DNA of 32,000 bases, taken from positions 2,130,001-2,162,000 of the forward strand of contig NC_008312.1 of the NCBI RefSeq assembly GCF_000014265.1, written 5' to 3'. This stretch comes from Trichodesmium erythraeum IMS101. Lineage in GTDB: Bacteria; Cyanobacteriota; Cyanobacteriia; Cyanobacteriales; Microcoleaceae. Under the pieces are notes generated by a model. It was not told the origin of the DNA. It searched no databases and saw nothing but the letters and a program-made list of their open reading frames with translations. Below, piece after piece: positions 1 through 32,000 of this stretch. The position numbers and the translations under genes are program-made. Within the stretch, counting starts at the first letter, position 1. Every line of letters begins with the position of its first letter.

Positions 1-194
1 ACCTCGTTTGCTCTACAATCTCCTCCATTTTATCAGTTTTCTGCTCTTTATTTTTAGCGATCGCTTTCTGAGTTCGTACTATGCACATTATATACTATCT
101 GTCAATGCGTAACTCCTATGGAATTTACATTATTTTACTATTGACAGAAAATGCCATAAATCTTACTATTGTGAAGTACGCAATAGTAAAAATT

Positions 195-680
195 ATGTTC
201 GTTGGTACAAAAGAAGCTGCTTCTCTTTTGAATATTTCAACTCAAAGAGTACGAGTCTTAATTAAAGAAGGCCGGGTTCAAGGAGCCAGAAAAATAAATG
301 GTCATACCTGGGTAATTCCTTTATATAGAGGAATGCCAAGAGTTTCTCGTAAAAAGCGTGGACCATTAGCCCGCTGGTATTCCTGTAGTCATTGTGGCAA
401 AAATACAATTCATTTCCATCGTCCTAATATTGCTGCAAATAAAAAGAAGAAAAATACCAATCTTCATGTACTTTCTGCTAAACGAGGAACTAAAACGTTA
501 GCAAAAGGTCACGAAATTGAGATTCATGGTCCTTGTAAAATTGTTTATCGCCCCAATAAACCTCATTCTTGTGGAGCAACGGTCTGGATTGAGACTTTGG
601 CAACAGCAACAATGTTGAATTTTGATGGTACATTGGAGCAAGTTGACAGCAGATGGATTGGAGAAGAGTCGTCAATGTAA
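195..680 (+). CDS. Helix-turn-helix (excisionase/MerR-like) DNA-binding protein
   Basis: Track ORF 81..680. The first 38 codons are AT-rich and low-complexity, so the start is moved to ATG 195. MFVGTKEAASLLNISTQRVRVLIKEGRV is a canonical HTH. The basic, Cys-containing C-terminal half (CSHCG, GPCKIVYRPNKPHSCGATVWIETL) continues in frame. Confidence 0.6.
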   Translation: MFVGTKEAASLLNISTQRVRVLIKEGRVQGARKINGHTWVIPLYRGMPRVSRKKRGPLARWYSCSHCGKNTIHFHRPNIAANKKKKNTNLHVLSAKRGTKTLAKGHEIEIHGPCKIVYRPNKPHSCGATVWIETLATATMLNFDGTLEQVDSRWIGEESSM

Positions 681-706
681 GAAATTAGACGTTGGTGAAT
701 TAAGGT

Positions 707-880
707 ACTGGAAAGTACAAAAGTTATTCTAAAAAACGATGGGCTAAACTGAGCTGAAAGTATTACTGAACAAGGTTTATAGCAACTACAGTTCTTGGGA
801 GAGAATTTAATATTTTGAGCTTGCTGAAAGGCTTGGCTAGCAGTATTCCCAGAACTTCCCACTGTCTAGTTACTGTCTAG
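707..880. mobile_element. MITE-like 174-bp insert with 7-bp target-site duplication TTAAGGT
   Basis: TTAAGGT at 700-706 and again at 881-887 flanks the insert. Removing the insert restores the IS1 left inverted repeat (gttggtgaattaaggtgtgatttgagttcatag). Imperfect ends: actggaaagtac / gaacttcccactg. A second copy lies at about 24493-24657. Confidence 0.6.
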
Positions 881-970
881 TTAAGGTGTGATTTGAGTTC
901 ATAGCAATCGCGATCTTAGGCAGAAAAATTATGGGATGTCTAGAATATTAATCAACTCACATCAATAAAA

Positions 971-1589
971 ATGTCTAAAAGAAAGGAAAGTAAAACTACA
1001 TCTTTGTAGAATGTGGTCGTCAATTCATTGATTGCGATGAAACTTATAGAGGTTATAGTGATCAACTCACAGATGAATGGTTAAAAATGTATGTTAATGC
1101 TATGGGCTTAAGAGGAATATCAAGAGTCAAAAAGCTACACCATACTACAATTATCAACTTGATTAAACAAGCAGGAAAACTATTACCACGTTCTTACTCT
1201 CCTCAAGAAACTCCTCAAGTAGGAGAGCTAGACGAATTACAGACATAATTAGGCTCAAAAAAACCAAATTTGGCTATAAACCGCAGTAAATCATTTTACA
1301 AAAGGAATTTTAGAATGGGTTATTGGAAATCGTATTGGAAAAACATTTTATCCTTTGTGGAAACAAGTTAAAAAATGGGAATGTTATTTTTAAGTACAGA
1401 TAGATGGAAAGTATATGCCAAGGCCTATTAATGATGGGGATAAAATTATCGGCAAAACCTATATGACCATTGTAGTTGGAGAAAATACTAGACTTCGGCA
1501 GTATCTTGCCAGATGACATCGAAGGACTCTTTGCTACTGAAAATAATTCCGAGAAGTTAAAGCATTCAATTCCCTTACTGATTCAGTAA
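971..1589 (+). pseudogene. IS1-family transposase (InsA/InsB-like), multiple stops and frameshifts
   Basis: Translated pieces: CGRQFIDCDETYRGYSDQLTDEWLKMYVNAMGLRGISRVKKLHHTTIINLIKQAG, GELDELQT*, ILEWVIGNR, and the GENTRLRQYLAR ... TLCY region. Frame breaks occur throughout, and the track shows no long ORF here. Confidence 0.65.
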
Positions 1590-1682
1590 ATATCAATTTT
1601 GGGATGTTCCAGTTCCTTAGAGATATTCACAGCCATCACTATGAACTCAAATCATACCTTAATTCACCAACGCCAGAAATTA

Positions 1683-1735
1683 TTGACATCCTCTCCCGAC
1701 ATAATTTTTGATTTGTCGGGAGATTCTCAAAACTC
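1683..1735 (-). repeat. Orphan IS200/IS605-type right-end hairpin
   Basis: ttgacatcctctcc (1683-1696) is identical to 28161-28174, next to the intact tnpB. A 9-bp stem pairs tctcccgac (1692-1700) with gtcgggaga (1715-1723). It is followed by ttc, as in the intact element. Confidence 0.55.
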
Positions 1736-1739
1736 ACGC

Positions 1740-2619
1740 CTTGGGTTTTGCTGTCATCTAGACAACTCATAAGATTTGTCCCCGACTCATCCACAGACAT
1801 TTTCAACCACGACCTGCCCAGCCAAAATTAGACCCCTCGCACAAGTCACTTTAGCTGCAACTACATCTTGATTAATTTCTAGCCCAGATTCACGATATTT
1901 ATCAATTCGTTGAGATAATTTCTTTTTTGCCCGTTTTAGTCTGACAATTTGGACAAATCTTTGAGGTGTAATTTTTATCTACTTTGCCCAAATATACACC
2001 TCGTTTCCAACATACCCAAGGAGCAAATATTAAAGAATTTATCAAAACCTGCATCATTGACATGCTTTATCATTATTCCTTTTGCCCAAGCTTTCAAGTC
2101 AATATCCTCAAAAAAAATTGAACCTGCCTGGTTGAATAAGTGGTGTGTCAAAATAAAATCAATTAGTAATATCTAATTATCGTAGAGATAGAGAGATTTT
2201 GCATAAAGATGGCGGAGGAGAGGATAGAAGTATTTAAATCAAATTGATTAATTTTTAGCTCAGATTCACGATATTTATGAATTCGTTGGGATAATTCTTT
2301 TTTGCCCGTTTTAGTCTAACAATTTGAACAAATCTGTGAGGTTTAATTTTTATCTACTTTGCCCGAATATACCCCTCGTTTCCAACATACCCAAGGAGCA
2401 AATATTAAAGAATTTATCAAAACCTGCATCATTGACATGCTTTATCATTATTCCTTTTGCCCAAGCTTTCAAGTCAATATCCTCAAAAAAAATTGAACCT
2501 GCCTGGTTGAATAAGTGGTGTGTCAAAATAAAATCAATTAGTAATATATGATTATCATAGAGATAAAGAACTTTTGGATAAATATTGTGGAGGAGAGGAT
2601 AGAAGTATTTAAATCAAAT
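1740..2619 (-). pseudogene. tnpB: tnpB (IS200/IS605 accessory nuclease) C-terminal fragment, frameshifted, internally duplicated
   Basis: Minus-strand frames give NQAGSIFFEDIDLKAWAKG (RuvC Glu region), ...KNYTSKICPNCQTKTGKKKLSQR (zinc-finger region) and LEINQDVVAAKV (RuvC Asp region), with stops and frameshifts between them. Track ORFs 1949..2176 and 2324..2551 are antisense artefacts of it. Confidence 0.55.
1868..2619. repeat. Tandem duplication, 2 x ~376 bp
   Basis: 1868-2243 and 2244-2619 align end to end with few mismatches. For example, cagattcacgatatttat occurs at 1885 and 2261, and the two track ORFs of 75 aa are near-identical. Confidence 0.9.
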
Positions 2620-2735
2620 ATAAGATTTAGATTAAAAATACATTTTTTACAGCAATTATACACGCAAAAACTAGTTGCTAAGAAAAATTATTTGTTTTAA
2701 CATATAAGAATATAAAACTATCATATAAATATTTA

Positions 2736-3360
2736 ATGTCTAAAGGTGTTATTTATATCGCAACGGGAGAAAAGTCTATTAATGAGGCACTTATATCGGC
2801 ATCTAGTTTAAAAGATAAAATTCCTGATTTGCCCATAACACTTTTTTCCATTGAAGAAGTTAATTATCAAGTTTTCAAGAAAGTTATTTTAATCAATAAT
2901 CTTCAATATGGATGGATAGATAAAATTGAATATATCCCTCAAACCCCTTCTGAGGAAACTTTATTGATTTATAGATACTGATACTTATATATGTTCTAAT
3001 TTTTAGATATATTTACTATGCTGAAATATTTTGATATAGCTGTCTCTAATGCACCAAATATAATAGTTTTTCAAGTAGTAAATGTACCAAATAGTTTACC
3101 AGAAACTAATATAGGTGTAATTCTTTTTAAACATTCTCAAAGTGCGAATATTTTTTTCCAGGAGTGGTTAAATATTTACAATAAAGATATGAATAAGCAA
3201 ACAAATTCTTCCCACGCTAAACCAGCTTTTAGAGAGGCTTTATATCATAGTAATCTTAGAATAGCAACTTTGACGCCAGAGTAAAATTATAGATTTATAA
3301 TGCCAGGATATGTTGATAAATAATTTAAAATACTTCATAGTAGACATACAGATTGACCAG
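2736..3360 (+). pseudogene. Nucleotide-diphospho-sugar glycosyltransferase-like gene, frameshifted with internal stops
   Basis: ORFs 2736..2981 and 3018..3284 are consecutive parts of one protein. The DxD region FIDTDTYICSNF reads in a shifted frame at about 2965-3003 and ends in a stop. The tail LTPE*NYRFIMPGYVDK*FKILH also carries stops. Confidence 0.55.
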
Positions 3361-3450
3361 CTATATCTAAAAGAATTAATTGATATAAAAACTAGAGAAT
3401 TTTTAAACTAAATAAATTAATTAAAAGTTTGTATGTATGGTGAAAATAAT

Positions 3451-3618
3451 ATGGTAAAACTACACAAATATAGACAGATTATAAAAGATTTTTTTACCAA
3501 ACACAGCAGTCACAAACTAGCTTTTGATAGCATAGAAGTAGAATTAATTTTTTATATAAAAATAGACTTTTACCGGCTTGTTCATGCAAAATGGAATAAA
3601 TATTTTTGTATTTTTTGA
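3451..3618 (+). pseudogene. xisI: XisI-family protein, truncated fragment
   Basis: MVKLHKYRQIIKDFFTKHSS...DSIEVELIFYIKIDFYRLVHAKWNK matches the N-terminal half of the XisI pattern (KYRxIIKxxL...IExExIFDxxxDHYQLVxxGW). It ends prematurely at 55 aa. Confidence 0.5.
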
Positions 3619-3697
3619 AATAAATCCCTCATACTACCTAAACCTTTATCCATTCGATATAATTATTAATCGTTGAAACACTAAAATAATAGTTAAA

Positions 3698-5026
3698 ATG
3701 ATCAAAATTAAAAACTTATTTATAACCAGCAGTTTTTTTTGCCTTTACCTTTCAACTTCTTGTTTAGCAAAAACTAATGAGTTTCCTGAATATACTCTAA
3801 AAAAAATATCTATAAATATTATTTCTCAACGTCAAATAGAAAAAGAAGAGGAGTTAGAATCTCTAGATATATTTTCTCCTAATCCTCTAGAAAATACTAA
3901 ACCAGATCCACTATTACCAAATCCTCCTACTTCTGGAATTATAACTGGAGAAAAACGAGAAAAACTTTCTCAGAAACTCGAGCAACTTAATGTTGAAGCA
4001 GCAGCATTATTAGCAGCAGGAGACAAAACTAAAGCTTTTGAAATTTGGAACAGAGAATTACGTTTGCGTCGTTATCTTGGTCAAGTAGAAGAGTTAGCAG
4101 CTTTGTCAAGAGTTGCTGAAATAGCTTGGGATAATAGTCAAAAATTACAGGTGCAATGGATTACAAAAAGACTCCAAATTATACAACCAGAAATTCAACG
4201 GGAAGAACCTCCTAATTTTGAATTATTACAAGCATTAGGTTCAGCATTTAATACAGTTCGAGCTAAAGATTCAGCAGTTGAAGTTTATCAACAGGTTATT
4301 AGTGAGGCAAGGAAACAAGAGGATTTTGTTACGCTAAAACAAGCTTTAATATCTGTAGGAGAAATATATTTGAATTGGTTGGATTATGATAATGCAGCGA
4401 TCGCCTATGAAGAATTATTAGATGTTCAGCAGCAGAGTAATTCAGAATTCTCTAAAATAGAAACAACAAATCCTTCTATAAATGGTAATTTTGAAAAAGC
4501 AAATACTCTGAAACAATTAGCTTTCATTTATAGTCAAGGGGGGAAACTTTTACCAGCAATTACAGCTAAAGAAAGATTAGTAGATTTTTACGAAGGTCAA
4601 CAAAATATTGCAGAAGTTTCAGAGATAAAAATTTCCATTGCTGAAAATTATGAGGAATTGGGAAGACTTAATCTTGCCAGTCAATACTATCAAGAAGCTT
4701 ATAGTATTGCTCAATCAATTCAACAATTTTTAACTGCCAGTGATGCTTTAGAAAATTTAGCAGCCCTCTATCTTTCTCAAGATGAAAAAGAGGCAGCAAT
4801 TGAAATATATAAGGTACAATTATTAATGGTTCAACAGTTTGTTAATGTTTATGGTATGATGGAAATTTATGATCGGATGGGGCAAGTTTATGCGCAGTTA
4901 AAGGCTTTTAGTTTCGCAATGTCATCTTTTCAAAAAGGTTTAGAATTATCGAGACAATTGGGTGGATATCGAGAAAGTTATTTTCTACAAAAGCTTGAAA
5001 AATTGAATAGAAATAGAAATAAGTGA
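3698..5026 (+). CDS. Secreted/periplasmic tetratricopeptide-repeat protein
   Basis: Intact 442-aa ORF. It has an N-terminal hydrophobic signal-like segment (LFITSSFFCLYLSTSCLA) and repeated TPR-like A/Y/L helical pairs (AIAYEELL, LASQYYQEAYSIAQ, MGQVYAQLKAFSFAMSSFQKGLEL). Confidence 0.8.
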   Translation: MIKIKNLFITSSFFCLYLSTSCLAKTNEFPEYTLKKISINIISQRQIEKEEELESLDIFSPNPLENTKPDPLLPNPPTSGIITGEKREKLSQKLEQLNVEAAALLAAGDKTKAFEIWNRELRLRRYLGQVEELAALSRVAEIAWDNSQKLQVQWITKRLQIIQPEIQREEPPNFELLQALGSAFNTVRAKDSAVEVYQQVISEARKQEDFVTLKQALISVGEIYLNWLDYDNAAIAYEELLDVQQQSNSEFSKIETTNPSINGNFEKANTLKQLAFIYSQGGKLLPAITAKERLVDFYEGQQNIAEVSEIKISIAENYEELGRLNLASQYYQEAYSIAQSIQQFLTASDALENLAALYLSQDEKEAAIEIYKVQLLMVQQFVNVYGMMEIYDRMGQVYAQLKAFSFAMSSFQKGLELSRQLGGYRESYFLQKLEKLNRNRNK

Positions 5027-5051
5027 TTAGACTTAAATTTTTTAGTAGGCC

Positions 5052-5150
5052 TTGAGCAATATCTATCTTGGATATAAATTACTACTAGGGGTAGAATTTT
5101 TTGGGTTTTTGTATTTGAGTAATATCTATCTTGGAGATAAATTACTACTA
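5052..5150. repeat. Two copies of a 36-nt hairpin-containing direct repeat, 63-bp period
   Basis: ttgagcaatatctatcttggatataaattactacta (5052-5087) versus ttgagtaatatctatcttggagataaattactacta (5115-5150), 34/36 identical, immediately 3' of the TPR gene. Confidence 0.6.
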
Positions 5151-5589
5151 CGAGAATAGTATTACTTCATTAATGAAAAAATCCTGTACTTGTAGAGTAT
5201 GCAAAATACAGCAATAGGAGTCAGTAAAGTTGCTGCTAGTTGAATAATTTTCTAAATAATAGAAGCCATTTTACTCATACCATTTTTGTTGGTATACTTG
5301 GCACAATCTTTAGGTAAAGGTTTCTGATAAATGTGAGTCATTTTTTTATTTATATTCCATATTCCCCACTTAAGTATGTGTTACAAAAAGATAAATAAAT
5401 CATTATTCAGAATTTTAGCAAACAAATTAATTGCATAGAACATAGAAAAAGTTAGCCACACAACTATTGTTAGTAAACAATAGTAATTTTATTTAGGTTG
5501 TAGCAAAATTCCATACTGAAAAAGTTTTGGAAAATTAAATATTTGACCATACCGCAAAAAAAGCTTCAAATAACTTAACTACTTTAAAA

Positions 5590-6125
5590 GAACTGCAAAG
5601 ATGATCAAATTTTCTGATGAAATTTTAGCCTGGCAACCAAATATCTTCAACAGGGTTTTGTTCATGGGCATTTGGAGTAAATATAGAGAAACACCAATAG
5701 CGGTTTAAGTATTTGCGGCTTTATGGATACGATAGAAGCTAAAACAGGAGAGAGTTTTTTCTATGAATTTAGCCATTTAGACACAGTATGTATGGAAAAA
5801 TATTTGGAGTTATTTGCCGAAAAATATTCTGATGATTTACATATTATTAAATTAGACAATGGACTCTCTAAATCAAAGTTTAAATATGTCAATTCCTGAG
5901 AAAATAATTTTTTGATGTCACCCTCCTTACTCTCCAGAATTAAACCATATGGAAAGACTATGGTTAGAAATAAAAATAAAATTAAAATGGGAAATATTTG
6001 ATATATTTAGAGCAACTTAAGAAAAGGTTTACATCTATAATTACAGGATTAACTTCACAGACAATAGAACTCTAGGCGGATCAGATTTAATTTTAAATGC
6101 TTTATTAAAGGCTAGAATTTAATTC
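5590..6125 (+). pseudogene. IS630/Tc1-family transposase remnant
   Basis: The DDE-region signature is readable across frames: DDLHIIKLDNG, then PPYSPELNHMERLW at 5921-5962, then KWEIFD...LEQLKKRF. Numerous stops and frameshifts. Confidence 0.6.
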
Positions 6126-6790
6126 CTAATTAAATCCTAGGTTTGACATTTTAATGTGTAGTTTATGTCTACATTTCCCTAGTTTATATCTGGCAGATAT
6201 TCTGAAGTTTTAGCTTTTTTTTGATGTTCTATTCTACTTCCTTACTCATAGTGCGCCTATTTCTAAAACCGAAAATTTTATGGTAGTGCGTCAGTAAAGT
6301 GTGGGATAAGTAATTAAGTCGTTCCAACTCCAAGGAGCGAGCACGTTCCTCAGCTCTTTGCGCAGCTGTATTTTCTTTGTGACTATGAACCCAAATCCAA
6401 TTAAATTAGGCCCTCGCCAACCTTACTGTTACCTCAGTTTGTTGCCAGAGCTTGCCAAATTTACGGGGCTTGCCAACCCAAGAATCCCCTGATGAAGCGT
6501 AGGGGTTTGCCAACCCAAGAATCTCCTTATGTCAATTCCTTATACTGGCACTGTTTTTGTTTTTTTGGACGAATGACTAAAACTAATCACTGCTGATTTG
6601 TGAGGTATTGATATTTTGGAGATGAGCATTATGAATCATTTGTCTTTTTTCAGAGGCAGTTCTCACCAAACTAATTACAGTATTATGTCATGTCCGGTAG
6701 CATCCTTTGTTTATAATAGAAGAAGAAAAAAATAATTGCCTGGAGTGATACCTATTATGCCAAGACGTTTAAGTATCCAAGAACACCTAA

Positions 6791-8167
6791 CGGGACTTTA
6801 GCAAATTTCAAGCCCAAACAAACCCTAAACTCTCTTTATGAGCGGTAAATACGTCGATGTTTTCATCTAACCACTCAACAAAACGATAAGATATTGCGGT
6901 ACGAAATGCTTCTAAAGTATCAGTAAACGTATTTAATGGTTTGTTAGCCCAACGCCTTCTTATACCTCCTGTTAACTGATGCCAGATAATAAATGTATAA
7001 GCACAAAATACTAAAATAAAATGCCTTTTAAGGCTGATTTTATCTCTGACTTGATATTCTCTTAATCCTAACCATCCTTTGGCTTCCCTGTAGAAAACTT
7101 CCACCCAATTTCTTTGAGAATAAGTAGAATATATCCACTCAGGAGTTACATATTTGTCTTCTCTATTAGTGATATAATAGTTAATATCAGTGGCCTCAGA
7201 AAAACTTTTAGCATTCATAACGATAGCTATAGTTTTTTGACCTGACATCCTAGATATTTCTACTTCTAATGTAGCTACCCAAACTTCTCTAGCATTTTTT
7301 GTACTTAGTTGAACTAAGTTGAAAGCTTTCTGAGGTATACTTTCTGCCAGCTTGTCTAATCTAATTTCCTCTTTAATGTCATCTTGTTTTTTAATGATGA
7401 CTTTTCGATTTTTAGCTAATCCTCCTATATAAGTTAAACTTCTTTTCTCTAGTTGATTTAAGAATGATGTATTGTTACCATAGCCAAATTTCAATTAACA
7501 CAATTTCTGGTTGGTGTCCTCTGGACAAACATTGATCTACTAGAGACATTGCACTCGTCTGGTTTCTTGACAAATTCTGGGTCTTTTTTTCCTTTTGGAA
7601 AAGAATCAGCTTTCTGATACAAAGCTATGTCTAAAGGTAGACTTTTAACTCCATCATAAAGATGAGTTGTCACCACGACTACACCATTATCTGTTTTTCC
7701 TATTTCTCCTATATATTGCCGCCCTACTCCTGCAGTAAAATTACCACTTTTTCTGTGGCCTGAATCGTCTATAATTAAAGCAATAGGATCGAGAAGGTTT
7801 TGTTTGGCGACGTTCCCACATTACTTGAAGACGACGCTCATTCACAGCATCTACAGACCAATTTGCTCGAACTAGAAAATGCCGTAATTTGTGGTACGTG
7901 TGACCTACAGTGTTGTTGGCAATTTGAGACAAGTTTTTTCGATCGCTTTCTCAAGAGTAATCCTCCTATATATTCCCTAAACCCTGTTTTTTGGGCTTTT
8001 GTTTTAAAGACATTGTTAAAGCGATCGCACCATCGATGGAAACAAGAGGGCATGGCCACTGAAGTTGTTTCTTTCATCAAACTTTTCCCAGGCCAGTAAT
8101 TAACGTAAAATACATATCAGGTATACATTATACCCTTTTTTTTTACTATTTTTTCACTAAAGTCCCG
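6791..8167 (-). mobile_element. IS701-like (IS4-superfamily) insertion sequence with a frameshifted transposase, 4-bp TSD CTAA
   Basis: Ends cgggactttag (6791-) and ctaaagtcccg (-8167) are inverted repeats. CTAA occurs at 6787-6790 and 8168-8171. ORFs 6808..7494, 7491..7676, 7741..7932 and 7838..8080 are pieces of one transposase (AQKTGFREYIGGLL ... FYREAKGWLGLREYQVRDKISLKRHFILVFCAYTF). Confidence 0.75.
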
Positions 8168-8242
8168 CTAAGTGTTGATGAACTAGAAAAAAATTACTGA
8201 ATTACCCATGACCCAATAGAAGGAACAAGATACCAAATCATT

Positions 8243-9392
8243 AGACATATCCAAGAATCTATAACCCAGTCATAGCAATAAAAACAGGCGAATTAGACTC
8301 GAAGCAAAAAATTGCCCTAAGAAGGAATTAATGGAGGTTTGAAGGGATAAAATCTAATTTCGGCATAAAACTATGGCTCATTCTAACGTTAACTACCTCT
8401 CCAGATTTGGAGGGTTCTATTATTTCTAAAATTAGGGAACCAATTCTCAAACGAACTAATCCACAAACAGTTAATAAGACCGATTTATATCAATTTTTAT
8501 GCAAGCGAAATCTTTCTTTAACCACAAAAAATACTTTTACAACTCGAATTAAATGCTCTACAAAAATTCGATTAGATGATAAAGCTTTATTTTCTTCAAT
8601 TTGATTTTCTGTCAATTTTCCCTTCTTGGGTTTTTTATGGGGAGTTGTAATTTGAGTTTCTCCAATGTAAGCTTTATCACCACTAAAAGTTTGGTTTGTC
8701 TTGAATTTATTTAAAGTTTGGCGACAGATTTTAATATCACTCATTGGTCCAGGTTTTCCAATTACTACATCAATAACATCTTCAGCTTTTGGTAAGATAA
8801 TAAATTGACTTTTTCGAGTATTTCTTTGGATGTTTTCCTGAATAATATTGTTTTTGTTCTTGATAGTCAGAAGGTCTTTCAATTGGTTGTTCAGCAATGT
8901 ATACAATTAATTCATAATCGGTTAACAGTTCAAGAATGCTCTCTTCTTCTTGAAACTTTTTTACTTGTTCTAACAAGCTTGGTGGTAACTCTCCTTCACA
9001 AAGTTTTTGCCAATATGTAAATATATTATGAGCCGTCGACTCACTTACTTGAAAGATAAGTCCTAAAAGTTGAAAACTTATATTATGTCTTAGATAAACT
9101 AACATGAGAACAATTTGTTCTAGAAATGATAATGATCGGATTATTCCCACTTCCTGGTTGATTAATTCTGATTTTTGTTTTTTCAATTTCTTCTTAATTT
9201 TTCTGATTGAGTAATTTTCTCTGGTCTATTAATTGTTCTAGTTGCTTGTAGTCGATTCCTAATAATCTTTTTGTCTGTTTAGGATATTTCTGAATATAGC
9301 CCCAAGTATAACTCTCCATCTGTTGTTTTAAAAATTTATTGTGAAATTTATTATACCATCTTTTTGGATTTGATTCAATTATGGAGATGTCT
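8243..9392 (-). mobile_element. IS5-family (DDE_Tnp_4-type) insertion sequence, transposase split into 3 ORFs, 3-bp TSD ATT
   Basis: Ends agacatatccaagaat (8243-) and ...attatggagatgtct (-9392). ATT occurs at 8240-8242 and 9393-9395. ORFs 9194..9424, 8782..9186 and 8490..8906 join into HTH + DDE (YYSGK..., DKAYIGE, NRIFVEHLIRVVKVF...RFR). Confidence 0.8.
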
Positions 9393-10518
9393 ATTTGGCT
9401 TAAGCGCGAAAGGAAAAACAACACTCATAAGTTTCTTCAGTCACAGGCTATTGTTTGGAGGCTATCCGTAATTGCACGTCGCTACAACCAGCAGGGTAAA
9501 GAAGGATTGGTAGATCGTCGCCATCAACATCCAGGTCCAAAAGGATTCCTCTGTGATGAACGACAAGCTCAACTGGAAATAGCTCTCCAGGAGAAAGCTC
9601 CCGATGGAGGATTAGGTCATGGTCGCAAGGTAGGAGATTTGTTAACAGAATTAATTAATTGATTATCAAATTAATCGGCGCAGGGGATGGAAATATTTAC
9701 GCTCAATGAGATATAGATTATGAATCCCTCGGCCTGAGCATAACAAATGAGCAACCCCAGCCGAACCAGAAGAGTGGAAAAAAACTCTGCTGTCAATTTG
9801 AAAAATTAAAAGCTGAATATTGAGAGACCACTGTAGAACTCTGGGCAATGGATGAACATCGTTTGGGTCTCAAGTGAATTTTCCGACAAGCATGGACACC
9901 TATTGGAGTACAACCAACTGCAGAGGTTAACTAGCGAATAAGAGTGTTTTTGGCTCTATGGGTTTATATATCCCTATGGCAGGAGCAAACTAATTGGTGG
10001 CTCTTGCCCAAAGTCAATATTACTGTTTTTAAGCAAGTGTTGGCCGACTTAGCTTAACATTTTGGTAACAGAGAAAATAAGCACATGATATTAGTGTTAG
10101 ACAGAGCAGGTTGGCACAGTAGCCAAAAACTTAAAATCCCAGAGGGTTTGCACTTGGAGTAAATACTTGCCCGCACAACTAAACTACAATCAGAAGAAAG
10201 ACTCTGGCCGATAATTAATGAACCTATAAGTAATCAAAACGACTGAAAATTTATCTCAGATGGAAGATGTAGTAAATGATCGATGTATCAACTTAATGGC
10301 ACAGCGTTCGCGGTAGCGTTGCGTAGCAATATTGCTCCGGGTAATTATTTTTTTTCTTTCTCTATTATACAGAAACGATATTACCGGATATGATATGATT
10401 TACTATCAAAAAGTTTATTAGGGCTTGAGGGAGTAAGTTACCCATAGAACGATATGACACTGACGCGATCGCGATCGTTACTCCATTCTGCTGATCCAAT
10501 TTTCAGAAAACTATATAG

Positions 10519-13318
10519 GATAAAATACTCACGGGGTGACAAGCAGCTCGAAACTATTGAAAGATAGTGGTTTTCCGGATATTCACTCTGTCAAAAATTG
10601 ACTTTTTTTCTGAGAATGATAATTGTTCTTTTTAAGATCTGGGTTAGGGATTAACTCACATTACCATTTTTGTGTCCACCTTTGTGGTAGCGACAAATCA
10701 CATTATATGGTAACAAAAGTCAGTCCATTTATATAAATAGACCGACCCCAATGGATTTTTTTTCATTATCTGAGTCAGATTTTCAATAATCTTTGACTGA
10801 AGGTCAATTCCAAACTTGAAAAATTTTAGTTTGGTTATTGACTGTTCACAAAACTGTTGAAATAGAAAGACTAGCTGCCTGTTTTCCTTTACCAATTAAA
10901 TATGAGAGTCGCCGGAAACATATACAAAAGACATCTCCAAAAATACTCAAACGCTTATCCTAACTATCTTTAGTGGTGCTATCGCTACTTATGAAGATAG
11001 TTAATTTGTACAGTTTTATGGGCATCAGAGATACTTCGTGTTACTAATTCAAATATTTATTGTACTTTAATTTATTATTTTTATCTCAGCTTTTGATGGT
11101 TTATACTAATATAAAAGAGCCAATTCTTAGTCGCACTAAACCACATATTGTTAAGATTACTTTTTGATAATTATTATCTTTTAATCTGAATCTTTCTCTA
11201 GCAATTCTAAATATTTTAATTAATCTTATTATATGTTCTACAAATATTCTCTTTCTGGCTTTTTCTTGATTTTCTTCTTTGATTTCTAGCGGCATTTCTT
11301 TTTTTCTTGGTTTCTTTTTTGGTGTGGTAGTTCTTTCTATTCCTTCATAAGCTTTATCTCCTTAAAATTTTTGTTTTTTATCAAATTTATCCTGTTGTTT
11401 TCTTAATATCTTTACCTCACTTACTGGACCTTTTTCTCCTACTATTACATCTACTATTTCTGTTCCTTTTGGTGTCGTTATTATTTGATTTTTAAAAGTA
11501 TGATTTTTCTTTTTTCATATTTGATATTTTTCTTGGTCTTTATATTCACTTGGTCTTTCTCTACTTTGTTCTGTACTATCTACAATTAATTCTAATTCTG
11601 TTAATATCTCCTTTACCCATTCCAATTCATTTTCTTTTTTTTTACTTGTTCTAATAAACTTGCTGGCAGTAATTCTCTGAAAATATCTATCCAGTAATGA
11701 AAAATATTATTAGCACTTGATTCACTTATACCAAAGTTAATTCCTAATGTTTGAAAACTTGGTATTTGATGTAAATAAAATAACGTTAAAATTATTTCTT
11801 CTTCCTTTGTTAAATTCTTTTTTCTGACTCCACCTGCTTTAATTAGTCTTTTTTCTGTTTTGGCGATCGCCTCCTTTTTCTCTGATTCTATTATTTGGGC
11901 CTTTGCTATTAATTTTATTAGCTGTTCATAAGTAATGCCAATAATTCTTTTTGTTTCTTTTGGATGATTATAAATATATTCTAAAGTTGGATTCATTTGG
12001 GAGACTTCATACATAAATGGTTTTGATAATTTTACCTTATTTTTTATTTTGGAGATGTCTAAAGATTTTTAACATTATATTTTTGAGCTTTCCCTTGTTG
12101 TGGTTTCCGATGATAATTATGATTTTTAGTCCATAATTTCCCGATGGTAGTCAATTAATTTTTACTATAGATAAGACGCAATGGAAAGATAGTAATATCT
12201 TTGTTATTTCTGTCAGATGTAAAAAACGAGTATTACCTATTTATTGGCTAGTTTTGAATAAAAAAGGCTCTAGTAATTTGGCATAACAAAAATGACTTAT
12301 TAAACTAGTTTTACGGTCATTAAAAAAATATAAGTTTTTATTTATTGCAGATAGATAATTCTATGGTGTAGAGTTATCATACTGGCTAAAAAAGCTAAAA
12401 TTACCTCAAAAAATTTATTTTTTTTCAGGCAAAAAATGAATACTGACTATAAATAAAACGGTTAAAAGTACTATTAATTCACTAATTTAGCCGTATATCC
12501 GGGAAATTCAATATTTTTAAGTAACATTAATATTACTCATAAAAATAATTTAGGTATTTTAATTTAGCTGCCTATTGGAGAAGAAAATATAAAAATAAAA
12601 TGGATAAATAACCTTGGTACTTGTTGACAAATATTGAAAAGATAAAATTATCAAAAATTATCGATCGAGAATGTTTATTGAAGCTATGTTGTCTAGTTGT
12701 AAGAAAGGAAAATATAATCTAGAAGTTAGTCAGGCTAATATACAACGTTTTACTAATTTAATTGTATTAGTAGCCATTGCTTACACTGCTGAATTTTATC
12801 ATGGTAATTATATCAAAAAATTAGGATATCAAAGATATATTTGTCGATAAAAAAAACAGGGCGAAGAGACAGAAAAAATAGTAATTTTTGGGTAGGTATG
12901 TATGGTGAATTATAGGTACTTGCTGGGGATTATTTAGTTTATATTGTTCAACAGATAATAAAGCTTAGTTCTCAAAAAAAGTCTGATTATCAAAGGTAAT
13001 TAAAAGCTCTGTCAATGTTAGATAATATCTAATTACTTACAGTCAATGTCTAGCAATTCATCTGATCATTAAAAAAAAGTCAATTGATTTACATGAATGT
13101 GATGTAATTTTATTATTGAATAATAAATTAACCTAATTTCAGTGATGTGAATTAGCTTTAGCGGAGGATGGTGGCGGCAGCTATACCGCTAACCTACATC
13201 CTAAAAAGAATAATTATTATTCTCAAAAAAAACGTCAATTTTTGACGGATTAAATATCTGGAGAAGCACTATCTATAAATGGTTTTAAGCTGCTTTTAAC
13301 CCCGTGAGGGTAAAATGT
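10519..13318 (+). mobile_element. IS4-family element with ~100-bp terminal inverted repeats, transposase decayed and interrupted
   Basis: 10519-10618 (ggataaaatactcacggggtgacaagcagctcgaaactattgaaagatagtgg...gtcaaaaattgac) is the near-perfect reverse complement of 13222-13318. Frames read ERLAACFPLPIKYESRRKHIQK | (insert) | IFN...IDKTQWKDSNIFVISV..KKRVLPIYWLVLNKKGSSNL ... with many stops. Confidence 0.7.
10929..12060 (-). mobile_element. Second IS5-family (DDE_Tnp_4-type) insertion sequence, decayed, 3-bp TSD AAA
   Basis: Ends agacatctccaaaaat (10929-) and ...ttttggagatgtct (-12060). AAA occurs at 10926-10928 and 12061-12063. ORFs 11613..12014 (HTH part) and 11101..11295 (RIFVEHIIRLIKIFRIARERFRL) are related to the 8243-9392 element. 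Confidence 0.8.
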
Positions 13319-13845
13319 GTAACTGTTTTTGAAAAGCATTTCCTAAAAAATTAAGCGAATGGTGAGCCCTTATTCTTATATTTTGTGACTATAGTAATTA
13401 ATGTTCAATTACATTTATATGACTATTTTATTGCCATTAAAATTTGGCAACTTTTCTATAGCAATTCATAATTTTTTTGCCTTAATAACTTAATTAATCA
13501 GCAATCAAAACATCTCCTTAATCTATATAATAATAGGTAGTTAATGCAATGGTTATTTTGCTTTTTGTTACTGATAGTGCTCGTAACTACTCTGTAACAA
13601 CCACCAAATAAACTTATACCCATTCTATTTCTATTCTAATAATATTTTTTGAAATTAGTATTACAGATTTTTTGTAAGTATTGATAATGTTTACTAGAGA
13701 TTTACAAAATTATTATTCATACTAGATTAAGAATTAAGCTTATTAAGCAATACAATGCTAAAAAATTAGACTTTTAGCTGATAAAAATTTTTAAATTATT
13801 CACAGCAAACTCTAATTCATTCAATTTTTCTATCAACCTGCCCGA

Positions 13846-14439
13846 CTACTCTAATTCCTGCCGCCCTTCTAAGGCACGCGCCAACGTCAACTCATCAGCA
13901 TATTCTAAATCTCCTCCCATAGGCAGACCAAAAGCAATGCGGGTAACTTTTGTAAAAGGTCTCAACAACTGACCCACATATAAAGTAGTAGTTTCTCCTT
14001 CCACACTGGGACTAATAGCAATAATTACTTCCTGAATATTTTCCTGACTCACTCGCCGTACCAATGGTTGAATACTCAACTGTTCCGGACCAATACCATC
14101 CATAGGCGAAATTACTCCACCCAGAACGTGATATTGACCCTTATATTCCCGTGTTTTTTCCAAGGCAATTAAATCACGGGAGTCACAGACAACACAAATA
14201 ACTTCTTTGTCTCGCTGAGGGTTGCGACAAATTTCACAAATAGGTTCAGCAGATAAATGGAAACACTTCTGACATAAACCTATTTTTTTCCTCGCATCAA
14301 CCAGAGCTTCAGCTAAAGCTTGAATTTCTGCTTCCGGGCGCTTAATAATATATAGTGCTAAACGTTGTGCTGTTTTCGGGCCAACTCCAGGCAAACGTTG
14401 TAATTGTTCAATTAACCGAGCTAAAGGCCGTGTATAAAT
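13846..14439 (-). CDS. recR: Recombination protein RecR
   Basis: Track ORF 13846..14394 has HhH ([12 protein letters not shown]), a C4 zinc finger ([16 protein letters not shown]) and a Toprim domain. The conserved N-terminus [16 protein letters not shown] is encoded in frame upstream of the track start. I therefore extend the 5' end to an ATT at 14439, which follows GGAGGAAA. See the finding on this start. Confidence 0.85.
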
Positions 14440-14764
14440 TTTAAATTTCCTCCGAAGTTATTTAACTTATCAGTTATCAGTACCGACCCTGCTCAGCATC
14501 AGACTTGATATACTGAACTTTATTCTTTTCATCCCCTAAAAAGAGGAAGCTATTGACCTGAATTTTTTGGTCAAATATTACTATCCAAATTTTATCATAA
14601 TCTTGGGTATTTAATAACTATCAGCCAAAGATAATAGAGTGCATATTTACCGCTAAAATTGAGACCGTGGAAAATATTTAAGAATCCTTTACATAGATGT
14701 GTCAATCCACTACTAGGGTGTCTAGGTCAAAGTTGTTGGTGAAACCTAACCTCCCGACTACCTT

Positions 14765-14810
14765 CTTTGGAAAGGAAAGGGGAATTGAACCCCTCTCTTT
14801 GAAAGAGACG
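14765..14810 (-). terminator. Possible intrinsic terminator downstream of the nanE-like gene
   Basis: On the minus strand, about 40 nt after the stop: hairpin tctctttcaaagaga, then aggggttcaattcccct (plus-strand 14778-14794), followed by tttcctttcc. T-rich but interrupted by C. Confidence 0.3.
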
Positions 14811-14835
14811 AGTTAGGACACATACACCAGAAGTA

Positions 14836-15510
14836 TTAACTTGTATAAGCCTTAACTTTACTATCAATTCCTGTAATATCTGTACCTACAACAACAGCAT
14901 AAGCTCCTAAATCTATAGCTTTTTTTGTCATTGCTGGAGAAGCAATTCCACCTTCACAAATTGCCGGAACTGCTATTTTTTTTACCATCTGCTTTAATAG
15001 TTCAAAGCCAGGGGGAGATTCTGTTTTAGTTTCCTCAGTATAACCATACAGAGTAGTAGCAATAAAATCTGCACCTGCTGCCACTGCTACTTTTGCTACT
15101 TCTATAGTATCCACATCTGCCATTACTGGTTTTCCCAATTCATTGTGGATGAAATTAATTAATGTTGCTAAAGTTGCTCCATCCGGACGTCTTCTGAGAG
15201 TACCATCAATAGCAATAATATCTGCTCCAACTTGAGCGATCGCTTCTGCATCTGATAAACGGGGTGTAATATAAACTTCAAAGCCTGGTACTTGTTGCTT
15301 CCACAAACCAATGATAGGTTGAGTAATTCTCTGTCGCACTGCCCGAATATGTGATGGAGTGTCTATTCTGACTCCCACTGCACCTTGATTTATAGATGCT
15401 TGTGCCATAGCTGCAATTACTTCTGGATGATGTAAAGGGGAGTTCGTAGGAGCTTGACAAGAAACTATTAAGCCTTTTGGTAATAGTAGATTAGGATGTT
15501 TGTTAGTCAT
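14836..15510 (-). CDS. nanE: Putative N-acetylmannosamine-6-phosphate 2-epimerase (NanE family TIM barrel)
   Basis: Intact 224-aa ORF. GLIVSCQA...GAVGVRI...ADIIAIDGT...PVMADVDT...GADFIATTLYGYT...EGGI matches the NanE family pattern. Confidence 0.8.
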   Translation of the reverse strand: MTNKHPNLLLPKGLIVSCQAPTNSPLHHPEVIAAMAQASINQGAVGVRIDTPSHIRAVRQRITQPIIGLWKQQVPGFEVYITPRLSDAEAIAQVGADIIAIDGTLRRRPDGATLATLINFIHNELGKPVMADVDTIEVAKVAVAAGADFIATTLYGYTEETKTESPPGFELLKQMVKKIAVPAICEGGIASPAMTKKAIDLGAYAVVVGTDITGIDSKVKAYTS

Positions 15511-15651
15511 AATTAAAAATAGCTTTGATTTTGGTCTTTTCTCTCTCCGTTCTAGTACCGCTTAAACATAAGCTTGTAGTACTCACTACTAATCAGTACA
15601 ATGGCCAAAAAATTAGGTCTCAAAAAAATACTCACCACTAGTATTTCTGGT

Positions 15652-15730
15652 GTTGGTGAATTAGAGTCTGATTTAAGTTCATAGCGATCGCTGTAAATAT
15701 CCATAAGGAACTGGAACATCCCAAAATTTT
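15652..15730 (-). mobile_element. Solo terminal fragment of the IS1-family element
   Basis: gttggtgaattagagtctgatttaagttcatagcgatcgctgtaaatatccataaggaactggaacatcccaaaatt aligns with the reverse complement of the right end at 1595-1674 (ggcgttggtgaattaaggtatgatttgagttcatagtgatggctgtgaatatctctaaggaactggaacatcccaaaatt). Confidence 0.6.
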
Positions 15731-15795
15731 AGATCAGGACTTAAGCAATAACATTATATATAACCTACTAATTTATTTCAGGCTTTTTAAAAAAA

Positions 15796-15993
15796 TTATA
15801 GCGATCGCCTCAAAATAGATACCATATTCAAAACCAGGGTAAAAAGCACATAAGAAATAAAAATAGTCCTGAATATTATTGTAGGCTTCTTGAACTTTTG
15901 GCTCAAATAGTCTGAAAGTAATTCGTGTTTGACTTGATCAATAGTTTTTTCTATTTTTACTGCTAATCTTTTTAAGAATTTCCATACTAACAT
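15796..15993 (-). CDS. Hypothetical small protein with one hydrophobic segment
   Basis: 65-aa ORF on the same strand and just downstream of the kinase gene. Contains one TM-like stretch (IFISYVLFTLVLNMVSIL). No recognisable family, so it may be spurious. Confidence 0.2.
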   Translation of the reverse strand: MLVWKFLKRLAVKIEKTIDQVKHELLSDYLSQKFKKPTIIFRTIFISYVLFTLVLNMVSILRRSL

Positions 15994-16091
15994 AGCACAA
16001 GCTATGTGATTTTTGAGAATTTTTCTAAGGCAAAATTAACAAGATTTTATACCTGTTAATTGCTTAGATAACTGACAAATAGCAATTGATT

Positions 16092-18653
16092 TTAATTAGC
16101 CAGTAAATGTATCATTTTATTCAATAAATATTCAAGATTAACTGGTTTAGTTAAACATTCATCCACACCAATAGCATCACAATATTCCCGATTTATTTCT
16201 GTATTCAAAGTAGTTAATGCCAAAAATTTAATATTTTTACTGCTGCTTGTTGTGCGTAACTGATCGATAATTTCTATGCCATTAATTCCCGGTAACTGCA
16301 TATCTATAATTATAACAACAGGTTGCAATAAAATGACTTGCTCAACAGCAGTAGAACCTTCTATTATCCACACAACCTTTAACCCTGCTGTTGTTAAAAT
16401 ATCACAAATTACTGTAGCGATATCTTCTTCTTGTTCGATCAATACTACACTGCCTTGTAAAGATAAAACATTTGATAAACTTTCTCCTTTTTGTTTACGT
16501 TTTTCATTTCCTGATTTAAGTTGTTGTGCTGGCAATTTAACTGTAAAAGTAGAGCCGACATTGACAGTAGATTCCACTTCAATAATTCCATTATGAAGTT
16601 CAACTAATTGTTTAGTTAAAGCTAGACCTAAACCAGTACCTCCTTGTTGACGGTTATAAGGAGAATTTAGTTGTTGAAATTTCTTAAATAATAATGGTTT
16701 TTGCTCTTGAGAAATTCCCATACCAGTATCTTCTACTTGAAAAATTGCTGTATTTTTATATCTCATAACTTTAAGTCTTACACTACCCCCATTAGGAGTA
16801 AATTTAATCCCATTACTCAGAAGATTAAAAAGAATCTGTTTAACTCGTCTTTGGTCAGCAGCAAATAGATCTAATTGTGGATTTACTGTTGGTTCAAAAA
16901 TTAGTTTAACTTCATTCTGTTCCGCCTTTTCCCTAAAATTTTGCAAAAGTTCATAACTAATTTTAGACAGAGAAAATTCACTAATTTTTAATACTGTTTT
17001 GCCTGCTTCTACTTGAGATAAATCTAGAATATCATTGATTAATTCCAGGAGATGTTCGCCACTATCATGGATTATTTTTAAATAATCTCTTTGCTTTTGT
17101 ATCGGCATTTTCTTAGCTCCTCTATTGCCATAAGACCACTGCAAAAGAGTTGAAGAAATACCAATAACACAGGTCAGAGGAGTGCGTAATTCATGGCTCA
17201 TTGTAGCTAAAAATTCACTTTTAGCACGGTTAGCTGATTCTGCACTTTGAACCGCATCATAAAGATCCTGAATTCGCTCAACTACCCGTTTTTCTAAAGT
17301 TTGTTTTTGCTTTTGTAATTCTCCATATAATTGAGCTTGATAAATAGCGATAGCTAAATGTTCTGCAATTTCTTCAAGAAATCTTTTTTCATCATCTTGC
17401 CATTCTCGCTCAGAACATTGATGAGCAATTAATAATCCCCACAATTTTTGATCAACTATAATTGGTACTAATAATTTAGCTTTTATTTGATGTTGTTCCA
17501 TCAATTCTAGTAGCTCAGGAAACTTCTCATAAGCTACTTCAATATCAGCTATAAAATGAACAGAGATTTTACTATATTCAAATAAAGAACTATTAGGAAG
17601 AAAAAAGCAGTTTTTTCTCTCACTTAAACCTAATAAAGAAGAAATTTTATTAGATACCAAAGACTCATACTTGACGGAGCCTTTTTGTTCATTTACTGTT
17701 GTAATATTATCTGTTAATAATAAGGGATTATTCAACTCATAAATCAATAATCTATCTACTTGTATAAACTTTCTGACCTCCTTCACAGCAGTTGATAAAA
17801 TTTCTGGCAGTTCTAAACTTTGACGAATTTGAGCTGTGACTTGATTAAGAAGTCTTTCTTGTTCTAGTTTTTGATTTAGAGCTATCTCAATAGGTTTACA
17901 TACTAATGGATATTCTTGATCATTCATAACTGAATCTGATGCTAATAATTTCTTATTTTGTAGCAAATTAGTTTCTGTTATGAATTCAGTATTAGTAGTA
18001 GATTTGCTATGAAAATTAATTTTTGATAGCTCAGTATAATTTTTTTTTTCCCTTGGTTTTTGATTACTTGTCATCCTGAAAATAGAATCTATTTTTTCAT
18101 CAGAAGTCAATAATTTGATTAATTTCAAGGTAAATTCACTCTGGATACTACTATTATTTGCTTGAAGATGATTAATTCTATATTTAAGTTTAGATCTTAT
18201 GAATAACTTAGTTTTGTCTGCCTCTAATCTATTAATAATTTGGTGTAAAAAAAATTTAATTTCCTCTGGATCAAAACTTAACCCTACATTAAGTTTTAAA
18301 CTTCCCAAATTTTTCGTATTAAAGGGAAAGCTAAAAGAGTTAGATTGTAAACTATAACTTTTTTCTTGCTGTTCTCTATTCTGGCTCTTAGGGTTTGATA
18401 AATCCTTGATGAGTTTGCCCCACAAAAGCCCATTAAACTTCTTGGAAATAACTGCTGTGAATTTTACCCCTGGAAAAATCAGGGATTGAGTGGTTGCCAA
18501 TATATCTTCTGTAATGATTATACTGTCTAAACCTTGAACGGTTTTTTGTAATAGTTGACTTAACGGCTCAAGTATATTTAAAGGCAAAATTAAGTCTGGT
18601 TTTGCTGGTGGGAAACTGGGCATATCCCCAATTATTTTGTATGAAATAGCCAT
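16092..18653 (-). CDS. Hybrid sensor histidine kinase: N-terminal region - GAF - HisKA - HATPase_c - receiver (possibly CikA-like)
   Basis: Intact 853-aa ORF. GAF-like core (VDRLLIYEL...LLVPI...LWGLLIAHQC), H-box ATMSHELRTPLTCVIG, N/G boxes (LFNLLSNGIKFTP, VEDTGMGI, GGTGLGLALTK) and a C-terminal receiver (VVIIIDMQLPGINGIE...TKP). The extended H-box region (QRDYLKIIHDSGEHLLELINDILDLSQVEAGK) recalls CikA, but I cannot confirm that. Confidence 0.9.
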   Translation of the reverse strand: MAISYKIIGDMPSFPPAKPDLILPLNILEPLSQLLQKTVQGLDSIIITEDILATTQSLIFPGVKFTAVISKKFNGLLWGKLIKDLSNPKSQNREQQEKSYSLQSNSFSFPFNTKNLGSLKLNVGLSFDPEEIKFFLHQIINRLEADKTKLFIRSKLKYRINHLQANNSSIQSEFTLKLIKLLTSDEKIDSIFRMTSNQKPREKKNYTELSKINFHSKSTTNTEFITETNLLQNKKLLASDSVMNDQEYPLVCKPIEIALNQKLEQERLLNQVTAQIRQSLELPEILSTAVKEVRKFIQVDRLLIYELNNPLLLTDNITTVNEQKGSVKYESLVSNKISSLLGLSERKNCFFLPNSSLFEYSKISVHFIADIEVAYEKFPELLELMEQHQIKAKLLVPIIVDQKLWGLLIAHQCSEREWQDDEKRFLEEIAEHLAIAIYQAQLYGELQKQKQTLEKRVVERIQDLYDAVQSAESANRAKSEFLATMSHELRTPLTCVIGISSTLLQWSYGNRGAKKMPIQKQRDYLKIIHDSGEHLLELINDILDLSQVEAGKTVLKISEFSLSKISYELLQNFREKAEQNEVKLIFEPTVNPQLDLFAADQRRVKQILFNLLSNGIKFTPNGGSVRLKVMRYKNTAIFQVEDTGMGISQEQKPLLFKKFQQLNSPYNRQQGGTGLGLALTKQLVELHNGIIEVESTVNVGSTFTVKLPAQQLKSGNEKRKQKGESLSNVLSLQGSVVLIEQEEDIATVICDILTTAGLKVVWIIEGSTAVEQVILLQPVVIIIDMQLPGINGIEIIDQLRTTSSSKNIKFLALTTLNTEINREYCDAIGVDECLTKPVNLEYLLNKMIHLLAN

Positions 18654-19879
18654 AATACTTATATAATATTTTAGCGCTGGACAAAGATTATTATTTATGC
18701 AATCATTAAATACTAATTAAATGTTAGATTATTTAATCTAATTTGTAACAGTATTTATGCAGCAAAAGAAGAAACCTAGTTGATAGCAATATTATTATTT
18801 TCAAACTAATAAATTTCGTTTAATTACCCAATTTTTGGGTAAATAATGCAAATTAATTCAAGCTTAATTTTTTTCATTTTTTTAATTTATTTCTGATTAT
18901 TTTTAATGATAAATTATACTCAATTATTACATTCTAAACTTGCCTCATAACAATTTTAAAGTCAATTTAACTACTTGATAAAAAAGAGTAGTAAAAAAAA
19001 TAGATTACAACCATAATTACCTTGAATTATTATTACTAAAAGTTACAAAATGTTGGCTATATTTTTCCAAACTAGGTTATTGCAATATATGAAATTACCT
19101 GAAAATAAAAAAATATATAATAGTCTATAATAGCTTTCCTATTAGTCAATTGCTAGATTGTATCAGCACTCCTTCTCTAGTTATTTAAGCAAAATTTTAA
19201 ATTATCATCCTGTAGTGATCACAACACTAAATATAGCAAAAAATTATGTTTATAAACCTCCTGATTATAGTTTGGTATAAAACTAGTTTTAGATTGATAT
19301 AATTACATGATTTATTATTGGCAGAATCAAAAATTTTCCTAAATATAGATAGAAAGTTTCAATAACAAACCCAGAAGTATCATTCAGTTCTTCCAAAATT
19401 ATATACTGAAGAAAATGATGATGATGAACCGACTGGTTTTCTATTAAACTCAACATTTATACCCTAATCAAAAAAAATTGAAAAGAAACTCAAACAGCAA
19501 AAAAAAATAAATCAGCTCTAAGGGAATAGAGAGTAGGGAATAGTGGTAATTAGATATTTTCTAGGATAAAAAATGCCTGTTTACACAGCATTCGGATGGA
19601 AAAATTACCCTAGGTAAGGAAATTACATCAATGCCATAAAAATTCCTATAAACCCGGCTTCCTAAGTATTGATACTTTTTTGATATTAAAGTTTTTGCTT
19701 ATTTATATTTAATTTATATTTAAGCGAATTTTTGGTAACCGTAAGTGCCTTATTCCATATCAGGAATCAGGAATTAGGGAGTAGAATAGGGAACAATTAA
19801 AAAATATCTACCTACTAACCGTACCATATTAATAACCGAATATGTTATATCTTAATCAATTAAATTTAGGAGAAACAAA

Positions 19880-20767
19880 ATGAAGTTACCAACTTTTTTA
19901 GTTGTAGGCATAGAGAAAGCAGGAACTACATCAATTTATCAATATTTAAACCAACATCCCCAAGTTTATATGAGTCCTGTCAAAGAAACAAACTTTTTGG
20001 AGAGAGATTGGGAAAATTTTCAAGGGAAACCAAATCCAAAAATAATTGATACTTGGGAAAAATACTGCAACCTTTTTAACGATGTTCAAGATGAAGTTGC
20101 TATTGGTGAAGTATCTCCTAATTATCTTTTTCATTATAAATTTTCATCCTTAAGGATTATTAAATACGTTCCTGATGTGAAAATGATAGCTATACTTAGA
20201 AATCCAGTAGATAGAGCTTATTCTGACTATTTAATGCACCTTCGTGATTCTATAAATATGGAAAAACTTCATTCTTTAACTGAACAAGTTAGATTTCGTG
20301 CTGATACTTCTTTCACTCTTAAAAAAGGATTTTACTTTACTCCAGTTAAGCATTATTTTGATACTTTTGGGAAAGAAAGAGTGAAAATTTATCTGTATGA
20401 TAACTTGTCTGAAAATTCTTTGGGAATGATGCAGGATATGTATCAATTTATTGGAGTAAATAGTAACTTTATTCCAGACACCTCAAAACGTCAACAAGTT
20501 GCTGCAGTTCCTAAGAACCAATCTCTGAATAATTTAATCAAAACTAAAAATCCTGTCAGAGCAGCAGTTTCATCTATTTTAAGGGTGGTAATGCCTCGGG
20601 AAATGAGACAAAAATTACGCTCTAGCTTAATCAATTTCAATTCAGGAGGAAAAGAACTCAAACCTCTTTCTTCAGAAGAACGTCAGCTATTAATTGATTT
20701 CTACCGTGAAGATATTCTTAAGCTACAAAATTTGATTCAAAGAGACCTTTCATCTTGGTTAATTTAG
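19880..20767 (+). CDS. Sulfotransferase family protein
   Basis: Intact 295-aa ORF with a PAPS 5'-phosphosulfate-binding loop (FLVVGIEKAGTTS) and a 3'-phosphate motif (ILRNPVDRAYSDY). Confidence 0.85.
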   Translation: MKLPTFLVVGIEKAGTTSIYQYLNQHPQVYMSPVKETNFLERDWENFQGKPNPKIIDTWEKYCNLFNDVQDEVAIGEVSPNYLFHYKFSSLRIIKYVPDVKMIAILRNPVDRAYSDYLMHLRDSINMEKLHSLTEQVRFRADTSFTLKKGFYFTPVKHYFDTFGKERVKIYLYDNLSENSLGMMQDMYQFIGVNSNFIPDTSKRQQVAAVPKNQSLNNLIKTKNPVRAAVSSILRVVMPREMRQKLRSSLINFNSGGKELKPLSSEERQLLIDFYREDILKLQNLIQRDLSSWLI

Positions 20768-20969
20768 GGAGTAGGAGATTGGGAGAGTTGGGGAGTAGAA
20801 AAGTTGGACATTAAGGGACTTATAGCAACATGGGCTAGTATGTTTGCACAATACAAATTACTACTGATGTAATATATTTGAAGGTATTGGTAGTAGTAGC
20901 ATAAATTTGTACTACATTTAAAGATAACAGGTCTTACACAAAGACACTATATATATTACCACTATATTG

Positions 20970-21116
20970 TCATCGTGTAAGCTCAATATTTGGGCGAAAT
21001 AACCATCTATATATCGAAGCTCTTCCTATCCCAAATGTATGAGCTGCTTTGGTAATTTTACCGCCATTTTCTGCAAAATTTATTACTTTTTGTCTGAAGT
21101 CTAAACTGTAAGACAT
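20970..21116 (-). pseudogene. IS630-family transposase N-terminal (HTH) remnant
   Basis: 48-codon ORF MSYSLDFRQKVINFAENGGKITKAAHTFGIGRASIYRWLFRPNIELTR*. It matches the N-terminal HTH of IS630-type orfA and nothing follows it. Below the track size cut-off. Confidence 0.5.
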
Positions 21117-21479
21117 AGCTCAAAATAGTTTCTAGTTGACTTAATTTTATTGTACTCAATTTTTGTTTCAATCTTAATTAAAACGACTATAGAGCCGACT
21201 ACCTCATCTATACCTTCCCTGTTCCTCCGTAGGGACGTTCCATAACAAAAATGCGTTCATGTCGCATTCGCGTTAGCTCCCTACCTACTCCTCTGCTCAT
21301 TAAAAGACTTTTTCAGCAAACCCTAAATAGGCAAGATAATCTCTGTTAAAATCTTCTACTACTTAGAAGATAGAAATGTCAAAGTAGCGATCGCTAAATT
21401 TTGACTTCTGAAATTGAAAGTACCTTACCCACAAGTACGAGAGCCAGATGCTCCCACCCCCTACTCTCCTACTTCCTAA

Positions 21480-24209
21480 CTATTGAGGATAATATTGAGC
21501 TAAAAACTTCTCAGCCTCAGAGCGATCGCTCACCTTCCCATCCAAAGTCGCAGCCAAAATATCATCCAACATCAACTTAAACTGACGCCCCGGCTTATAC
21601 CCCATCAATTTTAAATCATTTCCATTAAAAACAGGTTTAACATTTGCCCACTGAGTCAAATATTGCCAAATTTGGCGTCGCATCCAACGGTCACATTGCA
21701 CAATAATCAAAATCAACATTCCTAAATCATATTCCCTCAACAACCACACCACCTGACTCGGAGTATCACACTTTGGCAAATTCTCCATAACCATAACTTT
21801 TGCCAACTCCAACTCCTCCAACCTCTTCACACTATCCACAGACAACTGTAAATTTTTTCCAACCAAACTCCGATACCCAGACTCTAAACTAACTATCAAA
21901 ACCTCTAAGCGCATTTGCCAATGAGACAATTTCTTGTCAGGATCAAAACCTTGTAAACACCTATCAAGTAGACACACCTGTCGCCATAAGTTCCTATCTA
22001 ACACCAAGGTGCGATGAATACAACGCAACGCTCCCAAATTTCCTAATAACCTTAAAGCAGGTTTCCAGTAGGGAGCTTGCAAAATATATTTCAACTCACT
22101 TTTGAGTCGAGTTTCTAAAGCCGGCGCTCTTCTATTCTTTTCTCCCTTTTTAACATTTTCGCGGTCATATACTCCACTATTAATTGCATAACGAATATAT
22201 TCCTCTGTTTTTGACTCGATCTCAAAACCCAATCTTACCGCAAACCTGACTGCCCGATAAATACGAGTCGGGTCTTCAATAAAACTATTAGCGTGTAATA
22301 CCCGAATTTGTTTCTGTTGCAAATCTAATAACCCACCAAAAAAATCAAGTAATTCTCCAGTGCCTGGTTTAGTAAGCCGTGCTGCTAAAGCATTAATAGT
22401 AAAATCTCGACGATATAGATCTTGGCGAATTGAACTTACCTCAACTTCTGGGTTAGCTGCTGGATAGGGATAAAATTCTGTACGAGCAGTAGCAATATCT
22501 ATCCAAAGGGAGTCTAAAACTAAATCATGGTGCCAGAGAAGAGCAGCAGTTTGAAATTGACCATGAATTTCTAAACGTGCTGTTGGGTAAATTTTTTGCA
22601 GTGCTTTTCCCAAGTTTACCGCTGGAGCATTAGCTACTGACTTAGAGCGGCAAGTATCTACAACTAAGTCTATATCTGTTAATAATAGAGTTTCGTCAAA
22701 TTCTGATAACAGTAAATCTCTGACTCCTCCTCCGATCAGGTATAGTTGCCAACCTCGTTTTTCTGCTAACTCAGCAACACAACTGAGAAGTTGCCATAGT
22801 TGGGGTGCGAGACGTTCTTGTAGAAGTTCGGCAACTGATTTACAAGTTTCACCAGGAATGCAACCTAGTTGTTGATATTGGGGACGTTGTTGTTGATGCA
22901 ATTCCCGTAAAACGTCGGTGCGGGTAACTATTCCGACTAAGGAATTATTTTCTAAGACAGGTAACCGCCCGATATCGTAAGTAACCATTAACCTTTCAAT
23001 TTCTGGGAGATTTGTTTCTGGGGAAATAGTTTTAAGTTGGGGTGTCATGTAACCTTTAACTGGAGCATGGCTAAAACCATGATGGAGAGCAATGTCGATA
23101 TCTCGCCGAGAAATAATTCCGACTAATTTTCCAGATGAGTCTACTACTGATAAACCAGAATGGTTATAGCGTAGTAGTATTCGGTGAGCTTCTTCTATGG
23201 ATGTCTCTGGAGGAATAGTCCGAACTGGAGATGACATTAAATCTTTAGCAGTCGGTGGGTGAGGAATTTGATTTTTGAGTTGGTCTACGAGTTTTTCTAA
23301 TGTTGCTTGGGGGTTGGTGTCTCGGCGACTAACTGCTGCTGCTCGGCTATGACCACCACCCCCTAGAGGTTGGAATAGTTGGTTGAAGTTGGTTTCTGGG
23401 ATGCGCGATCGCCCGATGATATTTAGGCTTTTTTCTGTTGTGTTTTTGAGGGAGTGGGTATGAGCTAGTAAGAGAGCATCTATTTCTGTGAGGTCAATTA
23501 AGCTAGAAGCTAGACTGGATAAACCACGAACATGTTGATCAGTGTTTAATAGTATCCATCCTATTTGATAGGTTCTCACGGTGGAACGTTGTAAGTTTTC
23601 TAGAGCTAGTTTCAATAAATCTTGGAGTTGGGGTGATAGGCCTGGTTCTACATATTCGCCGATGACGGATAAACTTGCCCCTTGCTGCATTAACCATGCT
23701 AAAGCTGTTGCGTCTCGTGGTGTTGTATTGTCAAAAGTTAGTGAACCAGTATCAAGATGAATACCAAGAGCCATAATTGTTGCTTCTGCTGGAGTTAAGA
23801 TCGGGGAAGAATTATTTTTTAGAGTCTGAAGTTTTTCTACTATTAGGGTTGTACTGGCTCCAACTGCTTCTATATAAGTTTGGGTGGCTGGAATGTCGGT
23901 TTGAGTTTCACAGTGATGGTCGTAGATGACAATTTCTGATAGGTGGGGTAAGTCTAACCATTCGGCGGTTTTTCCAAGTCGGGAGCGTGTTTGGGTATCT
24001 ACTATATATATAGATCTGATTTTTTCTGGGTTGACGGAGCGGCGCTCGATGATGGCAAATTCGTCTCGATGGAGGGCCAGGAATTCTTTGACGGTGGGGT
24101 GGCAACCGCCAGTTAGTAGGAGGCGACTACCTGGGTGGAGGTGGGTGAGTCCGACGGCGGCGCCGAGACCGTCAAAGTCTGCTGTTGTGTGGCATAGAAT
24201 TAGGTCCAT
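21480..24209 (-). CDS. Multidomain DHH/DHHA1 phosphoesterase - CBS pair - PolyA-polymerase/CCA-adding nucleotidyltransferase family protein
   Basis: Intact 909-aa ORF. HTTADFDGLGA and IYDHH (DHH), GGGGH (DHHA1), two CBS repeats (MSSPVRTI...GLSVVD, LPVLENNSLVGIVTRTDVL), then GGGVRDLLL...DIDLVV and RRDFTINALA (pol-beta nucleotidyltransferase head). Confidence 0.9.
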   Translation of the reverse strand: MDLILCHTTADFDGLGAAVGLTHLHPGSRLLLTGGCHPTVKEFLALHRDEFAIIERRSVNPEKIRSIYIVDTQTRSRLGKTAEWLDLPHLSEIVIYDHHCETQTDIPATQTYIEAVGASTTLIVEKLQTLKNNSSPILTPAEATIMALGIHLDTGSLTFDNTTPRDATALAWLMQQGASLSVIGEYVEPGLSPQLQDLLKLALENLQRSTVRTYQIGWILLNTDQHVRGLSSLASSLIDLTEIDALLLAHTHSLKNTTEKSLNIIGRSRIPETNFNQLFQPLGGGGHSRAAAVSRRDTNPQATLEKLVDQLKNQIPHPPTAKDLMSSPVRTIPPETSIEEAHRILLRYNHSGLSVVDSSGKLVGIISRRDIDIALHHGFSHAPVKGYMTPQLKTISPETNLPEIERLMVTYDIGRLPVLENNSLVGIVTRTDVLRELHQQQRPQYQQLGCIPGETCKSVAELLQERLAPQLWQLLSCVAELAEKRGWQLYLIGGGVRDLLLSEFDETLLLTDIDLVVDTCRSKSVANAPAVNLGKALQKIYPTARLEIHGQFQTAALLWHHDLVLDSLWIDIATARTEFYPYPAANPEVEVSSIRQDLYRRDFTINALAARLTKPGTGELLDFFGGLLDLQQKQIRVLHANSFIEDPTRIYRAVRFAVRLGFEIESKTEEYIRYAINSGVYDRENVKKGEKNRRAPALETRLKSELKYILQAPYWKPALRLLGNLGALRCIHRTLVLDRNLWRQVCLLDRCLQGFDPDKKLSHWQMRLEVLIVSLESGYRSLVGKNLQLSVDSVKRLEELELAKVMVMENLPKCDTPSQVVWLLREYDLGMLILIIVQCDRWMRRQIWQYLTQWANVKPVFNGNDLKLMGYKPGRQFKLMLDDILAATLDGKVSDRSEAEKFLAQYYPQ

Positions 24210-24492
24210 TTCTGGGAAGTTAAATATTTGAATTTAAGATTAGGTCAGGACTGATGCAAAGGATCTAGTTGTGGTTCGGTATCTGAGTTAATTATTCAAA
24301 ATACACTACATATAGGGGTACTGGATAAGTCCTATGGGTAATAAAAAAGTATTTTATTTCCTTAATTGTATTATATTCAGGATTTATGAAGACGAAACAA
24401 AAATGAAACAGAATTTTTTGGTTATTGGCCATCTAAGGTAGGTTTTACTTGGCGATCGCTTCTGTTAGTTATTTTTGAATGTGTTATACTAG

Positions 24493-24657
24493 GTAGAGGG
24501 TAAGAAGTTATCGTAAAAAAACATTTACTTGAAAGACTGAGAGAATTACAGGAATTGGTTTACAGCACTTATAGTTCTTTGGAGAGAGTTTAATACCTGA
24601 TTATTGCTGTCAGCTTTAGTTAGCAATGGTTACTCCCAGAACTTCCCACTGTCTAGT
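24493..24657. mobile_element. Second copy of the MITE-like element seen at 707-880
   Basis: aagttatcgtaaaaaaac...atagttctttggagagagtttaat...tcccagaacttcccactgtctag aligns with 723-872. The left boundary is approximate. Confidence 0.5.
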
Positions 24658-24780
24658 AAGAATAAGTATTGAGGAAAAACCCCGGTTTCTGGGTTTGCCT
24701 GGGTAAGTCCACCCAAAGAAACCAGGTTTCTAGAGTAAGTCCTTGTTTTTAATAAATCTTCATTGAACCAGACAAAACTT

Positions 24781-25371
24781 ATGATCGCTCAACCCCAAGA
24801 TTATCAAAAAATTACCCTAGAAGAATACCTAGAATGGGAAGCTCAACAGGAATTTCGCCATGAATATGTAGATGGTGAAATTTTAGCTATGGCTTGAGCA
24901 AGTATTCCTCATAATGATATTGCGATTAACTTTTGTACAGCTCTCGTACCTCATCTCCGTCAAAAAGGATGTTGAGTTAATATGTCGGATGTGAAAGTTC
25001 GCGATAGTAAAAGTGATCGTTATTTCTATCCAAATTTAGTTATTTCTTGTAATACTGAAGATTTAAAGTCCCGTCAGTTTATCGAACATCCTACAGTAAT
25101 TTTTGAAGTTCTTTCCCCCAGTACAGAAAAATACGATCGCGGCAATAAGTTTAAATATTATGGTCAAATTTCCAGTTTGCCAGAATATGTTTTAGTAGAC
25201 TCAGAATCAATATCTGTAGAAGTTTTTCAACGCGGCGAGGGAAATTTTTGGCATTATTGCGAATATATAGAAGGTGAGTCAATTACATTATCTAGTATTG
25301 AGTTTACTTCTGCTATTGAAGTTTTATATGCAGGAGTTAACTTGGAAACTGATACTGTCCAGGGAGAATAG
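24781..25371 (+). pseudogene. Uma2-family (DUF820) endonuclease with two in-frame TGA stops
   Basis: ATG 24781 gives MIAQPQDYQKITLEEYLEWEAQQEFRHEYVDGEILAMA. TGA at 24895-24897. Then ASIPHNDIAINFCTALVPHLRQKGC, TGA at 24973-24975, then VNMSDVKV... All in one frame. The track reports only the last third (24982..25371). Confidence 0.75.
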
Positions 25372-25550
25372 AAAGAATGGCCATTATTTGGTCGAGTATT
25401 AATTAAACTATAACGTTATAGTTTTTAGATTTTAGATAAAATAGATAGGGTAGCGATCGCCTAATTTCATTTTAGTTGAGTATTAATTCAACCATTGAAC
25501 TATTGACATTTTAGATAAAGTAAGTTTCAAAGTAGTTTCAATGAGTTCTC

Positions 25551-27032
25551 TCAACCTTTTTTCCGAAATATTGCTAATTCTATTGTAGTCAAAAAAGCTA
25601 ATAAAAAGCGGGCGGAAACTTCCGCTGCATATTGACGAAATTGGTCACTTTTATCATCATCAGCATAATCTTGAACTCCCTTAACAATAATGATGGGAAT
25701 TTCCTCAATTTCTGCTACTGCACCAATAGCTGCACCTTCCATTTCTACTCCTAATATTTTCCGTTGTAATTTTTCGATACGTTGGAAAAGTTGGGGGTCT
25801 TTTTGTACTTTACTTGTAGTAGCAATTACCCCTGTATGAATTTGAGAATTTAAGGGGTCTTTGTAATGTTGGTATTCTAAATATTCTATTCGGTCATTCT
25901 TAATTTCTTTCTGAGCTTTTTCAGTTAATTCCAAGGAGTCTATTTTTAATAATTCTTTTTCTTTTAATTGTTGAATTACTTTTCTCCAATCTGGGCATTC
26001 TGTTGGCCTTTCTGGGTGCTGGTCAGGACGTAAATATTTGTCTGGTTGTTGTTGAAAATCATAGAGTTTGTGGAGTAACCAACGTTCTTGATGATAGTCA
26101 GATTTTGGTCTAGGAATTTGAATAGTATTTAGCCAATCTTGGGGAAATTCTTGAATCATAAATTCCCATTGGCGTTTCAAGTTATAAGTGCGAATATCAT
26201 GGAAGATTTCTTCAGTACGAATTTGTTTATTACCTATTGATTCGTAATGAGTAACAAGTTTACCATAGTCAAATTTAAAGACTCGATTTGCAACAATTAC
26301 ATCACCTAAAAAAGTCTCTTTTTTATTCCCTGCACAAACTCCGGTCATTGCTAAACAACGAGGTTTTAATTCTGAAATAAGTCGAGTGGCTAGATTATTA
26401 GTGTAGTTTTCTCCCATTTCTACAGGACGAGCCGCTACTATATTTAATTGAGTACCGTTTTTATGGTTGAAAGTAGTTTTGTAGTAGGAATAATTGGAAC
26501 TGTCTTTCAATTCTTGCCAACTCTTTCCAGATTGATTATCACAGTTTTTCAGAGCGTTTAATTCATCTTTTAGGGCTGTAATAATTAGAATATCAATAGT
26601 AGGTGTTTCATGAGGTATTTCTATTTTGAATTCTGGTTTTAATTCTTGGGTTTTGAATTCTGCTTTTAATTCTTGGATTTTGATTTTACCGATATTAATA
26701 ATTTTCCGAGCAAACTTTATATCTGTATTCTCTAAGTTATATCTTTCTGGTTGCTTCAAAAGATAATCTAACAAAGCTATTAAAGGATGATAATCTAATC
26801 TTTGACTAGAAACTCGATAGTCTTTAAATTTGGAGACTAAAATAGTAATAAATTCATAAATATTTAAGTTAAAATCAAGACCAGCGATAAAATATTGAGC
26901 AAATCCAGCATTTTTCAAAATAGCTTTTCTTCCTGCTATACCATCAATATTTATCAAAATATTTTCCAATAATCTCTCTATTTTAATCAAATCGTCCTGT
27001 GATATATCTGAGAATATACGGGTGTTTGGCAT
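25551..27032 (-). CDS. Adaptor-like N-terminal domain + PNP/MTAN-fold nucleosidase (phosphorylase superfamily) with a large insert
   Basis: Intact 493-aa ORF. Residues about 146 to the end show the nucleoside phosphorylase fold pattern: IDILIITALKDE, CLAMTGVCAG, GVEMEGAAIG (nt 25734-25751), IIIVKGVQDYAD (DYAD at nt 25659-25670). Residues about 1-125 are homologous to the N-terminus of the neighbouring 321-aa protein. Confidence 0.85.
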   Translation of the reverse strand: MPNTRIFSDISQDDLIKIERLLENILINIDGIAGRKAILKNAGFAQYFIAGLDFNLNIYEFITILVSKFKDYRVSSQRLDYHPLIALLDYLLKQPERYNLENTDIKFARKIINIGKIKIQELKAEFKTQELKPEFKIEIPHETPTIDILIITALKDELNALKNCDNQSGKSWQELKDSSNYSYYKTTFNHKNGTQLNIVAARPVEMGENYTNNLATRLISELKPRCLAMTGVCAGNKKETFLGDVIVANRVFKFDYGKLVTHYESIGNKQIRTEEIFHDIRTYNLKRQWEFMIQEFPQDWLNTIQIPRPKSDYHQERWLLHKLYDFQQQPDKYLRPDQHPERPTECPDWRKVIQQLKEKELLKIDSLELTEKAQKEIKNDRIEYLEYQHYKDPLNSQIHTGVIATTSKVQKDPQLFQRIEKLQRKILGVEMEGAAIGAVAEIEEIPIIIVKGVQDYADDDKSDQFRQYAAEVSARFLLAFLTTIELAIFRKKG

Positions 27033-27108
27033 TTGACTTTTCTTCCATTATTGATGTTTTAAATTTTAGCAGCTATCTACAAAATAAATTGTTGACCTAA
27101 GAAGTATA

Positions 27109-28074
27109 TTAAGGTGTTAAAGTCGTTTCAATGACTTCTCTCAACCTTGTCCATACTACTTCTCCCTTAAATTTTTCCCAGAATGATGAAGGTTGGTCAT
27201 AAAAATAAAGTATTTTTTCATCTAAACAATAAATAACAGGAACTTCGTACCATAATAAATCTAGATTTTGATCGAAAGGATTTTCTTGACGTATTTTAAT
27301 TTTAGTTTCTTTGTCTAAGTTTTTAACCACAGCTATAGCAAAACAAATATTACAAGGTACCCTAGCATTTAAAATTTGTGTGCCAACAGATGAAGTAGCT
27401 TTATCTTTTCCATATTCTAGGCATTGAGTAGAATACTGTCTTAAACTTTTTGTATTTATAGAGGGAAAATAATCGATGATAAAAAACGCATCTCCTCTCA
27501 TATTAAATGCATCGAAATGAAGTTCAAAATCAGTGATTTTTGCTACACGCTCAAATTCAAACTTTCTATCTTTACTTAGAACGTTATTTTGTATATCTAA
27601 AGCACCTTGATTTTTGAGATTTTTCTCAATTTTATTCAAGTAAATATCTAAATTTTGAGTATTACGTTTTATTGTTTCAGGAGATTGATTTTGCAGATAT
27701 ATTTTAATTTGTAAATCTCCCCTTTTCCGAAACGTTGCTAAATATTCAATATCTCGATCATCTAAATGATAAAATTTTTCTCTAGGTTGATTAATTACAT
27801 AGTCTATAATGAATAACAGTGGATGATAATAAGGATTTTGTCGAGAGATTCTATAACTTTTTAAGTCAGCAACTAATATAGTTATAAATTGCTGAGGAGG
27901 TAAATTAAAATCTCGGCCATTTATAAAATAGTCATCTATTCCCGCTAACTGTAAAAATGCTCGCCTTCCAGAAATAGAATCAAATTGCTGAAATAATCTT
28001 TGGAAAATTAATTCCAGTTGTGTAATGTTATCTCGGTTTAAAATAGAAAATATTATTGCTTCAGTTGAACTCAT
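27109..28074 (-). CDS. Adaptor-like N-terminal domain + uncharacterised ~170-aa C-terminal domain
   Basis: Intact 321-aa ORF, 76 bp upstream of and co-directional with 25551..27032. The N-terminal ~110 aa is about 50% identical to that protein over 66 aligned residues. No motif in the C-terminal part that I can assign. Confidence 0.8.
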   Translation of the reverse strand: MSSTEAIIFSILNRDNITQLELIFQRLFQQFDSISGRRAFLQLAGIDDYFINGRDFNLPPQQFITILVADLKSYRISRQNPYYHPLLFIIDYVINQPREKFYHLDDRDIEYLATFRKRGDLQIKIYLQNQSPETIKRNTQNLDIYLNKIEKNLKNQGALDIQNNVLSKDRKFEFERVAKITDFELHFDAFNMRGDAFFIIDYFPSINTKSLRQYSTQCLEYGKDKATSSVGTQILNARVPCNICFAIAVVKNLDKETKIKIRQENPFDQNLDLLWYEVPVIYCLDEKILYFYDQPSSFWEKFKGEVVWTRLREVIETTLTP

Positions 28075-28140
28075 TATTTTCTCCTTAATTAGGGTATTAA
28101 TTATCTTCTAAATCAAGCTCTGTAAATTAGAGAGTTGAGA

Positions 28141-28320
28141 GATTGACTCTGGGATTGTTTTGACATCCTCTCCTGCCTAAAGCCGAGGAGATTCTTATCT
28201 ATCAATCAAACAGATTAAGCTGCTTGAAAGACTCAAAGCGGGTTAGCATTTCATCACAATTAGCTGGCTTTTTACGGCAAGTCTTACCTTTGCTCAATGC
28301 TCGTTTTTGTTCAGTCTCCG
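28141..28320 (-). ncRNA. Predicted omega-RNA (reRNA) of TnpB, with the guide read from the flank
   Basis: By analogy with characterised TnpB systems, the scaffold spans the 3' end of tnpB plus the right end (to 28161). The guide would be the adjacent flank, minus-strand 28160->28141 = aacaatcccagagtcaatct. The 5' extent is a guess and there is no transcript evidence. Confidence 0.35.
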
Positions 28321-29575
28321 ACTGACCGTCGGCGACTATATTGAAAAGAGATAATTGTACAGGATTTTCTAATACTTTAGTTTCAATTACTTCAACCTTG
28401 GTTCTCAGTTGAACAACTTCTAAAATATTTACAGCAGCATTAACATCACGGTCATGGTGTGTGCCACATTTCAAACAATTCCACTCTCTAACATTTAATT
28501 CCTTTTTACCTCCACGAAACCCACAATGAGAGCATTTTTGACTCGTAGGTTCCCATCTGTTAATAACTCTAAACTCACGACCATATTTTTGACATTTAGT
28601 TTCTAATAATGTCCTAAACATTCTCCATCCTAAATCAGAAATAGCCTTAGCTAGTTTTCTGTTTTTAACCATACCAGAAACATTTAAGTCTTCTAATACT
28701 ATTGTGTCGTATTCGCGAATTAACTTAGTGGATAGTTGATGAAGAAAATCAGTTCTAATGTCTGTGATTTTAGCATGAAGTTTAGCTACCCTTAATTTAG
28801 CTTTTTCTCTACGCTTACTACCTGGTATTTTCTGAGCAAGCTGGCGTTGAAACTTAGCTAATTTTTTGAGATTTTTCTTAAGTGGTTTAGGAGCTTCAAA
28901 TTTCTGACCATTATTCAATGTAGCAAAAGTAGAAATTCCCAAATCAATTCCAATAGAATTATCAGTTTTGGGTAATGTTTCAGCAGATGTTTCTATTACA
29001 AAACTCAGAAAATATCTATTAGCTGAATCCTTAATTATTGTGACTGATGTAGGTTCAATAGGTAAGGGTCTTGACCAAGCAACTTTTATTTTACCTATTT
29101 TGGCTAAATATACCTTATCTTGACTTAGCTTAAACCCTATTTTTGTAAACCTAGCAGTCTGTTTTGACTTGCGCTTCTTGAATTTAGGAGATTTAATTTT
29201 CATTCCTTTACGCTTACCTGTTGCTGAGTTAAAAAAGTTTTGATAAGCTTGATGTAAATCGTTTAAGGATTGTTGCAATGGAACTACGGATATTTCGGTT
29301 AGCCAACTTCTCTCAATTGTCTTTTTAGCTTGAGTAATAAAGACTTTTTGAAGTTCGGAATTAGTTGGCTTTTTCTTAGTTGATTTAAATTCTTGAATAC
29401 AATAGGCTAACCCATCATTCCAAACTACTCTTGTACATCCAAATAATTTAGCTAAATTAATTTTTTGTATAAGGTTTGGATAGCACCTATATTTATATCT
29501 TAGTTTCAATTTTTTGAGTCCTATCAATTATTTACACTAAATATTAACAGCGTAGCTCTTTGAGATTTATATTAT
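28161..29575 (-). mobile_element. IS200/IS605-family element carrying tnpB only (IS1341-like, non-autonomous)
   Basis: The right end terminates ...ggatgTCAA (plus-strand ttgacatcc at 28161-28169) with a subterminal hairpin. It shares 14 nt with the orphan end at 1683. The left boundary is inferred at 29575/29576, where homology of the flank to 27684-27740 stops right after GTCAAT (minus-strand reading). No tnpA present. Confidence 0.75.
28202..29527 (-). CDS. tnpB: TnpB RNA-guided endonuclease (OrfB_IS605 family), apparently intact
   Basis: 441-aa ORF with YKYRCYPN at the N-terminus. RuvC triad context: IGIDLGIS (D), IVLEDLNVSGM (E), HDRDVNAAVNI (D). Zinc finger CSHCG...CLKCG. The start is uncertain: TTG 29527 or TTG 29509. 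Confidence 0.9.
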   Translation of the reverse strand: MIGLKKLKLRYKYRCYPNLIQKINLAKLFGCTRVVWNDGLAYCIQEFKSTKKKPTNSELQKVFITQAKKTIERSWLTEISVVPLQQSLNDLHQAYQNFFNSATGKRKGMKIKSPKFKKRKSKQTARFTKIGFKLSQDKVYLAKIGKIKVAWSRPLPIEPTSVTIIKDSANRYFLSFVIETSAETLPKTDNSIGIDLGISTFATLNNGQKFEAPKPLKKNLKKLAKFQRQLAQKIPGSKRREKAKLRVAKLHAKITDIRTDFLHQLSTKLIREYDTIVLEDLNVSGMVKNRKLAKAISDLGWRMFRTLLETKCQKYGREFRVINRWEPTSQKCSHCGFRGGKKELNVREWNCLKCGTHHDRDVNAAVNILEVVQLRTKVEVIETKVLENPVQLSLFNIVADGQSETEQKRALSKGKTCRKKPANCDEMLTRFESFKQLNLFD

Positions 29576-29600
29576 ATTGACTTTGCAGATATTTTTTAAT

Positions 29601-30512
29601 TTATAAGTCTCCTTTTTTCCGAAATCTTGCTAATTCTATTGTAGTCAAAAAAGCTAATAAAAAGCGGGCGGAAACTTCCGCTGCATATTGACGAAATTTA
29701 TCACTTTTATCATAATCAGCATAATCTTGAACTCCCTTGACAATAATTATGGGAATTTCCTCAATTTCTGCTACTGCACCAATAGCTGCACCTTCCATTT
29801 CTACTCCTAATATTTTCCGTTGTAATTTTTCGATACGTTGGAAAAGTTGGGGGTCTTTTTGTACTTTATTTGTAGTAGCAATTACCCCTGTATGAATTTG
29901 TGGATATGATGGGTCTTTATAGCGTTGTTCTTCTAAATATTCTAGTCGTTCATTGTTAATTTCTTTCTGAGCTTTTTCGGTTAATTCCAAGGAGTCTGTT
30001 TTTAATAATTCTTTTTCTCTTAATTGTTGAATTACTTTTCTCTAATCTGGGCATTCTGTTGGTCTTTCTGGGTGCTGGTCAGGACGTGAATATTTGTATG
30101 GTTGTTGTTTAAAATCATAGAGTTTGTGGAGTAACCAACGTTCTTGATGATAGTCAGATTTTGGTCTAGGAGTTTGAATAGTATTTAGCCAATCTTGGGG
30201 AAATTCTTGAATGATAAATTCCCATTGGCGTTTCAAGTTATAAGTGCGAATATCATGGAATATTTCTTCAGTAAAAATTTGTTTATCACCTATTGATTCG
30301 TAATGAGTAACAAGTTTACCATAGTCAAATTTAAAGACTCGATTTGCAACAATTACATCACCTAAAAAAGTCTTTTTTTTATTACCTGCACAAACTCCGG
30401 TCATTGCTAAACAACGAGGTTTTAATTCTGAAATAAGTCGAGTGACTAGATTATTAGTGTAGTTTTCTCCCATTTCTACAGGACGAGCTGCTGCTATATT
30501 TAATCGCGTACC
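29601..30512 (-). pseudogene. 5'-truncated, nonsense-bearing paralogue of the nucleosidase gene 25551..27032
   Basis: ORFs 30042..30473 and 29601..29990 are about 93% identical in protein to the C-terminal two-thirds of the 493-aa protein. TGG->TAG at 30043-30045 (ECPD*RKVIQQ versus ECPDWRKVIQQ). Homology starts abruptly at about 30512. The adaptor domain and the first part of the PNP fold are missing. Confidence 0.85.
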
Positions 30513-32000
30513 ATATATCTAAGTTTTGATAATAAATCTATATTTATTACATTATCAATTAAACTCTTTATATTAACTTCATTATAAGGATGATTCTCAC
30601 AGGTAGTTTTTAGTCTACCATTACGAATCCATTCTTTTAATTTTTCAAGTTTATAAAAATGTGGATTCTGGCTATTTTTACAAGCAGCACAAGTACAAGG
30701 AAATAAGTGATTATATTTGAGTCGATTATTATAGGAACTGTGAATTTTATCTAATAGGTAAGTTACGAGAGTCATTAAAGCCCGTTTTTGTCGTCCAGAA
30801 ACCCTAATTTTTATTTCTCTTCTGTCGTAATATTCAATTACCTCTGCTCTGGTTTCATTTTGCTTGATAATAACTCCCCTTTTCCAAACATATTTCTGTT
30901 GTTCAATATCTCGGTGCATATCTACAATAAACTGAGTGATAATTCCTCTGGGCATAAATTTGTAGGTGTAACGTAAAATCAAATTGTTATTTTCATCCCA
31001 GTCATATTCTGGTTGATTTTCTGTTAAAAGTTGAGGGGCAATATAGGTCTGAGAATTACCAAGAATTTTATAACATAGTTTAAATCTAATCATTAACTGG
31101 AGTAGTTCATCGCGCATATCCACATATTTTTCTTCATTCCAGATATTGGTTAAATCATCTTTGGTGAATTTGCCGAAGTTATTATAAACTGTCGGATTAT
31201 CTAAGATTTTATAAACTGCCGCTATTCCCCATTCTGGTTTGAGAATAACTGTTTTATTTAACAGTGGGTTATCCTGAAAATGAAGACAAATTCCTAAGTC
31301 ATGTAAATAGCGACTTAACTGTAATTTATACTCCAATTTTGTCAAGCCATTTTGTTTACAAATAGATAAATATTCTTCTAGACTAATATAGTTACGGGAG
31401 TCTAATTCTAAGATTTCCCGGACTTGTTTCCAAGTTTTAGGTAAACTACTGCCAATATGGGGTAATTCACTAATATGATGTTCGATTTCTCTGATAATTT
31501 CTTCTAAACCGCGATTAGTTTCAAGGTTGGTAGCTAAGATTTCTTTAATGTTAGTAAATTGCCCTTGCAATCCCCGTTGATTAATTTCTCGTTGCCGTTC
31601 ATGTTTCTCATTTTTCACAATTAATAAGGGGCTATTATCGCTTAATAATTCTACTACATTGAGCCAATAATAAAAGTCTGTATCTTCTTTGCGAGTATCA
31701 ACGACAAGGATATATAGAGAGCGTTTTGTTAAGAAAAATTGGTGGGTAGTGTGATAAATTTCTTGTCCGCCAAAATCCCAAATATTTATTTGAAAGTCAT
31801 TTTGGTTTTTTGTCTTAAAGTTGTACTGATAAACTTCAATTCCTTTGGTTGTATCTTCATCTTTGAGTTGATAGTTTGGGTTGATAATTTTATTAGCTAA
31901 AGCTGTTTTACCAGCTCCAGCTTCTCCAACAATTAGTAATTTAGCTTCACAGATATAATCTATTCCTTTTTCTGGAGGAAACTCTGCCAAAAACTTTTTA
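30500..32000 (-). CDS. Roc-COR (ROCO-type) GTPase, partial: N-terminal part lies beyond the window edge
   Basis: P-loop GEAGAGKT (31904-31927), switch II DFGGQ (31763-31777), then about 300 aa of COR-like sequence (LPKTW..VR..L, YLHDLGICLHF, ILKPEW, APQLL). The reading frame stays open from 31990 to base 32000 (..KKFLAEFPPEKG), so the track's M at 31990 is a TTG inside the ORF. Confidence 0.8.
   Translation of the reverse strand, partial: KKFLAEFPPEKGIDYICEAKLLIVGEAGAGKTALANKIINPNYQLKDEDTTKGIEVYQYNFKTKNQNDFQINIWDFGGQEIYHTTHQFFLTKRSLYILVVDTRKEDTDFYYWLNVVELLSDNSPLLIVKNEKHERQREINQRGLQGQFTNIKEILATNLETNRGLEEIIREIEHHISELPHIGSSLPKTWKQVREILELDSRNYISLEEYLSICKQNGLTKLEYKLQLSRYLHDLGICLHFQDNPLLNKTVILKPEWGIAAVYKILDNPTVYNNFGKFTKDDLTNIWNEEKYVDMRDELLQLMIRFKLCYKILGNSQTYIAPQLLTENQPEYDWDENNNLILRYTYKFMPRGIITQFIVDMHRDIEQQKYVWKRGVIIKQNETRAEVIEYYDRREIKIRVSGRQKRALMTLVTYLLDKIHSSYNNRLKYNHLFPCTCAACKNSQNPHFYKLEKLKEWIRNGRLKTTCENHPYNEVNIKSLIDNVINIDLLSKLRYMVRD

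Follow-up and report, generated by a model that had tools for sequence, protein, structure and literature searches.

Which signalling NTPase, if any, is served by two neighbouring Trichodesmium erythraeum IMS101 genes that share an N-terminal module and lie beside a Roc-COR GTPase gene? The window, that is the whole 32,000-nucleotide stretch of DNA analysed, has Tery_1423 to Tery_1428 as its gene content (Table 1). A first-pass annotation had made the Roc-COR protein the conserved partner of the two genes in a defence locus. The genes that it listed are real: an ORF check places all of them on the minus strand, and Pfam matches and exact matches to IMS101 proteins agree with it. The adaptor module, the immune-type nucleosidase and the linkage to an NTPase also stood, whereas the role given to Roc-COR did not. 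We rather read the locus, with a probability of about 0.7, as the downstream end of an iSTAND2-type MoxR–vWA ‘ternary’ conflict system, predicted to act against invaders or by programmed cell death. Systems of this kind were catalogued computationally in 2020–2021 (Kaur et al., 2020, PMC7159879; Kaur et al., 2021, PMC8195603).

Table 1. Features of the locus; numbered genes are given in coding-strand order and ‘exact match’ denotes identity with the IMS101 protein named.
Order	Feature	Protein	Position	Strand	Evidence
1	PNP (359 aa) + C-terminal adaptor ‘A’		beyond window end		
2	Adaptor A + iSTAND2 fusion (357 aa)	WP_011611104.1	beyond window end		
3	MoxR AAA+ ATPase		beyond window end		
4	vWA protein		beyond window end		
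5	vWA-L-Roc-COR, Tery_1428	ABG50724.1	30500..32000 within window	-	Pfam, Kaur 2021 source data
	Roc		~31607-31942	-	Pfam, 92.8 bits
	COR-A		~31025-31441	-	Pfam, 158 bits
	COR-B		~30551-30988	-	Pfam, 141 bits
	Stop codon		30500-30502	-	
6	PNP relic		29601..30512	-	Pfam, alignment to Tery_1423
	PNP fragments		30042-30473 (143 aa), 29601-29990 (129 aa)	-	Pfam PNP_UDP_1 (both)
	Direct repeat D2		29576..29633 (58 nt)	-	86% identity to 27684-27741
7	tnpB insertion		28202..29527	-	Pfam, NCBIfam
8	EAD8a-X, Tery_1424 (321 aa)	ABG50720.1	27109..28074	-	Pfam, exact match
	EAD8a	residues 17-94	~27793-28026	-	Pfam EAD8, 44.6 bits
	X domain	residues 141-321	27112-27654	-	AlphaFold model
9	EAD8b-PNP, Tery_1423 (493 aa)	ABG50719.1	25551..27032	-	Pfam, exact match
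	EAD8b	residues 12-101	~26730-26999	-	Pfam EAD8, 59.4 bits (cut-off 27)
	PNP domain	residues 148-481	~25590-26591	-	PNP_UDP_1, 67.6 bits
	Truncated Uma2-family gene	129 aa	24982..25371	+	Pfam Uma2

Directly past the window end lie four extra genes, for a PNP with a second adaptor, a protein with the inactive STAND module iSTAND2, an AAA+ ATPase of the MoxR type and a vWA protein. The source data of Kaur et al. (2021, PMC8195603) list the iSTAND2 protein as ‘??+iSTAND2 -> MoxR’, and the published iSTAND2 template consists of a third component, MoxR, vWA and then a separate gene for vWA-L plus an effector. The C-terminus of the 359-residue PNP matches the N-terminus of the iSTAND2 protein (E of 1e-22 to 1e-30), and the two probably form a second adaptor pair. 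The iSTAND2 protein is 71% identical between IMS101 and strain 21-75, compared with 96–99% for its neighbours, and has a dN/dS of 0.86; we infer a fast-evolving, predicted sensor. The vWA protein reaches 23.5 bits against Pfam vWA, under the cut-off of 26.4, and Pfam matches neither iSTAND2 nor vWA-L, both of which were assigned from the Kaur 2021 source data and gene position. The conserved NTPase is the MoxR ATPase with its vWA partner. The wet-lab support found in the literature for threat sensing by MoxR–vWA concerns a different, β-propeller subclass, and none was found for iSTAND2 or EAD-coupled systems.

Tery_1428 joins this core to the window. It comprises 748 residues in total (the length being taken from near-identical contigs), of which the window covers the 3′ two-thirds, residues ~250–748, and its reading frame continues past the window end. 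The Roc domain contains both G1 (GEAGAGKT) and G3 (DFGGQ) motifs, and Roc, COR-A and COR-B are 60–85% identical to cyanobacterial LRR-Roc-COR proteins. The first-pass annotation had placed a sensor in the unseen N-terminus. We reject this candidate: residues 1–250 are a vWA-L linker domain, since the source data of Kaur et al. (2021, PMC8195603) list ABG50724.1 as ‘vWA-L+AP-GTPase+COR’ and the region is homologous to vWA-L proteins (71–82% identity to the N-termini of an Okeania 924-aa protein and a JGI protein, and ~97% to P0036 of strain 21-75). None of the other Roc-COR homologues compared extends over this region. An 8-nt overlap between the start of Tery_1428 (ATG) and the vWA stop codon is an operon signal. 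At the other end, the protein stops only 16 residues beyond COR-B, and a domain search found no EAD8, no LRR and no C-terminal effector in it.

Seven related loci have EAD8 genes next to vWA and vWA-L genes. The vWA/vWA-L genes stand beside EAD8/X/PNP, in the same slot, in T. erythraeum 21-75, Okeania SIO3B5, a JGI metagenome, Calothrix MO_167.B12, Mastigocoleus and an uncultured Calothrix. The expected recurrent linkage to an NTPase is borne out, but with MoxR and vWA; among the related loci compared, Roc-COR stands at this position in the IMS101-type allele only. Here strain 21-75 encodes vWA-L-LRR-EAD8a-EAD8b and Okeania encodes vWA-L-PNP-EAD8-X, so that strains have exchanged the C-terminal half of their vWA-L gene. 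The Roc-COR part is a strain-specific, swapped-in module and not the conserved partner of the two EAD8 genes. The 21-75 protein P0036 carries copies 90% identical to EAD8a and 85.5% identical to EAD8b, predicted to be their cognate docking copies. Because Roc-COR, without EAD8, replaces the EAD8-bearing vWA-L half of relatives, the IMS101 core protein has lost its docking site, and coupling of the core to EAD8 effectors is therefore not encoded at this locus now. With a PNP pseudogene and an IS also in the cluster, the ternary system may be crippled in IMS101. Okeania SIO2B3 and one MAG carry X-PNP genes without MoxR–vWA in the available DNA, and so the EAD8a-X/EAD8b-PNP pair could work alone.

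The module of about 110 residues shared by the two proteins had been taken for an effector-associated adaptor, and it is Pfam EAD8 (effector-associated domain 8). EAD8a and EAD8b are 39% identical over 117 aa, and AlphaFold models EAD8 as a confident helical domain; the models for Tery_1424 have pLDDT values of 84.9 and 87.3. In Tery_1423 it precedes a PNP/MTAN-fold domain with an insert of ~100 aa, which retains ITALKDE (151–157) and the previously noted GVEMEG (428–433) and QDYAD (454–458) motifs. A housekeeping MTAN was considered and rejected (77 bits against the NCBIfam equivalog cut-off of 169). In PADLOC the protein matches PDC-M60C (5.7e-41) and ‘Effector PN-superfamily’ (7.9e-29), and the partner domains of close PNP relatives are Cap17-like_N, NB-ARC, NACHT, TIR, EAD1, EAD5 and bDLD3. 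These matches place the domain in the clade of Cap17-type immune ATP nucleosidases, with that activity predicted, in keeping with the nucleosidase effector proposed beforehand. In Tery_1424, EAD8a is followed by a helical linker and an α/β domain of ~180 aa, ‘X’, previously called unassignable. No Pfam family covers X, its family in a homologue search is small and Foldseek returned weak PD-(D/E)xK nuclease matches only, so that its modelled fold weakly resembles that of restriction endonucleases.

Between Tery_1428 and the EAD8 genes lie a PNP relic and an insertion. The relic, correctly described beforehand as a truncated, nonsense-bearing paralogue, is a gapless 902-nt copy with 95.5% identity to nt 577–1478 of the Tery_1423 gene (residues 193–493), broken by one in-frame TGG-to-TAG change (TAG at 30042–30044). 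It has no EAD8, its PNP domain is missing the first ~45 residues, and its homology starts at ~30512, within the last four codons of Tery_1428 but in a different reading frame. It is what remains of a copy of a Cap17-type PNP effector; in strain 21-75 another remnant takes its place. Repeat D2 spans the stop codon of the relic, corresponds to the linker between EAD8a and X in the 321-aa gene and is truncated by the IS. It records earlier shuffling of modules; in P0003, a relative from a metagenome, EAD8b-PNP-EAD8a-linker lies within one ORF. The 441-aa tnpB product matches Pfam OrfB_IS605, Cas12f1-like_TNB and HTH_OrfB_IS605 as well as NCBIfam guided_TnpB (357 bits; cut-off 100), and the gene belongs to an IS200/IS605-family element. 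No tnpA candidate occurs among ORFs of at least 60 aa in 24000–32000, in agreement with the tnpB-only description, and an Rfam search of the element gave no match. It stands at the identical site in 21-75 and is collinear with L011 at 98.7%. The Uma2 gene, which covers profile positions 59–160 of 172 (relatives have 197–267 aa), is full-length at the equivalent border in Okeania and marks the island's conserved downstream border. Transposase fragments also occur elsewhere in the window.

These remnants could suggest a decaying locus, a recombination scrapyard in which the Roc-COR chimera arose by accident, coupling is lost and Tery_1423 and Tery_1424 are functionless leftovers not yet degraded. 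Besides the relic with its illegitimate out-of-frame junction, the IS, the truncated Uma2 gene and the transposase fragments, this reading accounts for the absence from IMS101 of the 21-75 docking copies and for a vWA-L-Roc-COR architecture unique to the IMS101 lineage, and the few substitutions counted between Trichodesmium strains do not suffice to demonstrate constraint. We nevertheless consider it unlikely. The island keeps nine long ORFs intact despite AT-rich DNA (G+C ~31%), those of 966 nt (Tery_1424) and 1482 nt (Tery_1423) being far beyond chance; the Tery_1428 ORF is open in six assemblies, and the Roc-COR allele is intact in several environmental ones; and the Roc-COR cassette joins in frame at its 5′ end, precisely where the Roc domain begins. 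Both EAD8 genes have a dN/dS of ~0.35 versus their Okeania orthologues, which we count as probable selection, and the X-PNP pairs found elsewhere point the same way. Intactness, from which retained function had been argued, does hold for the nine genes but is a weak argument with the core docking copy missing. It is very improbable that Roc-COR serves as signalling NTPase in a self-contained GTPase system, its COR or N-terminus recruiting the EAD8 proteins and GTP switching releasing the PNP: although the genes are neighbours on one strand, the Roc-COR ORF is intact in the six assemblies, the catalogue of AP-GTPase conflict systems includes bacterial LRR-Roc-COR proteins that end in EADs (ABD75797.1 has EAD8) and a relative, P0246, is LRR-Roc-COR-EAD7, the C-terminus described above bears neither EAD8 nor LRR, the N-terminus is vWA-L with a start overlapping the vWA gene, EAD8 is listed in 0 of the 120 closest Roc-COR homologues, Roc-COR adjoins EAD8-X/EAD8-PNP orthologues in one of ~10 informative loci, and a pseudogene and an IS stand in between.

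For the MoxR–vWA ternary system, a mechanism may be proposed following Kaur et al. (2020, 2021) and Rousset et al. (2023). In this scheme the rapidly evolving iSTAND2 protein would sense the invader, MoxR and vWA would act as an ATP-dependent threshold device, and the vWA-L protein would carry or recruit effectors. Like EAD8 domains would pair and bring in EAD8b-PNP and EAD8a-X; EAD8b-PNP would then destroy ATP by cleaving off adenine, as judged from what Rousset et al. (bioRxiv 10.1101/2023.01.24.525353) report on enzymes of the PNP clade, and the infected cell of the filament would stop growing or die. In IMS101, the EAD8-docking part of the vWA-L gene has given way to a Roc-COR cassette that seems to derive from an LRR-Roc-COR paralogue, and the EAD8 genes may be either a self-contained pair or dependent on a docking copy elsewhere.

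Several known systems resemble parts of this locus. Like Cap17 and DtcC (CBASS and Detocs; bioRxiv 10.1101/2023.01.24.525353), Tery_1423 combines a PNP/MTAN fold with conserved Glu and Asp motifs, and its closest homologues (50–64% identity) bear a Cap17-like N-terminal domain or STAND/NLR modules; its activation, however, is predicted to occur via the EAD8 adaptor and not a cyclic-nucleotide sensor or receiver domain. Animal CARD, DD and PYD follow the same logic of a small helical adaptor on platform and effectors, like pairing with like, as is predicted for EAD8, although no sequence or fold match between EAD8 and Death domains was detected. Tery_1428 shares Roc, COR-A and COR-B with the AP-GTPase (LRR-Roc-COR) proteins, homologues of DAPK1 and LRRK2, which can carry C-terminal EADs, EAD8 included (Kaur et al., 2021, PMC8195603, Fig. 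6D); unlike them, it has no LRRs, C-terminal effector or EAD, begins with vWA-L and lies inside a MoxR–vWA operon. The earlier statement that no named system has this exact combination is superseded, as the same paper describes Roc-COR with EADs and lists Tery_1428 and the adjacent iSTAND2 gene. The closest likeness is to the iSTAND2 MoxR–vWA systems (PMC8195603; class founded in PMC7159879), which share the gene order (adaptor+iSTAND2, MoxR, vWA, separate vWA-L+effector), extra neighbouring effector genes with cognate EADs, PNP both as adaptor-linked ‘signalling’ enzyme and as effector, and a multicellular cyanobacterial host. The IMS101 locus differs in that its iSTAND2 adaptor is unrecognized (‘??’), no core component bears the EAD8 needed by the two neighbouring effector genes, and Roc-COR holds the effector position, the sole such entry in the accessible part of the Kaur 2021 source-data tables. 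It adds to a computationally known kind of conflict system, with Roc-COR as a swapped-in vWA-L module.

On the minus strand at 25551-32000, an ORF scan and Pfam searches recover every gene that the first-pass annotation had read there (see the table). The 321-aa ORF encodes Tery_1424 of T. erythraeum IMS101 and the 493-aa ORF Tery_1423, both with exactly matching sequences; UniRef names the former 'Effector-associated domain-containing protein'. The N-terminal module shared by the two had been taken for an effector-associated adaptor, and profile searches bear this out: Pfam EAD8 (PF19961) matches the 493-aa protein with 59.4 bits and the 321-aa protein with 44.6 bits (cut-off 27). The domain is N-terminal in both proteins, with helices at residues 14-94 modelled at a pLDDT of around 90, and the two EAD8 types (EAD8a in Tery_1424 and EAD8b in Tery_1423) share a mutual identity of just 39%. 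The tnpB element is of the IS200/IS605 type, with TnpB RuvC and TNB domains (Pfam, NCBIfam); no candidate Y1 transposase (tnpA) adjoins it among the ORFs of at least 60 aa, and Rfam gives no match for it, nor any for the whole window. A promoter and terminator scan stayed at background level (27 observed vs 23.3 expected). Elsewhere in the window, DDE transposase fragments (DDE_Tnp_1, DDE_Tnp_4, HTH_Tnp_4) split across overlapping ORFs at 6808-7494, 8490-9186 and 11613-12014 are decayed IS copies, separated from the island by housekeeping genes (recR, a nanE-like gene, a GAF hybrid histidine kinase and a sulfotransferase). The Uma2-family gene at 24982-25371 is truncated to 129 aa and covers positions 59-160 of the 172 in the profile; its Okeania orthologues, at the same island border, measure 197-267 aa.

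Genes of the island, inside the window and upstream of the GTPase gene
Feature	Position (nt)	Strand	Basis
493-aa ORF (Tery_1423, ABG50719.1)	25551-27032	-	Pfam EAD8 and PNP_UDP_1
321-aa ORF (Tery_1424, ABG50720.1)	27109-28074	-	Pfam EAD8 only
441-aa TnpB ORF	28202-29527	-	three TnpB domains in Pfam
Two PNP fragments	29601-29990, 30042-30473	-	ORFs
Roc-COR ORF, continuing past the window end	30500-31999	-	Pfam Roc, COR-A, COR-B
359-aa PNP (ABG50728.1)	beyond window, upstream of GTPase	same	near-identical contigs
357-aa protein (WP_011611104.1)	beyond window, upstream of GTPase	same	without Pfam match
MoxR-type AAA+ ATPase (ABG50726.1)	beyond window, upstream of GTPase	same	
CoxE-like vWA protein (ABG50725.1)	beyond window, upstream of GTPase	same	

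Past the window end, the sequence was read from six near-identical metagenome contigs and MAGs (L001-L006). At full length the Roc-COR protein (Tery_1428, ABG50724.1) has 748 aa, and its start codon overlaps the stop codon of the vWA gene by 8 nt. The operon-like arrangement of a third component, MoxR, vWA and vWA-L with an effector is present in the near-identical contigs and in orthologous loci, and the accessions WP_011611101 to WP_011611105 form an unbroken run. The domain content is as follows. The MoxR protein, named MoxR family ATPase in the sources, matches Pfam AAA_5 with 42.9 bits (cut-off 22). The putative vWA protein ('VWA containing CoxE family protein' in UniRef) reaches 23.5 bits for VWA_CoxE, under the cut-off of 26.4, and matches NCBIfam SAV_2336_NTERM weakly. 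No Pfam or NCBIfam model matches the 357-aa protein, in which strand-loop motifs, and no GK[ST] P-loop, can be recognized by eye. Kaur et al. (2021; PMC8195603) enter this protein in their source data as '??+iSTAND2 -> MoxR' and Tery_1428 as 'vWA-L+AP-GTPase+COR'; the iSTAND2 assignment used here is taken from that entry. The view that the combination is undescribed is not supported; the Tery_1423 and Tery_1424 accessions and the neighbouring locus tags were not found in the accessible parts of the Kaur 2020/2021 supplements. With these assignments, the IMS101 locus fits, gene for gene, the iSTAND2 MoxR-vWA template of Kaur et al. (2021).

Related islands occupy the same chromosomal slot in other filamentous cyanobacteria, bordered at one end by a 183-aa gene that neighbours DMRL synthase/ycf9 and at the other by Uma2 and a DHH-CBS-PolyA-polymerase gene. 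In Okeania SIO3B5 the order is EAD8x2-X, X, EAD8-PNP, PNP-adaptor A, adaptor A-iSTAND2, MoxR, vWA and a 924-aa vWA-L-PNP-EAD8-X protein (X being the C-terminal domain of about 180 aa in Tery_1424, and adaptor A a second adaptor described below). T. erythraeum 21-75 has the order of IMS101, but its vWA-L gene encodes vWA-L-LRR(5)-EAD8a-EAD8b (protein P0036) and is followed by a PNP remnant. In Calothrix MO_167.B12, vWA is followed by a vWA-L gene for a long TPR protein with EAD8 and then by EAD8-PNP; in Mastigocoleus testarum, vWA is followed by a vWA-L gene for a long TPR protein and then by EAD8-X and EAD8-PNP genes, and a separate STAND-EAD8 protein is encoded upstream of vWA. A neighbourhood tblastn over all loci collected for comparison finds vWA and vWA-L adjoining EAD8/X genes in seven distinct loci, and Roc-COR in one, the IMS101 type. 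On these counts the conserved partner is the MoxR-vWA device and not Roc-COR, whose proposed role as the cognate NTPase is not supported. In three loci X occurs together with PNP or TIR genes, and MoxR-vWA is absent from the DNA available; one of them, Okeania SIO2B3, has the modules in the fusions EAD8-X-PNP and PNP-X. An EAD8-based scan of GTDB genomes returned eight loci, none from Trichodesmium.

How, then, did a Roc-COR protein come to stand at this position? Tery_1428 carries Roc followed by COR-A and COR-B, with the G1 and G3 motifs present, and ends 16 residues past COR-B with no C-terminal effector or EAD; Pfam finds no LRR in the 748 aa, where vWA-L stands instead. The first 250 residues or so have no Pfam match and are covered by no other Roc-COR homologue among 6069 matches, and residues 1-250 recur at 64-97% identity at the N-termini of the post-vWA genes of seven loci, with varied C-terminal domains. 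The window and 21-75 are collinear (98.7%) over both EAD8 genes, the IS and the final 30 or so codons of the PNP relic; upstream of these codons the two diverge. The 5' junction in IMS101 (FLAEFPP followed by EKGIDYICEAKLLIVGE) is in frame and is the exact Roc start of ordinary LRR-Roc-COR proteins, for example the paralogue P0163 (...QQEREKGIDYIYEAKLLIVGE); the 3' junction lies directly past COR-B, out of frame with the truncated PNP relic. The Roc-COR cassette shares 84-85% identity with LRR-Roc-COR paralogues of Trichodesmium. For the order of recombination events behind this allelic swapping, several paths fit. The patches of variation among the assemblies match paralogue sequence, which suggests gene conversion or assembly mixing. 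At 31262-31357, within COR-A, 12 clustered differences separate IMS101 from contig L001, whose version is identical to P0163; gene conversion among Roc-COR paralogues is suggested by this cluster. In annotation, the Roc-COR gene here should be treated as a member of the upstream operon. The unique vWA-L-Roc-COR fusion is a modest novelty.

Under the EAD principle, a core component bears one copy of the adaptor, and effectors encoded nearby bear others (Kaur et al., 2020; PMC7159879). This arrangement is found in 21-75 (vWA-L-LRR-EAD8a-EAD8b), Okeania, Calothrix and Mastigocoleus and is missing at the IMS101 locus, where Pfam finds no EAD8 in the vWA-L-Roc-COR, vWA, MoxR or iSTAND2 proteins. 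The tandem EAD8s of P0036 are 90% identical to the EAD8 of Tery_1424 and 85.5% identical to that of Tery_1423, the pattern expected under the predicted pairing of like with like. Judging from these comparisons, the EAD8 docking copies are lost from the IMS101 platform protein. In the 493-aa gene, the linker between EAD8b and PNP contains a 27-nt tandem duplication (26624-26677, 93% identical) encoding a repeated ELKAEFK/ELKPEFK motif.

The nucleosidase of Tery_1423 had been regarded as an immune-type enzyme, and this assignment holds. PNP_UDP_1 is matched with 67.6 bits, and the motifs ITALKDE, GVEMEG and QDYAD are present, the last two falling on the EME and SDxAD motifs in an alignment to MTAN structures. 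For the MTAN equivalog of NCBIfam it scores 77 bits, far short of the cut-off of 169, and PADLOC effector models match; the domain sides with defence PNPs and not with housekeeping MTAN or DeoD. In its closest relatives the fusion partners of this cassette are Cap17-like_N, NB-ARC, NACHT, TIR, trypsin, the Cap15 receptor domain, pYEATS, ABC-3C CTD2, EAD1, EAD5 and bDLD3. On account of these immune fusions, together with the profile scores, we place it with the defence-associated PNPs, namely the immune ATP nucleosidases of Rousset et al. (bioRxiv 10.1101/2023.01.24.525353), and by analogy it would cleave adenine from ATP or dATP. The Mastigocoleus STAND NTPase (L013:3724-5385) looks active, with the Walker A motif GITGIGKT, and bears a C-terminal EAD8; a Microcoleaceae MAG encodes a protein of this STAND family joined directly to a Cap17-type PNP cassette that is 85% identical to the Tery_1423 PNP (P0012). 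The same effector would thus either dock by way of EAD8 or be part of the NTPase protein itself. A metagenomic variant of 603 aa (P0001) has an internal duplication of about 110 aa within the PNP, which may be an artefact of assembly. Together, the two PNP fragments of the window make up a single 902-nt copy that aligns without gaps to nt 577-1478 of the intact gene, at 95.5% identity, and is broken by one TGG-to-TAG change; the homology starts within the last four Roc-COR codons, in a different reading frame. Among the near-identical assemblies, the pseudogene and the intact 493-aa gene show paired variants exactly 4056 nt apart (window 25643-26328 and 30172-30445; L001-L006 positions 7630-8376 and 11686-12432), reflecting either ongoing gene conversion between the copies or assemblers swapping repeats.

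The X domain of Tery_1424 is modelled with a pLDDT of 87 and a pTM of 0.86 as an alpha-beta-beta-beta-alpha-beta core, and no Pfam model covers it. Foldseek searches of the PDB with the full 321-aa model and with X alone return nothing below E 0.03, and a search of PDB sequences with the X profile gives noise only. Almost all of the weak Foldseek matches are PD-(D/E)xK nucleases (best NucS/EndoMS, E 0.036, TM 0.33); we refrain from naming X a nuclease, as the matches are weak and the conserved residues form no D...(D/E)xK triad. The family is small (144 matches, 72 of them at E <= 1e-10, when 1.84 billion representatives are searched with its profile), and its fusion partners are CHAT, caspase, TIR, trypsin, PNP, EAD1, EAD8, EAD10 and bDLD1. 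A domain without a Pfam family that travels with immune effectors is again a modest novelty. In Okeania and Calothrix the vWA-L protein itself has EAD8-X at its C-terminus; Tery_1424 may therefore be a piece detached from the ancestral core protein and not an effector in its own right.

EAD8 accounts for one of the two adaptor pairs of the island. In the other, adaptor A, the C-terminal 90 or so aa of the 359-aa PNP are homologous to the N-terminal 95 or so aa of the iSTAND2 protein (L001:1536-1820 and 1894-2184), with 43-60% identity and E values of 1e-22 to 1e-30, and Okeania, a JGI metagenome and Calothrix have kept the pair. Pfam gives no match to adaptor A even at E 10, and its profile-profile comparison with EAD8 by hhalign is not significant (probability 9.9%). 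The adaptor on iSTAND2 is marked '??' in Kaur et al. (2021; PMC8195603); the previously unrecognised second pair is a modestly novel element. The iSTAND2 proteins of the IMS101 type and of 21-75 are 71% identical, with dS 0.157 and dN/dS 0.86, between flanking genes that are 96-99% identical; a stretch at L001:2314-2964 and L011:6944-7636 (21-75) is only 60% identical. This divergence fits a fast-evolving sensor and indicates either diversifying selection on the putative sensor or exchange of its alleles. Both EAD8 genes show dN/dS of about 0.35 against their Okeania orthologues; comparisons among Trichodesmium strains, iSTAND2 apart, yield counts too low for interpretation.

By analogy with Kaur et al. 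(2020, 2021; PMC7159879, PMC8195603) and Rousset et al. (2023; bioRxiv 10.1101/2023.01.24.525353), iSTAND2 would sense the invader and adaptor A would recruit the 359-aa PNP to it, possibly making a nucleotide-derived signal; MoxR and vWA would act as an ATP-dependent threshold device with the vWA-L protein as the output platform, to which EAD8 pairing would bring the ATP nucleosidase, resulting in cell arrest or death. The experimental support that we found for threat sensing by MoxR-vWA concerns only the beta-propeller subclass in Actinobacteria. To our knowledge, no iSTAND2- or EAD-type system has been tested experimentally.

Because its platform carries no EAD8, the IMS101 system is therefore rewired, with Roc-COR as a new output, or split, leaving the EAD8a-X/EAD8b-PNP pair on its own, or broken. 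We consider it unlikely that vWA-L-Roc-COR is a working GTPase switch at the MoxR-vWA output alongside an autonomous ATP-depleting EAD8a-X/EAD8b-PNP module with X as trigger or sensor; if true, the fusion would couple two types of immune machinery that are gated by NTPases. The natural alleles, which differ solely in what vWA-L is joined to, be it Roc-COR, LRR-EAD8a-EAD8b or, in Okeania, PNP-EAD8-X, are a ready-made test of whether EAD8 docks effectors onto the core and of what the loss of the docking site does. Programmed cell death collapses Trichodesmium blooms, which makes putative ATP-destroying suicide modules in a Trichodesmium genome ecologically interesting. The IMS101 island is a partly degraded member of a known, predicted class of systems, and MoxR-vWA and EAD systems have been proposed as bacterial precursors of the signalling by adaptors that leads to cell death in animals.

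Follow-up and report, generated by a model that had tools for sequence, protein, structure and literature searches.

Two adjacent EAD8-bearing genes at the end of an iSTAND2-MoxR-vWA ternary conflict system in Trichodesmium erythraeum IMS101

Effector-associated domains (EADs) are proposed bacterial counterparts of the Death, CARD and Pyrin adaptors and are defined only by comparative genomics. They share the logic of the Death-fold adaptors of animal apoptosis and inflammasomes (Death, CARD, DED, Pyrin), in which a small helical module is carried by the switch and by the effectors, with homotypic coupling proposed between them. Effector-associated domain 8 (EAD8, PF19961; Kaur et al., eLife 2020, PMC7159879, and eLife 2021, PMC8195603) was grouped with those EADs that "primarily recruit other effectors", its homotypic binding being a prediction from comparative genomics (PMC7159879, PMC8195603), and a published HHpred table ties it to EAD1, EAD2 and EAD5, not directly to Death domains of the PDB (PMC8195603). 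Adjacent EAD copies tend to be closest mutual relatives, a published tendency that is not a strict criterion. In the iSTAND2-type MoxR-vWA systems, a gene for the third component (iSTAND2, headed by an adaptor) is followed by MoxR, vWA and a separate vWA-L+effector gene, and the operon holds additional effectors tagged with EADs; their source data list Tery_1431 as "??+iSTAND2 -> MoxR" and Tery_1428 as "vWA-L+AP-GTPase+COR" (PMC8195603). In CBASS, Avs, pAgo and Detocs, PNP domains of the kind described below serve as effectors with ATP nucleosidase activity (bioRxiv 10.1101/2023.01.24.525353), and PNPase-like domains have been viewed as in part signal generators rather than terminal effectors (PMC7159879, PMC8195603).

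Here we analysed a stretch of 32,000 nucleotides of the T. erythraeum IMS101 genome (the window; NC_008312.1, positions 2,130,001 to 2,162,000), in which two adjacent minus-strand genes, Tery_1423 and Tery_1424, encode proteins with a common N-terminus. Nothing essential distinguishes their EAD8 copies from those already known: they too lie N-terminal to effectors, in a multicellular cyanobacterium and in linkage with a MoxR-vWA ternary system. EAD8 probably serves here as a non-catalytic six-helix adaptor, which would make Tery_1424 and Tery_1423 accessory effectors of the adjoining iSTAND2 MoxR-vWA system.

The shared N-terminal module

The two genes and their parts are as follows.

25551-27032, minus strand: Tery_1423, 493 aa
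25551..26591, minus strand: PNP_UDP_1 nucleosidase/phosphorylase payload of Tery_1423 (PF01048), residues 148-493 plus stop
26592..26657, minus strand: linker between EAD8 and PNP in Tery_1423, holding most of a 27-nt tandem duplication
26658..27032, minus strand: EAD8 of Tery_1423, residues 1-125; PF19961 match of 59.4 bits over residues 12-101
27109-28074, minus strand: Tery_1424, 321 aa
27109..27690, minus strand: payload X of Tery_1424, an alpha/beta domain, residues 129-321 plus stop
27691..28074, minus strand: EAD8 of Tery_1424, residues 1-128; PF19961 match of 44.6 bits over residues 17-94

The N-terminal ~120 residues are common to the two proteins and the rest of both is unlike. BLASTP returned a single significant segment, residues 6-120 of Tery_1423 against residues 8-124 of Tery_1424 (E 1e-24; 46/117 identical, 39%; 64% positives), and the C-termini are considered unrelated because all remaining segments had E > 3, which bears out the module shared by two neighbours with unrelated C-termini that the first-pass annotation had described. 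Its count of 34 identities in 66 positions is exact for the aligned strings, which begin at residues 32 and 34, respectively; in 100,000 shuffles the count never rose above 17. The span that it had marked (26657-28074) corresponds to the EAD8 part of Tery_1423 (26658-27032), a 76-nt spacer and all of Tery_1424. A comparison with the Pfam EAD and death-like families, which the annotation had proposed, placed both proteins above the curated EAD8 gathering score of 27 bits, and Tery_1424 is named an effector-associated-domain protein in UniRef. The shared module is the already catalogued EAD8, a small, helical, non-catalytic domain that is predicted to act as an adaptor, coupling various effector domains to a multi-gene anti-invader system in filamentous cyanobacteria, and the observation is therefore correct but largely ordinary. 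The tendency of neighbouring copies to be closest mutual relatives is not seen in this pair: the two copies in the window are 38-39% identical, and that of Tery_1423 is 43-70% identical to copies in other genomes.

Modelled alone with AF2, the EAD8 of Tery_1423 is compact, with six helices (pLDDT 92, pTM 0.85). The model of the whole Tery_1424 has a mean pLDDT of 84, with values of at least 90 in most 10-residue blocks across EAD8, and its EAD8 helices span residues 14-28, 34-43, 48-52, 60-72, 85-94, 98-101 and 106-128. Both models are helical throughout EAD8, as had been predicted from the sequence, and the "basic amphipathic stretch" noted at the end of the module corresponds to the long helix that closes the domain, modelled at residues 102-129. 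In Tery_1423 this helix continues into the linker, where the 27-nt tandem duplication (26624-26677; direct repeat D3, 26624-26650 and 26651-26677, 93% identical) encodes QELKAEFKT/QELKPEFKI. Foldseek found no DNA-binding or enzymatic fold (best E 0.63), and neither an HTH nor a nucleotide-binding fold in the EAD8 model, in keeping with a non-enzymatic module. The hypothesis of a Death fold drew no significant match in Foldseek: for the six predicted helices no hit in the PDB fell below E 0.6, and the best Death-fold entries were the CENP-N pyrin-like domain (E 2.7-6) and the DR3 DD (E 6). The likeness to Death-fold adaptors is an analogy without significant sequence or structural similarity.

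The Y-H-P motif of EAD8 is near-invariant, H73 and P74 being invariant in 40 diverse sequences. A word-index homologue search with the module alone returned 7 near-identical fragments; its distribution was taken from an exhaustive search of 1.84 billion representative proteins, in which the module occurs in only 88 clusters. Of 65 hits from this search, 64 also match Pfam EAD8. Fusion partners include trypsin (35), PNP (5), CHAT, TIR, SIR2, SAVED, AAA_35, STAND NTPases (NB-ARC/nSTAND), bDLD1, EAD1 and EAD10, and also iSTAND/iSTAND2 and TPR. The module thus extends beyond the two paralogues, NTPases included, and it stands ahead of variable payloads, as the annotation had supposed: PNP and X in the window, and trypsin, TIR, CHAT, SIR2 or SAVED elsewhere. 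Its reading of the module as an adaptor or homotypic-interaction domain, and not an enzyme, is supported, with homotypic binding being a prediction.

The payloads and the adjoining ternary system

The payload of Tery_1423 matches PF01048 (E 1.4e-18, residues 148-481) and the PADLOC models PDC-M60C (5.7e-41) and "Effector, PN-superfamily" (7.9e-29), and its best sequence matches in the PDB are MTA/SAH nucleosidases. Its match to the 233-position Pfam profile extends over 334 residues, owing to an insertion of ~100 residues, and inspection of the translation showed that the C-terminal EMEG and QDYAD motifs are kept. The immune PNP ATP nucleosidases (Cap17 of CBASS, DtcC of Detocs, and the Avs and pAgo fusions) likewise belong to PF01048, and those of the Cap17-like clade cleave (d)ATP into adenine and ribose-5'-triphosphate; the Tery_1423 domain sits on an immune-type adaptor in a non-housekeeping context and hits PADLOC effector models, which makes it a candidate relative of these enzymes at the domain level.

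Payload X gave no hit in Pfam, NCBIfam or PADLOC, nor in a sequence search of the PDB. Its 33 homologues occur in filamentous cyanobacteria, fused to EAD8 or to bDLD1, with an unassigned N-terminus, or as a stand-alone protein (182 aa). Foldseek returned weak matches only, enriched in REase-fold proteins (BspD6I, BbvCI, Can2, MspJI, EndoMS, NucC, Cas4, UL24; best E 0.065 in the PDB and 0.008 in BFVD), and the topology is compatible with the core of PD-(D/E)xK restriction endonucleases (alpha-beta-beta-beta-alpha-beta). No conserved D...ExK is visible in an alignment of 34 sequences, in which the conserved polar residues include E184, R193, D/E195, N265, D272, E305 and K309. We do not call X a nuclease, the structural matches being weak and thematic and no catalytic motif being present.

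The iSTAND2-MoxR-vWA ternary conflict system that closes with the EAD8-X and EAD8-PNP genes extends beyond the window edge. The longer contig (L001) carries upstream genes for PNP, iSTAND2, MoxR (AAA_5), vWA and vWA-L-Roc-COR; the gene order, which carries on beyond position 32000, is PNP-[EAD8-like], [EAD8-like]-iSTAND2, MoxR ATPase, vWA, vWA-L-Roc-COR, PNP pseudogene, TnpB, EAD8-X and EAD8-PNP. The contiguous iSTAND2, MoxR AAA+ ATPase, vWA and vWA-L+effector genes that define such systems are present, as seen from this order and from the Pfam AAA_5 and Roc/COR matches, with the vWA protein scoring 23.5 bits against VWA_CoxE (under the cut-off of 26.4) and with the iSTAND2 and vWA-L assignments taken from the source tables of PMC8195603. 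Two further genes of the window, one at the border of the locus and one of the system, are as follows.

24982..25371, plus strand: Uma2-family gene, N-terminally truncated (Pfam Uma2, profile positions 59-160 of 172)
30500..32000, minus strand: 3' two-thirds of Tery_1428 (vWA-L, Roc/AP-GTPase, COR-A/COR-B; Pfam Roc, COR-A, COR-B), running off the window

The truncated Uma2 gene marks a conserved right border, the same Uma2 and DHH-CBS-PolyA_pol flank being found in Okeania (L008). Tery_1428 has a full length of 748 aa on L001; its N-terminal region is a vWA-L domain (PMC8195603), and neither Pfam nor our own EAD8 HMM detected EAD8 in the N-terminal 252 residues. No canonical EAD8 was found on the core proteins of this locus, and no RNA families were found in the window with Rfam.

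Through its adaptor, iSTAND2 is usually paired with a trypsin-like peptidase (PMC8195603), whereas here a PNP nucleosidase takes that place, and canonical EAD8 is carried by the effectors or, in relatives, by the vWA-L protein, but not by iSTAND2. The architectures EAD8+PNPase and EAD8+X were not found in the supplementary tables of PMC8195603 that were consulted. The iSTAND2 adaptor, left as "??" in that study and without hit in Pfam, NCBIfam and PADLOC, is a degenerate EAD8 without the near-invariant Y-x-VS...YHP loop. It is weakly similar to the two EAD8 copies of the window (E 0.18, module-only HMM), and the Trichodesmium and Okeania iSTAND2 family aligns end to end (E 1e-47 to 1e-43) with P0057 and P0054, which carry a bona fide N-terminal EAD8 and were taken as EAD8+iSTAND2 orthologues.

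Linkage of EAD8-X and EAD8-PNP with a ternary system was also found in three Okeania loci (L007, L008, L012). In Mastigocoleus (L009) the order is STAND-EAD8, vWA, STAND-TPR, EAD8-X and EAD8-EAD1-PNP, and in Scytonema (L011) it is EAD8-X, EAD8+iSTAND and AAA. Okeania SIO2C2 encodes a single protein of 927 aa, vWA-L-PNP-EAD8-X, another protein (P0140) combines vWA-L-LRR-EAD8-X, and in P0199 the PNP is fused directly to iSTAND2. EAD8 systems are expected to have a further copy on a core component (NTPase, iSTAND or VMAP) of the same neighbourhood or genome; at the IMS101 locus this is only the degenerate EAD8 of iSTAND2, and relatives have STAND-EAD8 in Mastigocoleus, EAD8+iSTAND in Scytonema and the vWA-L-...-EAD8-X proteins of Okeania and P0140.

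Recombination scars

Payload swapping has left recombination scars in the window, in the following elements.

25524..25558, minus strand: 35-nt remnant of the 3' end of the X gene (direct repeat D2 with 27114-27148, 89% identical)
28202..29527, minus strand: TnpB of the IS605 OrfB type (Pfam OrfB_IS605, Cas12f1-like_TNB, HTH_OrfB_IS605)
29611..30512, minus strand: PNP pseudogene, 5'-truncated, duplicating the 3'-terminal 902 nt of the Tery_1423 CDS

The PNP pseudogene aligns without gaps to 25555-26456 with 95.5% identity. It has an in-frame TGG>TAG change, its codon differences are 26 nonsynonymous against 11 synonymous, and it starts 10 nt short of the Roc-COR stop codon, in a different frame. 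TnpB is inserted between the pseudogene and the EAD8-X gene, and the flanks of this insertion are contiguous in one ORF in Okeania SIO2C2. The remnant of X spans the stop codon of EAD8-PNP and in another frame reads RLRELIETTL, compared with RLREVIETTL at the end of Tery_1424. Given the PNP pseudogene, the TnpB insertion and the truncated Uma2 gene, the IMS101 system may be partly non-functional. The swap scars in the window, together with the degenerate EAD8 on iSTAND2 and the single proteins of the type vWA-L-(PNP or LRR)-EAD8-X, are small additions to what was known.

Adaptor coupling, alternatives and meaning

By the published "EAD principle", triggering of the sensor and switch components would lead EAD8 domains to bind each other, and the payloads would thereby be drawn into the assembled complex, presumably in defence or programmed cell death. 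The PNP would act as a nucleosidase that depletes ATP/dATP, like immune PNP effectors, or that makes a nucleotide-derived signal, and X would be a second effector. In relatives, EAD8-X as the C-terminal tail of the vWA-L protein would provide a docking site for EAD8-PNP; in IMS101, this tail would have been detached by a payload swap, with Roc-COR displacing PNP, and by the TnpB insertion.

It could be argued that EAD8-X and EAD8-PNP are a self-contained pair in which X, through EAD8 heterodimerisation, acts on the PNP as a sensor, regulator or inhibitor, the ternary system being a mere neighbour in a defence island. The order EAD8-X then EAD8-PNP does recur in Trichodesmium, Okeania (with an X paralogue between) and Mastigocoleus, and the IMS101 core proteins are without canonical EAD8. 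However, EAD8-X of Scytonema adjoins EAD8+iSTAND with PNP absent nearby, X is also found on bDLD1, behind other N-termini or by itself, Okeania SIO2C2 and P0140 have EAD8-X covalently built into the vWA-L core protein, and MoxR-vWA or STAND components adjoin the pair in every locus examined, which makes such independence unlikely. Nor do we think it at all likely that EAD8, in place of being an adaptor, gates its payload by autoinhibition or by sensing a ligand (a nucleotide signal, peptide or nucleic acid), although a binding pocket would explain the near-invariance of the Y-H-P motif just as an interface would, and no structural homologues constrain the function. Several EAD8 proteins occur per locus, one usually on the core NTPase or iSTAND, direct fusions replace the EAD8 pair, and neither an HTH nor a nucleotide-binding fold is seen in the model; clustering with a core NTPase copy and substitution by fusions are hallmarks of a coupling adaptor (PMC7159879).

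The scars also raise the question of whether the IMS101 genes are decaying, functionless leftovers of a rearranged system, with the shared module a trace of duplication, as might be suggested by the presence within 7 kb of a PNP pseudogene, an inserted TnpB, the 35-nt remnant of an X tail and a truncated Uma2. Yet both ORFs are intact, the PNP retains its EMEG and QDYAD motifs, orthologues are intact in Okeania and Mastigocoleus, and both proteins recur, unchanged or with at least 90% identity, across many assemblies of environmental Trichodesmium (90%-identity clusters of 113 and 47 members; identical contigs of 71-94 kb), so that we hold decay to be highly improbable. Within the preferred reading of EAD8 as a coupling adaptor, a more speculative extension, which we put forward only tentatively, is that the system combines two orthogonal EAD8 specificities: a degenerate pair, lacking the YHP loop, that couples a PNP to iSTAND2, and a canonical pair that couples EAD8-PNP to the EAD8-X tail, the tail having ancestrally been part of the vWA-L effector protein. 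The vWA-L/EAD8-X slot would then be a recombination hot spot for payloads (PNP, Roc-COR, LRR), and X a new effector or sensor domain.

The locus is no new kind of element; it is a compact, well-conserved case in the cultured and ecologically important Trichodesmium. Fusion proteins in relatives predict binding partners, and DNA scars record the exchange of payloads behind a constant adaptor. With two canonical EAD8 effectors, a degenerate EAD8 pair on the sensor, partner-predicting fusions and swap scars, it therefore lends itself to an initial biochemical test of the "EAD principle" and to assigning a function to X. If the two specificities were real, the locus would be a natural setting in which to study the evolution of adaptor specificity and of payload shuffling in prokaryotic immune signalling, and X would join the bacterial apoptosis-like network as a new effector or sensor domain.

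The shared N-terminal module and its family

Two adjacent genes encode proteins that begin with a common module:

25551-27032, minus strand, Tery_1423, 493 aa
27109-28074, minus strand, Tery_1424, 321 aa, adjacent to Tery_1423

BLASTP between the two proteins returned one significant segment, residues 6-120 of Tery_1423 against 8-124 of Tery_1424 (46/117 identities, 39%; 64% positives; E 1e-24), and because all remaining segments had E > 3, the C-terminal parts are unrelated. A module of this kind, ahead of unrelated C-termini in two adjacent proteins, had been described in the first-pass annotation and is confirmed as written, as is its count of 34 identities: the two 66-residue strings that it quoted, starting at residues 32 and 34, agree at exactly 34 positions, and 100,000 shuffles never gave more than 17. 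A 27-nt tandem duplication (26624-26677, copies 93% identical) lies in the Tery_1423 coding sequence and encodes a QELKAEFKT/QELKPEFKI repeat in the linker that joins the module to the PNP domain.

The module is effector-associated domain 8 (EAD8, Pfam PF19961), which matches Tery_1423 with 59.4 bits and Tery_1424 with 44.6 bits (curated Pfam cut-off, 27 bits); the UniRef name of Tery_1424 is already "Effector-associated domain-containing protein". Kaur et al. introduced EADs as small non-catalytic domains: a core component of an NTP-dependent conflict system carries one copy, effectors carry others, and homotypic contacts are predicted to couple the two, with Death-fold adaptors as analogy. 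EAD8 was counted among those that "primarily recruit other effectors" (PMC7159879). A later paper also reports it on STAND-FGS proteins and, in MoxR-vWA ternary systems, on the iSTAND2 third component (PMC8195603).

In the AlphaFold2 model of whole Tery_1424 (34-sequence alignment, mean pLDDT 84), residues 14-128 are entirely helical, and the EAD8 of Tery_1423 modelled alone (pLDDT 92, pTM 0.85) has six helices (12-26, 31-42, 46-50, 58-71, 83-93 and 102-129). Foldseek found no PDB match to the latter below E 0.6, the hits being generic helical bundles, and the modelled EAD8 therefore resembles no known DNA-binding or enzymatic fold, in line with the helical, non-enzymatic module first proposed. 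Death-fold entries (DR3 death domain, CENP-N pyrin-like domain) were matched only at E 2.7-6, which does not demonstrate structural kinship.

A profile of the module retrieved 88 clusters at E <= 1e-3 among 1.84 billion representative proteins, and 64 of the 65 longer hits also matched Pfam EAD8. Partner domains in the longer hits were Trypsin_2 (35 proteins), PNP_UDP_1 (5), CHAT (3), TIR_2 (3), AAA_35 (2) and EAD1 (2), with SIR2, SEFIR, SAVED, NB-ARC, nSTAND6, bDLD1 and EAD10 occurring once each. The following architectures were found:

SEFIR-STAND-EAD8
EAD8-TIR-SAVED
SIR2-bDLD1-EAD8-trypsin
NB-ARC/nSTAND1-EAD8 (Mastigocoleus)

EAD8 is thus rare, occurs mainly in filamentous cyanobacteria and similar organisms, and is carried by NTPases as well as by diverse effectors, the kind of distribution that the check proposed in the first-pass annotation was looking for. 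A Y-H-P motif is nearly invariant throughout the family. The earlier interpretation of the shared N-terminus as an adaptor or interaction module was essentially right.

The PNP and X payloads

In Tery_1423, EAD8 is followed by a PNP_UDP_1 phosphorylase/nucleosidase domain (PNP; Pfam, residues 148-481), whose PDB sequence matches are MTA/SAH nucleosidases; the PADLOC effector models matching the protein are PDC-M60C (5.7e-41) and "Effector, PN-superfamily" (7.9e-29). In CBASS, Avs, pAgo and Detocs, PNP domains of this general kind have been demonstrated to be effectors that act as nucleosidases on ATP/dATP (bioRxiv 10.1101/2023.01.24.525353); the Tery_1423 payload may act likewise, and a signal-generating role for PNP-type domains has also been considered (PMC7159879/PMC8195603).

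The ~190 residues of Tery_1424 behind EAD8, termed X, had no match in Pfam, NCBIfam or PADLOC, nor in a PDB sequence search. They are modelled (AlphaFold2) as an alpha/beta domain of topology alpha-beta-beta-beta-alpha-beta-alpha-beta-beta, and among weak Foldseek matches (best E 0.065 against PDB and 0.008 against BFVD) the restriction-endonuclease fold recurs (BspD6I small subunit, BbvCI, Can2, MspJI, EndoMS, NucC, Cas4, UL24); the X alignment shows no conserved D...(D/E)xK motif. X occurs on EAD8, on bDLD1 (protein P0030), on other, unassigned N-termini and alone as a 182-aa protein, and it behaves as an EAD-network payload. The stand-alone X paralogue, which lacks an adaptor and is missing from the IMS101 window, lies between EAD8-X and EAD8-PNP in three contigs:

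JGI contig (L007), 7707-8255
Okeania sp. SIO2C2 (L008), 7424-7972
Okeania sp. SIO3B5 (L012), 5141-5689

There it might serve as a decoy, as an immunity factor or as a partner in oligomerisation.

The neighbouring ternary system and related loci

The window end at 32000 cuts through a Roc/COR GTPase gene. The full locus, present on longer Trichodesmium contigs (L001-L006), reads PNP (359 aa, Tery_1432), the 357-aa Tery_1431, a MoxR-type AAA_5 ATPase, vWA, the 748-aa vWA-L-Roc-COR (Tery_1428), two PNP fragments, TnpB, EAD8-X, EAD8-PNP, Uma2 and DHH-CBS-PolyA-polymerase. Because the source tables of PMC8195603 list Tery_1431 (WP_011611104.1) as "??+iSTAND2 -> MoxR" and Tery_1428 (ABG50724.1) as "vWA-L+AP-GTPase+COR", Tery_1423 and Tery_1424 close off an already catalogued ternary system of the iSTAND2 type, a link that is absent from those tables. 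The Uma2-family gene (24982-25371, plus strand) lacks its N-terminal part (129 aa, matching positions 59-160 of the 172-position profile); its Okeania orthologue in the same position has 197 aa. The remainder of the window holds housekeeping genes and transposase fragments, and no Rfam families. Fragmentary DDE transposase ORFs (DDE_Tnp_1, DDE_Tnp_4, HTH_Tnp_4) at 6808-9186 and 11613-12014 on the minus strand sit in long low-GC (26-30%) stretches with few ORFs, in keeping with the richness of the Trichodesmium genome in pseudogenes and repeats.

The N-terminal ~95 residues of Tery_1431, the "??", are clearly homologous to the C-terminal ~95 residues of Tery_1432, and no Pfam model covers this module, which lies beyond window position 32000:

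L001 1894-2190, EAD8-like module, N-terminus of iSTAND2 protein Tery_1431
L001 1527-1820, EAD8-like module, C-terminus of PNP protein Tery_1432

An HMM of the full Trichodesmium/Okeania iSTAND2 family aligns end to end (E 1e-47 to 1e-43) with three representative proteins, P0057, P0054 and P0064, that start with a bona fide Pfam EAD8. When these are aligned together, the module from Trichodesmium follows EAD8 collinearly throughout, save that 8 residues are deleted and the Y-x-VS...YHP loop is lost with them. Run against 276 mixed sequences, a module-only HMM hit genuine EAD8 domains only, all at the correct position (P0052 8.7e-7, P0069 1.7e-4, others down to 0.02; best reversed-sequence score 0.11), and hhalign of module against EAD8 profile gave 68% probability over 78 columns. 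The "??" is thus a degenerate EAD8 without that loop, and the extended locus accordingly holds four EAD8-family modules of two sub-types, a degenerate pair on PNP-359 and iSTAND2 and a canonical pair on X and PNP. In a 610-aa ENA metagenome protein (P0199), PNP-359 is joined directly to iSTAND2 via a single hybrid EAD8-like module; this fusion, apparently arisen by recombination between two adaptor copies, is the Rosetta-stone pattern expected of an adaptor pair.

The linkage is conserved in relatives, with these gene orders:

Okeania sp. SIO3B5: EAD8-X, stand-alone X, EAD8-PNP, PNP-[EAD8-like], [EAD8-like]-iSTAND2, MoxR, vWA
JGI contig: EAD8-X, stand-alone X, EAD8-PNP, [EAD8-like]-iSTAND2, MoxR, vWA, vWA-L, without a PNP-[EAD8-like] gene
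Mastigocoleus testarum (L009): STAND-EAD8, vWA, 1075-aa STAND-TPR, EAD8-X, EAD8-EAD1-PNP
Scytonema hofmannii (L011), first group: EAD8-TPR, EAD8-trypsin, EAD8-only protein
Scytonema hofmannii, second group, farther along the locus: EAD8-X, immediately followed by EAD8+iSTAND and an AAA fragment

The gene that follows vWA in Okeania sp. SIO2C2 (L008 13763-16546) encodes a single 927-aa protein, whose architecture is vWA-L-PNP-EAD8-X, since its residues 1-273 align with the vWA-L region of Tery_1428 (73% identity), residues 239-600 with the PNP region of Tery_1423 (76%) and residues 607-925 with Tery_1424 (71%). A Trichodesmium-like protein from a JGI metagenome (P0140; 633 aa, N-terminally partial), which clusters with Tery_1424 at 90% identity, has the architecture vWA-L (C-terminal end)-LRR-EAD8-X. 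By these two architectures, canonical EAD8-X is in these relatives the tail of vWA-L, the core effector protein, where it could be a docking place for the separate EAD8-PNP; the slot between vWA-L and EAD8-X holds PNP, LRR or, in IMS101, Roc-COR, depending on the strain.

Recombination scars and the adaptor reading

The window bears scars at three positions:

29611-30512, minus strand, PNP copy that matches the final 902 nt of the Tery_1423 coding sequence without gaps (95.5% identity)
28202-29527, minus strand, TnpB gene (IS605 OrfB / Cas12f-like TNB) between the PNP copy and EAD8-X, no adjacent TnpA
25524-25558, X-gene 3' remnant, 35 nt, 89% identical to 27114-27148

The PNP copy is a pseudogene: it begins in a different frame from Roc-COR, 10 nt ahead of that gene's stop codon, is missing the 5' portion of the PNP domain, has an in-frame TGG>TAG change, differs by 26 nonsynonymous and 11 synonymous codon changes, and is called as two ORFs (143 and 129 aa). 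Roc-COR stands where the Okeania fusion has the 5' part of PNP, and the pseudogene is probably the leftover of an Okeania-like vWA-L-PNP fusion whose 5' part Roc-COR displaced. The segments flanking TnpB, an element with no Rfam match, belong to a single uninterrupted ORF in Okeania sp. SIO2C2. The remnant, from the last ~11 codons of an X-domain gene, spans the Tery_1423 stop codon, with RLRELIETTL in another frame, and the identity block of the two PNP copies ends there, at 25555, which suggests that an X payload was replaced by a PNP payload. The scars provide direct evidence, at the level of the DNA, of payload exchange both behind EAD8 adaptors that stayed constant and in the slot after vWA-L.

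The best-supported reading is that EAD8 acts as a coupling adaptor, which would recruit the two payloads, PNP and X, to the iSTAND2-MoxR-vWA assembly. The analysis documents homology, membership of the EAD8 family, a helical fold, the range of architectures, conserved gene linkage, substituting fusions and recombination scars; EAD8-EAD8 binding, the enzyme activities and a role in defence or cell death we infer. Three points count against the adaptor reading: no canonical EAD8 was found on a core protein of the ternary locus in IMS101, the neighbouring EAD8 copies are not mutual closest relatives (38% identical to each other vs 43-70% to copies from other genomes), and the locus is visibly eroded. 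That Tery_1423 and Tery_1424 are decaying remnants is less well supported, as are the views that the X/PNP pair is self-contained and that EAD8 is a ligand-sensing domain.

The family itself was already curated and published and the surrounding system catalogued. The additions are modest: the "??" adaptor is assigned to EAD8, fusions of the type vWA-L-...-EAD8-X and scars of payload swapping are described, and X is delineated as a domain.
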